A stretch of 64,000 nucleotides of DNA from a bacterium (GTDB lineage Bacteria > Planctomycetota > UBA1135 > UBA2386): contig JANSXC010000003.1 of the NCBI GenBank assembly GCA_024743115.1, forward strand, positions 52,382 through 116,381. Reading direction: 5' to 3'. The position numbers and the translations under genes are program-made. The notes under the pieces are model-generated. The model ran no database searches, was not told the origin of the DNA, and saw only the letters and a list, made by a program, of their open reading frames with translations. This document shows, piece after piece, positions 1-64,000 of this stretch (within the stretch, counting starts at the first letter, position 1; each line of letters begins with the position of its first letter).

Positions 1-1
1 C

Positions 2-496
2 CGCAAGCCGACGTTTCCGCGCTTCCTCAACGGGATCGGCATCCGACATGTCGGCGAACAAACTGCCAAGGACCTGGCGCGGAACTTCGGTTCCCTGACC
101 GGGCTGCGCGCTGCCAGCCCCGAGCAGCTCACCGCGGTCGACGGCGTTGGTGAGGAGGTACAGAAGGCGATCCTCGAGTTCTTCGAGTCGCCGAAGAACC
201 AGGCAACGCTGGCAGCCCTCGCGGCGGCCGGTGTCGAACCCGAGGAGTCGGCGCCGACGGCCGGCCCACTCGACGGTCGGGTCTTCGTGTTCACCGGCGG
301 GCTGTCCACGATGTCACGCGATGACGCCAAGGCGCGCGTCGAGGAGTTCGGCGCCCGCACTGCGTCGGGCATCAGCAAGAAGGTCACGGATGTCGTCGCC
401 GGCGAGGCGGCGGGCAGCAAGCTCGAGAAAGCGCGGAAGCTCGAGCTTCGCATCCACACCGAAGAAGAGTTCCAGGCGCTGCTGGACGAGCTGTGA
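2..496 (+). CDS. ligA: NAD-dependent DNA ligase, C-terminal part (HhH + BRCT); 5' end lies outside the window
   Basis: Frame from base 2 reads RFLNGIGIRHVGEQTAKDLA...LTAVDGVG...GRVFVFTGGLSTMSRDDAKARVEEFGA...SKKVTDVVAGEAAGSKLEKA, the classic LigA HhH and BRCT motifs. Confidence 0.95.
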   Translation, partial: RKPTFPRFLNGIGIRHVGEQTAKDLARNFGSLTGLRAASPEQLTAVDGVGEEVQKAILEFFESPKNQATLAALAAAGVEPEESAPTAGPLDGRVFVFTGGLSTMSRDDAKARVEEFGARTASGISKKVTDVVAGEAAGSKLEKARKLELRIHTEEEFQALLDEL

Positions 497-597
497 AGGA
501 TCGCGGTCGATTCGCACCCTTGCGGCTGCTCGCGATGGGCCTCGTGCTCGGGGTGGTGCTCTATGTCGCCTACCTCGGGCTCGGCGGCATGCCGTAA
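493..597 (+). CDS. small single-pass membrane protein, 34 aa (not in ORF track)
   Basis: GTG start overlaps the ligA stop (GTGA). Translation MKDRGRFAPLRLLAMGLVLGVVLYVAYLGLGGMP* has a basic N-terminus and a hydrophobic helix, with GC-rich third positions. Confidence 0.55.
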   Translation: MKDRGRFAPLRLLAMGLVLGVVLYVAYLGLGGMP

Positions 598-613
598 CTA
601 GCCGCGCTCCGCC

Positions 614-2347
614 TCAGATCGCGTACAGCTTCGTCAGATCGACCACGGGTAACCGATCGCGCAGCTCCTTGCAGCGCGACGCCATGCGCAACGCCGCAGC
701 ATCGTGCGGCAGCGATTCGAACGCGTGCCGGCTCGCAACGAGCACGGCCTTGGTGCGCGCCCTCGATAGTGCGACGTTGAGACGGTTGATCGAGAGATGA
801 AACGCCCCACGCCGCGAGTTGGCGTCGGGATCACCCGCCGTCAGAGACACGACCACGACCTCGCGTTCCTGGCCTTGGATCCGTTCGACGGTGTCGACGG
901 TGATGAGTTCGCCCTGCGGCAGCCCCTTGTTCTGGATCGCGGATCGGAGCATGCGAACCTGCGCGCGGAACGGCGCGATCACGGCGACCTGCTCGGGGGG
1001 CACACCGTGCTGTCGCACGACGTCTTCGACGACGTCGGCGACCGCATTCGCTTCCTCGGTCGAACGCTGACCCGGCTGACGGTGATCGATGCGCAGCCAG
1101 ACCACGGGCAGATCGGGCGTGAGAACCTCGTCGAGCCGTCCACCGGCAACGAACGGCATGCGACGCTCGGCCGCGCAATCCGAAGGTCGCAGGGCACCCT
1201 CGTAGAACGCACCACTGACGACGTCGCAGACGCCCGTGTTGAGACGGTAGCTCGTATCGAGCATCTGCGAGCCGTAGAGCCGATGCAGGTGTTCGAAGAT
1301 CGAGTTCGCCGCCTGCGGATCCGCGCGATCACTCGTGACGACGGGCGGCAGTTGCTGGTGGTCGCCGAAGAACAGCCAGCGCTGGGCGCGCAACATCCCG
1401 GGCAACGCATGCGGGATGGGCATCTGCCCGGCCTCATCGAAGACCGTGTAGTGGAACCGCTCACGATCGTGCAGCTTGCCGAGCTGGTAGCACGTCGAAC
1501 CGACGACGACACCACGCTTGGGCAGGTTGACGCGACGCGCATCGGCGAGCGACACGCCGGCATCGCGTAGCCGCTGACGGCCATCGGACGAGGACGATTC
1601 GAGTTTGATGACCTCCAGGTCGCTCGCCAGGCCACGGATCGCGAGCAGCGCGTTGTCGACCGCACGATGCGTGTAGGCGCACACCGCGATGCGACAGCCC
1701 GCCCGCGCCAGCATCACGGCGACCTGCGCGAGCAACCGCGTCTTGCCGGTCCCGGGCGGCCCCTGGACGAGCGCGAGGCTCTCCGTGCCGATCGCCAGCG
1801 CACCGGCCTCGATCTGCGAATCGTTGAGCTCCGTCTCGGTGAGCGCCTTGCGCGCTCGTTCACGGCGGCCCTCGTCGAAACCGACTTCGTGCTTGCCGCG
1901 CAGAACGTTCGCCACGAGGTCGGACTCGAACGCCGCGCGCACGGCATCGCGCAACCGGCCCTGCAGACTGAGCGGCCGCCGATCGATGACGAACTCGTTG
2001 CCCGGCTCGAGGTCACAGACCACATCCCGCAAGAACGGATCGCGCTCTAGTCGCAGCTCGCCCTTCTTGGCATCGAAGTCGCCGTAGACCAACGCCACGC
2101 CGCCCTCGAGGTCGAGCCCGTCGCCGACGATGACCGTGTCGCCCGACCGGAACTTCGACGCGTTGTCGGTCACGCCGAAGCGATGCTGACCACCCTGCTC
2201 CCCGAGGTACTTGGCGTCGCGAATGCACTCGCCCTCGACCACACGCGCATCGACCGGCTGCGAACGCAACTCGCGCAGAGCCCGGCGCTCACCCTGCTCT
2301 TCGCGAGCCAGGAATCGGAGCAGACGTTCTTCGAGTGACAGATCCAC
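614..2347 (-). CDS. Dna2/NAM7(UPF1)-like superfamily 1 helicase (AAA_11/AAA_12)
   Basis: Motifs LNDSQ, QGPPGTGKT (Walker A), FDEAGQ, GDHQQLPP, SYRL, IAPFRAQV, TVERIQGQEREVV and RLNVALSRA. Confidence 0.9.
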   Translation of the reverse strand: MDLSLEERLLRFLAREEQGERRALRELRSQPVDARVVEGECIRDAKYLGEQGGQHRFGVTDNASKFRSGDTVIVGDGLDLEGGVALVYGDFDAKKGELRLERDPFLRDVVCDLEPGNEFVIDRRPLSLQGRLRDAVRAAFESDLVANVLRGKHEVGFDEGRRERARKALTETELNDSQIEAGALAIGTESLALVQGPPGTGKTRLLAQVAVMLARAGCRIAVCAYTHRAVDNALLAIRGLASDLEVIKLESSSSDGRQRLRDAGVSLADARRVNLPKRGVVVGSTCYQLGKLHDRERFHYTVFDEAGQMPIPHALPGMLRAQRWLFFGDHQQLPPVVTSDRADPQAANSIFEHLHRLYGSQMLDTSYRLNTGVCDVVSGAFYEGALRPSDCAAERRMPFVAGGRLDEVLTPDLPVVWLRIDHRQPGQRSTEEANAVADVVEDVVRQHGVPPEQVAVIAPFRAQVRMLRSAIQNKGLPQGELITVDTVERIQGQEREVVVVSLTAGDPDANSRRGAFHLSINRLNVALSRARTKAVLVASRHAFESLPHDAAALRMASRCKELRDRLPVVDLTKLYAI

Positions 2348-2391
2348 GCGGGCAGGTCCCGCGCGCGATCATCGGGTTCACGCCGGCGCGA

Positions 2392-3969
2392 TCAAGGCTT
2401 CCGGATCACCCGCAGATCGTCGCGAACCTGCCAGTGCGCTTCTTCACCCTGGTTGCGCGTCACGAACCGATACGGCACGCCGGTCACGAGGTCGCGGCGG
2501 TCGGCGCCGCCGAAGGGCACGAACACGTAGGCGTGGCCCTCGGGGCGATACCAACGCACGAGCTTCTCGAAGCCGACCCCGAGCGTCGGATGGCCATCCG
2601 CAACCAAGAACACGCGCTGGTCCGATGCGTCCATGAAGCGCCCCAGATCCTGGTTGTTGCTGGCTCCCTCCACGCGGGCGGCGAGGCCGAAGTGCCCTTT
2701 CTTCGCCGCCCACTCGCGGACGAAATCGGGCGCGTCCGGGCTGTCACAGAACACCGCATCGGTGACCTCCATCTCGGTCAGGATCGGCGCGTCGGGCTTC
2801 ACCTCGCTGTGCACCCCGAACTCATCACGCAAGGCGATCGTGGAATACGGGTTTGCGTAGCCGAACACGTCGTCATAGCGCCGCAGCGTCTGTCGCTTGC
2901 CGATGGTCGCGGGCATGTTCGCTTCCGACCAGTCCGAGAACGTCGCGACGTGGATCATCAGACCGAACATGCCAGGATCACGGATGTCCTGGCCGAGGCG
3001 GTCGTAGTTGAGACGGCGCCAGCGCCCGTCGACGAACACCTCGTTGAACGTGTGCGACGCCCACGAATCCTTGATCTTCTCGATCGCCGCAACCGTGTCG
3101 CGGCGCAGCGCGCGATGCTTCAGCCCGCGCCGCAGCATCTTCAACTCGGTCGGGTCGTTGCTGTCGACGATCGGGACACACAGCACGATGCGCGTCGGGA
3201 TACCGAGCGCGCGCAGACAACCGTTGAGGTAGGTCGCCGATGACGAGCAGCTGCCGCGCACCTTCTGCTCGAACATGCCGCGCGCCAGGATGTCGCGCTG
3301 CCACTGGCGTTCGAGTTCCTCCGGCGACTTCGCTACCACGGCTTCGAGATCGCTCGGGATGAACGGCCGCCCGCGCTTGTCGAACGCGGTGACGAACGTC
3401 GTGAAGCTGTCGTTGTACTTGGCGCGCTGGCACAGCCACTTCGACGCTCGTTCGACGAGTTGTTTGTCCGACAACTTGCCCGGCACGATTCCGTCTGCGA
3501 CGAGCGCGGTCCAAAGTTCACGACGCATCTTCGAGTTCCAGTTCGCCGCCGGGCCGGAGCGCGTCCACTCACCCAACTTCCGCGCGGCCTTCTGCCACTT
3601 CGCATCCTCGCCGATCGCCTCGGCGACGGTGTTGAACGGATAGAGCACGACCTCCAACTCGACGTGGTCGGCAGTCTCGTCGAGCACCCGCACGTCCTGG
3701 TAGTCGTCGTTGAGGTAGTCGGGCGTCACCGGCCGCATCACCTGAACGACGACTCGCACCGTGTACTGATACTCGCGCCGCTCCCGCCACTCCCCATCGG
3801 GCACACCATCACCATCGGTGTCGGCCTTCGTCGGGTCGGTCCGATACTTGTGGACCTCGTGAAAGTCGGACACGCGATCGCGATCACGGTCCTTCGCCGC
3901 CTGCGCCATCGCTGGCAGGCAGAAGAGAACGGGCAACAGGAAGGCGATCACCGGACAGGTAGCGCGCAT
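2392..3969 (-). CDS. secreted transglutaminase-like protein with N-terminal Ca-binding DxDxDG repeats
   Basis: Signal peptide MRATCPVIAFLLPVLFCLPAMA-Q; TDPTKADTDGDGVPDGE; transglutaminase core RGSCSS...LRALGIPTRIV and SHTFNEVFVDGRW. Start re-chosen at ATG 3969. Confidence 0.75.
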   Translation of the reverse strand: MRATCPVIAFLLPVLFCLPAMAQAAKDRDRDRVSDFHEVHKYRTDPTKADTDGDGVPDGEWRERREYQYTVRVVVQVMRPVTPDYLNDDYQDVRVLDETADHVELEVVLYPFNTVAEAIGEDAKWQKAARKLGEWTRSGPAANWNSKMRRELWTALVADGIVPGKLSDKQLVERASKWLCQRAKYNDSFTTFVTAFDKRGRPFIPSDLEAVVAKSPEELERQWQRDILARGMFEQKVRGSCSSSATYLNGCLRALGIPTRIVLCVPIVDSNDPTELKMLRRGLKHRALRRDTVAAIEKIKDSWASHTFNEVFVDGRWRRLNYDRLGQDIRDPGMFGLMIHVATFSDWSEANMPATIGKRQTLRRYDDVFGYANPYSTIALRDEFGVHSEVKPDAPILTEMEVTDAVFCDSPDAPDFVREWAAKKGHFGLAARVEGASNNQDLGRFMDASDQRVFLVADGHPTLGVGFEKLVRWYRPEGHAYVFVPFGGADRRDLVTGVPYRFVTRNQGEEAHWQVRDDLRVIRKP

Positions 3970-3986
3970 CTGCGCACAATACCCGA

Positions 3987-5324
3987 CTACTTCTTGCGGC
4001 GGCGATAACGCCAGCGCGGCTCGACGAGTTCGCCGTTCCAGGCGTCGAAGGTTTCCTGCAGCGCGGCGACCCGTTCGGGCTCGGCCGCCGCAACGTCCTG
4101 CTGCTCCGACAGATCGGCCACGAGGTCGTAGAGCTGAGGCGGCGACCCGCTGCCGGCCGTGAGCAGCTTCCAACGGCCCTGGCGAATCGCCCACTTATCA
4201 CCATGGCGCCAGAACAGCGCGCGCTCCTGCGGCTCGCGTTCGCCGATCAACAGCGGCACAAGATCGATGCCGTCGAGCGGGCGTTCGACCGGCGCCGAAA
4301 CGCCCGCCATCGCGAGCGCCGTTGCCGCGATATCGAGCGCGATGACGGGTTCGTTCCACACCTTGCCGGCCGGCAGCCGCGCGGGCCATTGCACGAGGAA
4401 CGGCACCCGAATCCCACCCTCGAACACCTGGCCCTTGCGACCGCGGAGCGGCGCATTGCTCGACGCGTTGTTGGTAGCGCCGCCGTTGTCATTGACGAAA
4501 AACAGCAGCGTGTCGTCGAGCATGCCGGCAGCGGTCAACGCATCGAGAATGCGTCCGACTGCGCGATCCAACGCGCGCGTCATCGCGATCAGCTTGCGGC
4601 GCTTCGGCGAACCTTCCGCGCCCTCGAGGTCCGCGGGCAACGCATGCATCGGCGTATGCACCGCGTTGAACGCGACGTAGAGCAGCAGCGGGCGTTCATC
4701 GTCGTGACCCGCGATGTACTCGGCCGTCCGCGCCGCGAGTTCATCGGTCATGTAGTCGAACTTCTCGGGCTGCACCTCGCGACCTTTGAGCAGGCGATTG
4801 AGGCGGGTCGGCTTGTCCAACGGAAAGAACGACCGCGCGCCCTGCAAAAATCCGAAGTAGTCGTCGAAGCCGCGCGAGAGCGGATGGAACTTGTCGGCAT
4901 AGCCGAGATGCCACTTACCGAGTGCAATCGTGCGGTAGCCGGACTTGCGCAAGTGGTCTGCGATCGTGACCTCCTCGACCGGCAGGCCGTTCTCTTCACT
5001 GAAACGCGGCGGGATGTTGAGCTCGTGCCCGAAACGCTGCTGGTAGCGCCCCGTCACGAGTCCTGCGCGGGTCGGACTGCAGACAGCGCCCGAGACGTAG
5101 CCTGCCGCGAAGCGCACACCGTTCTCGGCGATCGAATCGATGCGCGGCGTCGCCACGTCCTTTGCGCCGTGGATCGAGAAGTCCGCGTAGCCGGCATCGT
5201 CGCTGACCAGAATCACGACGTGGGGCTGCCGCCGCCCGCCGTCCTGCCCGACTTGCCCTGGGGCCAGGACCGCGGTCGCCACGACACCTGCAATCAACCA
5301 CACCAGCAGAACAAGAGTTCGCAT
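3987..5324 (-). CDS. sulfatase (formylglycine-dependent, arylsulfatase A-like), secreted
   Basis: ILVSDDAGY, CSPTRAGLVTG (CxPxR), GKWHLG, HPLSRGFD, DNGG, EGGIRVP. ATG overlaps the upstream stop (TGATG). Confidence 0.93.
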   Translation of the reverse strand: MRTLVLLVWLIAGVVATAVLAPGQVGQDGGRRQPHVVILVSDDAGYADFSIHGAKDVATPRIDSIAENGVRFAAGYVSGAVCSPTRAGLVTGRYQQRFGHELNIPPRFSEENGLPVEEVTIADHLRKSGYRTIALGKWHLGYADKFHPLSRGFDDYFGFLQGARSFFPLDKPTRLNRLLKGREVQPEKFDYMTDELAARTAEYIAGHDDERPLLLYVAFNAVHTPMHALPADLEGAEGSPKRRKLIAMTRALDRAVGRILDALTAAGMLDDTLLFFVNDNGGATNNASSNAPLRGRKGQVFEGGIRVPFLVQWPARLPAGKVWNEPVIALDIAATALAMAGVSAPVERPLDGIDLVPLLIGEREPQERALFWRHGDKWAIRQGRWKLLTAGSGSPPQLYDLVADLSEQQDVAAAEPERVAALQETFDAWNGELVEPRWRYRRRKK

Positions 5325-6742
5325 CACGCCTGGGCCTCCGCCCCCTTCACGTCAATCACGGCATCCACCGCGAGGTTCTCACCCTCCGGCGGCTCGACGA
5401 GCTCGGCCCGCAGTTGTGCGAGATCCTCGAGGTCGGCCTGGAGCTTGGCGCGCATGCGTTCGATGCCATCGGGCAACGACGCCCAGATCGCCGCCGCGCC
5501 GGCATGACCCGCACGCCTTGGATCGCGCCCGAGCCCGAGCCGCACGAAGTCTTCGAGCCCGAACACCGGCCCCGGATAGATCGCCGCGTGATTCAGCCGC
5601 GTCCGCAGATCCACGAAGCGCGCCTCGAACGCGGTGCCGGCCTCGCGCTCGAATGCCTGGGTCTCGTACCAGCGCGGTAGCTGCGCCCCGAAATGCATGA
5701 CGGGTGCCCGCGGCGGCACGCCCGCAACGAGTTCTTGGAACGCATCCCACTCGTCCTCGGCCCGCTCGACTCGCACGAACCGGAACTCGCCATCCGGGCT
5801 CGCCGGCCGCATGAGACCGAACGCGAGCATGCGATCGGCAAACGGATCCGCGAGCGCGTGCACGATCGCTCCGCGCGCCAACGCAGCACCCCGCGGCCGC
5901 GCCTCGACGACGGGCTTGCCGAGCAGTCGAGTCTGCGCCGCGCGTCGCAACCGGCGCACGAGGGCACTGTCGAGGTGTCCACGTTGGCGTTGGCCCGTGG
6001 GCTGGAACACGGCCAGGTCTTCGACGGTCTTGCAGCCGAGCTCCGCGAGAATCGCCTGTGCGCCGCGGCTCATCCCCTGCACGAGCGACAGGTCATCGCG
6101 GCCGTCGAGCTCGGGCAGACAGCGATGGTTGTGGTAGCACCCCGAACAGCCCCACTGCAGGAACGGCTGCGCGCCATCCATCTCGTCCCGCAGCGCCCGC
6201 AAGCCAGACACGACCTCGCGCGCCGCCGCGTCGTAATCCGCGATTCGAAATCGTTCTTCCCGCCCGTCCTTGAGCACGAGTGCGCCGTACTCGGGCACCC
6301 GCTCCTGAACCTCGGCAAGCAGCTGCGTGTAGAACACGACCTGCAGGATCTGGTCGCCGCGCGAATGACCGGACGTCTTGACGTCGACGACTTCGTAGTG
6401 GTGATCGCCGAGCGCGGATTCGCCGGGCAGCTTGCGCAGCAGGTCGGGTAGGCCGAGGCGGTCTTCGACCATGAGCACGCCCTGATGGATCATCCAGTCG
6501 CCGTCGCGCAGCATCGCGAGCGTGGCGGCGGCGCCCGCTTCGAAATCACGCTCCGGATAGACGGGCGCGGGCACACCGAGCGCCGCGACGTACTCGTCCT
6601 CGAAGTCGCGACCGCGTTTGGCCGCGAACTCCTCCCACTCGGTGGCGGGCCGCCGCTCCTTGCGCGACAGATGGAGATCGAGCGCCGCAAGACGCGGACA
6701 CTTCACGTAGCTGTAGACGTGGGTGCCAGTAATGCGCCGCAT
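5324..6742 (-). CDS. TM0106-family RecB-like (PD-(D/E)xK, Cas4-like) nuclease with degenerate C-terminal RNase H-like domain
   Basis: YVKCPRL, T...MLRDG..MIHQGVL, GLPDLLRK, YEVVDVK, LQVVFY, CSGCYHNHRC (Fe-S-type Cys), DDLSLVQGM, FVDL...YPGPVFGLEDF. Start re-chosen at ATG 6742. Confidence 0.85.
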   Translation of the reverse strand: MRRITGTHVYSYVKCPRLAALDLHLSRKERRPATEWEEFAAKRGRDFEDEYVAALGVPAPVYPERDFEAGAAATLAMLRDGDWMIHQGVLMVEDRLGLPDLLRKLPGESALGDHHYEVVDVKTSGHSRGDQILQVVFYTQLLAEVQERVPEYGALVLKDGREERFRIADYDAAAREVVSGLRALRDEMDGAQPFLQWGCSGCYHNHRCLPELDGRDDLSLVQGMSRGAQAILAELGCKTVEDLAVFQPTGQRQRGHLDSALVRRLRRAAQTRLLGKPVVEARPRGAALARGAIVHALADPFADRMLAFGLMRPASPDGEFRFVRVERAEDEWDAFQELVAGVPPRAPVMHFGAQLPRWYETQAFEREAGTAFEARFVDLRTRLNHAAIYPGPVFGLEDFVRLGLGRDPRRAGHAGAAAIWASLPDGIERMRAKLQADLEDLAQLRAELVEPPEGENLAVDAVIDVKGAEAQA

Positions 6743-6817
6743 GACGTCGAACGTAGCCCGCACCGCAGCCGACCACGAGCAGAGACGCAAGAATGCCGCG
6801 CCGGACAATCGGCACGC

Positions 6818-8797
6818 TCACACCGGCACGATGCGCACGAGGCAATCGAGATACGCCGCGCCGAGACCGAGATCGGTCGCGCGCGCCGCGATCAGCGCGT
6901 TGGCACTCTGACCAGCGCAGTGATGCCCGCCCTTGGGCATGATCGCGGTGTCCCGACGTTGTCGTTCGTCGAGCCGTAGTTCCGCCTCGATCGTCCCGGT
7001 CGGGCTCTCGACGCGCACGACGGCGCCATCGTCGAAACCCGGCACTGCAGCGGGATGCACGGCTACCCACGTCCGCGAACCGAGCCCCTTGCCAGCCCAC
7101 TGCGACGCCTGGCTCTTCTCCGTCGAATTCGAGAACAACCATAACGGCTCACTGGCGCCCGGCTGCGCTGCCGTCGCCGTCACCTCGGGCTCGGGCGACA
7201 TCGCCGTGATGAGTTGCACCTTGCCATTCGGGGTCTGGACCTTGCCCGACTCGAACAGCTGCTTGTCGGCGACCGGACTTCGCACCGCGGCAGCCTGCGG
7301 CGCGCCGCCGTGGCCATCCCCCCCGCCGCCACGCAGGTCGTCGAGCGACGCGCCACGATCCGCGACTTCACGCAGTGCCGCGCGTTTGAGATCGTCGATC
7401 GTATCGCGCGGATACTCGGCGAGGCCGACCCGATCCGCGAGCTGCTGGAAGATCGTGATCTCGTGCCGGACCTCCGGCGGCGCCGCGACCACGGGCCTGG
7501 ACTCGCCGAGCCAGTGATGGCCGTACGAGCCGAGCAGGTCGTCGTCCTCGAGCATGGTCGGCACGGGCAGGACGACGTCCGCGAGTTCGGCGGTCTCGGT
7601 CCGAAAGCAGTCCGCCACGACCACGAACTCGGTCTGCTCGATCGCCCGCTTCACCGTCGCCGAATCGGGCAACATCGCGACCGGGTTGCCCGCGGTCACC
7701 CAGAGCGCCCGCACCGGCGGATCCTGAGCCGCGAGCAGATCGGCGCCGAGCAGGGGTTCGCGGATCGTGCGCGGATGATCGACGGAAACGTCGCTGAACG
7801 GCGCGAATGCCCGCCGGCGCGCGAAGTAGAACGACACCCCACCACCCGAACGGAACAGGTTGCCCGAGATCGCGCACAGAGCATCCAGCGCGCGCACGAT
7901 CGCGCCGCCGCGCTGCCGCCGCTGCATGCCCCAGCCCACGAGGATCGCGGTCGGACCGCTGGCGAACTCGGCCGCGAGCTCCCGGAGATCGGCTGCCGTG
8001 ACGTCCGCGAGCCGGGCCCATGCCGCGACGTCACGCGACTCGACGAGCGCGCGGTAGCCGGGCAAACCGTCGCAGAACTCCGCCGCAGCCGGATCGACCG
8101 CCCCGTCGTCGAAGAGGACCCGCGCGATCCCGAGCGCCAGCTCGAGGTCCCGACCGGGCGCCGGCATCAAGCGGCGAGCCGCGAGCGGCGAACTCTTGTG
8201 ATGCACAGGATCGACCAGCCATAGCCGCGCCCCACCGGCTGCCGCGCGCTTGAGCACGGGCACGAGATGGACGTTGCTCACGGCAGGGTTCTTGCCCCAC
8301 AACACGATGCTCCGACTCTGGAGCAGATCGAACAGGTCGTTGCTGTCGCTGGTACCGAGATCGTGCAGCTGCGCGGCCTCACCCGCGCCGGAGCAGATGT
8401 CGCCGATCTTCGTCGTGCAGGGCCCGAACCGATCGAAGAACAGATCGGTCAGCTGCTTGAGGATCCCGAGCGAACCGCCGGAGCGGTAGTGGAAGATCGC
8501 TGCGGGACCCGATTCGGCGCGGATCGCGACCAGCCGCTCGGCGATGTGAGCGAGCGCGGTGTCCCAGTCGACCGGCGTGAGCTCGCCGTTCCGGCGCACC
8601 AGCGGGCGCTCGACGCGTCGGTCGGAAGCCGCGAGCTCGGGAAATCGGCTCGTCCGGTAGCACAGGAAACCGCGGGTGACCGGATGCTCGGGATCGCCGC
8701 GCAGAGCTGTGATCCGGCCATCCTCGACGGTCGCAAGGATCGCGCAGGCATCGGGGCAGTCCCGACTGCAGGTGGTCCGATGTTCGGTCTTGGTCAT
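6818..8797 (-). CDS. molybdopterin-dependent oxidoreductase (bis-MGD family) with N-terminal 4Fe-4S
   Basis: CSRDCPDAC...GDPEHPVTRGFLC, ICSGAG, LWGKNP, AGNPVAMLPD, TETAELADVVLP. No Tat signal. Confidence 0.9.
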   Translation of the reverse strand: MTKTEHRTTCSRDCPDACAILATVEDGRITALRGDPEHPVTRGFLCYRTSRFPELAASDRRVERPLVRRNGELTPVDWDTALAHIAERLVAIRAESGPAAIFHYRSGGSLGILKQLTDLFFDRFGPCTTKIGDICSGAGEAAQLHDLGTSDSNDLFDLLQSRSIVLWGKNPAVSNVHLVPVLKRAAAGGARLWLVDPVHHKSSPLAARRLMPAPGRDLELALGIARVLFDDGAVDPAAAEFCDGLPGYRALVESRDVAAWARLADVTAADLRELAAEFASGPTAILVGWGMQRRQRGGAIVRALDALCAISGNLFRSGGGVSFYFARRRAFAPFSDVSVDHPRTIREPLLGADLLAAQDPPVRALWVTAGNPVAMLPDSATVKRAIEQTEFVVVADCFRTETAELADVVLPVPTMLEDDDLLGSYGHHWLGESRPVVAAPPEVRHEITIFQQLADRVGLAEYPRDTIDDLKRAALREVADRGASLDDLRGGGGDGHGGAPQAAAVRSPVADKQLFESGKVQTPNGKVQLITAMSPEPEVTATAAQPGASEPLWLFSNSTEKSQASQWAGKGLGSRTWVAVHPAAVPGFDDGAVVRVESPTGTIEAELRLDERQRRDTAIMPKGGHHCAGQSANALIAARATDLGLGAAYLDCLVRIVPV

Positions 8798-9225
8798 GGG
8801 CGCTCCGGCCGGGGCCTGGTCGTGACCCGGCAGCGTGCGCAACTCTAGCTATTCCAGAGAAATACGGCCAGAAGCAACCACTCACGGAGGGCCAACACAC
8901 GCCCCAGGCCCACTCCGCCCGAGACCTCGGGGCCTGCCTCTGAATCCCGACTCTGCAGACTTCTCCACACTCGGTCGATCCCACAGATCACTGTGCTGGA
9001 ATGGCTTGGCTCATCCCTTGACGCATTCTCCACAACCCTAACAAACGTTCGGTGCCATGGGATGTTTCCTGCGATTCCCGTTTGACCGCATTCCTACGCT
9101 GTGTTCCCCTCCCGCGGAAGTCACCTTCCGAGCACGCCGCCGCTTTACGTCGAAACCAAGAACAGACACCAGGCGGCGCGCAGAGATGGGTAGACCGAAC
9201 ATCCCGATTAGGGAGGAGACCTGAC

Positions 9226-10452
9226 ATGACCAAGATCGTTACCAGCCTTCTGGCTCTCGCGGCTTCGTCTTCCGTCCTTCTGGCCCAAGGCGGGGGCTGG
9301 ATGGGTGGCCCCGGCAAGGGGCTCAAGTTCGACGGGGGCGATGCGTACAGCATCAGCATCAACAACTGGATCAAGGCCCAGTGGGGCTTCCGCGGCGGAG
9401 ACGTCAATCCCGACGTCAACACGTTCGGCATGCGCGCGGTGCGTACCGCGCTCGATGGCCACGCGTTCAACAAGAACATCAACTTCCGCGTCCTGCTGGA
9501 CGCGACCGACGACGGCCCGATCGCAACGGGCGCCAACGGCCCGGTCAAGGAAGCGTTCGTGACCTGGAACTTCATGAGCGACGACAACAGCTCGCTCGGG
9601 CTCCGGATCGGTCAGGGCAAGACACAGTTCGGCCTCGAGGCCAACGGTCTGCTCGAGGGCGTATTCTTCATCGACCGCTCGGCGGCGGCGCGCGGCTTCT
9701 CCGGCCTGCGCTCGACCGGTGCGTGGCTCATGGGCTCGCACATGGAGAACAAGCTGCGCTGGTCGGCGGCGGCGGTCAATGGCGCCTCCGCGGGCGGCCT
9801 CGGTGCCGGCTACGTCGACGCCGGTGAAGAGGCGGGCAACTCGGACAACAAGCTGTCCTACGTGCTCAACGCCGAGTTCGACCCGATGGGCGACACGACG
9901 GGTGGCAAGCGCAACGAGCGCTTCATGCAGGGCGACTTCCGCACCGAGGACCGCGGCCTGCAGGGCACGGTCGGCGTCGGTGTCGCGCTCGAGAACGGCA
10001 ACTCCGCCGGTGGCCTCGACGTCGAGTCGACGTCGATCAACCTCAACACGGCGTGGAGCGTCGAGGGCTTCCAGTTCCTCGGTGAGTACTTCATGCGCAC
10101 GGACGACCAGCAGACGGTCGCCGACGAAGAAGAGTCGATGGGCTGGTCGGTGCAGGGCACCTGGATCATGCCGAAGAGTGGCGACTCGAGCATCCAGTGG
10201 GGCTTCGGCGCCCGCATCAGCGGTGTCGAGGCGGACGTCGGCAACAACGCGACCGTGAACTTCAACTCGGCGCTCGCGGGCATCGGTGCCGCGGACGGCG
10301 ACGCGACCAACGTCTCGCTGATCGCGAACGCGTTCTACCACGGCCACGCGGCCAAGACGCAGTTCGAGTACACGTTCCAGCAGGTCAGCCCGACCGGCGG
10401 CACGGACATGGACAACCACATCGTCCAGATCGCGTTCCAGCTGATGTTCTGA
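9226..10452 (+). CDS. outer-membrane porin (OprO/OprP-like beta-barrel)
   Basis: GGGAGGAG RBS; signal peptide; RAVRTALDGHAF, LRIGQGKTQFGLE, FIDRS; alternating beta strands; C-terminal QLMF. Confidence 0.8.
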   Translation: MTKIVTSLLALAASSSVLLAQGGGWMGGPGKGLKFDGGDAYSISINNWIKAQWGFRGGDVNPDVNTFGMRAVRTALDGHAFNKNINFRVLLDATDDGPIATGANGPVKEAFVTWNFMSDDNSSLGLRIGQGKTQFGLEANGLLEGVFFIDRSAAARGFSGLRSTGAWLMGSHMENKLRWSAAAVNGASAGGLGAGYVDAGEEAGNSDNKLSYVLNAEFDPMGDTTGGKRNERFMQGDFRTEDRGLQGTVGVGVALENGNSAGGLDVESTSINLNTAWSVEGFQFLGEYFMRTDDQQTVADEEESMGWSVQGTWIMPKSGDSSIQWGFGARISGVEADVGNNATVNFNSALAGIGAADGDATNVSLIANAFYHGHAAKTQFEYTFQQVSPTGGTDMDNHIVQIAFQLMF

Positions 10453-10458
10453 GCTGGG

Positions 10459-10477
10459 TTGGCCGCTTCGCGGCCAA
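10459..10477 (+). terminator. hairpin after porin gene, possible terminator or RNA stabiliser
   Basis: TTGGCCGC-TTC-GCGGCCAA, an 8-bp stem. A second GC hairpin follows at about 10497-10514. No strong U tract. Confidence 0.4.
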
Positions 10478-10580
10478 ACCATCTCAGGACCACGCCGCGC
10501 GCCTGTCGGCGCGCCGCTTTGGTTCTGGGTGAACGTGACGAGGCGGGTTGATCCCGCCTCGTTTCATGTACCGTGCGCTC

Positions 10581-11533
10581 ATGGATGCGGATTCTGCCAG
10601 TGTGCCGAGCGAACTGATCGTCGGCGCCGGCATGCGCGGACTGCTGGCCGCACTCTCCGCGACCCGGAGCCACGAAGTGCTCGTGCTGGAAGCCGCGGAG
10701 CGCGCCGGCGGAACCGTTCGTTCGGAGCTCCGTGACGGCTTCCTCTGCGAACTCGGTCCGTTCGCGTTCGCGCTGGAGGAAATCACGCCGTTGCTCCAGC
10801 AACTCGACGCCGCGCCACCACTGCTCGTGTCGGAATGCGAGGCCGGCATGCTGTTCGACGGCGCGGCGCGGCGCTGCACGAGTGCCCGGTCGCGCCGCCG
10901 CCCGTGGCGTTCGCCGGTGGCTGCGACGAGTTCGTCCGCGCGGCGCAAGAACAGCTCGGGCCACGTCTGCGGCCGAGCACGACCACACGCGGCATCGAGC
11001 CAGAAGGCGCGGGGTTTCGCGTCGAAGTCGCCGACGAAACCGCTGAGCCGGTGCGGGCCGATGCCGTCACGCTCGCGACGCCGATCGATCAGACGGCCAC
11101 GCTGCTCGCCGGCTTCGACCCCGCCCTGTTCGACCTCGTCGAGCGCCTCGAACGCACACCGCGTGCCTTCGTGTTCTTCGGCGCAGCCGCCGTCGACTGC
11201 GCGGCACTGCAGGGCTACGGCATCGTGCCCACCGAGACCGTCGACAGCCCGCTCGTCGAAGCGATCCACTGCTCACGCGTGTTTCCCAACCGCTGCCCGT
11301 CGGGCGGGTTCCTGATCCGCTGCGAACTCGCGGGCTTGGCACCCGACACGGACGATGCGGCCGTCGGATCGACGGCCCTCGACGAGCTCGCAGCCTGGAC
11401 CGACTGGCGTGCCGAACCGACGTTCACCCACGTGCACCGCTTCACGACGATCGATCGCGACGCCGCCTGGGTGGAGACCCGCACCCGGATCCGGGCACTC
11501 GCCGCCCGGCTCGACGGCCTCACGATCGTCTGA
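10581..11533 (+). pseudogene. HemY/protoporphyrinogen oxidase-like FAD oxidoreductase, frameshifted
   Basis: One frame gives IVGAGMRGL...LEAAERAGGTVRSELRDGFLCELGP; a second gives FAGGCDEF...ADAVTLATP...QGYGIVP...SRVFPNRCP. The frames join if one GGCGC copy at 10860-10874 is removed. Confidence 0.75.
10860..10874. repeat. (GGCGC)3 tandem repeat at the frameshift site
   Basis: gac-ggcgc-ggcgc-ggcgc-tgcac read directly from the sequence. Confidence 0.9.
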
Positions 11534-11610
11534 CTGCCGCTGGCCGAGGAACGGCTCGAAGGGCAGTACTTCCACTGGCAGCGCACCGCGCGAGCCTGGA
11601 AGATCTCGCC

Positions 11611-12135
11611 ATGCAGTCCAAGGCCAAGACCGTCGACGAGTACCTGAAGAACCTGCCAGACGACCGTCGGGAAGCACTCGAGACGATCCGCAAGATGTTC
11701 AAGAAGAACATCGACAAGCGGATCGTAGAGCACATGAACTACGGCATGGCGGGCTACTCCGTGCCGCACAAGATCTACCCGCCGGGCTACCACTGTGACC
11801 CGAAACTGCCGCTGCCGTATGCGGGCTTCGCGTCGCAGAAGAACCACATGTCGCTCTACCTGTTCGGTTGTTACATGGACAGCGAGGACATGGACCAGCT
11901 CCAGGCCGAGTGGAAGAAGACCGGCAAACGCATGGACATCGGTAAGTCGTGCATCCGCTTCAAGAAGATCGACGACGTGCCGCTCGACGTGATCGGCCGT
12001 GCCGTCAAACGAATGACGCTCGAGCGCTTCCTCGGGATCTACGAGGCCGCGCGCGCGGGCGAGGCCGCGAGGAAGGTGGCCAAGAAGCACGTCGCCAAAA
12101 AGAAGACCGCCGCGAAGAAGGCCGCTAAGAAGTAG
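11611..12135 (+). CDS. DUF1801 (YdhG-like) protein with Lys/Ala-rich tail
   Basis: TVDEYL...YGMAGYSVPH.IYPPGYHCDPKLPLPYAGFASQKNHMSLY...DIGKSCIRFKK. Confidence 0.88.
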   Translation: MQSKAKTVDEYLKNLPDDRREALETIRKMFKKNIDKRIVEHMNYGMAGYSVPHKIYPPGYHCDPKLPLPYAGFASQKNHMSLYLFGCYMDSEDMDQLQAEWKKTGKRMDIGKSCIRFKKIDDVPLDVIGRAVKRMTLERFLGIYEAARAGEAARKVAKKHVAKKKTAAKKAAKK

Positions 12136-14017
12136 CCGCCGACGCCGCGACGAAATGCTCGGTCTGGCCGCGCAGGAACGCGCGATGCCAGACCTCGAAG
12201 CCGAGGAGCGTCCAGAGTCGCAGCTCTTCGTTGCGACGACCGCGCATGTGATCACCTAGCATCGCCTCGATCGGCGCCCGCTCGAGGTAGGTGCTCACGA
12301 ACGAATCCTTGCCGAGCAACAGATCGTGCGCGTAGTCCTTGAGCCCGCCGCGGAACCACTCGTCGAGCGGAACCCGGAAACCGACCTTCTTGCGATCCAC
12401 GATCGTGCCGGGCAGGAAGCGCCTGGCTACCTCTTTGACGATCCACTTGCCGCTCTTGCCCCGGACCTTCATATCGGAGTCGACGCGGAAGGCGAGCTCG
12501 ACGAGTTCGTGATCGAGGAACGGCGGGCGATTCTCGATGCTCGCCGCCATCGACATGCGATCCCCACGCTCGAGCAGGTTGTCGGCAAGCCAGGTGTGGC
12601 AGTCGACGTACAGCATGCGGCGCAGGTGATCGCCGGCGCAGCGTTCGTATTGCCCGAGCGTGCGTAACTGCCCGAAGCTCTGCCGCAATGCGCGGCGTTC
12701 GTACCACGTGAACGGCGCAAACCAGGTCTGCAACCGCTCTGCCGTCGTGCGCCCCGTGAGCGCGCGGGCGGCCTGACGCATGCGATACTTCGAGCCCGGC
12801 AGCAGCCGCTCGCCCATGCGCGCGATCGGCACACGCAAGAACGCGGGCAACAGCGCCGCCTTGCCAACCGTCGGCTCGAAGGCGTACTTGGGATACCCGG
12901 CGAACAACTCGTCGGCGCCCTCACCACTCAGCAGCACCTTGACCGACTCGCGCGCCTGCTCGGCGATCCGGAAGATCGCGACGTCGGCTGGCTCGCTGAT
13001 CGGGCCGTCGCGATGCCAGCACAGCCGCTCCCAGAGCGACTGGAAGTCTTCGGCCGTGACATGGATCTCGTGATGGTTGGTGCCGACGGCTTCACTGACC
13101 TGCCGCGCATACGGCAGCTCGTCGAAGCGCGGGTCCGCGAAGCCGGCCGAGAACGTCTCGACCTCGCCGCCCGCGCGCACCTTTTTCATCAACGCCACGG
13201 TCAGACTGCTGTCGAGCCCCCCGCTCAGGTAGGCGCCGACCGGCACGTCGGCGACCAGGCGCCGTTCTACGGCGCGTTCGAGCGTGTCCGCGACCGCGCG
13301 GATCGCGTCGTCCCCGGTTAGTTGTTCGCCGGCGAGATCACGCGGCAGCTGCCACCAGACGCGCTCCTCGACCTTGCCGCTCTTGTCCACCGTGAGGGCG
13401 TGCCCGGCCGCGAGCTTCTTGACGCCACGAAACAGCGTCCGACCCGGTGGCACCGAGCGGTAGGTGAGGTAGTCCTCGACCGCGTCGTCGTCGAGTTCGG
13501 GCGCGCCGATCGCAGGGAGCAACGCCTTGACCTCGCTCGCGAACGCGAGGAAGCCCGGACCTTCGTAGTAGTAGAGCGGCAGGATGCCGACCCGATCACG
13601 GGCGAGCAGCAGACGGTCTGTGCGTTCGTCGAAGCACGCGAACGCAAACTGCCCATTGAGCCGGTCGAGCCCATGCAGCTCGTCGATTCGGACGGTCTCG
13701 AGCAACACCTCGGTATCGCCGGCCGTGCGAAACTCGACGCCATTCTTGGCGAGCTCTTCCCGCACCGCCGCGTAGTTGAAGATCTCGCCGTTGTAGGTCA
13801 GGTGCACGGGCGCCGCCACCGACGTCATCGGCTGCGGCGAACCCGCGAGATCGATGATCGACAGTCGTGTGTGACCGAAGCCGACCGCGCCACCCGCGTA
13901 GATCGCGAACCCGTCGCCGTCGGGGCCGCGGTGGTGCAACCGCGCGGCCATCGCGCGCAGCAGCCCTTCCTCGACGGACCGGCCGTCGAAGCGGCGCACG
14001 CCTACGATGCCGCACAT
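12125..14017 (-). CDS. asnB: asparagine synthase (glutamine-hydrolysing) / AsnB-like amidotransferase
   Basis: MCGIVG, HRGPDG, RLSIIDL, YNGEIFN, LSGGLDSS, SGEGADELFAGY, DRMSMAASIE; GAAGGAGG RBS. Confidence 0.95.
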   Translation of the reverse strand: MCGIVGVRRFDGRSVEEGLLRAMAARLHHRGPDGDGFAIYAGGAVGFGHTRLSIIDLAGSPQPMTSVAAPVHLTYNGEIFNYAAVREELAKNGVEFRTAGDTEVLLETVRIDELHGLDRLNGQFAFACFDERTDRLLLARDRVGILPLYYYEGPGFLAFASEVKALLPAIGAPELDDDAVEDYLTYRSVPPGRTLFRGVKKLAAGHALTVDKSGKVEERVWWQLPRDLAGEQLTGDDAIRAVADTLERAVERRLVADVPVGAYLSGGLDSSLTVALMKKVRAGGEVETFSAGFADPRFDELPYARQVSEAVGTNHHEIHVTAEDFQSLWERLCWHRDGPISEPADVAIFRIAEQARESVKVLLSGEGADELFAGYPKYAFEPTVGKAALLPAFLRVPIARMGERLLPGSKYRMRQAARALTGRTTAERLQTWFAPFTWYERRALRQSFGQLRTLGQYERCAGDHLRRMLYVDCHTWLADNLLERGDRMSMAASIENRPPFLDHELVELAFRVDSDMKVRGKSGKWIVKEVARRFLPGTIVDRKKVGFRVPLDEWFRGGLKDYAHDLLLGKDSFVSTYLERAPIEAMLGDHMRGRRNEELRLWTLLGFEVWHRAFLRGQTEHFVAASAATS

Positions 14018-15246
14018 GCGTCCTCCTTCGGAGAGCTCGACGGGCCGCCGCCACCCTTCGGACCGGCGCCGGCACCGATGGAGTCGAGGATCGCGAGCAG
14101 CTCGAGGGTGCGATCGTCCCAGGTCGCGGACCCGAGCAACGCGTCACGATCACCCGGCGCGCGCGCACCCTGGACGACCTCATCGATCCGTTGCAGGAAC
14201 TCGTCGCCGTTCTGCGCGAGGTGCACGTAGTCGCGATAATGCTCGACCTCCGGGAAGTAGGTCGTGACGACCTCCTGCCCCAGAGACAGGTACTCCTTGA
14301 GCTTGATCGGGTTGCAGCTGCGGATCCAGTCGTTGTCGAGCCACGGCATGATCGACACGTCGAAGTCCGCGCCGAGGTGCGGGATCTCGGCGTAGGGCTT
14401 GAAGCCCAGGTGCACGACGTTGGGGTGGCGCGTGAGCCGATCCATCGGCAGCGTCGCGTCGCCGATCAGCGCGAGCGTGTAGTCGGGCCGCTCGACCGCG
14501 ACGCGTTCCAGCAGGTCGAAGTCGACGACGTAATCATCGAGCCCGCCGAAGAAGCCGACGATCGGTCGCTTGCAGCTCTGCTCGACCAGCGCGTTCGTGC
14601 GATCACGCGCCGCGAAGTGCTTCGTGTCGACGCCGTGATCCAGGAAGTGCGCGCGGTCACCCGTGAGCTCGCGCTCGCTGTCGAGGAACGCACGGCTGCT
14701 GTAGAGCACGCCGTCGCTCTGCGTCAGCAGATCCCGTTCGAGCTGCGCGATGAACCCCTGGTCCGCCTCACCGAACGCGGAGTGCTTGTCGCTGCGGTTG
14801 TAGACCAGGCTCGTACGCGACATTTCGCGTGCGACCTCCCACGCCGTGGGGACCGTCACGATGATGTGTGGATCGACGATGCCGGCCTTCTTCGCAACGC
14901 GTTCGACCTGCCGCCGAATGCTGCGCGCGTTGAACGCGCGCGCTTTCTCGCTGCCGTAGAACGGAAACAGCACCGGCGTCATCACCGTGTAGTTCGGCGC
15001 ATCGGGCAACGGACGCCGCACGTGCCGCAGCATGCTCTTGAGCTTGCGCCAGATCCGCTTGAAAGGCAGCGGCGAGCGCCCGGGCATCGGCATGCGCATG
15101 CCGATCGAGTTCACGAGCAGCACCTTGCGGTGCTTTGCCGCGCGTGTCATCAGCTGGAAGTCGCTGTGGGCGCGATTGTGATACCACCAGTCCTGCCCAC
15201 AGAAGCAGATGATGTCACGGCGATCGGTGTCGGAGGCGAGCGGCAC
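14002..15246 (-). CDS. GT-B glycosyltransferase (GT4-like, TuaH-type)
   Basis: DWW, VNSIGMR, DHGVD..HF, VGFFGGL..YVVDFDLL, LGFKPYAEIP, DVSIMPW, CNPIKLKEYLSLG. Confidence 0.88.
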   Translation of the reverse strand: MPLASDTDRRDIICFCGQDWWYHNRAHSDFQLMTRAAKHRKVLLVNSIGMRMPMPGRSPLPFKRIWRKLKSMLRHVRRPLPDAPNYTVMTPVLFPFYGSEKARAFNARSIRRQVERVAKKAGIVDPHIIVTVPTAWEVAREMSRTSLVYNRSDKHSAFGEADQGFIAQLERDLLTQSDGVLYSSRAFLDSERELTGDRAHFLDHGVDTKHFAARDRTNALVEQSCKRPIVGFFGGLDDYVVDFDLLERVAVERPDYTLALIGDATLPMDRLTRHPNVVHLGFKPYAEIPHLGADFDVSIMPWLDNDWIRSCNPIKLKEYLSLGQEVVTTYFPEVEHYRDYVHLAQNGDEFLQRIDEVVQGARAPGDRDALLGSATWDDRTLELLAILDSIGAGAGPKGGGGPSSSPKEDACAAS

Positions 15247-15286
15247 GGCCAGCAGACTATCGGCCAGTTGCGCCCTTCGACAGAAG

Positions 15287-15314
15287 CGGCCGGCTCGCGG
15301 GAGCGAGCCGGCCG
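15287..15314 (-). terminator. probable intrinsic terminator after the 15366-16574 gene
   Basis: Perfect 12-bp inverted repeat CGGCCGGCTCGC-ggga-GCGAGCCGGCCG, followed on the minus strand by CTTCTGT. Confidence 0.55.
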
Positions 15315-15365
15315 GTATCAGGGTTCGCGCCGCGGATCAGCGCCCCCAGGCAGTGGTTGCAGCGG

Positions 15366-16574
15366 CTACTGGCCGATCGCCACGAGCAGGCCCTGCGTGC
15401 GCTCGACACTGCCGGGCACGTTCGGCTGCGCCGGATCGATAGTCAGCCCCTGCAGCTGCAGTTCGAGGCCCTGGAGCTGCGGATCCGGCGGGATGACCAG
15501 CGGCATCTGCATGAGGCCGAGCGGATCCGGGAAGGCCAGCTGCGACAGCGAGCTGAAGGGATCGAGCACCGAGTAGAAGTCGGGGCCGACCAGGGGCAGC
15601 GGGATCGCGAGCGGGTTCCAGGGATCGAGGCTCGAGCCAAAGCCGATCTGGAAGGCGCCGACCGTGCCCGGCTGCACGAAGGCCGCGAAGAAGCCGTTGC
15701 CACCGGGCTGGTGCGAGCCGTTGTATTCGATGAAGTAGGGCGACTCGGAGCCGTCGGGGCGCAGGCCGATGTCCCAGTCCGTCACGCCGGAGATCGGGAA
15801 CTGCCCGGCGCCGGCCCACGATTCGGGGAAGAAGTTCTGCGCGCTGCCGAAGAAGTCGAACTGGATCGACTGCACCGACTCGCCGTTGAACGTGCGATCG
15901 AGCCCGATGCACGGCACCGGCGTGATCGGCTGCACGACGGGCGGCAGCGTGACGTCGTTGACCTTGAAGCCCTGGTTCTCGAGCTGCTGGCGCACGCGCT
16001 GGTTGATCGCGTTGGCGTCGTCACCGGGCTGGATCGGCACGACGACCTGGATCCACATCAGCGTCCACTGGCCGTTGACGAGCTTCTGCACCTCGACGTC
16101 GACCTGGATACTGCCGGGGCCTTGCGCCTGGCCGCCGCCGCGCGCCTTCGGCACCTTGCCGCCGTTGACCTTGTTGCCGGGCGGGTTGGGGTTGGGCCCC
16201 GGTCCTTGGGGCGGCGCCTTGTGCACCGTGGCGCGGACGCCGTTCACACCCGGGTCCGTGCTGCCGATGCCACCGCCGTTCTGCAGCGGCGCGCCGCCCG
16301 GGCCGGAGGTCACCGTGATCTCGGTGCCGTTCTGTTGGACGGTGTAGCCCTGCCCGGTCAGCGCGTTGGCGAGTGCGGTCGTGACGCCTGCCGAGCTCGT
16401 GCCGCCGGGCACGTTCACGGTCACGGTGCCGTGACCGCCGACGGTCACGCCGATCGTGCCGCTGCCGGTCGTGGTCTGGCCGGGGTTGACGCCGAAGGTG
16501 AGGGTCTGGCCCTGCGCGGCGGCAAACGTCGACAGCAAGGCGGAAAGGGCGATCTTGGTAGCGAACTGGTTCAT
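15366..16574 (-). CDS. secreted Gly/Pro/Thr-rich protein with two repeated N-terminal modules and a shared C-terminal beta-domain
   Basis: Signal peptide ending AAA-Q; two GxGxIxV...V.VP.G...L..QG(Y/F).V modules; C-terminal LVIPPDPQLQGLELQLQGLTIDP. Confidence 0.8.
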   Translation of the reverse strand: MNQFATKIALSALLSTFAAAQGQTLTFGVNPGQTTTGSGTIGVTVGGHGTVTVNVPGGTSSAGVTTALANALTGQGYTVQQNGTEITVTSGPGGAPLQNGGGIGSTDPGVNGVRATVHKAPPQGPGPNPNPPGNKVNGGKVPKARGGGQAQGPGSIQVDVEVQKLVNGQWTLMWIQVVVPIQPGDDANAINQRVRQQLENQGFKVNDVTLPPVVQPITPVPCIGLDRTFNGESVQSIQFDFFGSAQNFFPESWAGAGQFPISGVTDWDIGLRPDGSESPYFIEYNGSHQPGGNGFFAAFVQPGTVGAFQIGFGSSLDPWNPLAIPLPLVGPDFYSVLDPFSSLSQLAFPDPLGLMQMPLVIPPDPQLQGLELQLQGLTIDPAQPNVPGSVERTQGLLVAIGQ

Positions 16575-16662
16575 CGGTCGGTCCTGGTCGGTCGGTGTTT
16601 GGTTGGTGATGCTTGGAACACCCCACCGAGCGGGAGGCCGGCCGCCGATGTGACCGGTTCTG

Positions 16663-17025
16663 CTATTTTTCGCCCGCCGGCCCGATATCCGCAGCCTCGC
16701 CCGCGCCGTCCCGCGGCTGCCGGGCCTCGAATTCCGCGATCCAGGCCGGGAAGTAGCGGTCGATGAAGAACGGCAGGACCGGCAGCAGCGAGGCCAGGAA
16801 CACGCCGATCACGCGAGTCAGCGGCCAGCGGGCGTCGAACAGGACGCGGACCAGAGCCAGGCCGAAGACGGCGAACAAGAGCCCGTGAATCCAGCCAAGG
16901 ATCTTCACGGCCATCGGCTCGTCCCAGATGTACTTCAGTGGCATCGCGATCCCGACGAGCAGGACGTACGAGATCGCTTCGGCGATGTTGACCTTGCGGA
17001 GGAACGGCACCGGGTTGCGCTGCAT
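16663..17025 (-). CDS. DUF3817 family small integral membrane protein
   Basis: AEAISYVLLVGIAMPLKY...GWIHGLLF...ASLLP. Confidence 0.88.
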   Translation of the reverse strand: MQRNPVPFLRKVNIAEAISYVLLVGIAMPLKYIWDEPMAVKILGWIHGLLFAVFGLALVRVLFDARWPLTRVIGVFLASLLPVLPFFIDRYFPAWIAEFEARQPRDGAGEAADIGPAGEK

Positions 17026-17058
17026 TCCGCGTGAGACTACGCGGCACCCGCCGTGCGT

Positions 17059-18645
17059 CTACTTGCCCAGAACTTCGGCGCGCGGAATCGTGCGAACTTC
17101 CCCGATGTTCGGGTGGCTCGAGAGCGGCTGCGCATCCGCCCGCGGCACGGCGCCCGCCGCGAGATCGCGCTCGAGAATGCGGGTCAGACCCGCGAACTGC
17201 ACCCACGCCTTGAGCCGGACCCCGACCTCGTTCTGGTGGATCGCGTCGATCGCGAGCTGCTCGTGCTGCGGCAGCTCGGCGCCGACGTCGAGCAGGTCGA
17301 CGCCGTTTTTCTTCGCCCAGGCGCGGAAGAAGCGATTCTGCACGTCCGCGAGCTCGCGAATCACGGCGTAGGAGAACGGCCAGTAGGCGCGATTGAGGTG
17401 CACGTGCACGTTGGCCGCCCAGACCGGATCGAGCAGCATGCCGTCCTCGGCCAACCACCAAAACGTGCAGAGGACGAGGCGTGCGTCCGCGCCTTCGACG
17501 AGGCGCTTGATCGCGGCGAGGTCGCCGCGGATCGCGGCACAGTCGAGCACCGTGCCGGCCTGTGCGAGCGGGAACTCACCCGTCAGCACCTCGTCGGGCA
17601 ACGTGATGCGTTGTGCGGGCTTTTGCGGCTCACTGAGCTTCTCGCTGCCCGCGAGCGCCGAACGCAGGTAGCGCGCAGTCGCGAGGTACGACGCGAGACC
17701 GTCTAGCCACGTGCTGTCCGCGGTCTCCGTGTCGTCGTAGTTGCCGACAATCCCGGGCGGCGGCGACGCGAGCTCGTAGTCGCCATCGACCGCGACGTGC
17801 TTCTGCAGCACTGCCGGCTGGAACTGATTGGCGCCCTCGTAATAGACGAGATAGTCGAGTTCGAGCGGCAGCACCTCGTCCGCCACGATGGCGCGGATGT
17901 CGTGCGACCGGATCGCTTCACGCGCCGCATTGAGAACCTCGAAGCGCACGTCGAGCCCACGCGCCTTCGCCCAGAGCCCGAGCCAGTGCTCGACCAGCTC
18001 GGGCGCGCTGTGCGGCAGGTGATGAGCCTCGACCGTCGTCGAGGCGCCAACGAAGACGATACGCACGGTCTTTGCCGGCTTGTCGACGTCGACCTCACGG
18101 CCGCGGAACCCGAAGCGGTTCGTGACGAGCCCGGTCGGCAGCGTGCGCGAAGCCGGGTAGCGGTAGTGCGGCGCCGGCTTGCCGCCCGGGGGCGAGAACA
18201 CGGCGAACTCGTCCGGCGGCGACAGCTTCGGATCCTGCAGCAGCGCCTTCGCGAGCGGCGAACGCAGCACGACCTCGTTGAGCGTGTAGTAGTTGAACAG
18301 CCAGTCGTGTTGCGGCAGCGTCGGTCGGTCGAGCGCCGGTGGCGCCGGCAACGGCGGCGGCGATTCGCGCAGCCACGCAACGTCGAGATCCGTCCGCCGA
18401 TCGCGCCAGCGCGCCTCGAAGGGCATCACCACGCTCTCGGCCAGCGTCAGCATCGCGTTGGCATCCGTCGCCCGCACCACCGTCTCGAGCCGGCCGCTGA
18501 ACAACCGAAACCCACCCACGACGCGCAGCACCGCCTCCCCGATGAGCCCGGCGAACAGCAACGTCGAGCCCGCAAGGATCAGCTTCGCGAGCCGGCGAGG
18601 TTTGCGGCGCGGCTGCTGCTGCGGCGTCTGCGGGGTCGCGGTCAC
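17059..18645 (-). CDS. membrane-anchored SGNH/GDSL hydrolase-like protein
   Basis: N-terminal TM (LILAGSTLLFAGLIGEAVLR); TNRFGFRG; block I VFVGASTT; block III YEGANQ; block V DAIH. Start re-chosen at GTG 18645. Confidence 0.75.
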   Translation of the reverse strand: MTATPQTPQQQPRRKPRRLAKLILAGSTLLFAGLIGEAVLRVVGGFRLFSGRLETVVRATDANAMLTLAESVVMPFEARWRDRRTDLDVAWLRESPPPLPAPPALDRPTLPQHDWLFNYYTLNEVVLRSPLAKALLQDPKLSPPDEFAVFSPPGGKPAPHYRYPASRTLPTGLVTNRFGFRGREVDVDKPAKTVRIVFVGASTTVEAHHLPHSAPELVEHWLGLWAKARGLDVRFEVLNAAREAIRSHDIRAIVADEVLPLELDYLVYYEGANQFQPAVLQKHVAVDGDYELASPPPGIVGNYDDTETADSTWLDGLASYLATARYLRSALAGSEKLSEPQKPAQRITLPDEVLTGEFPLAQAGTVLDCAAIRGDLAAIKRLVEGADARLVLCTFWWLAEDGMLLDPVWAANVHVHLNRAYWPFSYAVIRELADVQNRFFRAWAKKNGVDLLDVGAELPQHEQLAIDAIHQNEVGVRLKAWVQFAGLTRILERDLAAGAVPRADAQPLSSHPNIGEVRTIPRAEVLGK

Positions 18646-18798
18646 GATTCGCAGCGTAGCGACTGCCGCCGCGATGCGATTCTCGGGAATGTCGAATACC
18701 CTCGGCTCCTGGCGGACATTGAACCCCGCGTGACGACGTTGACGATCGACACAGGACCATCCCACCCCGGCTCGCGGGCCGGCGCTGCAGCAGCAGCC

Positions 18799-19311
18799 AT
18801 GAATCCCGCGAACTCCGCGGAACGTGCGGTCCACGAACATCTGCACGCGGTGTGGCGCTACCTGCGCATGCATGGGGCGCAACCGGACGAGGCGGAGGAT
18901 CTGGCCCAGGAGTGTTTCGTGATTGCGGCAGAGAGGGCTGCGCTCGAACTCGACCCTGCGGCCACGGCCACGTTCTTGCGCCGCACCGCGCGTTTTCTCC
19001 TGCTGCAGTCTCGGCGACGGGGCAAGCATGCCCGTCTGCTCGCGGACGCGGTCGACGCGCTGTGGGAAGAAGACTGTGCCACGGATGGCGGCAGCGGGCT
19101 CGTCGCGGCACTGCGTCGCTGCCTGACCAAGCTCGCGCCGCGAACCGCGAGGGCGGTCCAGCTCGCCTACGGCCTCGACGGCGACGAGCCCGCGCGGCGC
19201 CGCGAGATCGCCACCGAACTCGGACTGGCCGAGAACGGCGTCAAAACCCTGATGCAACGCGCCCGCCAGCAACTGCGCGACTGCCTCGACCGGAGAACCG
19301 AAGATGACTGA
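18799..19311 (+). CDS. ECF sigma-70 factor
   Basis: Region 2 VWRYLRMHGAQPDEAEDLAQECF; region 4 LRRCLTKL...EIATELGLAENGVKTLMQRARQQLRDCL. Alternative start GTG 18730. Confidence 0.9.
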   Translation: MNPANSAERAVHEHLHAVWRYLRMHGAQPDEAEDLAQECFVIAAERAALELDPAATATFLRRTARFLLLQSRRRGKHARLLADAVDALWEEDCATDGGSGLVAALRRCLTKLAPRTARAVQLAYGLDGDEPARRREIATELGLAENGVKTLMQRARQQLRDCLDRRTEDD

Positions 19312-20362
19312 ACACGATATCTCACCCGCCGGCCTGCGCGCCCGGGCCCGCGACTTGCAACTCGACGCCGTACTCGGCGAAGCCGCTGGTGTGCTGCCCG
19401 CACCTGACCTGTCCGACCGGATCCTCGCGGCGATCACGACCCGCTCGCAAGCGCGGCCGCGCTCGACGAGGTCGCAGCGCTGGCTCGCTGCGGCCATCGT
19501 GATCCTCTCGGCCTCCGTCGTTGGCGGCATCGCCTGGCTCAAGCGCGCCGACAACTCCAGCCGTTACGTGACGGCACCGGTCGTCGTCGACCTCGAGCAG
19601 GATCCCAAACCCGCACCGGGCAAACCGCGCGGCGAGACGATCATCGCCGACTACAGCGACAATCGGATCTTCGGAGTCAACGGCAATGGGCAGGTGACGT
19701 TCAGCCTCGACGAGGTGTTCGGCGCCTGGGACGTCGAACCGCTGCCCAACGGCGATCTTCTAATCACGGAGTTCTCGGTCAGCCGCGTTCAGCGCGTAAC
19801 GCGCGAAGGCAAGCTCGTCTGGAAGTACGAGAACCTCAAGAATCCCTACTGCGCCCAGTTGCTGCCGACCGGCAACGTGCTCATCGCCGACACGTTCGCG
19901 AGCCGGGTCATCGAAGTGAAGCCCTCGCAAGACGGCCACGGTGGCGAGATCGTGTGGACCTACGACAAGGACGTCCGGCCGTTCGACGCCGAGCGACTCG
20001 CGAACGGCAACACGTTGATCGCGGACGTGATGAAGGACCGCATTATCGAGGTCGACAAGACCGGCAAGATCCTCTGGCAGGCGAAGAACATGCCCAACGT
20101 TCACGACGCGGACCGCCTCGCCAACGGCCACACGATCGCTGTGCTGCGGAACAAGGGCGAGGTCGTAGAGCTCGACAAGACCGGCAAGGTCATCCTGCGA
20201 CTGCGCAAACTCAGCTCCCCGAGTGACGTCGACATGCTGCCGCACGGCAACTTCCTGATCGCGGAAAACACCCGCGTTCGCGAGGTGACCCGCAAGGGCA
20301 AGACGGTCTGGCAGTGTGAAACGACGTGGGCCGTCGAAGCCAATCGACTGCCGCCGAAGTGA
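19304..20362 (+). CDS. putative anti-sigma factor: cytoplasmic helix, TM segment, extracytoplasmic beta-propeller
   Basis: Overlaps the ECF gene; LDAVLGE...PDLSDRIL; TM WLAAAIVILSASVVGGIAW; repeated D(A/V)xxLxNGxxLI...RVxEV..xGKxxW blades. Confidence 0.75.
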   Translation: MTEHDISPAGLRARARDLQLDAVLGEAAGVLPAPDLSDRILAAITTRSQARPRSTRSQRWLAAAIVILSASVVGGIAWLKRADNSSRYVTAPVVVDLEQDPKPAPGKPRGETIIADYSDNRIFGVNGNGQVTFSLDEVFGAWDVEPLPNGDLLITEFSVSRVQRVTREGKLVWKYENLKNPYCAQLLPTGNVLIADTFASRVIEVKPSQDGHGGEIVWTYDKDVRPFDAERLANGNTLIADVMKDRIIEVDKTGKILWQAKNMPNVHDADRLANGHTIAVLRNKGEVVELDKTGKVILRLRKLSSPSDVDMLPHGNFLIAENTRVREVTRKGKTVWQCETTWAVEANRLPPK

Positions 20363-20412
20363 CGGAACACGCACGCTGACACCAACGCCACCGCGCGCTA
20401 CCCTGCGCGCGC

Positions 20413-21855
20413 ATGACCGCCCCCGCCGCGACCACGACCCCTGGAATCCGCTGGTGGCACGCACTCCTGCTCTTCGCGGGCGCGCTCACCGCGTTCTTGC
20501 TGCTGCCGCAGCGCGGCGTGCACGGCGTCGACGGCAACACGTTCGCGGTCTGGGTCGAAGAGGGCAACACCGGCAACTACGCGCGTCACGCCGCTTACCT
20601 CTGGCTCTGCAGCCAGGTCTACTCGGTGTTCGAGAGCACCGGGATCACGGGTCATCAGGCACTGCTGATCACATCCGCACTCGGCAGCGCAACGGGTGTC
20701 CTGCTGCTGCTGTTCGCCTTCGCGCGACTGCTGCCGCGCGACGTGCCGCCGCTGCTCGGCGCCGCCGCTGCCCTCGCGACGCCGAGTTACTCCTACTTCG
20801 CGACGACAGGGGAGATCGCGGGGGTGCTCGCGGTCGGCGTCGGACTCACGTGGTGGCTGTTCGCGCGCTGGTGTGATCGCTCGACGTTCGCGCGCGTCGC
20901 TCTGCTCGGCATCGGGTGCGGCATCGCGGGCGCGATCCACGCCCTCGGCCACCTGCTCACGCCGGTGTTCGTGCTGACCGCGGCTTTCCTCGAACGCGCG
21001 CCGAAGCACGGACGCTTCCTGCAGCTCACGACGTTGTTCGGCTGCCACGTCGCGACCGCGGTCCTCCTGTCGACGCTGCTCGCCAGGGACGCCGCGGGAC
21101 AGGCGACCGACGCCGCCGACGTGATCGCCGAATACTGGGAAACGTTCGCGCCGCTCACCGCGCCGGCCGTGCTCTGGCGCGAGTGGTTCCTGCCGTTCCT
21201 GCCGTGGTCGGTCGGCGCGCTCGTGGCGCTGCTCAACCCGGTCCCGCGCCGCCTCGCGCTCGCGACCCTCGCGGCGGTGCTGCTCTACCTCGCGCCCAAC
21301 GTCGTGTTCCTCGGCTACTGGCAGATCGATGAACGCGGCGCCTACTTCGGCCCGCTGCTGCCGCTCGCGATCCTCACCGTGGCACACTCCGCGACGTTTC
21401 GGGCGTTCGTGGCCACGGCACTGGCAGGCCTCGTCATCACGGCGGTGGCCCTGGCCCCCGGCTGGCGCAACCCGGTGTCACCCGGTTTCGGCGCGGGCAT
21501 CGCCGAACTCAACGCCGAGCAGAAGATCGTGCTCATCGTCGCCAACCGCGAAGAGATCGCGGGCGCACGTTCGGCCGTTCGCGACCTCGTGCTCATGGAC
21601 ATCGCCGCCATCGTGAGCGCGCATCAACAGCAGCCCGAACCGACGCCGTTCCCGGCCTGGTTCGACACCTACCACGCGCAGATGACCGCGGCTGGGATGA
21701 GGACGATCGTCAGCGCGGCGACCGGCGCTCTCCTGACCACGACCGGACATCCCGGGCTCGCACCGTTTTGGAACGAGCACGTGCCGGCGAAGTACGAGCT
21801 CGTGCCGATCGAGCGGCAGGGCTTCCGCGGCACGCTGCTGCGGCCGCGGAAGTAG
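20413..21855 (+). CDS. polytopic membrane protein (possible GT-C-fold glycan-modifying protein)
   Basis: About 11 hydrophobic segments and a soluble C-terminus; acidic DG after TM1. Function is inferred only. Confidence 0.6.
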   Translation: MTAPAATTTPGIRWWHALLLFAGALTAFLLLPQRGVHGVDGNTFAVWVEEGNTGNYARHAAYLWLCSQVYSVFESTGITGHQALLITSALGSATGVLLLLFAFARLLPRDVPPLLGAAAALATPSYSYFATTGEIAGVLAVGVGLTWWLFARWCDRSTFARVALLGIGCGIAGAIHALGHLLTPVFVLTAAFLERAPKHGRFLQLTTLFGCHVATAVLLSTLLARDAAGQATDAADVIAEYWETFAPLTAPAVLWREWFLPFLPWSVGALVALLNPVPRRLALATLAAVLLYLAPNVVFLGYWQIDERGAYFGPLLPLAILTVAHSATFRAFVATALAGLVITAVALAPGWRNPVSPGFGAGIAELNAEQKIVLIVANREEIAGARSAVRDLVLMDIAAIVSAHQQQPEPTPFPAWFDTYHAQMTAAGMRTIVSAATGALLTTTGHPGLAPFWNEHVPAKYELVPIERQGFRGTLLRPRK

Positions 21856-21891
21856 GGCGCGCTCACCGGCCGCGTCGGCTATCGGCCGCGG

Positions 21892-23973
21892 CTATCGCGG
21901 GCGCCCGGCTTCATCGAGCGCGAAGCCGAGGAAGTCGAGCCAGCCCGCCGTCCACTCGGTGGCGGCGCCGCTCAACGTGTGCTCCGCGACCGACTCGCCC
22001 GTCTTCGGATCGACGACGACGTAGAATGGCAGCGTGAGCGTCCCTTCGCCGATCTCGTCGCGCGCCTTCTGGTTGGCGGCCCACTGGGCATCGGTAAGGT
22101 AGCTCTGCGAGTCGACGTGCAGACGGGCTTCGACGAAGTGCTTTTTCATGAGATCGGCGACCGCCGGATCTCGGAAGACAGTGCCTTCCATGCCACGGCA
22201 ACTGCCTCAATTGAAGCCCGTGAAGTTGTAGATCAGCAGCTTGTCGTCGGCCTGTGCGACCTGCACCGCCTGCATCGGGTCGTCCTTGACGATCGTGTGG
22301 CCCTTGGCCTTGGCGGTGCCGCCGCCACTCCCACCGCCGCCCTCGGCCAGCGGACCGACGTATTCGGCGTGGTAGGGCGGGATGAAGGTCGTGGTCAGGA
22401 AGTCCATGCGCTGACCACCGGCACCCTGGAACAGGTAGACGGCGAACAGCGTGACGAACATGCCGATGGCCTGGCGCGAGGCGCTGACGCCGGCATAGGA
22501 CTCGCCCTTCTTGGGCAGGAAGCCGAACAGGAACAGCGCCCAGAACAGCAGGATCGTCGCGGTCAGCGCGAGGTAGAGCTCGCGGTTCAAGAACTGCCAG
22601 CCGAGCGCAATGTCGACGACCGAGATGAACTTCAGCGCCGCGGCGAGCTCGACGAAGCCGAGTGACACCTTGAGCGTGTTCATCCATTCGCCCGACTTCG
22701 GCATCGCCTTCACCTTGGTCGGCAGCAGCGCGAGCGTGACGAACGGGATCGCCATCGTGAGGCCGAAGATCGCCATGCCGAAGCCAACACGGAACGAGCC
22801 GTATTGCGCCGTGCTCGCGAGCAGCGTGCCGACGATCGGCGCCGTGCAGGTGAACGATGTGATCACGAGCACCGCACCCATGAAGAACACGCCCGCAAGG
22901 CCGCCGGCGCGACCTGCGCCTCCCGCGGCGTTCTGCAGGAAACGCGGCGGCTGCAGGTTGATCCAGCCGAACAGCGCGAACGCGAAGATCACGAAAAACG
23001 CGCCAATGATCAGGTTGGTCGCCCAGTGGTTCACGAACGGCTGGATGACCTGCGCGGCGAGCACGCCGACCACGACGAAGATCGTGATGATGCCCGCGCC
23101 GTAGGTCAGCGCGAGCGGCAGCACGTTGCCGCCACGCGCCTCGGCCTGCTTGGTGAAGAACGAGAACGTGATCGGGATCATCGGGTAGGTGCACGGCATC
23201 GCGAGCGCGAACAGCCCGCCACCGATGCACGCGAGGATCAAGGCCCACCACGAATCGAACGGGCCGCCCGGCTTACCGGTCGCGGCTTCGTTACCTTCGG
23301 CCTCGCCAGCCGGTGCGGTGCCGACACCGCCGCCTTCACCGTTGCCGGCTGCACCGGCGCCTTCACCGTTGCCGGCTGCACCGGCGCCTTCACCCTGCTC
23401 GCCGGTTTCACCCTCACCACCCGACCCGGCACTCGGTGCGTCCGCGTACTCGGCCCGGACGTCACCCGCCTCGATCGTGAGCTTGCCGGAGAACGCGGCC
23501 TCGGCTGGCGCCTTGCACGAGGTCTCGTCGCAGACCTGGTAGTCGAACGTGCCCGACACCTCGGCTTCGCCAGCCGCCATTCCGACAGGCACCTTCACGA
23601 CCTGCGTCACCTCGAAGTACTCGGGCAACGGATAGCTCAGCATCCCGAGCGTTTCCTTCTCGTCACCCGGTGGGATCTCGGGCTCGCCGACCGGCTCGAG
23701 GCCACCGAACTCGATGTTCTCGTGCGACAGACTGACGGGAACGTTCGTGGTCTCGAGGAAACCGTAGGCGTGCCAGCCCGGCGTCGTCGTCGCCTCGAGG
23801 ATCAGCTTGACGTGCTCGCCGGCACGTGCGGTCGCCGGCTCGAACCGAACCGCGAGAACCAGGTCCTCGGACTCGAGCTGCAGCCCGGGTTTGAGCTGGC
23901 CCTGGGCGAGGGCAGGCATGAGCAGGGCCAACAGCAGACCCGGCATCAGGAGCATGCGAAGCGTCGTATTCAT
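21892..23973 (-). CDS. dsbD: thiol:disulfide interchange protein DsbD, probable selenoprotein (in-frame TGA at 22207-22209, UxxC)
   Basis: Signal peptide; alpha domain YQVCDETSC; TM domain MPCTYPMIPIT and SFTCTAPIVG; MPKSGEWMN; thioredoxin domain YNFTGFN-TGA-GSCRGME continues in frame to TAG 21892-21894 (693 aa total). Confidence 0.9.
22150..22172 (-). promoter_or_regulatory. candidate bacterial SECIS hairpin
   Basis: mRNA GAGAUC-C-GGC-GGUC-GCC-GAUCUC: 6-bp stem, bulged pyrimidine, 3-bp stem and GGUC loop, 35-57 nt after the UGA. Confidence 0.55.
23331..23394. repeat. 27-bp tandem repeat (about 2.4 copies) encoding the GEGAGAAGN linker of DsbD
   Basis: CGCCTTCACCGTTGCCGGCTGCACCGG x2 plus CGCCTTCACC. 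Confidence 0.9.
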
Positions 23974-24080
23974 GTGGCGCGGGGATGATACGAAGCCACT
24001 GCGTCAGGTTGCGCAGAACTTCGAGCCGCGCCGGTTTCCGCGCCCCAGCCGGCCGGCCGCGGCCGCCACCCGCACGGGCG

Positions 24081-26915
24081 CTACTTGCCCGCGCGAAGGT
24101 GGATTCGCGTGATTGCGGCCGTCGCGGCCGCCGCGACCTCGGCGTCCTTCTCCGCACTCCAATCGATCAGGAACGGGAGTGCCTCAGGCGCGCCGAGCAC
24201 GCCGAGCGACTTGATCGCGAGCAACCGCTGCTTCTTCGGATGCCCCGGCTTGCTCTGCAGCAGCAGCTTCTCGGCGGCCGATGCCGGCGAGGCATCGAGC
24301 CCCTTGAGAACGCGATCCCAGTGCGCCTGTTGTTCGTGGTAGAAGCGGATCCGCGTGAGAGACTCGGCGGCGACCGTGCGCACGCCCGGCCCCTCGTCGC
24401 GCAGCAAGGCGATGAGTTGCGGCACCGCGCGCTTGCTCACGATCTGCCCGAAGAACTGCGCCGCTTCGTGCCGCACCCCAGTGTCGGTATCGCCAAGCAA
24501 CGGCAGGATCACCGACTCGGCTTTGGCACCGAGCGCCGTCGCCCCCTCGATCGCGGCGCGGCGCGCGCCGGCTGCCGGGTTGCGAACCAAACGCTCGAGC
24601 AGATCCTTGGTGATGCGATCTTCCGAACGGACCAACAATCGCGCTGCCTGCTTCGCGATCTGAGCCGAGGGCGAATCCAGCAGGGCCTCGATCGCCGCTC
24701 GGAACGGCTCGATGTGCGAGATCGACAACTGGTGGATCAATCGATGGCACGGCCGCGAGTCGGACTCCCGGAGCACGCCAGCGATCCACGAGGTGAACAC
24801 GCGCTTTTGGGGCGAGTCAGGCTCGGCTACCGCCCAGCGCTCGAGCGCGGAACTCACCCAAGCAGCCTCCGTCGCCTTCATGTCGTCGATCGCGAGTGCC
24901 CGCGATGCGAGCGCGATGAAGTTGCGGTCCGGGATCAGATCGAGCGAGTAGGCGTTCGTGAAGAGCGCACTCCCGAACCCGAACTCCGTCACCTTCACGA
25001 TGGCCTGCTCGACCCGTTCCGGGGTGTAGCCGTGCGGTGGGTAGTCGGAGCTGGGGCCATACAAGAGATATTGGATCGGCGTGATCGAGGGTACGCGCTC
25101 GGTTTCGGCATACGGATGCCTCACCGAACCGTGCGACATGTTCGGACGAATCAAGTCCAGCGCCTCGATGTCACCCATCGCCATGAGCGCGAGCAACGGT
25201 CGCGGATTGCGGCTACGCGCGGACTCGGATGCGATCCCACGCAGTGCGCGACGCACGCTCTCCGAACGATCATGACGCCCGAGTTCGACGAGCGCGCGAG
25301 CAGCCCAGTCCTTCTTCGGCTGCTTCTGCCACATCGTGAAGATCCAGTCTGGGGCCTCCGGATGGCCGGTCAGAGCCATCGGCCAGGCATAGGCCGAGGA
25401 TCCGGGAACCTCTTCACGGTTCGCCGCGGCCCGCTCACGCAGCACGGGGAAGACCTCGCGCGGCAGCGATTTCGCACCGGCCAGGATGTCGAGAATCCCG
25501 TAGATGCGATGCTTTGAACCGCTCACCAGCTTCGCGATCGCCACCGCGTTCTCGTCGGTCACGCGTCCTCGCAGCGGCTCCCATGCGCTGGCTCCCCGAT
25601 TGATCCAGTCGATCACCTGCGCCTCACAACCGGGGCCGTGATCCACGGCGATCACGGTCGCCATCTGACTCAGCCAACGCTCACGCTGCGGCGAGATCTC
25701 CGCGTCAAAGCGCCCCATGCGCTGCACGCACGCGTCAACCGCGGGAACCAGACGGCGGGCCTCCTCGGCGGTGAAACGACCGAACTTGAGGTCCGGGGTC
25801 TGCAGCCCGAACGAAGTCGGCACCGTCAACAGGTTCGCCAGCAGCAGCTCGACCCCGGCCGTCGACTGCTGCGAGGTCCTGGTCGTGAGGAACTGGAGCG
25901 CCGCGCTGGCAAGCTCGGGGTTGGTGCTCTGCAGGATCCGCCGCACGCGCTCGTGCAGCGCCGCGAGCGGCCCACTCGACAACGTCCGGGGGTTTCTGGC
26001 CCACGAGAACACGGCCAGCAGCGCCGAGGGCGGCCCTTCGAGCGCCGCGTTGACGATGCGATCCGGATCGAGGCGGTCGCCGAGACTCTTCCCGCGTTGC
26101 GGCTTGCTGGTCAGAACCGCGCGATTGACCGCGGCATCCGCGCTCGCATCGGCGAGATAGCGCGTGGCCAGCGCGACCATCGGCTCGCTCTCGGCCTGAA
26201 ACGCCGACAGCGCCACGCATTGCCGGAAGAACTCGTTCTCCACGCTGACACCGGCAGCGAGGTAGTCCGCGGCGGACTGCCCTCCCACGCGCCACAGAAA
26301 CCCGGCCAACCCGGCAACGTAGCAACCGAACGCAGATGCGAGCGGCGAACGATCACTGACGGTCGTGGTCTCTTGCTTTTGCAAGCGCGCAATGACCTCC
26401 GGCACGGCGGCCTCGCCGATCCAGAGGAGTTGCCGCGCGAGTTCGGGGTCTTCGATACCGGGCAACGGACCATGCCACGTGGGGGCCTTGAAGTGCCACA
26501 TCTGCTCCAACAGCTTCCGCGCCCGCACGCGCAGCTGCTTCTGCCGTTCGACGTCCTGCTTCGCGCCCCCCGCGGCGTCGACGTCGACGAGCTTGGAGTT
26601 CACGGCCGCCTGCAGGAACGGTGCCGCGTCGCCCTTGCGCCCGAGCCGCTGCAACAGGAGCCCGAGCCGCAGATTGGTATACGCCCGATCCGCGGCCGAG
26701 ATCCCGTCTGTGGCGAGCGCCGACCGATAGAGCTTCTCGGCACGCGCCAGGTCGCCCTCCTGCTCCTCGACGGCGACGGCGGCGGCCACCTGGGCGCCGA
26801 GCTGTGCCTTGGGGGCGCTGGGAGCCGCCGGCGTGGCCTTCTGGCCTTGGGGAAGCGCGGGCGACGCGAGCTGGAGCGCGGCGAACGCGAACACGACTGC
26901 GGTGGTGTTTCTCAT
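24081..26915 (-). CDS. large secreted TPR/HEAT-repeat protein
   Basis: Signal peptide; EEQEGDLARAEKLY (TPR-like); C-terminal HEAT repeats LLGDTDTGVRHEAAQFFGQ, LLRDEGPGVRTVAAESL. Confidence 0.8.
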   Translation of the reverse strand: MRNTTAVVFAFAALQLASPALPQGQKATPAAPSAPKAQLGAQVAAAVAVEEQEGDLARAEKLYRSALATDGISAADRAYTNLRLGLLLQRLGRKGDAAPFLQAAVNSKLVDVDAAGGAKQDVERQKQLRVRARKLLEQMWHFKAPTWHGPLPGIEDPELARQLLWIGEAAVPEVIARLQKQETTTVSDRSPLASAFGCYVAGLAGFLWRVGGQSAADYLAAGVSVENEFFRQCVALSAFQAESEPMVALATRYLADASADAAVNRAVLTSKPQRGKSLGDRLDPDRIVNAALEGPPSALLAVFSWARNPRTLSSGPLAALHERVRRILQSTNPELASAALQFLTTRTSQQSTAGVELLLANLLTVPTSFGLQTPDLKFGRFTAEEARRLVPAVDACVQRMGRFDAEISPQRERWLSQMATVIAVDHGPGCEAQVIDWINRGASAWEPLRGRVTDENAVAIAKLVSGSKHRIYGILDILAGAKSLPREVFPVLRERAAANREEVPGSSAYAWPMALTGHPEAPDWIFTMWQKQPKKDWAARALVELGRHDRSESVRRALRGIASESARSRNPRPLLALMAMGDIEALDLIRPNMSHGSVRHPYAETERVPSITPIQYLLYGPSSDYPPHGYTPERVEQAIVKVTEFGFGSALFTNAYSLDLIPDRNFIALASRALAIDDMKATEAAWVSSALERWAVAEPDSPQKRVFTSWIAGVLRESDSRPCHRLIHQLSISHIEPFRAAIEALLDSPSAQIAKQAARLLVRSEDRITKDLLERLVRNPAAGARRAAIEGATALGAKAESVILPLLGDTDTGVRHEAAQFFGQIVSKRAVPQLIALLRDEGPGVRTVAAESLTRIRFYHEQQAHWDRVLKGLDASPASAAEKLLLQSKPGHPKKQRLLAIKSLGVLGAPEALPFLIDWSAEKDAEVAAAATAAITRIHLRAGK

Positions 26916-26959
26916 GATGATCAAGAGACCCGTTCTTCGGCGTGCTCCGGTCCGTGCGC

Positions 26960-26987
26960 GGTCAATTCGATGTCAAGCACTTGTCAA
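26960..26987 (-). promoter_or_regulatory. three direct repeats with 11-bp period (TTGAC on minus strand) upstream of the HEAT gene; OmpR/PhoB-type binding site candidate
   Basis: GTCAA starts at 26961, 26972 and 26983. Confidence 0.6.
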
Positions 26988-27685
26988 CGCTCCCCGTTTG
27001 CCACGACGAGCCGATAGCCGATCCCGTGCACGGTGAGCAGATGGCGCGGCCGCTTGCTGTCGCGTTCGAGCTTCTGCCGCAGGTTGAGCATGTGTGTGTC
27101 GATCGTGCGGTCGCCGACGAACTGGTCGTCGCCCCAGACCTCGCGCAGGAACCGGGCGCGCGACACCGCGCGCCCCTGCTCACGCCACAACAGCCCGAGC
27201 ATGCCCGCCTCCTTGGGCGACAGCGCGTGCGACTGCCCGCCGCGCACCAGAGTGAACGCGGCGAGATCGATCTCGACCTCGCCGATCGTGAACTGCTGTG
27301 CGGTAACGACCTCGTTGCGCTCGTGTCGCCGCAACATCGCCTTGACGCGCGCAATGAGCTCTCTGAGCGAGAACGGCTTGCTGACGTAATCGTCTGCGCC
27401 GAGCTCGAGACCGAGGACCTTGTCACCTTCCTCACCGCGAGCCGTCAACAGCAGGGCCGGAGTGTCGGGATCGCGCTCACGCAGTTCGCGCAGCAACTCG
27501 AGCCCGCTCGGCCCCGGCAACATGACGTCGAGGATCACGAGATCGAACCGCTGTTCACGCAGCGCCGCACGGCCTTCGTGACCGTCTGCCGCCGCGGTCA
27601 CGTCATAGCCCTCGCCTTCGAACGCATCGGTCAATGCGATGCGCAACGTGCCGTCGTCTTCGACGAGCAGGAGTCGAAACTTCAT
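26984..27685 (-). CDS. OmpR/PhoB-family response regulator
   Basis: LLVEDD, ILDVMLP, LTAR, GADDYVSKPF, winged-helix RTIDTHMLNLRQKLE...TVHGIGY. ATGA overlap with the kinase gene. Confidence 0.95.
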   Translation of the reverse strand: MKFRLLLVEDDGTLRIALTDAFEGEGYDVTAAADGHEGRAALREQRFDLVILDVMLPGPSGLELLRELRERDPDTPALLLTARGEEGDKVLGLELGADDYVSKPFSLRELIARVKAMLRRHERNEVVTAQQFTIGEVEIDLAAFTLVRGGQSHALSPKEAGMLGLLWREQGRAVSRARFLREVWGDDQFVGDRTIDTHMLNLRQKLERDSKRPRHLLTVHGIGYRLVVANGER

Positions 27686-29451
27686 GATGCCTCGGCCACG
27701 GTTGCTGCGGCCACCTCCTCGGGAATCCGAAACACGAAACAAGCACCGGCGCCGCCATCGCCGGGCGCGACGCAGGCGAGTTCCCCGCCGAGCCGACGCA
27801 TGATGACGCGCGCCAGGTAGAGCCCGACACCGATACCGGGCGTGCTGCCGTGCGCGTGCGCCGCGCCGCGTGTGAACCGTTCGAAGATGCGCTCACGCTC
27901 GGCGACGGGCACGCCCCCCCCATGATCTCGCACCGTGAGCACGAGCGCGCCAGGCTCGCTCGTGAGCCCGATCTCGACCGGTGAACGGCCGTACTTGCGG
28001 GCATTGTCGAGCACGGAGATCAGCGCCTGCACGAGCGCCGCGCGATCAACGCACGCCATCATGGCCTGCGCCGGCGCCTCGAACACGAGCCGCGACGCCT
28101 CCCGTTCCGCGAGCGGTTCGAGCATCGTGACCGTCTCCTGCACGATCTCACTGACGTCACAAGGCCGCAGGTCGTAGGCCCGTTCGCCGCGTTCGAGCCG
28201 GCCGAGATCGAGCACATTCTCGATCAGCATCGACAGTCGACCGGACTCGCTCGCGAGCATGCGGTAGTAGTCGTTCTCACGGCCCCGCGCCCGGCCTTCG
28301 ACGAGCATCTCACCGAGCAGGCGGATCGACGCCAGCGGCGTCTTGAGCTCGTGTGTGACCGTCGTGAGGAACTCCGCCTGCGCACGAACGGCGGCGGCCT
28401 CGCGACGCTGCGCGCGCAACTGCTGCGCGACGGCCAGGCCGAACGCCGCGAGCAGCACGAGCGTCAGCGTGGGCAGTAGCCACCGGCCCTCCGCGCGTGA
28501 CCAACCACTCGCGGGCTGCAGGCCTCGCACGAACGGAATCGCGGCAAAGCCGGGGACCGGCGAGTCGTCGACCATGGGCTCGACGAGCCAGGGCCACTCG
28601 GGCAAAGGCGGCTTGCCCGCAGTCGTGCGCACGGCCGCGAGGAACTCGGCGACCTCGAGCGACCGCACATCGAAGCCGCCGTCGGGATGCGGCTGCCACC
28701 ACAGCAACTCGGCGCGATCGTGGCCGTGGACTCCCGCACCCTGCCGCGGTGAGACCTGCTGCCAAACGTCGAACGCCGCGCGAATCGCTGCGCGGCGGGT
28801 CGCCACGCGCGCACGCTCGGTCACATCCACGTCCGTCGGCAACGGCGTCACGGCCGGCAGCAGAGCGACCCGCTGCACCAACCAGTCCGGCCGGCCATCG
28901 GGTCCGAGCAACCGCAACATGGCCGCCACCGCCGTCGCGACCGTCTCGCGGCCGTACATCGCCGGCGCGAGCGGTTCCGCGAGTTCGAAGAACTCGCCCA
29001 CGAATTCGCGTTCGCGTTCCGCCGCCCCGGCCCGTCGCGCCTGCCATGCCGCCGCCGCGAGAACCCGGAGCCGCATCGGCACTGGCAAACCGATCTGCCG
29101 CAGGTCGTCGAATGCCCGCCGCGCCGCCGCCGGATCTCCGGACCCGAACTCGGCGCGCGCGGCCCGATCGAGCCGATCCTGGGCCAGCAGGTCCGAATCC
29201 GCTGCTGCCGCGATCGGTTCGAGCCAGCCGAGGTCCGGATCGACGACCGGCCGGGTGCCGCGAATCACGAATCGGGTACCCGCTGCCGCCTCGAACACGG
29301 CCGGCGACCGGATCGAACGCTCGAGCAACCGCGCGGCTACGGCCTCGGAACGATCGAGCTCGAGTGCCCGCGCCGACGATTCGAGCTCCCACGTGCGCCA
29401 GATCTGGAACACGAGCAGGACCGCCAGCGTCACTCCTGAGAGCAGGAGCAC
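27682..29451 (-). CDS. sensor histidine kinase (two TM segments, periplasmic sensor, HisKA + HATPase)
   Basis: H-box VTHELKTPLASIR, N-box LDNARKY, G1 DHGGG, F-box IFERF, G2 GIGVGL. Start uncertain. Confidence 0.92.
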   Translation of the reverse strand: MLLLSGVTLAVLLVFQIWRTWELESSARALELDRSEAVAARLLERSIRSPAVFEAAAGTRFVIRGTRPVVDPDLGWLEPIAAAADSDLLAQDRLDRAARAEFGSGDPAAARRAFDDLRQIGLPVPMRLRVLAAAAWQARRAGAAEREREFVGEFFELAEPLAPAMYGRETVATAVAAMLRLLGPDGRPDWLVQRVALLPAVTPLPTDVDVTERARVATRRAAIRAAFDVWQQVSPRQGAGVHGHDRAELLWWQPHPDGGFDVRSLEVAEFLAAVRTTAGKPPLPEWPWLVEPMVDDSPVPGFAAIPFVRGLQPASGWSRAEGRWLLPTLTLVLLAAFGLAVAQQLRAQRREAAAVRAQAEFLTTVTHELKTPLASIRLLGEMLVEGRARGRENDYYRMLASESGRLSMLIENVLDLGRLERGERAYDLRPCDVSEIVQETVTMLEPLAEREASRLVFEAPAQAMMACVDRAALVQALISVLDNARKYGRSPVEIGLTSEPGALVLTVRDHGGGVPVAERERIFERFTRGAAHAHGSTPGIGVGLYLARVIMRRLGGELACVAPGDGGAGACFVFRIPEEVAAATVAEAS

Positions 29452-29523
29452 GGTCTGGATGCGGTATCGGGATTGCGAGCGCAGGCGGTCGATTCCTGCA
29501 CGATAGGAGGCCCGCGCGGCGAC

Positions 29524-29551
29524 CTGTCAAGAAACGGTCAAGCGCTGTCAG
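29524..29551 (-). promoter_or_regulatory. direct-repeat box upstream of the two-component operon, overlapping a TTGACA -35
   Basis: Plus strand CTGTCAA-gaaa-CGGTCAA-gcg-CTGTCAG. On the minus strand, TTGACA-N19-TATCGT. Confidence 0.55.
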
Positions 29552-29561
29552 GACCGCGGCG

Positions 29562-31292
29562 CTACCAACGCGTCCGTGAGAGGAAGCGGGTGCGCGTGAA
29601 GTAGTCGACCGAGACCACGGTCGCCGCATCCTGGCGCGCAAGCTCCGGTGCCAACGTCGCAAACAGCCCGATCATCGCTGACCAGGGATCGTCCTCGACC
29701 TCGCCGCTCGCGGTCTGCTGTAGGTAATCGGGGCCGACGACCTGCTCGACCGACTTCGTGATGTTGCTGATGATCTCGGTCATCGACGCGACTTCGATCC
29801 CGTGCCACCGGCTCGGCATCCGCGCGAGGCGCTCCTCGACCTCCGGCCGGAACTCGAACTCGTCCTCGGCATCCGCCGTGCCAACGCGGTCGAGTACCGC
29901 CCGCACGTTGTGCCGGACGCCCTCGCCGTCGCCGAGCCCGATCACGAGCAGATCCCCCTTGATCGCGTACTCGAGCGGGAACACACCGAGCAGCGCCAGA
30001 CGGTAGATCTTGGTGCCGGCGTAGTCCTGGCTCTTGCGGCCGACATGGAGCCCGCGCGCGCGAATCACCGTGTCGAGGTTCTTCGCCATCGTCTCGCCAT
30101 TGCGCACGGCCACCGCGAGGCAGTTGTTGGAATACTCGAGCTGCACCCTCGTGAGGGGCTCATCGGAATCGTCTTCGAGAATGCCGACGGGCATCGTCGG
30201 GTCCTGCAGCAGGATGTACTCGTCACCGATCAGCGCGAGCACGTCCTCGACGAGCCGTAGCTTGGTCGCCTGCAGGAACTGCTCTTCGAGTTCTTCACGG
30301 CTCATGGTCATCACCCCATCCAGGATCTCGAACATCCGTGGATAGTACTCTTCGAGTTTGCGACCATCGAACGGCGACACCGACCAGGTCCGCGACGACG
30401 GCGGCACGAAGCGCAGCAGTTCGGGGCGCTGGCGGCGAGTCGGCGAGAGCAGACCGAGCAGCCCACGTTCGGTGCCGTTGAACTCGACCCCGAGCGACTG
30501 CGCGACGAAGTGACCGTCGGGAAAAAGCGTGAGCGTGACGTTGTCCGCGCTGCCGAAGCCGAGATCGCGAACCATCGCCATCCACTGCGCCGGTCCGGTG
30601 TCCGTCTCGACGTCGCACAGGCGAGCAACCATCGCGCCCGTGTTGATCTGCAGACCGAACGTCGCACCCTGCACGTGTTCGGCGATCGGCTCGGGCGAAT
30701 CCGCCGGCAGATCGAAGAACAGCCTGGCGTCACGCTCGACATCGGATCCACCGACGAGCACGAGACAGCCGTTGACGAAAACGGGTCCCGCGATCGAGTA
30801 GACCTTGCCCGCTCGCACCGGCGCAGAGACGCCACCGAGGGTGATCTCCGAACCGGTCGCAGGCGGCAGCACGACATCGAGCGCCGCCTTGAGCTCGTTG
30901 AGATCGAAGTCGGGATCAGGGCCGAGCGCGATGAGGGCAGCCCCCGGCAGCGGTTCGGGGCCGAAGGTCAGCTTCGACCAGTCCGCGCGAATGGCGATCG
31001 CGACCTCGCCGCCATACGCCTGCAGCAGCTGCGGCATCGATTCGGCGCGCGCCCGGCGCTCGCCCGAGAGCTCACTGCTGTTCGCAATCGCGGTGAACAA
31101 CCGCTTCCAGCTCGGCTTCATCGCGGGGCTCGCGAACGCCTTGCCGAGGCCCGTGCTCTCGAACTCGCGACGCCACGCGGCGGGGCCACGCATCCGTATC
31201 ACGACCTCGCAGTCCGCGGGGACGAACTGCAGCGGATCCGCGTTCTGGGCGAGGAGCGCGGCCGTACACAGCAGCGGGGCGAGGATGCGCAT
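29562..31292 (-). CDS. secreted protein, DUF3352-like
   Basis: Signal peptide ending LLA-Q; internal two-fold pattern DPLQFVPAD / ELLRFVPPS; EDVLALIGDE. Confidence 0.65.
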   Translation of the reverse strand: MRILAPLLCTAALLAQNADPLQFVPADCEVVIRMRGPAAWRREFESTGLGKAFASPAMKPSWKRLFTAIANSSELSGERRARAESMPQLLQAYGGEVAIAIRADWSKLTFGPEPLPGAALIALGPDPDFDLNELKAALDVVLPPATGSEITLGGVSAPVRAGKVYSIAGPVFVNGCLVLVGGSDVERDARLFFDLPADSPEPIAEHVQGATFGLQINTGAMVARLCDVETDTGPAQWMAMVRDLGFGSADNVTLTLFPDGHFVAQSLGVEFNGTERGLLGLLSPTRRQRPELLRFVPPSSRTWSVSPFDGRKLEEYYPRMFEILDGVMTMSREELEEQFLQATKLRLVEDVLALIGDEYILLQDPTMPVGILEDDSDEPLTRVQLEYSNNCLAVAVRNGETMAKNLDTVIRARGLHVGRKSQDYAGTKIYRLALLGVFPLEYAIKGDLLVIGLGDGEGVRHNVRAVLDRVGTADAEDEFEFRPEVEERLARMPSRWHGIEVASMTEIISNITKSVEQVVGPDYLQQTASGEVEDDPWSAMIGLFATLAPELARQDAATVVSVDYFTRTRFLSRTRW

Positions 31293-31383
31293 GCGCGCAT
31301 CGGACGCCCCGCTGTCGGTCCTGGCAAGCCCTGACAGTCGGAGCTCGCTCAGGAAGTCGGCTGCAGCTCGCCGACGCTGGTCG

Positions 31384-32142
31384 CTAGAAGCGGATACCGC
31401 CGCCGACGATCAGGCCGCTGAGACCCAGGTCGATGTCGATGCTGTCGCCGTCGATCTCGCCCTCGCCCTCGAAACTGATCGAGCGATAGCCGACGAACAG
31501 GTTGAGCGGCTCGAGCGCCGTGAGTTCGAGCAGCGCCTCGACATCGAGCAGGTTGGCCTCGACGTCTTCGACGTCGACGGCGACGTAGCCGACCTCACCC
31601 ACGAGCTGCAGGAAGTCGGCAATGTCGATCTCGGCGCGGCCGAACAACATCGGCAGCGGCGCCGACAGCTGGATGTCTTCGCTCGCGATACCGATCGAGT
31701 CGCGCACGAGGATCGACAGGTCGATCAGGTTGACCGCGAGGCCGGGCTGGAGCGAGACGGGGCCGAGCGGAATCTCGAACGTGTAGGCGATCTTCGCGCT
31801 CGCCATCTCGAAGTCCGTGAGCACCGGCACGCCCGCGGCGACACCACCGAAGTTCTGCGTCAGCAGACCGCGGCCATCGTCCTCGAACAGGAAGCCCGAC
31901 ACCGAGAGGTTCGGGACGCCGAAGTCCATGTTGGCCCGCACGTAGGGCGTGCCCTGGTCGTCGCCGAGGCCGAGCCCCGACTCGATGTCGTCCTGGATCG
32001 ATACGCCGCCCGTGCCCGTGACGTAGCCGATGTCACCGTCGAGAGCGAGCTGGGCGAAACCGCCCTGAGCCGTGATCTCGAACTGGTAGCACGAGGTGAA
32101 GAATACGAGCGCTGGAAGCGCCAGCAGGTGACGAATACGCAT
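31384..32142 (-). CDS. outer-membrane beta-barrel protein with lipoprotein-type signal (TIGR04219-like)
   Basis: MRIRHLLALPALVFFTS-C; alternating strands; PLPMLFGRAE, FVGYRSI; C-terminal GGGIRF. Confidence 0.75.
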   Translation of the reverse strand: MRIRHLLALPALVFFTSCYQFEITAQGGFAQLALDGDIGYVTGTGGVSIQDDIESGLGLGDDQGTPYVRANMDFGVPNLSVSGFLFEDDGRGLLTQNFGGVAAGVPVLTDFEMASAKIAYTFEIPLGPVSLQPGLAVNLIDLSILVRDSIGIASEDIQLSAPLPMLFGRAEIDIADFLQLVGEVGYVAVDVEDVEANLLDVEALLELTALEPLNLFVGYRSISFEGEGEIDGDSIDIDLGLSGLIVGGGIRF

Positions 32143-32179
32143 GGTTGGTTCCTTCTTCTGACCGGTTGCGTGACGGCGA

Positions 32180-33070
32180 CTAGCGCGCCGTCACGTCGAG
32201 CGTGTCGACGTTGATGTCGAAGACGCCGACATCCGTGACATCGAGCACGGCGATGTTCGTCTTGTTGAACGTCAAGGTGCCGCTGACCGTCTGACTCGTG
32301 GCTTGATTCGTCAGCGACCACGTGATCACACCGCGCGGGTACTCCTGCCCGGGCTCCTCGTCGGTGAAGATCTGCGAGAAGCCGAACGTGAAGACGCAGA
32401 CTTCGCCGCTGACGTTCGTGCTGATGTTGCAGTCCTGCACCGGCGGCGTCGGCGAACCGACCGCCGCAACGCCCTCGGTCGCCGCGAGCTCTTCGAGTTC
32501 GTTCTGGTTGGCCGAACCGGCAATCATGCCTGTGAACGCGCACGGGTTGGTCGTCGCGCCCGTCGAGAACGAGGTGCCACCGCTGACCGTGCCATTGGTG
32601 TTGCAGGTCGCGCCTTCATAGATGGTCCACTCGCCGACCATGAACGGACGACCCGAGGCATGGCGATTGCGAAGCTCCGTCGCCGCGTCATCGATCGCCT
32701 GCGAGAGGCTGACCGTCGACAGCGTGAAGCCGGTCTCCGGCGCGCCGCCAGTCGGCGCGTAGAACTGGATGACGCCGGCGATCTGGAAGACGCCACCGAT
32801 ATCCATGCAGTAGTCGATCCCGGTGCCGTTGTAGTTCCACTCGAGGCCCGTCGGGTCCGGCGGGTTGTTCGTGTTGTCGCCCTGACGCCAGAGGTTGCTG
32901 AAGTCGACCACCGCATCGAGCCGGCGGAAATGCGGCGGGATGCAATCGGTGACCAGTTCGACCTTGGCTTGCAGGTCGGGATCGAGCGCCGAGGTGACCT
33001 TGCTGTCACAGCTGGTGCCGGCCAAAACGAGCAAGAGGCAAGAAGACGTCAGGAGACGCGACGAGAGCAT
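32180..33070 (-). CDS. Cys-containing acidic lipoprotein, function unknown
   Basis: GGAGG RBS; MLSSRLLTSSCLLLVLAGTS-C lipobox; beta-rich C-terminus. Confidence 0.75.
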   Translation of the reverse strand: MLSSRLLTSSCLLLVLAGTSCDSKVTSALDPDLQAKVELVTDCIPPHFRRLDAVVDFSNLWRQGDNTNNPPDPTGLEWNYNGTGIDYCMDIGGVFQIAGVIQFYAPTGGAPETGFTLSTVSLSQAIDDAATELRNRHASGRPFMVGEWTIYEGATCNTNGTVSGGTSFSTGATTNPCAFTGMIAGSANQNELEELAATEGVAAVGSPTPPVQDCNISTNVSGEVCVFTFGFSQIFTDEEPGQEYPRGVITWSLTNQATSQTVSGTLTFNKTNIAVLDVTDVGVFDINVDTLDVTAR

Positions 33071-33158
33071 TGGATTCCTCCGAGATGGCCGAGTGGTATC
33101 CATCGGCGTTGGGGATAGATAGAAGCGGCGCTGCGAGTTTACCCTGACAGGGAGCACC

Positions 33159-35117
33159 ATGGCCATCCCGCGTCGGAACTACGGTCGCACCGCCATCCTT
33201 CTCGCGATTTGTGGGGTCGGGATCGGGATCTGGCTATTCGGTGAAGGGGAGAGTGCTGCGCCGAGGGATCTGGAGCCGGCAAGGACACCCGGGCCGGCGA
33301 CCGATCGCATCGACTCCGCTCGAGGGACGATCGAGGAATCGGCAAACCCCGATCGACACGGCGATGCGGCCCCGTCGACGAAGCCTGGCGCGACCGACTC
33401 CGCGACGGTCGAAGTCGAACTGACGTGCGAATCACCGAACGAAATCCGAACGCTCGCGATCGATGCGTTCACCTCACACGGCACGGCCGTAGTCGCGCAT
33501 GCAATCGGTCGACCGATCGCGACGGGCGCGATCGCAACCCTGGAGATCGCGCCACTGACATGGCACCGAATCCAGGTGACCGCTGACGACGGGATCGTGC
33601 TGTCGCGAAGACTCCGCCTCGGCAACGGCGAGCACCACCGCATCCTCGTCCCGTGCCCACCACGAACTGCCGAGATCCAGGTCGTCGGGCCTTCACCGGA
33701 GCTGCTACCCCACCTCCAACTCGATATCACGGATCGCGGCCAGCCCGATACGCCCGCAATCCGCACGGGGCTCGACGAGTCCGGCGCCTGCCGCGTCCGC
33801 ATCGTCGGGCCGGCCGTTGCCAGGATTCGAACGACGCGTCGGACGGCCGTCGCCGCCGTCACGACCGATGGGCGGCGAGAGTTCGAACCCGGGTCCGAAC
33901 CCGTTCGACTGACGCCACGAGAACCACTGCTCGGCGTCGTCGTGCAGGCCAGCGGCGAAGCCCTCCCGGCGATGGTTCACCTCGACCCACGGCAGGTCCA
34001 CTACGACGTGGAGCGAGCCCCCGCGGACCGCGCGGCGTGCACGGTCTTTCGCCGCGAACGAGCCGAACGCGCGACGCGAATCGCGATCTCCACCGCGGCC
34101 GGAGGCCGGCAGTTCGCAGACCCACAGAGCGCGAAGCAGGCCGCGGACGTCTGGACCTTCTCGATCTACGACCTCACGAACGTCGGCGAGCTGCGGGTGC
34201 GATTCGAGGGCGACATCACGGACGAAGGAACGTCCCAACGCGCCCAACTGTGGGTGCAATCGCAGGCGTCGGACGATCGCCAACGCCTCGCTCCTGCGCC
34301 CGACCGCGATGGCTACGTGGCCTATCTGCCCGTCGGCGACTACCGGCTGTTCTGGCTGCCCACCCCCGGCCGCGAGGAGACGGCGGTCGACTTCGTCCGC
34401 ATTGCGGCATCTGAGCCAACCGAACTAGAGCTCGCACCGCGCGAACTCCAACGCTGGCAGATCCGTTTTCCGGCGGCTCCGGCCGGCGTGATGCTCGACC
34501 TGGAGTGGCCCGCCGAGAGTCATGCCGGCAGCTCCGACGCGGGGCGTTTCGAAGCCGATCTCGGCCGTATCCCGCGAGTCGGCGAACGCGCCACGATTCG
34601 CCTCGACCATCAGGAGCGCGAGTTCGTCGCCGAGTTCACGAGCGTCGACACCGCGAACCGCCACGCGACGATCACGTCCGCCCTCACGAAGGCGGACGCG
34701 GTAACGATCAACGTCGAGCCGCTCGAACACGGTGGGGATCCCGATCTGCGGCTCGCGGACGCCAGCCTCGGGTCGACGCGGGTCTGGCTGCTGCCCGGCG
34801 ATCGCCTGCGATTGCACAGCACCGAGATCGTCGACGACCAGCGCCAGATGCTCGGCTGGTTCGATGTCACACCCGGCCAACCGGAGGTGACACTGCGCCC
34901 GCGCGGCCGCTGGGCAACGATGCGCTTCGAACGCGATCGCGGCAGCGCGCGTGTCGTTCACGTCGGCGCGGACTCGGAGACCGTCGAACTCAAACTGCGG
35001 CCGACGACGACGCCGTTCCGATTCTTCGTCGCGGACGGCACGACGGCGATCCATGTGGAGGTGGACAGCGTGCGTCAGACGTTCGGCACCAACCTGGCCG
35101 AGTTCGTCGTGCGTTGA
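33159..35117 (+). CDS. membrane-anchored hypothetical protein with tandem beta-sandwich (carboxypeptidase-regulatory-like) domains
   Basis: GGGAG RBS; N-terminal TM, Pro/Thr linker, LPVGDYRL-type motif. Confidence 0.65.
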   Translation: MAIPRRNYGRTAILLAICGVGIGIWLFGEGESAAPRDLEPARTPGPATDRIDSARGTIEESANPDRHGDAAPSTKPGATDSATVEVELTCESPNEIRTLAIDAFTSHGTAVVAHAIGRPIATGAIATLEIAPLTWHRIQVTADDGIVLSRRLRLGNGEHHRILVPCPPRTAEIQVVGPSPELLPHLQLDITDRGQPDTPAIRTGLDESGACRVRIVGPAVARIRTTRRTAVAAVTTDGRREFEPGSEPVRLTPREPLLGVVVQASGEALPAMVHLDPRQVHYDVERAPADRAACTVFRRERAERATRIAISTAAGGRQFADPQSAKQAADVWTFSIYDLTNVGELRVRFEGDITDEGTSQRAQLWVQSQASDDRQRLAPAPDRDGYVAYLPVGDYRLFWLPTPGREETAVDFVRIAASEPTELELAPRELQRWQIRFPAAPAGVMLDLEWPAESHAGSSDAGRFEADLGRIPRVGERATIRLDHQEREFVAEFTSVDTANRHATITSALTKADAVTINVEPLEHGGDPDLRLADASLGSTRVWLLPGDRLRLHSTEIVDDQRQMLGWFDVTPGQPEVTLRPRGRWATMRFERDRGSARVVHVGADSETVELKLRPTTTPFRFFVADGTTAIHVEVDSVRQTFGTNLAEFVVR

Positions 35118-35147
35118 GTCCGCGGGACGGTCGAGTAGAACTGCAGC

Positions 35148-36605
35148 ATGACCTTCGCGCCGCCGCCCGAACGCCGCATGTTCTGCAACCGCACGCTCAA
35201 CATGCGTTCGATCCAGGTCGTCGGTTTCGACATGGATTACACGCTCGTGCATTACGACGTGAAGGAGTGGGAGGCGCGCGCCTATGCGCACGCGCGGCGG
35301 CGGCTGGTCGAGGAAGGGCTGCCGCTGGAGGGCCTGGAGTTCGATGCCGAACGGTTCGCGCGCGGGCTCGTCATCGACCTCGAGACCGGCAACATCGTCA
35401 AAGCCAATCGTTTCGGCTATGTCACGCAGGCCGCACACGGCATGGCCGCGATGCGACACGACGAGCAGCGGCGCTCCTACGCGCAGGTCTGGGTCGATCT
35501 CAGCGAGCCGCGTTGGGTGTTCCTCAACACGCTGTTCTCGCTGTCCGAAGCCTGCCTATACGCGCAGCTCGTCGACCTGCTCGACGCCGGTCGCCTGCCG
35601 AACGTCGCACCCGACGACTACCGCAAGCTCTACGATTTCGTCGGCCGCGGGATGGACGCCGCCCACCTCGAAGGCGCGCTCAAGGCGGAGATCATCGCCG
35701 ACCCCGAACGCTTCGTGGAGTTCGACCGCGACCTGCCGCGCGCGCTGCTCGACCTGCGACACGCGGGTAAGAAGCTGTTTCTCGCCACCAACAGCGAGTG
35801 GTCCTACACGGCGCCGATGATGCGCTACGTCTTCGACCGTTACCTGCCCGAAGGCATGGACTGGCGCGGGCTGTTCGACCTCGTGATCGTGCAAGCCAGA
35901 AAGCCGAAGTTCTTCGTCGGTGACGAACCGTTCGAGCTCGTCGACGAAGGCTCGGGCGCGACGCAGCCGCACACGGGCCCGCTCGACGACCGCTCCGTGT
36001 TCCAGGGCGGCAACTCCAAACTCGTGCAGCAGCACTTCGGCGTCGACGGCGGCGAGATCCTGTATGTCGGCGACCACGCGTATGCCGACGTGCACGTCAC
36101 CAGTCGCATTCAGCGCTGGCGCACCGTGCTGATCCTGCGCGAACTCGAACGCGAAGTGCGCGAAGAGCAGGCATTCGCCCCGGATCAGGCCCGACTCACC
36201 GAGCTGATGACCGAGAAGGAGCACCTCGACGAAGAGCAGGCGATGCTGCGCCTCGCGCTGCTGCGGATCGATCGTGACGGCAAGCCGATCGACGGCCTGC
36301 CGACAACCGCCAACGAACTGCACGAACGCCTGCGCGCGCTGCGCCCCGCGATCGAGGAGCTCGACGGCCGGATCTCCCCGCTCGCGGCCGCCGCCAATCG
36401 CATCGGCCACGCACAGTGGGGCCCGTTCATGCGCGCCGGCATCGACAAGAGCCGGCTCGCGCGCGAGATCGAAGGCTTCGCCGACATCTACACGTCGCGC
36501 GTTTCGAACCTGCTGTACCTGTCGCCGTTCGGCTATCTGCGCGCCGTACGCGGCACGCTGCCGCACGACGCGACGCTGCCTCAGGCCGATTCGGATTCGC
36601 CGTAG
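35148..36605 (+). CDS. HAD-IG family 5'-nucleotidase (cN-II-like)
   Basis: FCNRTLNM, GFDMDYTL, FLATNS, ARKPKFF, LYVGDH, ADIYTSRVSNL. Confidence 0.95.
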   Translation: MTFAPPPERRMFCNRTLNMRSIQVVGFDMDYTLVHYDVKEWEARAYAHARRRLVEEGLPLEGLEFDAERFARGLVIDLETGNIVKANRFGYVTQAAHGMAAMRHDEQRRSYAQVWVDLSEPRWVFLNTLFSLSEACLYAQLVDLLDAGRLPNVAPDDYRKLYDFVGRGMDAAHLEGALKAEIIADPERFVEFDRDLPRALLDLRHAGKKLFLATNSEWSYTAPMMRYVFDRYLPEGMDWRGLFDLVIVQARKPKFFVGDEPFELVDEGSGATQPHTGPLDDRSVFQGGNSKLVQQHFGVDGGEILYVGDHAYADVHVTSRIQRWRTVLILRELEREVREEQAFAPDQARLTELMTEKEHLDEEQAMLRLALLRIDRDGKPIDGLPTTANELHERLRALRPAIEELDGRISPLAAAANRIGHAQWGPFMRAGIDKSRLAREIEGFADIYTSRVSNLLYLSPFGYLRAVRGTLPHDATLPQADSDSP

Positions 36606-37342
36606 ATCGATTTGCGAATCTTCTCGCCGCGATTGCCTTGCACGTAGCCGAGGATGCCCATGCCCGGCCCGAGGATCATGTAACACCAGCCGGGGGCGCC
36701 GATGTCAACCCCGACGTTGGCCACCGCCAACCCGACCGACGTCGCGGCCACAGCCATCTGAAAGTAGAACCGCGTCAGGCTCGCCTGGGTCTGATAGACC
36801 TCGTAGGCGTCGAGCTGCATGACCTCACGCTGAGACAAGGCGCGCCGATACATCAATACGAAGATCAGGAAGATCAGCAGATAGCCACCGCTGTAATAGC
36901 CAAAGATCCACGGCGAGTCGACGTTGCTACCCTGCGTGATCGAAGCGAGATCGAGGCTGCCGATCGGACCGAAGAACCCGATGAACATCAGCGTGAACAG
37001 GAACTTCAGCGGGTAGGCATAGACCAGAACGAGAAACAACAGCGTGAGATTGAGGAACGCCGTCGTGCCATCGCGCAGATTGAACCGCCGCGAAAACAAC
37101 CAGTGCTCGAACCACAGGTAACACGTAATCGCAAACGCGGGCAACGCGGCCAACAGCGACTTGATCGCAGCTTCGAGTTCGAAGAACGATTCGGGCGCCG
37201 CATCGCGCAGGAACAACAGCGCGAGCACGATCGCAAACACCGCATCGGTGAAGCTCTCGAGCCGCGAGACGTCTTTCTCGCCGCGCCACCGAAAGCCGCG
37301 ATCGATCCGCCGCGGTGTGACTGGCGCAACTGCCTCGCTCAT
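36581..37342 (-). CDS. TMEM175 (DUF1211) family ion channel
   Basis: FRWRG...SRLESFTDAVFAIVLALL, W..H..F.RRF.L.D, YPLKFLF; about six TM segments. Confidence 0.9.
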   Translation of the reverse strand: MSEAVAPVTPRRIDRGFRWRGEKDVSRLESFTDAVFAIVLALLFLRDAAPESFFELEAAIKSLLAALPAFAITCYLWFEHWLFSRRFNLRDGTTAFLNLTLLFLVLVYAYPLKFLFTLMFIGFFGPIGSLDLASITQGSNVDSPWIFGYYSGGYLLIFLIFVLMYRRALSQREVMQLDAYEVYQTQASLTRFYFQMAVAATSVGLAVANVGVDIGAPGWCYMILGPGMGILGYVQGNRGEKIRKSIYGESESA

Positions 37343-37395
37343 GCCGCATAGGATGCCGAGGTAACGGCACGAAGGGAACGCGGTAGAGTGGCGGA

Positions 37396-39381
37396 ATGTC
37401 CGGTTCTCACCGACAGCTGCTCACTATCGTCGTGATCCTGTTGTTGATCGGACTGCTCGCGGGGCTTTGGCGCAGCCCGGATCCCGTTGAGACGAACCCG
37501 GGCTCCGAAGCGCCGAGAACAACGAACGCCATCGCGACGCCGCAGAGCAGTGCTCCGGACCAAAAACCGTCGACAACGACTCGCGACCTGGTCGCTGCAC
37601 CGACCGAACAACCACCGGGACCGCGCCTCGATCGCCTGCTGCGCATCCGGCTCGTCGGCATCGTGCCGGAGGTGCCGTGGACCGAGCCACTGCGATTCGA
37701 TCTCAGCGGCCGCACCGCCGCGCGTGAGCACCATGAACTCGAGGATCGGCTGACGGTCGACATCGAGGGTGTCGCGACGATCGAACTGCCCGACTGGGTC
37801 GACGAACTGACGAGCACGAAGTTGCGGATCGAGTGTCGCGACCCGAACTATCGGCCGATCCGTCACCGTAGACGGGACAAGGTCGAGCCGGGAGAACTCG
37901 TGATCGAGGTCGAGCACGTGCGGATCTTGACCGGACGCGTCGTGGACGCCGAGGGCGAGCCGGTTGCTGCCGCCCGGGTCGGGGCGTTCTGGTTCTACAG
38001 CGGCCGAATCACCAACACGAACGTCGGTACGACCTCGACCGCACAGGATGGCAGCTACCGACTCCAGGTGCCGCCGGACCCGGCGCTGGCGATCGTTGCC
38101 GCTGCCATGGAGCCAGTGCAGATCAGCGGCCGCCTTGCCATGGGGTACCACGGAGCGATCGCAGAGACCGGAATCCTGCGTCCCGATCTGCTGCCGGCGT
38201 GGCTGTCCCTGCCCGAGCCGAACTCGGACGCACCACCACCACCCATGGAACTCGACGATCTCGTACTCCGACCAGCGGCTCGCATCCGCGGCGCGCTGCG
38301 ATGGACAGACGGCGGAGGGATCACTGGGGGGCGTATCCGCAACGATCGGTCGAGCAGCGGACAGCGGCTGTTGTGGGGTCAGACTTTCGAGCTCTCCCCC
38401 AGCGCCCGCGTCTACCACGAGGTCACCCAGCAGTTCCGTATCTTCGCATCGCTGATAGCCGACGTAGCCGGAGACTTTGAGCTGGCTGCTCGCCCAGGCG
38501 AGCGCATGAGAATCGAGGTAGTGGATATTCCCGAAGCGCTCTGCGACGGCGGCATCTTCTTCGACAGCTCGCCAGCACCGTGCTTCGTCGAGTGTGTGGT
38601 GCCAATGGCAGACCTGCGCGCCACCCACCGCGGCAAGCCCGTGCCCAACGCGCTCTTCGAGCTGAGTAGCGGCAAGACGCGAAGAGCCGACGAAAACGGA
38701 CGCTTGAGTGTGGCCCCGGGCCACCATCGCGTGCGAGCCCGGAAAGAAGGGTTGGTATCACGCTGGCATCAACCAGGCCGCTTGACTGGAAACCCGCAGA
38801 CGATCGACATCGAACTCAGCGACCGACTCACGCCTGTCACGATTCATTTGGCAGAGGGCGCGTCGCCTCCCCCCGACGAACTCGAGTACGAGTGGCTCGT
38901 CGATGGCAGCTCACGAACCGTGCAGAACGCGCGGCGCGAATCGGGATCGCGGTACCGCGCATTCGTTCCGCGCGGCAAGGTCCGATTGCGCGTGGGCGGT
39001 GGCCTCGAGGGCTTCATTGTGCCGACCTCGCACATCCTCGACATCGAACACGAACCCATCGATCTCGAGGTCACCCCTCGCGAAGGCGGCCGCCTCGTGC
39101 TCGAGGTCGACAAGCGCGGGACCCGGCATACGGGCCACTGGGCCATCACCGACGCGGCCGGACAGCCCGTGAAGGGCCGGTTCTGGACCCACACGCGATC
39201 CGGCCGCCGCAAGATGCCGGTGCCGGATCGGACGTTCTCGTGGGAAGGCCCCCAGACCCTCGAACACCCCCTCCTGCCCGGAAACTACCGCATCGAGGTC
39301 ACCGCGCTCCAGACTCGGGAAACCCGCGATTTCACCATCCGACCCCGCGAAACGACCACCGTGCGGGTCCGGCTACCTTGA
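37396..39381 (+). CDS. membrane-anchored carboxypeptidase-regulatory-like domain protein
   Basis: N-terminal TM; LTGRVVDAEGEPVAAARV, TAQDGSYRL, ADENGRL, LLPGNYRIEV. Confidence 0.75.
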   Translation: MSGSHRQLLTIVVILLLIGLLAGLWRSPDPVETNPGSEAPRTTNAIATPQSSAPDQKPSTTTRDLVAAPTEQPPGPRLDRLLRIRLVGIVPEVPWTEPLRFDLSGRTAAREHHELEDRLTVDIEGVATIELPDWVDELTSTKLRIECRDPNYRPIRHRRRDKVEPGELVIEVEHVRILTGRVVDAEGEPVAAARVGAFWFYSGRITNTNVGTTSTAQDGSYRLQVPPDPALAIVAAAMEPVQISGRLAMGYHGAIAETGILRPDLLPAWLSLPEPNSDAPPPPMELDDLVLRPAARIRGALRWTDGGGITGGRIRNDRSSSGQRLLWGQTFELSPSARVYHEVTQQFRIFASLIADVAGDFELAARPGERMRIEVVDIPEALCDGGIFFDSSPAPCFVECVVPMADLRATHRGKPVPNALFELSSGKTRRADENGRLSVAPGHHRVRARKEGLVSRWHQPGRLTGNPQTIDIELSDRLTPVTIHLAEGASPPPDELEYEWLVDGSSRTVQNARRESGSRYRAFVPRGKVRLRVGGGLEGFIVPTSHILDIEHEPIDLEVTPREGGRLVLEVDKRGTRHTGHWAITDAAGQPVKGRFWTHTRSGRRKMPVPDRTFSWEGPQTLEHPLLPGNYRIEVTALQTRETRDFTIRPRETTTVRVRLP

Positions 39382-39400
39382 ATTCCCGCCGCCCGGTATC

Positions 39401-39820
39401 ATGTTCCGCCCCATGGCGCTCCTTCGAGTGACAACCTGCCTCCTGTTCACGCTGTTCGCAGCGGACGAGCCGGTCAAGGCGAGCTTCACCGAGCTCGCGG
39501 GCTTCGACTACTCCGAGGGCATGACGCTGCCCAAGGAGGTCACCGATCTCGACGAGAAGGTCGTCAAGATCAACGGCTTCATGCAGCGCGAGGCGCCGGG
39601 CGTCGGTCCGGTCAACGCGTTCATGCTGATCAGCGACGCGTGTGGTTGCGAAGGCATGCCGATGCTCAACGAGATCGTGTTCTGCATGCTGCCGGACGGG
39701 GTCACGATGGACATCAAGCCCGGCATCGTCGAAGTGACGGGGAAGATCTACATCGGGGAAGAGAAGGAAGACGGCACCGTCATCATGCTCTACCAGATGG
39801 ACGCGGACACGGTGAAGTGA
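39401..39820 (+). CDS. DUF3299 family exported protein
   Basis: LDEKVVKINGFM, FMLI..ACGC..MP..NEIV, VEVTGKI, LYQM. Confidence 0.75.
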   Translation: MFRPMALLRVTTCLLFTLFAADEPVKASFTELAGFDYSEGMTLPKEVTDLDEKVVKINGFMQREAPGVGPVNAFMLISDACGCEGMPMLNEIVFCMLPDGVTMDIKPGIVEVTGKIYIGEEKEDGTVIMLYQMDADTVK

Positions 39821-39833
39821 CCGCCCGCCAGTC

Positions 39834-40994
39834 GTGAGAGCCCTCGTGTTGCTATCCGTCCTCGCCATCTCGGCGCCGATGCTGGCGCTGCTGCCGCCGG
39901 CCCAGGATCCCGCCACGGACTGGCACAAGGTGGTGAACAAGGCCGCTACGTCGCGCCGCTACGGCCTGCGCCTCGCGGCCGCCAAGAAGATCGCCAAGGC
40001 CGGCGCCGCCGCGATCCCCGCCGTCGACGCCTACGCGGAGCGGAACGGCCGCAACGCGCTGCCGCTGGCGATCGTCGACGCGATCTCCAAGGCCGAGACC
40101 GTCGGGCCCGCCGTGTTCGACCAGCTCATCGACTGGGCGGAGGATCGCGACTTCTACTGGCGACCCTATGCGTTCCTCGGGCTCGCGCGCCGCGCCCCGC
40201 TCGCCGAAGCTCGCAAGGCCGAACTCACGGAGCTCTTCACCGCCCATCGTGACGATCCGGCATGGCTGGTCGCGACGCACTCGCGGTTCGGCCTCGTGAT
40301 GCTCGGCGCCGGCGACCCGAGCCCACGACCGGACGACGACCCGCGGCTCGCGGCGCGCCTCGCGCAGCTGCTGCTGCGCGCCGGCAAACCCACCGACCTG
40401 CAGCCGCTCGTCGACGCGCTCGCGAACGAACGCACGTTCCTCGGCATGCCATGGGGCCAGCAGGAGGCGCGTGAATCCAACAAGGCGATCCGCGCCGTTC
40501 TCGGTGACGATCATCCGGGCCGCATCGAGGACAAGAACGCAGCCATCGCCGCGGTGCGCGCCGCGCTGACGAAGCGCTTCGGTCAGGAGCTGAAACAGCC
40601 GACGATCGTGCGCGACGCGGCGATCGAACTCGTCGGCGGCATCGAGTCGCTGTCCTGCAAGAGCGGCGACCTGTTCCTGCAGTGGACGGCCGACGGCCAG
40701 CTCTACGCCGGCATCGATGCGCGCCCGGCCGGCCAACTGCCCACAGCAGCCTGGCAAGAACTGTCTAAACAGCGCACAGAGCTGCCGATCGACAAGAGCC
40801 TCGGCATGGTGATTTGCGACGCCCTGCGTCTCAAATGGAGCGATCCGGCCCTCGAGGTGCGCTTCGCCCCGAGTTCGCTGCCCGAACCGGGCACAGTTTG
40901 GTTCGAGAGATTGGCCAACGCGCTCGCGACAGCCGATAAGAAGGACCTCGCAGCGGCGATCCGCGAGTCGGTCGAACAATTCGGCCTGCGGTGA
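39834..40994 (+). CDS. secreted alpha-helical (HEAT-like) hypothetical protein
   Basis: Signal peptide ending PPA-Q; HEAT-like DRDFYWRPYAFLGLA. Confidence 0.65.
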   Translation: MRALVLLSVLAISAPMLALLPPAQDPATDWHKVVNKAATSRRYGLRLAAAKKIAKAGAAAIPAVDAYAERNGRNALPLAIVDAISKAETVGPAVFDQLIDWAEDRDFYWRPYAFLGLARRAPLAEARKAELTELFTAHRDDPAWLVATHSRFGLVMLGAGDPSPRPDDDPRLAARLAQLLLRAGKPTDLQPLVDALANERTFLGMPWGQQEARESNKAIRAVLGDDHPGRIEDKNAAIAAVRAALTKRFGQELKQPTIVRDAAIELVGGIESLSCKSGDLFLQWTADGQLYAGIDARPAGQLPTAAWQELSKQRTELPIDKSLGMVICDALRLKWSDPALEVRFAPSSLPEPGTVWFERLANALATADKKDLAAAIRESVEQFGLR

Positions 40995-41074
40995 ACCCGG
41001 CTGACCCCGTGCCGCGACGGCACTCGGCCGCCGCTGCCACTCTGGCCAAGTAACCCCGAGAATCCTCGTATCCG

Positions 41075-44000
41075 ATGTGTGGCATCATCGCCGTTCTGCG
41101 CCGCAAGAGTCGGCGTGAGCCTCCAACGACCGCGAGCCTGACGCAGGCCGTCACCGAGGCCGAAGGCATCCTCGCCGCCGCGACCCTCGACGCGGCCGGA
41201 CTCGACGCCGCCGCAACGACGCTCTCGGCGCTCGACCGAGAACTGCAGGGCGCACCCGGACTGTGGTCGCTGCTGCAGGACGCCGATCTGCGCGCCGATC
41301 TGCGCACGCGCCTCGGCGTGCTGCAGGACCGCGTCCTCGCCCACGAGAGCTCGCTCGACGACGCCGCCGCGATCGGCAACGACGCGAGCGTCGAACTGCA
41401 CAACGCCGCACTCGTCCGGCTGAAGGATGCGCTCTGGGCCGTGCTCCGCGACCGCCTGCGCCACGCCGAGGCCGTGCAGAATCTAGCCGGCGGCGGCGAG
41501 TTCACGACCAACGACGCGGCCGGCGCATTCTCGAGCCTCGAGACCGCGCTGTCGGCACTCGATCGCCTCGAGGTGCGCGGTCGCGACTCGGCCGGGATCT
41601 CGATCCTCGTCACCGGCATCGACCCGGAGGCCGCGAAGTTCGCGGGCGAAATCGCAGCCCGCGGCCACGACGAACTGTTCCAGAACGGTGCCGTCCGTCG
41701 CACGAAGACGGGGCTCAACTTCGTCTACAAGTACGCCGCGGAGATCGGTGAACTCGGTGACAACGTGACCGCGCTGCGTCAGGCGATTCGCGAAGACGAA
41801 CTGCTGCAGCGCGCGCTGCGTGAGCCCGAGGCCGAAGCGCTCGTCCTCGGTCATACGCGCTGGGCCAGCGTCGGTATCATCAGCGAGCCCAACGCCCACC
41901 CGCTCAATCACGAAGAGACGGGCAATGCGAACTCGAACGTCGAAAGCGAGTACGTTCTCGGCGCCCTCAACGGCGACGTCGACAACCACGAAGAACTCGT
42001 GCAACGCCACGAGCTCGCGCTGCACCCGGCGATCACGACCGACGCCAAAGTGATCCCGACGCTGGTCTCGCGCCAGCTGCGAGACGGCACCGCCTTCGCA
42101 GAAGCTTTCCGCCGGACCGTCGCCGCGTTCGAGGGCTCGGTCGCCATCGGTGCGGCAACGGCCTGCGCACCCGATCAGCTCGCCCTCGCGTTGCGTGGCT
42201 CCGGCCAGGCGCTCTACGTCGGCGTGACCGAGGACACGTTCGTCATCGCGAGCGAGCCCTACGGCGTGATCGAGGAATGCGACCGCTACCTCCGCATGGA
42301 CGGTGAGACACCGGGCAACCCGGACAACCCGTCCGCGTCGCGCGGCCAGGTCGTCGTGCTCGACCGGGCCCACGCCGGCACGATCGCCGGCATGACACGG
42401 CTGGCCTACGACGGCACGCCGCTGCCGCTCTCCGACGGCGATCTCACGGATGCTGCGGTCACGACACGCGACATCGACCGCGCGGACTACCACCACTTCC
42501 TGGCCAAGGAGATCCACGAGTCGCCGGGCTCGTTCCAGAAGACGCTACGCGGCCGCATCAAGCGAATCGGTGATCGCCTGCAGGTCGCGCTGCCCGAGGA
42601 GTCGCTGCCGGCAAACGTGAAGGCGGCGCTGCAAAAGGACTGCAGGCGCGTGCTCGTCATCGGTCAGGGCACTGCCGCGGTCGCGGGCCAGGGCGTCGCC
42701 GCCGCGATCGCGGACGAACTGCAGAACAGCCACATCGCCGTCTCAGCACTGCCCGCGACCGAACTCAGTGGCTTCGGGCTCAGCGATGATATGCAGGACA
42801 CGCTGATCGTCGCGATCTCGCAGTCGGGCACGACGACAGACACCAACCGCACCGTCGATCTCGTGCGCGCGCGTGGCGCGACCGTGCTCGCGATCGTCAA
42901 CCGCCGCGGCAGCGATCTCTGCGACAAGGCCGACGGCGTGCTCTACACGAGCGATGGCCGCGACATCGAGATGAGCGTCGCGAGCACCAAAGCGTTCTAC
43001 TCGCAGTGCGCCGCGGGCCAGCTCCTTGCGCTCGCGCTCGCGCGCGCGGCGGACTGCCACGACGACGCGCACGAACACGAACTACTCGAGGCCCTGCTCG
43101 CGCTACCCGACGCGATGCGCCAGGTGCTGGCCGAGGACGAAGCGATCACCGAGGTCGCCCGCCAGGTCGCACCGCAGCGGCGTTACTGGGCGCTCGTCGG
43201 CAACGGCAAGAACCGCGTAGCCGCGGCCGAGATCCGGATCAAGCTCAGCGAACTCTGCTACAAGTCGATCGCCTGCGACGCGACCGAGGACAAGAAGCAC
43301 ATCGATCTGTCGTGCGAGCCAATGATCCTCGTCTGCGCCGCGGGCCTGACGGGCTCGACCGCGAGCGACGTCGCGAAGGAAGTCGCGATCTACAGCGCCC
43401 ACAAGGCGTGCCCGGTCGTGATCGCGAGCGCGGGCGAGACCCGCTTCTCGGCGGCCGCAGCCACGATCACCGTGCCACTCGTTCACCCGGCGCTCGCGTT
43501 CGTGTTGTCGACGATGGCCGGCCATCTGTTCGGCTATCGCGCGGCGCTCGCAATCGACGAACTCGCGATGCCGCTGCGGCGGATGCGCGGTGCGATCGAA
43601 GACACGTTCGGTGAAGGCAACGCCGACGAGACCGCGTTCGAGACACTGCGCGCCGAACTGCAGCCGCCCTGGCTCGACTTCCGCAAGGACCTGCAGCTCG
43701 GGCGCTACAACGGCACGCTCGAGGCCGCGACCGCGACGCAGCTGACGGCGCTGTGCAACTACGCGATGGGGCTCGTGCCGCTCGACGTCTATGCCGTCGA
43801 GTTCGGCGAAGCGGGCACGCCCGGGGTCGTCGTCGACAACCTCACGAACGCGCTGACCCAGGCGATCGACGAGCTCACGCGCCCGGTCGACGCGATCAAG
43901 CATCAGGCCAAGACCGTCACGGTGGGCATCTCGCGCGCCGACGAGGCGCTGCTGACCGTACCGCTCGTCCGCTGCGTGCTAGAAGCCGGCGCGAGCCGCG

Positions 44001-44536
44001 ACCACCTCGGCTACCGCGACCTCCGCGCGCTCGCCGGCCTCGACCCGGCCGTCACCGAGGTCCTCGGTTCGACCCGCTACCGCATCGACGGCGATGTCGA
44101 ACAGGGCGCGAGCATTCACGTCGTTGATCAGCGCGGCGCAGCAACCTCGTTGCCGTCCAGAACGGCGAAGAACCCCGCGCTCAAGGGCACGAAACACCTG
44201 GTCGCGATGGAACGCCAACTGTTCGTGGCCAAGGGCCGCAGCGACGAACGCACCGTGATCCTCGTGCCCGAGATCGAACAGAACCGCGCGGTCGGCATCA
44301 CGCTGCTGCACGTGCGGTTCGAGGAGCACCTGCCCGCGAGCGCGCTCCGCGGAGTCCTCGGCAACTACCGCAACCGCTACGCAGCTCTCGCGGACGCGGT
44401 CACCGAGACCGAACCGACGTTCGACACCGAACTGCTCGCAGCGATGACGGTGACGGACCTGCTCTGCGAGCCGATCTACTCGCTTGCAGATCGCTGGCGC
44501 CAGGGCTCGTTGGAACAGGGCTCCCTGAAGGACTGA
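41075..44536 (+). CDS. glmS: extended glutamine--fructose-6-phosphate aminotransferase (GlmS-like, 1153 aa)
   Basis: MCGII, LEVRGRDSAG, GHTRWAS, NAHP, ISQSGTTTDT, VASTKAF, IKLSELCY, AKTVTVG. Confidence 0.85.
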   Translation: MCGIIAVLRRKSRREPPTTASLTQAVTEAEGILAAATLDAAGLDAAATTLSALDRELQGAPGLWSLLQDADLRADLRTRLGVLQDRVLAHESSLDDAAAIGNDASVELHNAALVRLKDALWAVLRDRLRHAEAVQNLAGGGEFTTNDAAGAFSSLETALSALDRLEVRGRDSAGISILVTGIDPEAAKFAGEIAARGHDELFQNGAVRRTKTGLNFVYKYAAEIGELGDNVTALRQAIREDELLQRALREPEAEALVLGHTRWASVGIISEPNAHPLNHEETGNANSNVESEYVLGALNGDVDNHEELVQRHELALHPAITTDAKVIPTLVSRQLRDGTAFAEAFRRTVAAFEGSVAIGAATACAPDQLALALRGSGQALYVGVTEDTFVIASEPYGVIEECDRYLRMDGETPGNPDNPSASRGQVVVLDRAHAGTIAGMTRLAYDGTPLPLSDGDLTDAAVTTRDIDRADYHHFLAKEIHESPGSFQKTLRGRIKRIGDRLQVALPEESLPANVKAALQKDCRRVLVIGQGTAAVAGQGVAAAIADELQNSHIAVSALPATELSGFGLSDDMQDTLIVAISQSGTTTDTNRTVDLVRARGATVLAIVNRRGSDLCDKADGVLYTSDGRDIEMSVASTKAFYSQCAAGQLLALALARAADCHDDAHEHELLEALLALPDAMRQVLAEDEAITEVARQVAPQRRYWALVGNGKNRVAAAEIRIKLSELCYKSIACDATEDKKHIDLSCEPMILVCAAGLTGSTASDVAKEVAIYSAHKACPVVIASAGETRFSAAAATITVPLVHPALAFVLSTMAGHLFGYRAALAIDELAMPLRRMRGAIEDTFGEGNADETAFETLRAELQPPWLDFRKDLQLGRYNGTLEAATATQLTALCNYAMGLVPLDVYAVEFGEAGTPGVVVDNLTNALTQAIDELTRPVDAIKHQAKTVTVGISRADEALLTVPLVRCVLEAGASRDHLGYRDLRALAGLDPAVTEVLGSTRYRIDGDVEQGASIHVVDQRGAATSLPSRTAKNPALKGTKHLVAMERQLFVAKGRSDERTVILVPEIEQNRAVGITLLHVRFEEHLPASALRGVLGNYRNRYAALADAVTETEPTFDTELLAAMTVTDLLCEPIYSLADRWRQGSLEQGSLKD

Positions 44537-44563
44537 GTTACCTGCCGCCGTCCGGGGCTGCCG

Positions 44564-46141
44564 TCACTCGCGCTCGAAGAGCACGCGGTTCGCCGTGTCC
44601 GCTACGACCTTCTTGTCGCGCTCGGCCTTGGCGATCAGCGTGTCCCGCAGCAGCACACCGTGGTCCTTACGGTTCGTGCCCTTGGTAAAGCCCTCGATGC
44701 CGTCGCCGCCACGCGCAAGGAACGAGCTCGTCACGACGCGATAGGTCTTGGCATCGTCGAGCGGTTTGCCCGCGACCGTGACTTTCCGCAACACGCGTTT
44801 GCGCTTCTCGGTCGCGTAGGTGTAGGTCGCGCCGCCGATCTCGAGCAGGCGCCGGCGCCCTTTCAGCGAGCCCGCGATCAAGGCGCGCAGATCGGCACCC
44901 GTCATGTCCATCGAGATCAGCGAGTTGTCGAACGGCAACAGCTCGTAGATCATCCGCGGCGTCAGGGGCCCGGCCTGCAGCCGCGTGCGGAGTCCGCCCT
45001 TGTTGGTGAACGCGACATCGGCGCCGCTTGCCTCCAGGAACGCATCACAGACCAGGTTGCCGGCTGGGGTCGAACGCGCACCGCGGTTGTCGTTCAAGGA
45101 CGTCGCGAGCTCGCCGATGACCCGATCCCACTTCGCAGTGATGTGCGTCGTCTTCTCCGCGATCCACTTCTCGGTCTCGGGATCGGGCGGATACTTGTCG
45201 AGATCGAGCTCGACGAGCTCGCCCGATTCGATCACGAGCTTCCGCGTCTCCGCCTCGACCCGGGCTCGAACGCGATAGACCTCGCTCGCCTTGCCGTGGG
45301 TCTGCACGATCCAGGTATCGCCCTCGCGCACCGGCTTCTTCAGCCCCGAATGCGAATGCCCGCCGAGGATCAGCGGCACCTCGGGGAAGCGCTTCGCGAG
45401 CTTGCGGTCGACGTTGAGCCCACTGTGGGTCAACAGCACGATCACGTCACTGACCTTGCGCGCCTCGGGCAGCACCAACTCGAGGGCCTTGGCCTCGGCC
45501 TCGAAACCGGCCTCGCCCCAGGGGCCGGTCGACACGCCCTTGGTCTGCTCCGTGATGAGTCCGACGATCGCGATGCGCAACCCGTGCACCGTCACGACGT
45601 GGAACGGCTCGGCGTAGGGCATGTTCTGCCGCGCCTCCGAAGCTTCGATGATGATGTTCGCACCGAGTACGGGGAAGTCGGCCGCAGCACACAGCGCCTC
45701 GACGTTCTCCGGCCCGAAGTCGTACTCGTGATTGCCGAGCGCGGCCGCATCGACCCCGAGCCGCTCGAAGAACTCGACCGACAGCTGCCCGCGGGTTTCG
45801 TTGCCTTCGATCGTGCCCTGATACCAGTCCCCGCCATCGGTCGCGACGACGACCGCACCCGCCGCCGCAGCTTCGGCGCGCGCCGCCTTGACGAACGTCG
45901 CCATCGACGCCGCCCCACCCACGTGCGGCAGCGCGCGACGGTCGCCGCCGCCTCGCGCCTTCCAGAACGCGAGCTGGGGCCGGAACTGACCGTGGAAGTC
46001 GTTCCAGTGGATGAACACCACCTTGCCATCGCGCAAGGCCTGCGTCGTCGCACATCCCGGCAGCGCGATGACGCAGACCAGCGCGAGCACCGCGACCAGC
46101 GGTGAAAACAGGCGGAAAAGTCGGCTTTCGGACGTCGGCAC
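44564..46141 (-). CDS. bifunctional UDP-sugar hydrolase / 5'-nucleotidase lipoprotein (UshA-like)
   Basis: AGGAGG RBS; lipobox LPGC; NDFHG, DGGD, GNHEYD, LTHSG, GGHSH, NKGGLR, LPFDN, FLARGGDG. Confidence 0.92.
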   Translation of the reverse strand: MPTSESRLFRLFSPLVAVLALVCVIALPGCATTQALRDGKVVFIHWNDFHGQFRPQLAFWKARGGGDRRALPHVGGAASMATFVKAARAEAAAAGAVVVATDGGDWYQGTIEGNETRGQLSVEFFERLGVDAAALGNHEYDFGPENVEALCAAADFPVLGANIIIEASEARQNMPYAEPFHVVTVHGLRIAIVGLITEQTKGVSTGPWGEAGFEAEAKALELVLPEARKVSDVIVLLTHSGLNVDRKLAKRFPEVPLILGGHSHSGLKKPVREGDTWIVQTHGKASEVYRVRARVEAETRKLVIESGELVELDLDKYPPDPETEKWIAEKTTHITAKWDRVIGELATSLNDNRGARSTPAGNLVCDAFLEASGADVAFTNKGGLRTRLQAGPLTPRMIYELLPFDNSLISMDMTGADLRALIAGSLKGRRRLLEIGGATYTYATEKRKRVLRKVTVAGKPLDDAKTYRVVTSSFLARGGDGIEGFTKGTNRKDHGVLLRDTLIAKAERDKKVVADTANRVLFERE

Positions 46142-46255
46142 GACACCCTCCTACCCGGCACCGCGGGCCGCACAAGCCCCGGACCCACCCAGAACGACAA
46201 TTCGCGAGCATTCGCCCCCTTCCAAGCCGTCCCGGGCGCTTTATCCTGCTTGTCG

Positions 46256-47389
46256 ATGCCGGTTCCTTTGATCGATCTCACCCGCGACAAGCAGACACTC
46301 GCCGCGGTCGAGGCCGCGGTCGTCAACGTCGTCCGCAGTGGCCAATACGTGCTCGGCACCGAAGTCGAGCACTTCGAGCAGGAGCTGGCGACCTACCTCG
46401 GCTGCCGTCACGCGATCGCGCTGTCTTCCGGCACCGACGCATTGCTCGCGCCGCTCATGGCGCTCGACATCGGCCCCGGCGACGAGGTCGTGCTGCCGAC
46501 GTACTCGTTCTTCGCAACGGCTGGCGTCGTCGCACGCGTCGGCGCGAAGCCCGTCTTCGTCGACATCGAGCCGACCCATTGGAACATCGACCCCGAACGG
46601 CTCGACCAGGCGCTCGCGCAGTGCAAGAGCCCGAAGGCCGTCATCGGCGTGCACCTCTTCGGTACCGCGTTCGACGTCGACGCCGTGCTCGAGATCTGCA
46701 ACCGCTACTCGGTGCCCCTCATCGAGGACTCCGCGCAGGCGATCGGCACCAAGCACCAGGGCCGCATGCTTGGCAGCCGCGGGCTGTGCGGCGCGTGGTC
46801 GACGTTCCCGACCAAGAACATGGGCGGCATCGGCGACGGTGGCTTCTTCACGAGCAACGACGACGAGTTCACGGCCAAGGTCCGAATGCTGCGCAATCAC
46901 GGCATGGGCCGGCAGTACGAGCACCACACGATCGGCGGCAACTTCCGCATGGATGCGATCCAGGCGGCGGCACTCCGCATCAAGCTACGCGGCATCGAAG
47001 AGATCACGGAGACCCGCCGCGCGAACGCGCAGCAGTACCGCGACCTGTTCGAAGAGGCCGGCCTCGGTGACTGGGCCGAACTGCCGGTCGACACCGATCG
47101 CCACGCCTACCATCAGTTCGTCGTGCGACTGCCCGCCGACCAGCGTGACCTCGTGATCCAGCACCTGCGTCAGCAGGGCATCGGATGCGGCGTCTACTAC
47201 CCGATCCCGTTCCACCGCCAGCCGTGCTTCGGGTACCTCGGCAGCGACCCGAAGGACTTCCCGGTGGCCGAAACCGCGTCGAAGACCTCACTCGCACTGC
47301 CGATCTTCCAGGGCCTGACGGGTGCCGAGCAAATCGACGTCGTCGGCGCGCTCAAGCACTACCCGCGGCCGGTCGGCGCGGGCCGATAG
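46256..47389 (+). CDS. DegT/DnrJ/EryC1/StrS PLP-dependent sugar aminotransferase
   Basis: SSGTDAL, IEDSAQAIG, STFPTKNMGGIGDGG, GGNFRMDAIQAA. Confidence 0.94.
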   Translation: MPVPLIDLTRDKQTLAAVEAAVVNVVRSGQYVLGTEVEHFEQELATYLGCRHAIALSSGTDALLAPLMALDIGPGDEVVLPTYSFFATAGVVARVGAKPVFVDIEPTHWNIDPERLDQALAQCKSPKAVIGVHLFGTAFDVDAVLEICNRYSVPLIEDSAQAIGTKHQGRMLGSRGLCGAWSTFPTKNMGGIGDGGFFTSNDDEFTAKVRMLRNHGMGRQYEHHTIGGNFRMDAIQAAALRIKLRGIEEITETRRANAQQYRDLFEEAGLGDWAELPVDTDRHAYHQFVVRLPADQRDLVIQHLRQQGIGCGVYYPIPFHRQPCFGYLGSDPKDFPVAETASKTSLALPIFQGLTGAEQIDVVGALKHYPRPVGAGR

Positions 47390-47427
47390 CGAGGCTTCGC
47401 AGCTTCGGGCTGCTCAGCTCGGGCCGC

Positions 47428-48543
47428 TCACAGCGTCCCGAGACGCGCCGCGTAGCCGAACGCCGACACCTCGGTCGCGATGGTCGCGTCCGCATCGGAA
47501 CCGTGCGACACGACGTAGGTGCCGCGGCCCGGCGCGGCCAGCGTGCCGAGCGTGACCGTCTGGGCGTTCGAGAACGCCGCGCCCAGCGAGTTCGCGGCCG
47601 GCGCGAACGCGACGAGCTGGTGGTGCAACGTAACGCCCGCGTAGGCCGCCACGGGCGGCACCACGAACGGCAGACCCGTCAACGCACCCGTACTATCGGC
47701 GAACGTCAGTGTCGTCGCATCGAGGCTCACGAGCAGATCACAGTTCGTGCCCGGGAACGTGAGCGGCAGCGCGCCGAACAGGCTTCTCGTGTTGCTGAGC
47801 CCGAAAGCGACGATCAGCGGCGCATCGGCGCCGAGATTCTGGCCCGTGATGAAGTGGGCTGCCCCCGGCGCCTTCGTGCCTTCGACCCCGATCGTCACGG
47901 GCGGCGTCGAACCGTCGATGCTGCAGCCCTGGCCGAACGAGACCGCCTGACCATCGCTCGGTCCACCCGACGTCGCGACGCCATCGAGGATGGTGTGCGC
48001 GAAGCCGAACATGGAGAAGTTGTTGTTCTCCATCTGCACGTCGAGCACGAGCCAGCCGCCAGCCGGGATCGTCAGCGGCACGTTGACAGTGAACGGGAAC
48101 CGCAAGCTGTCGTTGGGACCACCCCACGGATGCGGTGACGCCGAGCCGGGATCGGGGAAGTAGTTGACGGTGCTGTCGAACACGGTCGTCAACGACGACG
48201 ACAGGTTGTCCGCGAAGCGCGCTGCGGGGGTCGCCACCGTGGTCACGCCGATGCTGATGCGCAGCCGCTGGATGTTGAACGGGCCGGGCGCGCCGACCCG
48301 CGGCAGCGGGCCATCCCAGCGGAACGCGACCTCCGTGGCAGTGAACGTCGAAGCACCGACCTCGGACGCATCGAAGAACATCTGCACGCGGGAGCTGCGT
48401 TGAGCGAACGGACGCAAGCCGAAGTCCGGCAGCTCGAGCGACGGATTGGCCGTCGCGGGCATCTCGAGATAGCTCTGAGCCGTGAGCCCGGCGGTCAGAG
48501 CAGTCGTGAGGAGAACGGGAACGACGAACAGCGGTTTGATCAT
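47428..48543 (-). CDS. secreted protein with shared C-terminal beta-domain
   Basis: Signal peptide ending LTA-Q; SFGQGC; CDLLVS...ADSTG...FVVPP...AGVTLHHQ...ANSLGAAFSNA. Confidence 0.8.
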   Translation of the reverse strand: MIKPLFVVPVLLTTALTAGLTAQSYLEMPATANPSLELPDFGLRPFAQRSSRVQMFFDASEVGASTFTATEVAFRWDGPLPRVGAPGPFNIQRLRISIGVTTVATPAARFADNLSSSLTTVFDSTVNYFPDPGSASPHPWGGPNDSLRFPFTVNVPLTIPAGGWLVLDVQMENNNFSMFGFAHTILDGVATSGGPSDGQAVSFGQGCSIDGSTPPVTIGVEGTKAPGAAHFITGQNLGADAPLIVAFGLSNTRSLFGALPLTFPGTNCDLLVSLDATTLTFADSTGALTGLPFVVPPVAAYAGVTLHHQLVAFAPAANSLGAAFSNAQTVTLGTLAAPGRGTYVVSHGSDADATIATEVSAFGYAARLGTL

Positions 48544-48669
48544 GGCGGATTGGTCGAGGCCTGATCCTCGACGCCCGAACGCTAGCTATCGCGCCGCGCC
48601 GCGTTGTCACCGCCAGGTCATTCCCACGCGCCGATCTGCAGCTTCCGATCACCCGAAGTCATGCGGAGG

Positions 48670-49185
48670 TCACGCAGTCGCCTGCCCGAACAACGGCAGG
48701 CACACGCCCTCGTGATCGAGCAAGCGGCGCTTGCGATCGAGGCCCGCTGCGTAACCGGTCAGCGCACCGCTCCGGCCGATCACGCGGTGGCAGGGCACGA
48801 TGATCGCAATCGGGTTTCGACCGTTCGCGGCACCGACCGCGCGAACTGCGGACGGGCGGCCGATGGCCTGCGCGATGTCCGAGTAGGAGCACGTCTTGCC
48901 GAACGGGACGTCGAGCAACGCGTGCCATACCGCCTGCTGGAACGGCGTACCGCCCGGCTGCAGGTCGAGATCGAACACGCGGCGCCTGCCGGCGAAATAC
49001 TCCGACAACTGCCGCCGGGCCGGCGATCGCAGCCCCTTGCCCCAGATCACTTCTTCGTCGGTCCGCGCCAGCCGGTCCGTGAACGATCGGTCCGCCCCGA
49101 ACTTGACCTCGAGCAGCGCGCCATCGCGTTCGGCGATCATCAGGTCGTCACACGGCGTCGAGAGCACACAGCACTGCAAGGTCAT
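48670..49185 (-). CDS. ogt: methylated-DNA--protein-cysteine S-methyltransferase
   Basis: [29 protein letters not shown] overlap with the upstream gene. Confidence 0.95.
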
Positions 49186-50654
49186 TCCGTTTCCTCCTCT
49201 TCCGGGCGGTCGAGCGACCGCCAGAGATGCCAGCACGCGAAGCTGCGGTAGGGCGCGAACGGTTCGAGCAGCTCACGAGTCTTCGCCGCGTCCGGTCGAA
49301 CCTCGAGCCCGAGCCACGCCTGCAGTCCGCTCGTGAGTCCGGTGTCGCCGATCGGCGCGCAATCGCCGAAGCCGAAGCCACGCATCATCACGTAGTTGCT
49401 CGACCACGGACCGACCCCGCGCTGCGCGAGCAGCTTGCGCTCGGCGTCGACCGCCGAGCCATCCGCCAGATCCGCCAGTGGCAGATCGCCGTCAGCGATC
49501 GCCCGCGAAGTGTCCTGCAGGTACTCGATCTTGCGACCCGAGAACTGCCGCGCGCGCAGAGCACCGACATCGAGGTCCGCCACCATCGCCGGCGTCGGGT
49601 GCAGCACGAGGTCGTCGATCCGCGGGGCCTTGGCCAGCTCGAGCATCGCGCTGCGGCAGCGGAACGCGAGCGCGAGGTTGATCTGCTGACCGATGATCGA
49701 CCAGCAGAACGCCTCGAATGCCGACGCATTCTGCAGCACGCGCAGACCCGGGCGCGGGCCCACGAGCCGACGCTGGTCACGATCGCGTCGCGCCCGGCGT
49801 TCGAACGGCCGCGGGTCCTGGTCGAGTCCGAGCAACCGCAGCGCGGCCACGTGCGCAGCCGCCATCACCGCACGCCGGCCCCCCGGCGCGCGACCGACTC
49901 GGCCGCCGATCGCTACGCGGCATCGTGCGGTTCTGGCGAGTAGCCGCAGACTCAGGACCGCCGGCCGGCCGCCGAGCCAGGCCGCCTTGTGGCATTCCGT
50001 CCCAACCACCTTCTGATCCGGCGCAGAGGGATCCCGACCGAGCTGCCGCAACGTGTCACGATGCCGAAAGTCGACCGGCAACGAGATCGCGAACTCGTTC
50101 GCATCGGCCATCGCGCGATAGGCCCGCGGCGACATCGCCAGGACGTTGCGGAAGTTGTCGTGAAAAACCGACTGACTCGCGAACCCGCTGTCGAGTGCGA
50201 CGTCGAGGAGGCGATCGTCGCCGGCCAGCAGCCTGGCCGCTGCGAACTTCACGCGCGCGCGCTGCAGTGCAATCGCCGGCGTCGTGTGGCCATGACGCCG
50301 AAACAGGTCGTTGAGCCCCGTCGCCCGCAGACCGGCGATGCGACCGAGATCGGCAACCCGCTGGAACGTGCCAGGCTCCGCCTCGAGCCGCTCGCGCAGC
50401 AAACCGTAGAGCGCGGTGTCAGGATCGCCCTCCGCGAAGAAGCGATCGGGCCGACAGCGCTTGCACGGGCGCAGGCCCGCCGCGCGCGCGCCGGCCTCGT
50501 CGTCGAAGAACTGTACGTTCTCGGGGCGCGGCCGCCGCGCCGGACACGACGCGAGGCAGTAGATCCCCGTCGTCGTGACACCGGTCACGAACCGGCCATC
50601 CCACGCCCGATCACGAGCGAGGAATCGGCGCAGGCGTTCGCGTTCGGTTTCCAC
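49182..50654 (-). CDS. alkA: Ada metal-binding/AraC HTH fused to AlkA 3-methyladenine DNA glycosylase
   Basis: [13 protein letters not shown]...[22 protein letters not shown], HhH RGVGPWS, PIGD. Start uncertain (GTG 50654 chosen). Confidence 0.92.
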
Positions 50655-50743
50655 GTCAGAAATCGAACCGTGAACCGCACCGCCTGTCGTCCGGAATCCG
50701 CCGCGCAAACACCAGGGCTGCGGCCGACGCCCGGACAGCCCGG

Positions 50744-51940
50744 CTACAGCGCCGCCCAGATCCCGGGGGCGGACCGCAGACCCCCGCCGGTCGCCGGCAG
50801 CACGTAGCCCTGGCAGCCGAAGACTTCACCGAGCAGCCAGGCCGCGTTCGGCCACGTCACTTGCCGCGTCAACCCGGTCGAATTCACCTGGCCAACCGCG
50901 ATCGGAAACAACGGCGCGAGCTCGTCGAGGTAGATCCCCTGCACACCGAACGCCGCGTGCGACCGCGTCAGCTTTCCGAGCAGCAGGAAGCCCGGCGCCG
51001 ACGTGCCTCGCGTCAACGTCGCACGCATTACGCTGCCGGGCGGGCCATAGCTCGTCTCGATCCCGGGAACGTCATCAGTGAACAGCGCCCCGCCCACCTG
51101 AGAGAACGCGTTCGCACCGTTCTTCGGCAGCATGACGAAGCGCGAGCTCAGGAACTGCACGTCGGTGTTGATCGCTTCGAACGCGGCGATCGGCGTGGTC
51201 GTGCTGCCCTGGACCTCGATCCGCGTCGAGCCATCGCCCGCGAGCCGCACAGCGGTGTCGACGAGCCGGATCGCTGGCGCGAGGTTGCCGACGAAACTGC
51301 CGTGCGTGAACTCGAGCGTGCCGCGGACCGCCGTCACGGCGACGCCGACTGCACTGGACCATGCAACGTCATCCGAGACGAGGACCGCATCGCGAGCCTC
51401 GAGGCCGTGCAGTCCACCGAAGCGACTGGCCCGCACGAACAAGCTCGCGACGTTCTGCGCCGAGAGCCCGATGCGCGCGCTGTTCAGCGTGCCGTTGATC
51501 TCGTCGAGCATCACGGTGCCCGAGCAGTTGCGCACCCGGATGCCGCCGAGCGCGCCACCGTTGACCCGCGTGTTCGAGCCGCGGAACAGCAGGTCCTGGC
51601 CGGGCGGCAGGTTCTGGATCGTGACCGCGTGCGTCGCACCGCTCGGAGCATTGATGATCACGCCGCTGCCGAACTGGATCCGCAGCGACTTGTCGACCAC
51701 GAACCCGGTGTAGGTTCCCGCTCGCACCTCCAGCACCGAGCCCGGTGCGGCGGCCGTCACCGCAGCTTGCAGGCTCAGGAAGTTGGGATTGCTACCGCCA
51801 ACGGTCACGAGCGGACGCTGCGCGATCGCCACCCCCTGGCTACCGACGGCGAGCGCCACGCCCCACGACAGCCGCGCGGCGCGTGCCGCACCGGACCAGC
51901 ACCGGCGTCGCGTGGGTTGTTGTTCGATGATTGAGTGCAT
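50744..51940 (-). CDS. secreted beta-helix-like protein with shared C-terminal beta-domain
   Basis: Signal peptide ending AIA-Q; FLSLQAAVTAAAPGSVLEVRAGTY (pectin-lyase-like cap); C-terminal WPNAAWLLGEVFGCQGYV. Start uncertain. Confidence 0.7.
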   Translation of the reverse strand: MHSIIEQQPTRRRCWSGAARAARLSWGVALAVGSQGVAIAQRPLVTVGGSNPNFLSLQAAVTAAAPGSVLEVRAGTYTGFVVDKSLRIQFGSGVIINAPSGATHAVTIQNLPPGQDLLFRGSNTRVNGGALGGIRVRNCSGTVMLDEINGTLNSARIGLSAQNVASLFVRASRFGGLHGLEARDAVLVSDDVAWSSAVGVAVTAVRGTLEFTHGSFVGNLAPAIRLVDTAVRLAGDGSTRIEVQGSTTTPIAAFEAINTDVQFLSSRFVMLPKNGANAFSQVGGALFTDDVPGIETSYGPPGSVMRATLTRGTSAPGFLLLGKLTRSHAAFGVQGIYLDELAPLFPIAVGQVNSTGLTRQVTWPNAAWLLGEVFGCQGYVLPATGGGLRSAPGIWAAL

Positions 51941-52134
51941 TGGCGAGTCTCTTCTGCTCGACCGCGAGCGCACGCCGGAGCCCATCGCCAGGTCACGCCG
52001 TGTGCGGATCCGTCTTCCTGAGTCCTTCCTGACTCCTGATGCTTCGCAGCCGGTACCGGCGCCGCGGGGGATCGGCGCCAGATCGGGCGAAATAGGATAG
52101 CGCGAAGAGTCGGCCAATCGAACCCCGAACGGGC

Positions 52135-52163
52135 TTGACGCGCGACTCGGCCGGCCGGATGCT
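52135..52163 (+). promoter_or_regulatory. sigma70-type promoter for the lysine operon leader
   Basis: TTGACG-N17-GATGCT, ending about 11 nt before the riboswitch P1. Confidence 0.6.
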
Positions 52164-52174
52164 CGCGCCAACTG

Positions 52175-52343
52175 CTGGAGGAGCGGTCGCGATCAGTAGT
52201 TGCAGCAAGGGCGTCGGCCCGTGGACCTGCAACGAAAGGCGACGACCGCCGAAGCAGCGAACCCGACGTGCGGGTTCGTTGTTGGCTGCCGAGGCTAATA
52301 CCTCGGTGGTTGTCGTGTCGGTCTCGCCGATACGGAGCGCCAG
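52175..52343 (+). ncRNA. lysine riboswitch (L-box)
   Basis: CTGGAGGAGC...AGTA...GAAAGG...GCCGAA; P3 GCAGCGAACCC/GGGTTCGTTGT; P4 CCGAGG-CTAATA-CCTCGG; P5 GTGTCGG/CCGATAC; GGAGCGCCAG; complementary loops CGTCG/CGACG; lies upstream of the lysC/dap genes. Confidence 0.9.
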
Positions 52344-52467
52344 ACGCGGAGCGCGCCCTGTCACAGGGAGCGAGTCGTGAGTGGTTCCTCTGGTGGCCAT
52401 CGATCCATTTGGCTGACCGAATCGACCCGCGCGAGGTTGCGCGGGACCGACCGCGAGGACCACCGAC

Positions 52468-53592
52468 GTGACGACCGACGACTCCACCACTCCCGCTCCC
52501 GACCACGCCCGCAGCCGTGGCCGCAACGCAGCTGCCCCACTCCCGAACGCCGGCTGGCTACTCGATCGCACCGAAGCTCTGTGCCGCGCCGACACGACGA
52601 CGGGTCGCGAAGACCACGGACTCCCGGCGCTGCGTTCGCTGCTGCGTGAACTCGGTGCGCGGGTCGAACTTCAGGAGGTCGCGCCAGGGCGTCACAACGT
52701 GCTCGCGAACTGGGGCCGACCACTGCTGCTGTTCTCGACGCACCTGGACACCGTGCCGCCGTTCCTGCCGCCACGCCGCCAGGGTGACGTGCTGCACGGC
52801 CGCGGCACGTGTGACGCCAAGGGCCAGATCGTCGCGCAACTCGGCGCCATCGGGGCACTGCTCGCGCGCGGCCACGACGGCTTCGCCTGGCTCGGGGTCG
52901 TCGGCGAAGAAACCGACAGCGTCGGGGCAGCGGCGGCGGCCGTGGAGTTCGCGACGCGATTGCGGGACTGCCGTGGCCTCGTCAACGGCGAACCGACGGA
53001 GAATCTGCTCGCGAGCGGTCAGCGCGGCTCGATGCAGGTGCGGATCGCGACCAAGGGCGTCGCGGCCCACAGCGGCACTCCCGAGCTCGGGCGCTCCGCG
53101 ATCTGGCCGCTGCTCGATTGGGTGCAGCAACTGCGCGAACTGCCCGAGCGCGACGATCCGGAGTTCGGGCGCGAGATCTGGAACCTCGGTCTGCTCAGCG
53201 GCGGCCAGGCACCGAACGTCATCCCCGATCGCGCGGAAGCGACGCTGTTTGCGCGCACACTGCCGGACTCGGAGTTTCTCGACCACGTGCGACGGCTCGC
53301 ACCGGCCGTCGGCGAGGTTGGTGAGGTCGCGTTCACGAAACCCGAGAAGTTCGCGCACCTGCCAGGCTTCGAACACGCTCCGGTGACGTTCGGCAGCGAC
53401 GCGCCGCGCCTGCGGGCGCTCGTGCCCGACGGACTCGTGACGATGTGCGGCCCCGGCAGCATTCGGGTTGCGCACACGCTCGACGAACACATCACGGGGC
53501 CGGAACTCGTGCGCGGCACCGAACTGCTCATCGCGATGGCCGAGTGCATGCTCTCGGGCATCGCGGGATCGCCAGGGGAGGCAACGCGATGA
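52468..53592 (+). CDS. M20 (ArgE/DapE-like) metallo-deacylase, probable succinyl-diaminopimelate desuccinylase
   Basis: STHLDTVPP, HGRGTCDAKG, VGEE, NGEPT, AHSG.PE.G, AHTLDE; first gene of the dap operon. Confidence 0.85.
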   Translation: MTTDDSTTPAPDHARSRGRNAAAPLPNAGWLLDRTEALCRADTTTGREDHGLPALRSLLRELGARVELQEVAPGRHNVLANWGRPLLLFSTHLDTVPPFLPPRRQGDVLHGRGTCDAKGQIVAQLGAIGALLARGHDGFAWLGVVGEETDSVGAAAAAVEFATRLRDCRGLVNGEPTENLLASGQRGSMQVRIATKGVAAHSGTPELGRSAIWPLLDWVQQLRELPERDDPEFGREIWNLGLLSGGQAPNVIPDRAEATLFARTLPDSEFLDHVRRLAPAVGEVGEVAFTKPEKFAHLPGFEHAPVTFGSDAPRLRALVPDGLVTMCGPGSIRVAHTLDEHITGPELVRGTELLIAMAECMLSGIAGSPGEATR

Positions 53593-54980
53593 TCGTGATG
53601 AAGTTCGGCGGTTCGTCGCTCGCCGATGTCGAACGCCTTCGCGCCGCCGTCGCGCTCGTCCTCGCCGCGAAGGGCCGCACGCCCTGCATCGTGCTGTCCG
53701 CGATGGCGAACACGACCGACGCGCTGCTCGCCGCCGCCGGGGCCGCGGAACAGAACGAAGCCGACGCGCTGAACCGCGCCGCGGCACCGTTCCGACATGC
53801 GCGCGAAGTCGCGGCAGCGGCACTCAGCGACTCGCAAGCGGTTCAGGCGCTCGTCGCGAAGCTCGAAGAGGAAGTGCTCGTGCTGCTGCGCGGTGTCGCG
53901 CTGTTGCGCGAACTCACCGCCAGGACGAGTGACGCGATCGTCGCGCACGGCGAACGCGTCGCGACTGCGCTGTTCACCGCGATGCTGCAGGATCACGGCC
54001 TCGACGTCACGGAACTCGATGCGCGCGAGGTGGTGCGCACCGACGATCGCTTCGGCCGCGCCAGACCAGACTTCCCGACGATCTGCGAACTCGCCGATCG
54101 CCGCATCAACCGGTCCACCCGCGCCGGCCGGATCGTCGTGACCCAAGGCTACGTCGGCGCGACGGCCCAGGGCTTCACGACCACGCTCGGGCGCGGTGGC
54201 AGCGACTGGTCAGCCGCACTTCTCGCAGCAGCCCTCGGTGCCGAAGAACTGCAGATCTGGACCGACGTCGAGGGTGTGCTGTCGGCCGATCCGCGCACGG
54301 TGGCAGCGGCGCGGCCGGTGCCCGTGCTCAGCGCAGCCGAGGCCGCCGAACTCGCGGCGTTCGGCGCCCGCGTGCTCCACCCCGCGACGATCCAGCCCGC
54401 GATCGAGGCCGGCATCGCCGTGACCGTGAGACACACGCTCAAGCCGCACGGCCAGTTCACCACGATCGACCCGCGCCGCCGGCACGACCGCCGAGGCGTC
54501 GCGGCGCTCGCCCACCGCGGCCCGGTCATCGTCCTGACGATGACGAGCACGCGCATGCTCGCGAGCGCCGGTTACCTCGCGAGGCTGTTCGAGGTGTTCG
54601 GCCGGCTCGACATCTGCGTCGATCTCGTCGTCACAGCGGAAGTGTCGGTCGCCTGCACGGTCGAGCCCGACGCTCCGCTCGAGCAGCTCGTTCGCGCGCT
54701 CGAGGGACTGGCGAGGGTCGAGATCGCCCGCGACTGCGCGATTGTGGCAGCCGTGGGCGAAGGCCTGCAACAGACCCCGGGAACCGTCGAACGCGCCTGT
54801 CGCGCGCTGCATCCAATCACGCCGCAACTCGTCGGCATGGGTGGCAACGCGCGCAACATGTCGCTCGTCGTGAAGCAATCCGAAGTCGACGAAGCGATGC
54901 GCCGACTGCACGCGGAGTTCTTCTCGCCGCCAGCCGGTGCGGCCAACAGCGATCAGATCGCGGAGGGTGCCACATCATGA
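53589..54980 (+). CDS. lysC: aspartate kinase
   Basis: MKFGGSS, VLSAM, TTLGRGGSD, WTDVEGV.SADPR, two ACT domains. ATGA overlap. Confidence 0.95.
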   Translation: MIVMKFGGSSLADVERLRAAVALVLAAKGRTPCIVLSAMANTTDALLAAAGAAEQNEADALNRAAAPFRHAREVAAAALSDSQAVQALVAKLEEEVLVLLRGVALLRELTARTSDAIVAHGERVATALFTAMLQDHGLDVTELDAREVVRTDDRFGRARPDFPTICELADRRINRSTRAGRIVVTQGYVGATAQGFTTTLGRGGSDWSAALLAAALGAEELQIWTDVEGVLSADPRTVAAARPVPVLSAAEAAELAAFGARVLHPATIQPAIEAGIAVTVRHTLKPHGQFTTIDPRRRHDRRGVAALAHRGPVIVLTMTSTRMLASAGYLARLFEVFGRLDICVDLVVTAEVSVACTVEPDAPLEQLVRALEGLARVEIARDCAIVAAVGEGLQQTPGTVERACRALHPITPQLVGMGGNARNMSLVVKQSEVDEAMRRLHAEFFSPPAGAANSDQIAEGATS

Positions 54981-55711
54981 CCAATCTCAGAATCGGCCTG
55001 TTCGGCAAAGGTCGGCTCGGTGCCGCGATCGCAGAACGTGCCGGCGACGCAATCGCATGGCAGGTGACGCGCGACCAGCCACCGGACGGAGTGGTCGATG
55101 TCGCCATCGAGGCATCCGCTGGTGCGGCAGTCGAGCAGCGCATCGAGTGGGCGCTCGCGACGTCTACGCCACTCGTGATCGGCAGCACGGGCTGGGATCT
55201 GCCCGATCTCGCGACACGGATCGGTGACCGCATCGGCGTAGTCACGGCACCGAACTTCTCGCTCGGGATCGCGCTGCTCCGGCGGTTCTCGCTCGTGCTC
55301 GCGCGCTTCTGCAATCTCGATACGAGCCGCGACCCCTACCTCGTCGAACATCACCACGCCAGGAAGCACGACGCACCGTCGGGCACAGCGAAGCTGCTCG
55401 CGGACACGATGCTCGCGGGCTGCGAGCGCAAGGCCCGCTGGGCGATGGGCGGCCCGCTCGAGTCCGACACGCTCAGCGTCGCCTCGATCCGAGCCGGCTC
55501 GACCTACAGCGATCACATCATCGGCGTCGACGCGCCGGCGGAGGTGATCGAACTGAAACACCACGCCCGCAGCGCGGCGGCGTTCGCCGATGGCGCAATC
55601 GCGGCTGCCAAGTGGATTCGTGACAAGTCTGGGGTGCATACGATGGATGACGTCGCGCGCGCGGTGCTCGACCCGCTGTTCGCCGATCAGACTCGAGGAG
55701 GTGCATCATGA
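54977..55711 (+). CDS. dapB: 4-hydroxy-tetrahydrodipicolinate reductase
   Basis: GKGRLG, VIGSTG, APNFSLG, EHHHARKHDAPSGTA, FADGAI.AA.W. Confidence 0.93.
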   Translation: MTNLRIGLFGKGRLGAAIAERAGDAIAWQVTRDQPPDGVVDVAIEASAGAAVEQRIEWALATSTPLVIGSTGWDLPDLATRIGDRIGVVTAPNFSLGIALLRRFSLVLARFCNLDTSRDPYLVEHHHARKHDAPSGTAKLLADTMLAGCERKARWAMGGPLESDTLSVASIRAGSTYSDHIIGVDAPAEVIELKHHARSAAAFADGAIAAAKWIRDKSGVHTMDDVARAVLDPLFADQTRGGAS

Positions 55712-56604
55712 CCACGTTGCGCCTGTCCGGCCTCGGTGTCGCCCTCGCGACGCCGCTCCTGCCCGATGGTGAACTCGACCTGCCCGGGATCGATCGCCTC
55801 ACCCGCCACGTCGCCACGAACGGCGCGGACTTCCTCGTCGCGCTCGGGTCGACCGGCGAAGCCGCGACACTCGATGACGACGAGCGCGACCGTGTCCTCA
55901 AAACGATCCTGGCGGCGAGCCGTGAACTGCCCGTCATCGTCGGGCTCGGCGGCGGCGCCACCCGCGCGACCATCCGCGCGGCGGAGCACGCGCTCGGACT
56001 CGGTGTTCAAGGCGCGCTCGTGGTCGTTCCGCCATACACCAAACCGACGCAACCGGGCCTCGCTGCCCACTTCGAAGCCGTCGCGGCGGCCACGCCGGAG
56101 CTGCCGCTCGTGCTCTACAACGTTCCGAGTCGCACCGGCGCCAACCTCGCTCCGGCGACGCTGCAGAGACTCTGGGAACGGCAGAACATCGTCGCGATCA
56201 AGGAGTCATCGGGCGACCTGGCGCAGATCACACGCATCGCCAACGACCTGCCGGCCGGCAAGACGTTGCTCGCTGGTGACGATGCATTGGCACTGGCGAC
56301 GATCGCGGTCGGCGGCCACGGCCTGGTCTCGGTGGCGGGCAACCTCGTCCCCGGCCGCATGCAAGATCTCGTCTCGACCGCGCTGAGCAACGACTTCGTC
56401 GCCGCGCGCGATCAACTCGGCGCGCTCTTGCCGCTATTCGACGCGCTCACGCTCGAACCCAACCCGATCCCGGTCAAGACGGCGCTCGAGCTGCTCGGTC
56501 TCGCGGGGCCAACCCTGCGACTGCCACTGCAGAACGGCAACGTCGCCACTCGCGAGGCGCTGCGACGCGCACTCGCCCACCAGCGTGAGGTCATCCATGG
56601 CTGA
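55708..56604 (+). CDS. dapA: 4-hydroxy-tetrahydrodipicolinate synthase
   Basis: ALATP, GSTGE, LYNVPSRT, IKES, EPNPIPVK. Confidence 0.95.
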   Translation: MTTLRLSGLGVALATPLLPDGELDLPGIDRLTRHVATNGADFLVALGSTGEAATLDDDERDRVLKTILAASRELPVIVGLGGGATRATIRAAEHALGLGVQGALVVVPPYTKPTQPGLAAHFEAVAAATPELPLVLYNVPSRTGANLAPATLQRLWERQNIVAIKESSGDLAQITRIANDLPAGKTLLAGDDALALATIAVGGHGLVSVAGNLVPGRMQDLVSTALSNDFVAARDQLGALLPLFDALTLEPNPIPVKTALELLGLAGPTLRLPLQNGNVATREALRRALAHQREVIHG

Positions 56605-57412
56605 GTCCGAACTGTTCGATTTCTTCTCCCGCGGCGACGACGAGCTGCTCGCGGATCCCAACTGGCCAACCGCCCACGAAGCGCTGCTGACAGGCCTCGA
56701 GTCCGGCGCACTCCGGGCCGCCGCGCGTGATGCAGACGGCAACTGGCACGCCAACACCTGGGTCAAGCGCGCGATCCTCCTCGGCTTCCGGCGCACGGAA
56801 CTCGCGACCATCCCGGCCGAGCCGGCACCGTTCTTCGATCGCACGGCGTATCCCGCGCGCCGGTTCGAGCTCGACGATGCCGTTCGCATGGTGCCCGGCG
56901 GCAGCGCGGTCCGGCGCGGCGCCTACGTCGCGGAGGGGGTCGTTATCATGCCGCCCGCCTACGTCAACGTCGGCGCATGGGTCGGCGGCGGCACGATGGT
57001 CGACAGCCACGCGCTCGTCGGCTCGTGCGCCCAGGTCGGCGAGAACGTCCATGTCTCCGCGGGCGCGCAGATCGGCGGCGTTCTCGAACCGGCCAACCAA
57101 AGCCCGGTCGTCATCGAGGACGGCGCGTTCCTCGGCGGCCTCACGGGTGTGTTCGAAGGTGTCGTGGTCCGCGAACACGCGGTGCTCGCGGCCGGCGTGA
57201 TCCTTACGGCAGCAACCGTGGTGCACGATCTCGTCGACGGCACGACCCACCGTGGCGAAGTTCCGATCGGCGCCGTGGTGATCCCCGGCACCCGACCGGC
57301 GAAGGGCGCCTACGCCGCAAACCACGGCCTGCAGATCACCGCCCCCCTGATCGTGAAGTACCGCGACGGCAGCACGGACGCCGCGACTGCGCTCGAGAGC
57401 GCGCTGCGCTGA
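56597..57412 (+). CDS. dapD: tetrahydrodipicolinate N-succinyltransferase
   Basis: WVKRAILLGF, RMVPGG..VRRGAY, YVNVGA, MVDSHALVGSCAQVG, IGGVLEP. Confidence 0.95.
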   Translation: MAESELFDFFSRGDDELLADPNWPTAHEALLTGLESGALRAAARDADGNWHANTWVKRAILLGFRRTELATIPAEPAPFFDRTAYPARRFELDDAVRMVPGGSAVRRGAYVAEGVVIMPPAYVNVGAWVGGGTMVDSHALVGSCAQVGENVHVSAGAQIGGVLEPANQSPVVIEDGAFLGGLTGVFEGVVVREHAVLAAGVILTAATVVHDLVDGTTHRGEVPIGAVVIPGTRPAKGAYAANHGLQITAPLIVKYRDGSTDAATALESALR

Positions 57413-57464
57413 GCGCCAGCGACGCCTTCGGCGGCCGGAGTGGGCTGCGAACGGGACGGGCCGC

Positions 57465-58928
57465 CTACAACAGAACCGGCACGAGCAGGGTCGCTGCCAA
57501 GATCACGAGCACGATCGCGACGAGATTGAACACGATCCCGGCGCGCGCCATCTGTGGCATCGTCACGTAACCCGATGCGAACACGATCGCATTGGGCGGC
57601 GTCGCCACCGGCAGCATGAACGCCATCGAAACGGCGAGCGCCGCCGTCGCCATGAGCTGCAACGGCTCGATCCCGAGCCCGGATGCCGCGCCAGCCATGA
57701 TCGGCATCGCCATCGTCGCGGTCGCCACGTTGCTCGTGACCTCGGTGAGGAACACGAACAGCACGGCGATCGCCGCAAACACGAGAACGATCGCGAGGCC
57801 ATCGAACGACGAAGCGATCCCGCCAATCCATTGCGCCAACCCGGTCTCCGACATGCCGCGGGCCAGCGACAGGCCACCACCGAACAGGACGATGACGCCC
57901 CAGGGCACCTTCTTCGCCGTGGCCCAGTCCAGCGCGGCGCGACCGCTCCGCCAGTCGGTTGGCACGAGGAACAACACGAGCGCGGCCGCCATCGCGATCG
58001 TCGAGTCCTTGACCCACGGCGCGAACGTCTGAATCCCCGGAATCGTGACGTCACCGAATGCCTTGGGCGCCCGCATCACCCACGCCAGCGCAACGAGGAC
58101 GAAAACGATGGCAACGACCGCCTCGTCAGCCGACATGCGACCGAGACTCGCGCGCTCTTTCGCCAGTAGTTCGCTGGCATCACCACGCAGCTTACCGGGC
58201 GGATAGAGCCAGCGCGTCAGCAACCACCAACCCAGCGGCAGGAAGACGGCCGCGATCGGCACGCCAACGAGCATCCAATCGAGGAACCCGATCGACTTGC
58301 CGAGCAGTTCGCTCGCGGCGGCCGCGAGCACCTGATTGGGCGGCGTGCCGATCAGCGTCGTCACGCCGCCGATCGTCGCCGCGTAGGCCACGCCCAGCAT
58401 CACGCAGATCCCGAAGCCGAACGGCCCCTCGAGATCGTCCGGGCGGAAGATCAACGCGATGGCCATCGCGATGGGGTACATCATCGCCGTCGTCGCGGTG
58501 TTCGAGATCCACATCGACAAGAACGCCGACGCGATCATGAACCCGAGCACGAGGCGATGCGGTCGCGTGCCGACGAACTCGACGATCGCGAGCGCGATAC
58601 GGCGATGCAGGCCACTGCGTTCCATCGCCCTGGCGATCAGGAAACCACCGAGCGACAAGAAGATGATGTCGTTCGCGTACGGCGCCGCCGTCTCAGGCAT
58701 CGGCAGGATCCCGAGTGTCGGAAACAGCACGAGCGGCAGCCACGCCGTCGCGGCGAGCGGAATCGCCTCGGTGGTCCAGAACACGGCCATCAGCACCACC
58801 ACCGCCGCCATGCGCCAACCCGCCGGCGTGAGGCCCTCGGGTCCCGGCAGCAGAAGCATCAGGCAGAACGCGAGCAATCCGCCGAGCAGGCCCATGCGCG
58901 ATCTGGACACGGCAGCACGATCGCACAT
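57465..58928 (-). CDS. SLC13/DASS family sodium:dicarboxylate/sulfate symporter
   Basis: WTTEAIP, LSMWISNTATT, IGTPPN, TEVTSNVAT, FMLPVATPPNAIV. Start may be 58910 or 58895. Confidence 0.93.
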   Translation of the reverse strand: MCDRAAVSRSRMGLLGGLLAFCLMLLLPGPEGLTPAGWRMAAVVVLMAVFWTTEAIPLAATAWLPLVLFPTLGILPMPETAAPYANDIIFLSLGGFLIARAMERSGLHRRIALAIVEFVGTRPHRLVLGFMIASAFLSMWISNTATTAMMYPIAMAIALIFRPDDLEGPFGFGICVMLGVAYAATIGGVTTLIGTPPNQVLAAAASELLGKSIGFLDWMLVGVPIAAVFLPLGWWLLTRWLYPPGKLRGDASELLAKERASLGRMSADEAVVAIVFVLVALAWVMRAPKAFGDVTIPGIQTFAPWVKDSTIAMAAALVLFLVPTDWRSGRAALDWATAKKVPWGVIVLFGGGLSLARGMSETGLAQWIGGIASSFDGLAIVLVFAAIAVLFVFLTEVTSNVATATMAMPIMAGAASGLGIEPLQLMATAALAVSMAFMLPVATPPNAIVFASGYVTMPQMARAGIVFNLVAIVLVILAATLLVPVLL

Positions 58929-58973
58929 GCAGCAGAGAGCGTCCAGACCGGGCGGTCTCGCCTGCGGCCGGCG

Positions 58974-61052
58974 CTACTTGATGAACGTGTAGATGCCGCC
59001 CGACTCCTCGGCGAGGCGCCGAAGGAGTTCGGTATCGATCCCGAACCCGATCGTGTGGATCACGATCTGGCGCAGACGATTCCAGCGTCGCACTTCGTCC
59101 GCGATCTCGAGCGGGTCCGTGACCGCGCCCGACGTCGGCTCTCCGTCCGAGAGCAGGTAGATCGTGTCGACCTTCGAGTCCTGGAACGCGACCTCGAGCG
59201 CATCGAAGATGTTCGTGCCACCACCGACGCGCAGCTTCTTGACCGTGCCCAGCACCTTCTTGCGGTGTTCCTCGTCGAGCTGCCGAAGCTCGGGCCACTG
59301 GGCCCGCACGGCCCCGTTGTAGGTCACGAGGTTCACTTCGTTGACGGCCGGCATCTTGCCGATGGCCGCCGCGAGTTCCTTCTTGGCCGCGTCGATGCGC
59401 CGGCGGCCCGTGTCCGTTCCGAACGCCTCCACGCGGCCACCCATCGAACCGCTGACGTCGAGGCAGAACGCCACGTGCTTGCTCGTGAGCGGGATGCCGA
59501 AGTAGGCCGAGGTCTGCCCCGCCACGCCACCGAGACCCGCCCGCACGGTGTCCGGATGCGGCACCGTGAAGCCGTTCCGGTGCTCCCGCCACCAGTCCTT
59601 CCACTCGCTCTTCTTGAAGCAACGCGTGCCCGTGTGGACGAACAAAGCGTTGCCGAGTTCGGAAGCCAACCGCCCCTCCTCCTTGCCGTAGCGCGCGATG
59701 AGGAGCGGAATCGACGACACGTCACGAAACGACGTCAGGTAGCGGATCGCCGCGGCCCGCAGCTCCCAGAGCTTGGAACCGAGGCTTTTCTGCGCGATCG
59801 CGATCGCATCGTCCGCATCGAGCTCGCGCAACAGCGTGAGCCCGACGGCCCGCACGTTCGGTTCGTTCGACGCCGCGAGCTTGAGCAGATCCTTGCGCCA
59901 GGTCGGATCCCGCGCAAGAACGTCGTGCAGGCCCGCCGCGAGATCGAGCGCCTCGCGCCGCGGCCGCCGCAGCTTGCGTCGCACGCGTTCGACGAGCGGC
60001 GCCACCGCCTCGGCCGGCGCCTCGCGAAGCAGCAACATGGCAGCATCGCGAGCCTGCGCACTGTCGTGTTCGAGACCTCGCCGCGCCATGTAACGCATCA
60101 GCGCCATGTCCTTGGCCGCCGCCGCCGCGGACTTCCGCAGCGCGGTCTTGACCGCGCGATTGCTGATCGCGCCATAGCGCAGGAGCAACGGGTACAGCTC
60201 CTCGTCGCGCACGCGCACGATGCCGGGGATCATCTCCGCAGCAACTGCAGGCGTCGGCCCTTCGGGCATCCGCTCGAGCAGATCGATCGCGAGATCCGCT
60301 GCCCGAGGGTGGCCGGACTGGGCAAGCTGCCGCCACGCAATGGCGCCGAGGATCAACGAGCCGCGCGTGATGAGCTTGACCCGCACGGTGTCGATCTCGG
60401 TGACGTCCCGCACCGGGTCGAGGATCCGCAGGAACTTGACCTTGTCGTCGGACGTGCCCTGGCTGAACACCGGCACGACCCGGCGAATGAGTTCGGAATC
60501 CTTCGTCCCGACGAGGACGCTGACGACCGTCAATCGCACGGGCTCCTTTGCGCCTTCCTTGCCCTTGCGCAGCATCTTCGCGAGTCGATCGTGCGCCCGG
60601 CGGCCCATCGCGAGCAACGCTTTCGCCGCCGAACGGCGCACCCGCCAACTCGCCTTCTCGTCGTGGAGCACCGACCACACACGGTTCTCGAGTCTGGGCC
60701 GCGGCGACCCCGCGATGGCATCGAGGATCCCGACGGCGCCGTCCTTTGGCGCCGTGCGCTTCAACTGCTTGCTGAGGTACTTCTCGACGATCTCGTGATC
60801 GGTCTCACCGAGCCACTGGAGAAGCTTGCCGGCCTGACGGCGGAGCTTGCGGTTGCCACGTGCGGCTTCGTAGTCGGCGATCGCCTTTTCGGCGCGAGCC
60901 ACGAGCGCGGCTTCCTGATCGACCGGCTCGGTCGCGACGGGCTTGCGGCCGCCAGCGCCCGCTTCCTGACTAGCCTCGGCCTGCGTACGCACTCCGACCG
61001 CGAGACAGAAAGCAGCGAGGCAGCCGCACAGGAGGGAGGAGGTCGGGCGCAC
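58974..61052 (-). CDS. secreted HEAT-repeat protein with C-terminal VWA domain
   Basis: Signal peptide; HEAT repeats; W.DWW; YFGIP; MIDAS CLDVSGSM, GGGTNIFDAL, LLSDGEP. Start re-chosen at GTG 61052. Confidence 0.85.
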   Translation of the reverse strand: MRPTSSLLCGCLAAFCLAVGVRTQAEASQEAGAGGRKPVATEPVDQEAALVARAEKAIADYEAARGNRKLRRQAGKLLQWLGETDHEIVEKYLSKQLKRTAPKDGAVGILDAIAGSPRPRLENRVWSVLHDEKASWRVRRSAAKALLAMGRRAHDRLAKMLRKGKEGAKEPVRLTVVSVLVGTKDSELIRRVVPVFSQGTSDDKVKFLRILDPVRDVTEIDTVRVKLITRGSLILGAIAWRQLAQSGHPRAADLAIDLLERMPEGPTPAVAAEMIPGIVRVRDEELYPLLLRYGAISNRAVKTALRKSAAAAAKDMALMRYMARRGLEHDSAQARDAAMLLLREAPAEAVAPLVERVRRKLRRPRREALDLAAGLHDVLARDPTWRKDLLKLAASNEPNVRAVGLTLLRELDADDAIAIAQKSLGSKLWELRAAAIRYLTSFRDVSSIPLLIARYGKEEGRLASELGNALFVHTGTRCFKKSEWKDWWREHRNGFTVPHPDTVRAGLGGVAGQTSAYFGIPLTSKHVAFCLDVSGSMGGRVEAFGTDTGRRRIDAAKKELAAAIGKMPAVNEVNLVTYNGAVRAQWPELRQLDEEHRKKVLGTVKKLRVGGGTNIFDALEVAFQDSKVDTIYLLSDGEPTSGAVTDPLEIADEVRRWNRLRQIVIHTIGFGIDTELLRRLAEESGGIYTFIK

Positions 61053-61198
61053 GTGAGAAACGGGCGGGGCGATCACGGTTGTACCGGATTGGGCCCGACG
61101 GGTCATCCCCTGGCGCCCAGAACGCTGAGGACACAGCAACCCTGACGACGCCGAGCGTCGTTCGGACGCCGCGATTCGCACCGCGGCAGTGCCAGCGA

Positions 61199-61513
61199 TC
61201 AGCCGGCGAGGAAGTCGGACTCGAGCAGCGTGCGCGCGGTCTGCTCGATCGCTTCCGGCGTTCCCAGCGAGCCGTCAACGAGCTTCTGCCGCGCGGCCTC
61301 GACGAGTTCGCTGCGCTCGCTGCCCTGCTGGCGCGCGCGCTCGGCGAGTCCTTCGACCGCCGCGAGAGTGTCGCGGCCGCTCGCGCTGATCGTCGCGTGA
61401 TCGGCGTCGCGAGCAACCCGCGGCTGTGGCTGCAGAACGACCGTCTTCTGGCGTTCCGAATGGTCGGAGACGCGATCTACGGTGCCCTTGTCAGCGATGT
61501 TTCGAATGTCCAT
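61199..61513 (-). CDS. flgM: FlgM-like anti-sigma-28 factor
   Basis: 104 aa; DHATIS motif; ERSELVEAARQKLVDGSL..PEAIEQTA..LL; next to flagellar genes and preceded by a sigma-28 promoter. Confidence 0.7.
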   Translation of the reverse strand: MDIRNIADKGTVDRVSDHSERQKTVVLQPQPRVARDADHATISASGRDTLAAVEGLAERARQQGSERSELVEAARQKLVDGSLGTPEAIEQTARTLLESDFLAG

Positions 61514-61531
61514 GCAATGACCTCAGATCCA

Positions 61532-61558
61532 TCATCGGCAAACACCCCTACGGCTTGA
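61532..61558 (-). promoter_or_regulatory. sigma-28 (FliA) promoter of flgM
   Basis: Minus strand TCAA-N15-GCCGATGA, against consensus TAAA-N15-GCCGATAA. Confidence 0.8.
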
Positions 61559-61743
61559 GAGCCTTGCATCAAAATCTGTCCATCGTTTCGGCGGGGGCCT
61601 GCCGCGACCGGATCGGCAACCGCTGCCGCCATCGGCAATTCGTGCCGCTACGGCGGGCGGCAGGTTCTGCCTGATCGCTCTCGCGACCGACGCCGCCCCC
61701 TGCGAAACGGCCATCCTATCGGCCGGTTGACGCCGGCCGCGAC

Positions 61744-61760
61744 TTGGCACGCCCCGTGCT
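61744..61760 (+). promoter_or_regulatory. sigma-54 promoter of fliK-flgD-flgE
   Basis: TTGGCACGCCCCGTGCT, exact GG-N10-GC spacing, 30 nt before the GTG. Confidence 0.8.
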
Positions 61761-61790
61761 TCCGTTCTCGCGAGAAGGAAGCGAAACACC

Positions 61791-62807
61791 GTGGTGATTG
61801 CCAACAACAACATGCGCGTCGACTCGGACCCGATGCGGATCCCGACCCCGGCCCGTATGACGACGGACGACGACGCGTTCGTGAACGCGCTCGAAGAAGC
61901 CACGCCACGGCAGGAAGAACCTCAGCCCGAAGCCGAGGACCTCACGGACATCGACGACGAGCTCGCGGACGTCGCGCCCGAAGGTGAGACGGCGCCCGAG
62001 CGGGCGTCAGAGGAACAGCTCCCCGAGCCGGCCACCGAGGCTGGCGAGGCACTCGTCGAACCCAAGGTCGTTCGCGCGAGCGAACCCGCGCTTCCCACCG
62101 AATCCAACCGCGCGGGAGAGTCGGGCAGGCAGCAATCTGCAGGCAAAGGAACCGACTCTCCCCGCGCTCTTCTCGCAACCCGTGACGATGCGATGCTCGA
62201 TGAGATCGCCGCGCACGGCGCACGCAACGCGGCCACCAATCTCGGCGCTGCCGGCCAGCCCGGCACGCCGGTGACGCCGACCCAACCGGCCGGCGACCCG
62301 ATCGTTCGCGGCGCGAGCAGCGCCGACAATCGGGCGCAGTCGACGGCGACGCCCGCCCGTGCGCTCCCCGCGTTCCGCACCAGCGCGACCGCGACGGCAC
62401 AGCTGCTGGATCAGGCACGCGAGTCGATCTTCAAGCAGATCATGCTCAAGCTGACGCAGGGCGGTGGCGAGATGCGCATGCGGCTCGACCCACCCGAGTT
62501 CGGCGAGCTGGACCTGCGGCTGGTCGTCGAGCAGGGCAACCGACTGACGTTGTCGATCGCCGCCGAGCGTGCCGAACTCGCGGATCTGATCCAGCAGCAC
62601 GTGGACGAACTACGTGAAACGCTCGCAGGCGCCGGCATCGAGCTCGAGCACGCCGACATCAGCGCACGCGATCGCCAGGACGGCGATGCGGCGAACGACC
62701 TGTCCTTCGAGGGTGGCGACGACGCCGCCGAGGACGAACCAACGCTTTCGACGAGCCCGCGCGCCGGCGGCTACATCCGCGCCGACGGTCTCGACTTCTG
62801 GGTCTGA
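61791..62807 (+). CDS. fliK: flagellar hook-length control protein
   Basis: Disordered acidic N-terminus; C-terminal MRMRLDPPEFGELDLRL...ELRETLAGAGI. Confidence 0.9.
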   Translation: MVIANNNMRVDSDPMRIPTPARMTTDDDAFVNALEEATPRQEEPQPEAEDLTDIDDELADVAPEGETAPERASEEQLPEPATEAGEALVEPKVVRASEPALPTESNRAGESGRQQSAGKGTDSPRALLATRDDAMLDEIAAHGARNAATNLGAAGQPGTPVTPTQPAGDPIVRGASSADNRAQSTATPARALPAFRTSATATAQLLDQARESIFKQIMLKLTQGGGEMRMRLDPPEFGELDLRLVVEQGNRLTLSIAAERAELADLIQQHVDELRETLAGAGIELEHADISARDRQDGDAANDLSFEGGDDAAEDEPTLSTSPRAGGYIRADGLDFWV

Positions 62808-62817
62808 GGAGAAACCA

Positions 62818-63267
62818 ATGCCTACTTCCACTTCCAGCATTCATTCCTTCAACGCCGTCGGCGGCAACTCCGTGTTGTCGACGCAGCAGGCGAACTACGG
62901 CGACAACCCGTTCCTGCGCCTCCTGACCGAACAGCTGCGTAACCAGACGCCGCTCGAGCCGGTCGACAACGAGAGCTTCATGAACCAGATGGCGAGCTAC
63001 TCGAGCATGGAGGAGCAGAAGCAGCTCAACGACAACATGCTCAAGCTGCTCGACTACCAGGGCGTGCTCGCGCGCGTGCAGGGCCTCGGTGAAGGCAGCG
63101 CGCTGCTCGGCAAGGACGTGTCGTTCGTCAAGGAAGGGGTCGAGACGTCGGACACCGTCGAATCACTCTACGTGGCCGAGACCGGTGACATCCGCCTCAG
63201 GCTCGCGGGCGGCGGCGAGATCGACATGCGCGCGATCATCGGCATCGCACAGCCGTCGCAGAGCTGA
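62818..63267 (+). CDS. flgD: flagellar hook capping protein
   Basis: GAGGAG RBS; FLRLLTEQLRNQTPLEPVDNESFMNQMASYSSMEE; LLGKDV. Confidence 0.93.
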   Translation: MPTSTSSIHSFNAVGGNSVLSTQQANYGDNPFLRLLTEQLRNQTPLEPVDNESFMNQMASYSSMEEQKQLNDNMLKLLDYQGVLARVQGLGEGSALLGKDVSFVKEGVETSDTVESLYVAETGDIRLRLAGGGEIDMRAIIGIAQPSQS

Positions 63268-63322
63268 GCCGAACGCGCCCTCCAAGCATCCACATCCACG
63301 AGCCACACGACGAACCAAAGTA

Positions 63323-64000
63323 ATGGTCAGTACCGCACTGTTCACCGGCCTGTCAGGCCTCCGCGTCCACCAGACCTACATCGACGTCATCGGTAACAAC
63401 CTCGCCAACGTCAGCACCCCGGGATTCCGGGGTTCGCGCGCGACGTTCGCCGACGTGTTGAGCTTCACCGTTCGCCCAGGCTCGGGACCGAACGGCAACT
63501 TCGGCGGCGTCAACCCGATGCAGATCGGTCACGGCGCGATCATGGCGACGGTCGACACGGACACCAACCAGGGCACGTTCCAGGACACGGGCAGGTCGAT
63601 GGACGTGGCACTCCAGGGCCGCGGCTTCTTCTCGCTGTCGGATGGCGTGCAGACGTTTTACTCGCGCGTCGGCTCCTTCGGGATCGACGCCAACCGCACC
63701 CTCGTCGATCTGCGCTCGGGGATGCAGGTGCTGAACGCGAACGGTAACGCGATCAACGTGCCGTTCTCGGACACGCTGCCTGCACAGGCCTCGACGGAGA
63801 TCACGTTCCAGGGCAACCTGCCCGCCGAGGTGGGCGGCCCGCTCGAAGAGATCGTCGGATCGTCGTCGGCGTTCCAATCCGGCACGGCCGCCGCCAAGCA
63901 GGCGACCGGAACGGCGGGCGCGGGCAACCAGTTCGACCTCTCTGCTTTCGCTGGCGACACGGTGCTCGTCGCGCTCAACGGTCAGGCGCAGGCGAGCGTC
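63323..64000 (+). CDS. flgE: flagellar hook protein, N-terminal part (runs off the window)
   Basis: MVSTALFTGLSGLRVHQTYIDVIGNNLANVSTPGFRGSRATFAD...NPMQIGHG...QG.FQDTGR.MDVALQGRGFF...YSRVGSF.ID. Confidence 0.93.
   Translation, partial: MVSTALFTGLSGLRVHQTYIDVIGNNLANVSTPGFRGSRATFADVLSFTVRPGSGPNGNFGGVNPMQIGHGAIMATVDTDTNQGTFQDTGRSMDVALQGRGFFSLSDGVQTFYSRVGSFGIDANRTLVDLRSGMQVLNANGNAINVPFSDTLPAQASTEITFQGNLPAEVGGPLEEIVGSSSAFQSGTAAAKQATGTAGAGNQFDLSAFAGDTVLVALNGQAQASV

Follow-up and report, generated by a model that had tools for sequence, protein, structure and literature searches.

A predicted selenocysteine at the gamma-domain active site of a three-domain DsbD-type transporter in Planctomycetota

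Escherichia coli DsbD is the model for the electron relay considered here, and we take cd02953 to be the DsbD-gamma family. In DsbD of E. coli and Neisseria, a beta-sandwich alpha domain, a membrane domain (DsbD_TM) and a gamma domain of thioredoxin fold follow one another in this order; alpha and beta each contribute two cysteines, and gamma has a redox motif of two residues. The closest solved structure to the gamma domain reported below, in both sequence and fold, is 3f9u, the C-terminal domain, solved in isolation, of an exported cytochrome c biogenesis-related protein from Bacteroides fragilis, which shares an FTGxxCxxCRxME-type motif and has Cys at both active-site positions. TsoB (NF045694), a rhodanese/DsbD fusion-like selenoprotein, has, besides a rhodanese domain, a membrane domain of DsbD type, a thioredoxin-like C-terminus and two selenocysteine (Sec) residues in a UxxxxU motif. 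A selenoprotein family named 'thiol:disulfide interchange protein', with UxxC in a thioredoxin-like domain and a domain identifier of DsbD-gamma type, has been catalogued since 2004-2008 and was reported from Deltaproteobacteria with three proteins; reviews give it PF13098 and one Geobacter representative. In the available portions of the selenoprotein literature compared here (PMC13188914, PMC1794560, PMC4807772, PMC2398784, PMC9312934, PMC1976440, PMC1088965), the entries of this family give no domain architecture, membrane context or Planctomycetota, and the family was compared by description.

In the window, the whole 64,000-nucleotide stretch of Planctomycetota DNA that was analysed (contig JANSXC010000003.1 of assembly GCA_024743115.1), two ORFs of 588 aa (22207..23973) and 99 aa (21892..22191) were listed on the minus strand. 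A sequence-only reading had proposed that they form one frame split by a single TGA, and this was confirmed by reading 21892..23973 (-) as a single frame of 693 codons, with an ATG at 23971-23973 and a TAG stop at 21892-21894. The resulting 693 residues contain a sole internal table-11 stop, the TGA at 22207..22209 (-), which frame reading and orthologue alignment indicate as the predicted Sec codon, residue 589. The two adjoining ORFs are one gene, which is cut in two because gene callers stop at the TGA. Around this codon, the minus strand reads TTC AAT TGA GGC AGT TGC CGT GGC ATG GAA, and the read-through protein contains the motif ...YNFTGFN-U-GSCRGMEGTVF..., in which the TGC at 22198..22200 (-) encodes C592, the predicted resolving Cys of UxxC. 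Besides C592, the remaining cysteines are C148 and C153 (CDETSC), C261 (MPC) and C376 (FTC), the four catalytic cysteines that had been described as intact. The gene was further compared with Logan contigs, not raw reads, of four runs: the assembly of run X1, possibly the source run, spans 21892-23360 with 0 differences, and a contig of X3, which comes from another study and is ~95% alike, spans 21892-23193, with no difference at 22207-22209 among the 40 rows of differences listed, a further 106 rows lying beyond the listing.

Pfam profiles and a full-length model (pLDDT 80.4) backed the earlier proposal of a three-domain protein. An N-terminal hydrophobic, signal-like segment (residues 1-25; 23899..23973 (-)), modelled as a helix over residues 3-23, is followed by a putative alpha domain, a DsbD_N-like beta-sandwich (residues 48-158; 23500..23832 (-)) with C148 at 23530-23532 and C153 at 23515-23517. 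Although this region scored 22.2 bits against PF11412, under the cut-off of 25, the models point to an N-terminal alpha domain with a Cys pair: strands cover residues 38-168 of the full-length model with pLDDT mostly >90, and the alpha model matched the DsbD N-terminal domains 6dnv, 1jzd_C, 1l6p and 1jpe in Foldseek (probability 1.00, E about 3e-3, TM 0.44-0.60). Neither C148 nor C153 varies among 41 aligned sequences, and many relatives have two to four alpha-type motifs. Different from E. coli and Neisseria DsbD, the alpha motif here is C-x4-C, and a long Gly/Glu-rich linker lies between alpha and beta. This Gly/Glu/Ala-rich, low-complexity linker (~residues 170-238; 23260..23466 (-)) is disordered in the model, with pLDDT <50 over residues 183-236, and is strain-variable, with substituted letters at 23307-23413 in the contig of X3 and at 23307-23444 in that of X4.

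The beta membrane domain (residues 242-451; 22621..23250 (-)), with C261 at 23191-23193 and C376 at 22846-22848, scored 82.5 bits against PF02683 (DsbD_TM; cut-off 27.1), and the modelled helices span residues 242-530, extending past the end of the Pfam match to ~530. The C261-type motif was found in 95 of 95 distinct orthologues and the C376-type motif in 94 of 95, both cysteines being invariant in the 41 aligned sequences. The gamma domain (residues 560-688; 21910..22296 (-)), with a predicted thioredoxin fold and the active site U589-x-x-C592, scored 27.6 bits against PF13899 (cut-off 27). Its AF2 model (pLDDT 92.4) matched 3f9u (E 4.9e-9, TM 0.70-0.72), the E. coli DsbD gamma structures 1vrs_D, 2fwf, 2fwe and 1uc7, and also 6dnu in Foldseek. 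At the sequence level, phmmer matched 3f9u (E 3.8e-6) and placed U589 on its first Cys, in agreement with the claim that the TGA stands at the first Cys of the gamma CxxC. The modelled domain has the gamma fold, with UxxC in place of CxxC and a TGA-encoded U, not Cys as in E. coli and Neisseria DsbD, as the first residue of the motif.

The NCBIfam DsbD model PRK00293 gave 101.3 bits (cut-off 330), and on such profile comparisons the protein is best placed in a distant DsbD subfamily rather than among E. coli-type equivalogs. No NCBIfam model reached its cut-off for this protein; the best match was NF045694, the TsoB model (106.4 bits, cut-off 805). Pfam shows no rhodanese, and in contrast to TsoB an alpha domain is present and only one Sec, in UxxC, is predicted. 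The catalogued 'thiol:disulfide interchange protein' family, as far as its description goes, is likely the same family as that of this gene. PF13098 was not among the Pfam matches of the window protein at E up to 0.01, and is precomputed for the Cys-form relatives P0003, P0010 and P0011. The novelty implied earlier was overstated, since a UxxC family of this name already stands in published catalogues, as seen in their available portions. Within the available text of the literature searched, no Sec-containing DsbD was found, and the three-domain membrane context, the predominance of Sec in this lineage and a SECIS beyond the published spacing appear undescribed; the S9 Table of PMC4807772, which covers Planctomycetes candidates, may already list the family.

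Among relatives, a single in-frame TGA was found in 27 of the 33 best matches reaching the gamma domain, and the codon aligned to U589 is a stop in 27 and Cys in 3 of 30 loci. Across 110 related Planctomycetota loci, obtained in two overlapping fetches and including the window's own locus, this codon is TGA in 96, TGC in 13 and TGT in 1; compared over 78 nt, the loci collapse to 87 distinct sequences, of which 75 are Sec forms and 12 are Cys forms. The alternation of TGA with Cys to which the sequence-only reading had pointed as a check therefore occurs exactly at codon 589. In 94 of 95 distinct genes, the frame runs on without a stop for 84-112 codons 3' of the TGA, and C48 (C592 of the protein), R49, E52, E71, H75, D77 and P105 are invariant after U in a 40-sequence alignment. 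These invariant residues, together with the confidently modelled thioredoxin domain and its DsbD-gamma matches, bear out the earlier statement that the downstream domain shows no decay. An in-frame UGA that aligns with Cys between conserved flanks is the pattern by which a selenoprotein is recognised in sequence, and these alignments display it. On a quick tree, the Cys forms fall into two lineages only; its midpoint root is a drawing convention, and the tree gives a change from Sec to Cys no preference over the reverse. As a discriminator, dN/dS was rejected: values of 0.40-0.76 after the TGA, compared with 0.34-0.62 before it, are not lower after, and the two parts were not separated. Databases carry the 588-aa form; P0002, P0004 and P0007-P0009 each span 51% of residues 480-693, consistent with their ending at the TGA.

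The genome encodes the machinery for Sec that was to be expected if the proposal held, with each component above its curated cut-off: tRNA-Sec at 76.6 bits (cut-off 47), which ARAGORN also names tRNA-SeC(tca), selA at 448 bits, selB at 339 bits and selD at 363 bits. Its selD has an in-frame TGA of its own at a GSG-U-AAK site, and selA was found in 41 of 41 related genomes. The Sec reading of the TGA is thereby strongly supported by comparative evidence. We consider it highly probable that a single gene at this locus encodes a three-domain DsbD-type transporter in which UGA589 would be decoded as Sec by SelA, SelB, SelD and tRNA-Sec, directed by hairpins in the downstream coding sequence.

Two adjoining hairpins were predicted after the UGA. 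HP1 (22173..22189 (-); +21..+37, counted from the U of UGA) overlaps the M-E-G-T-V-F codons and folds alone at -7.3 kcal/mol; five or all six of its pairs form in 65/75 Sec forms and in 0/12 Cys forms. HP2 (22150..22172 (-); +38..+60; -11.6 kcal/mol alone), the candidate SelB-binding part of a SECIS, has a stem of six pairs and, beyond a bulged C, three more, capped by a GGTC (GGUC) loop at 22159-22162 (+48..+51). Of the 75 Sec forms, 59 have a hairpin of 4 bp or more with a GGUC loop (58 at +48) and 16 lack one, and none of the 12 Cys forms has it; the GGTC loop itself occurs in 63/75 and 0/12, respectively. This contrast between Sec and Cys forms depends on just two Cys lineages. RNAalifold returned no consensus structure for the 75 Sec forms; the structure was therefore named from single-sequence folds and its pairs were then counted, so that it was derived from the same sequences as those counted, with a bias in its favour. 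Under this count, 86.1% of cells are paired compared with 78.8% in shuffles, and 60 are double changes compared with 18.2, with 0/500 shuffles as high in either case. The covariation score was 0.253, compared with at most 0.160 for slid partners. Covariation thus supports both HP1 and HP2 as putative conserved structures. The single-sequence fold was better than its shuffles by a modest margin (z -2.16, 6/200 shuffles as good). A long alternative stem between the xxC-R and the P-A-V codons, seen in many single-sequence MFE folds, was rejected as a conserved structure because changes in the 5' arm of HP2 are matched on its 3' arm and not on the upstream segment.

A scan of 21800-22400 by Rfam E-value found no SECIS family, giving only chance-level matches (E >=6.5). 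The published model of the bacterial SECIS, as given in the available text, has a loop of 3-9 nt with G in its first two positions and a stem of 4-16 bp, located 16-37 nt from the UGA, with an MFE of -7.5 or lower. HP2 fits this model in loop, stem and energy, but its distance of 44 nt lies outside 16-37 nt. HP1, ~22 nt from the UGA, has canonical spacing, with a loop G in 33/75 and an MFE <=-7.5 in 13/75. The hairpins 3' of the selD TGA have no GGUC loop, so GGUC is not universal in this genome. Genome-wide, a scan for TGA followed by a GGTC loop gave 68 matches, within the 30-85 given by five control loops, and is as a whole not enriched. The six matches retained have recognisable thioredoxin-fold or deiodinase motifs: five are ResA/TlpA-like genes with the hairpin at +35 and one is a deiodinase-like gene with it at +25.

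The other explanations of the TGA were weighed against these data. Gene callers and databases treat the 588-aa form as a protein, as would be expected if the TGA were a nonsense codon in a pseudogene or split gene, or an assembly error, and the 99-aa ORF a decaying remnant. The same TGA, however, recurs at the same codon in 75 different related sequences, which span many genera, and is shared by independent assemblies, the residues after it are invariant and the frame stays open in 94/95 genes. As far as sequence comparison reaches, the pseudogene appears refuted, and we give this explanation hardly any credence. Only slightly more credible, and still very improbable, is that a standard residue such as Cys or Trp is inserted at UGA589, whether by a suppressor tRNA, by near-cognate decoding or under a changed code. 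Cys would be functional at 589, since 14 of the 110 loci have it there. Yet the tca anticodon occurs on tRNA-Sec alone among the 59 tRNAs of the genome, and the UGA-to-Cys recoding that had been offered as an alternative has no candidate tRNA, a second tRNA with a UCA anticodon being absent among the 59. TGA, moreover, is an ordinary stop in this genome, since it ends 1225 of the 1951 open frames that reach 600 codons and is the commonest stop. A complete Sec system is encoded, and the conserved hairpins, which simple read-through would not need, are found only in TGA forms.

A third explanation accepts Sec insertion at UGA589 when selenium is available and supposes that translation otherwise stops there, giving a 588-residue alpha-beta form with a regulated role. 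Termination and Sec insertion compete at UGA in bacterial selenoprotein genes generally, and since this gene is the only DsbD_TM member above the cut-off in a 90%-complete assembly, loss of gamma would matter to the cell. The sequence gives no hint of a function for the truncated form, making the switch pure inference, and we know of no route from beta to alpha in a DsbD that lacks gamma. The window's own genome gave no stand-alone gamma-like match (1 match in all), and the Cys lineages indicate that selection keeps the full-length form. We therefore regard such a dual output as unlikely, if less so than the two preceding explanations, and prefer the reading of the gene as a full-length transporter with Sec at position 589.

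By analogy with E. coli DsbD, the alpha and gamma domains of this Sec-containing transporter would be periplasmic and the beta domain in the membrane. Electrons from cytoplasmic thioredoxin would reduce the beta-domain pair C261/C376, which in turn would reduce the gamma-domain selenenylsulfide U589-C592; the U589 selenolate would attack the C148-C153 disulfide of alpha, and alpha would pass the reduction to periplasmic client oxidoreductases. The direction of this transfer, from cytoplasmic thioredoxin to periplasmic clients, is taken by analogy from the model relay. In the 90%-complete assembly, this gene alone matches Pfam DsbD_TM above the cut-off; a second match (20.7 bits) belongs to a 215-aa protein of another kind. 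The gene lies beside a HEAT-repeat protein at 24081-26924 (-) and a 480-aa protein without Pfam family at 20413-21855 (+); further neighbours include a histidine kinase and others, and none suggests a functional link. A scan of 21600-24300 for promoters and terminators gave 0 sites of both, and a look-up of RNA data sets listed none with the gene.

A wider reading, which we put forward tentatively and hold to be more doubtful than probable, joins these observations. It supposes that envelope reducing power in this Planctomycetota order runs on selenium, with the Sec-DsbD, as the only canonical DsbD/CcdA, feeding secreted Sec-UxxC ResA/TlpA-like reductases. The GGUC hairpin at 44 nt from the UGA would represent a new class of SECIS, the adjoining covarying hairpin serving as a spacer that takes up the additional length. 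The availability of selenium would control both the maturation of cytochrome c and the repair of envelope thiols, and a truncated alpha-beta product would be made when selenium is limiting.

Two of the truncated forms in the protein collection, P0004 and P0007, were labelled DsbD by a source. Because callers stop at the TGA and no NCBIfam model reaches its cut-off, the central envelope reductase of this lineage is likely mis-annotated, as truncated or broken, across the whole lineage. The gene would place natural selenium at the hub of the well-studied DsbD relay, on the residue that exchanges with beta as well as with alpha, and the natural Cys forms of sister lineages offer a ready comparison of Sec with Cys in a multi-step exchange cascade. 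With a sole canonical DsbD/CcdA and five predicted Sec-containing ResA/TlpA-like proteins in the same genome, the redox state of the envelope in this organism may depend on selenium supply.

In the window, two minus-strand ORFs, of 588 aa (22207..23973) and 99 aa (21892..22191), were found, and the letters at their junction, TTC AAT TGA GGC AGT TGC CGT GGC ATG GAA, place them in the same frame, split by a single TGA (22207-22209), as the sequence-only reading had proposed. When this TGA is read as selenocysteine (Sec, U), a single frame of 693 residues results (21892-23973), which ends in TAG and deviates from translation table 11 at U589 only; the motif at the TGA, FTGFN-U-GSC-RGME, could be read from the window just as it had been described. 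The TGA was covered without difference by assembled contigs (not reads) of a run that is possibly the source, and a contig from another study (about 95% alike; again a contig, not reads) spans it with no change there among the matches listed.

The Sec decoding machinery that the sequence-only reading had left to be sought is present in full in the genome's own assembly (53 contigs, 90% complete), comprising a tRNA-Sec (76.6 bits, cut-off 47; labelled tRNA-SeC(tca) by ARAGORN) and selA, selB and selD with 448, 339 and 363 bits, respectively, each above its cut-off. The selD gene (L018; C19:19464-20493(+)), which adjoins selA immediately downstream, encodes a selenoprotein itself, with a TGA at the GSG-U-AAK site. 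In addition, selA was above cut-off in 41 of the 41 genomes compared, a result consistent with the Sec reading but non-discriminating. The alternative raised earlier, recoding of UGA to Cys by a tRNA-Cys with a UCA anticodon, finds no carrier among the genome's 59 ARAGORN tRNAs, where the anticodon tca occurs in the tRNA-Sec alone. Moreover, of 1951 open frames with 600 codons or more, 1225 end in TGA, as does the neighbouring histidine-kinase gene.

The sequence-only reading had also suggested looking for TGA/Cys alternation at this codon, and such alternation was found. Among 40 related genomes, the best match reached the thioredoxin-fold (gamma) domain in 33, with one in-frame TGA in 27 and none in 6; at 27 of 30 loci, the stop coincided exactly with the first active-site position, which Cys occupied at the other 3. 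Further loci were the best 80 of 331 relatives from contigs of public genomes, nearly all with Planctomycetota in the title. Over the 110 loci, which come from two overlapping sets, the aligned codon is TGA in 96 and a Cys codon in 14 (TGC 13, TGT 1), corresponding to 75 Sec and 12 Cys forms as distinct 78-nt stretches, and to 83 and 12 as distinct proteins. In a quick tree of 95 sequences of the membrane (beta) and gamma domains, computed after masking the Sec/Cys column, two changes were required for the Cys label, one for an 11-row clade and one for row L126, which stands alone; both are nested among Sec rows. Sec predominates in the sample, and polarising the change would take an outgroup. 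Some contigs (those of L080, L124, L086 and others) bear the titles Luminiphilus sp. (Pseudomonadota), Candidatus Paceibacteria or Candidatus Kuenenia; as the tree puts them inside Planctomycetota clades, these public MAGs seem to have been misbinned or mislabelled.

In agreement with the sequence-only reading, the part behind the TGA is kept. The frame stays open for 84-112 codons after the TGA in 94 of the 95 distinct genes, and all of 40 aligned sequences share seven residues after U, among them the resolving Cys and P105, which we take to be the place of the conserved cis-proline of thioredoxin folds. The dN/dS values, 0.40-0.76 after the TGA versus 0.34-0.62 before it, give no sign of relaxation, although the test is not sharp. 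The exceptional gene, L047 (genome G016), has 53 open codons and lacks the second beta-domain Cys motif, and the match in genome G005 (L032) has a TAG in addition to the TGA; these two could be decaying copies or assembly errors. The machinery, the absence of a rival decoder, the TGA/Cys alternation, the kept downstream domain and the contigs covering the TGA support the Sec reading, and we predict with high confidence that the gene encodes a genuine Sec-decoded DsbD.

In Pfam searches, the protein matched DsbD_TM (residues 242-451; 82.5 bits, cut-off 27.1) and Thioredoxin_7 (residues 568-656; 27.6 bits, cut-off 27), and, below cut-off, DsbD_N (residues 48-158; 22.2 bits, cut-off 25) and Thioredox_DsbH (residues 568-626; 21.8 bits, cut-off 27). 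Matches in NCBIfam were sub-threshold only for the full protein, with TsoB at 106 bits versus 805 and DsbD PRK00293 at 101 versus 330, and far under each cut-off for the gamma domain alone (TsoB, Trx7/PDZ (seleno)protein, DsbH and DsbD). Residues 545-693 were modelled with AlphaFold on 40 aligned orthologues, giving a mean pLDDT of 92.4 and thioredoxin topology; the top Foldseek matches of this model are 3f9u (E 4.9e-9), to whose first active-site Cys U589 aligns by sequence, DsbH and E. coli DsbD gamma (1vrs_D, 2fwf, 2fwe, 1uc7). The full-length model (41 input sequences, mean pLDDT 80.4) consists of a confident beta-sandwich (alpha domain; residues 38-168), a disordered linker (183-236), a helical membrane block (242-530) and a thioredoxin domain (559-688), and the beta-sandwich matched the solved DsbD alpha structures 6dnv, 6dps, 1jzd_C, 1l6p and 1jpe with a probability of 1.00, E of about 3e-3 and TM of 0.44-0.60. 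The other four catalytic Cys, previously read as intact, are C148, C153, C261 and C376, all invariant in a 41-sequence alignment. The Pfam matches, the fold-model matches to DsbD alpha and gamma and the invariant Cys thus uphold the proposed full three-domain DsbD architecture, in a distant subfamily.

The linker (window 23260-23466 (-)) is rich in Gly, Glu and Ala, with a short peptide unit directly repeated in it; strains about 95% alike have different letters in its place (joints 23307 to 23413 and 23307 to 23444), so this spacer changes fast. Among the distinct orthologues (L022-L130), alpha-type C-x(n)-C motifs N-terminal to the membrane domain number one in 14, two in 56, three in 5 and four in 2, the window's protein having one versus two in same-genus relatives; 18 orthologues match no alpha-type pattern, and some of the complete genes among these have a different N-terminal domain.

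When the 75 Sec forms were folded one by one, two adjacent RNA hairpins repeatedly appeared downstream of the TGA (numbered with the U of UGA as +1): HP1 at +21..+37 (window 22173-22189), over the M-E-x-x-x-F codons, and HP2 at +38..+60 (window 22150-22172), with a GGTC (GGUC) loop at +48..+51. A GGUC-loop hairpin with 4 bp or more occurs in 59 of the 75 Sec forms (58 exactly at +48), HP1 with 5-6 of 6 pairs in 65 and HP2 with 5-6 of 6 pairs in 48, versus 0 of 12 Cys forms in each case, a contrast that covers two Cys lineages only. The HP2 loop is GGTC in 63/75 Sec forms and GATC in 9/12 Cys forms. Hairpin cells were paired in 86.1% versus 78.8% on shuffling, and double-change cells numbered 60 versus 18.2 (0/500 shuffles as high for either); the covariation score was 0.253, compared with 0.140 on shuffling and no more than 0.160 with slid partners, and 5 of 6 HP2 pairs had changes on both sides. 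At some loci the amino acid is altered (A to E, A to S) while pairing is kept, pointing to a constraint at the RNA level. Evidence against a conserved structure is that, at the hairpin region, RNAalifold gave no consensus structure and Rfam matched no family.

[quoted passage not shown] HP2 fits it in loop, stem and energy (MFE at most -7.5 in 60/75) but lies at 44 nt, outside that range; HP1 lies at 22 nt, with a loop G in only 33/75 and the required energy in only 13/75. HP2 is missing from one clade of seven distinct loci (L029, L034 and L071 among them), which has a 9-bp HP1 instead. We infer that SelB usually binds HP2, with HP1 acting as a structured spacer that takes over in the HP2-less clade.

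Comparison within the genome supports the GGTC loop of HP2. A 7-bp GGTC-loop hairpin, identical in all five, lies at +35 from the TGA in five paralogous genes (L131-L135; C1:466770-467933(+), C12:58955-59464(+), C27:69866-70987(-), C30:93245-94846(+) and C33:38048-39223(-)), which encode Redoxin/AhpC-TSA proteins closest to ResA and TlpA (Pfam, NCBIfam), with signal-like N-termini and the TGA at the first position of W-U-x-x-C. A 6-bp GGTC-loop hairpin lies at +25 in a deiodinase-family gene (L136; C11:32343-33953(+)), whose product has EF-hand domains and the TGA in FGSYT-U-PPF. The hairpins downstream of the TGA in selD have no GGTC loop, and a genome-wide scan for TGA plus a GGTC-loop hairpin gave 68 matches, not above control loops (30-85).

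A selenoprotein family called 'thiol:disulfide interchange protein', presumably the COG name of DsbD, was reportedly first named in a 2004 paper, and cd02953, the domain id given to it, we take to be the DsbD-gamma family. The selenoprotein family is listed for three Deltaproteobacteria in earlier tables, so that, given these identities, Sec in a DsbD-gamma-type domain has most probably been catalogued already. A 2026 review (PMC13188914) tabulates 119 prokaryotic selenoprotein families, the portion examined having no DsbD-named entry besides TsoB, a rhodanese/DsbD fusion with UxxxxU, unlike the UxxC-type motif (U589-C592) found here. In the passages of the selenoprotein literature examined, supplements (PMC4807772 Planctomycetes table) aside, there was no mention of a Sec-DsbD with the full alpha-beta-gamma membrane architecture, of Sec predominance over the Cys form across a Planctomycetota order, of a two-hairpin SECIS outside the model spacing, or of Sec-DsbD co-occurring with Sec ResA/TlpA-like proteins.

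Within the assembly, DsbD_TM was above cut-off in this gene only. The only other match, sub-threshold at 20.7 bits (L138; C50:72546-73034(-)), is to a membrane protein of 215 aa whose N-terminal motif is Cys-rich; it probably belongs to a family other than CcdA. For electron flow we follow the established model of the E. coli DsbD relay. By analogy, thioredoxin would reduce the beta pair C261/C376, beta would then reduce the U589-C592 selenenylsulfide, the U589 selenolate would attack the alpha disulfide C148-C153, and alpha would in turn reduce periplasmic clients; the gamma fold matches include PDB 1vrs, a complex in which alpha and gamma are linked by a disulfide. Sec would be placed at the residue exchanging with both neighbour domains and, as a better nucleophile and leaving group, may make two steps faster. 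The five Sec ResA/TlpA-like proteins are obvious candidate clients of this DsbD. Rather than a new kind of system, the locus is a clean mis-annotated selenoprotein gene, whose natural Sec and Cys forms make a useful contrast and whose SECIS is atypical.
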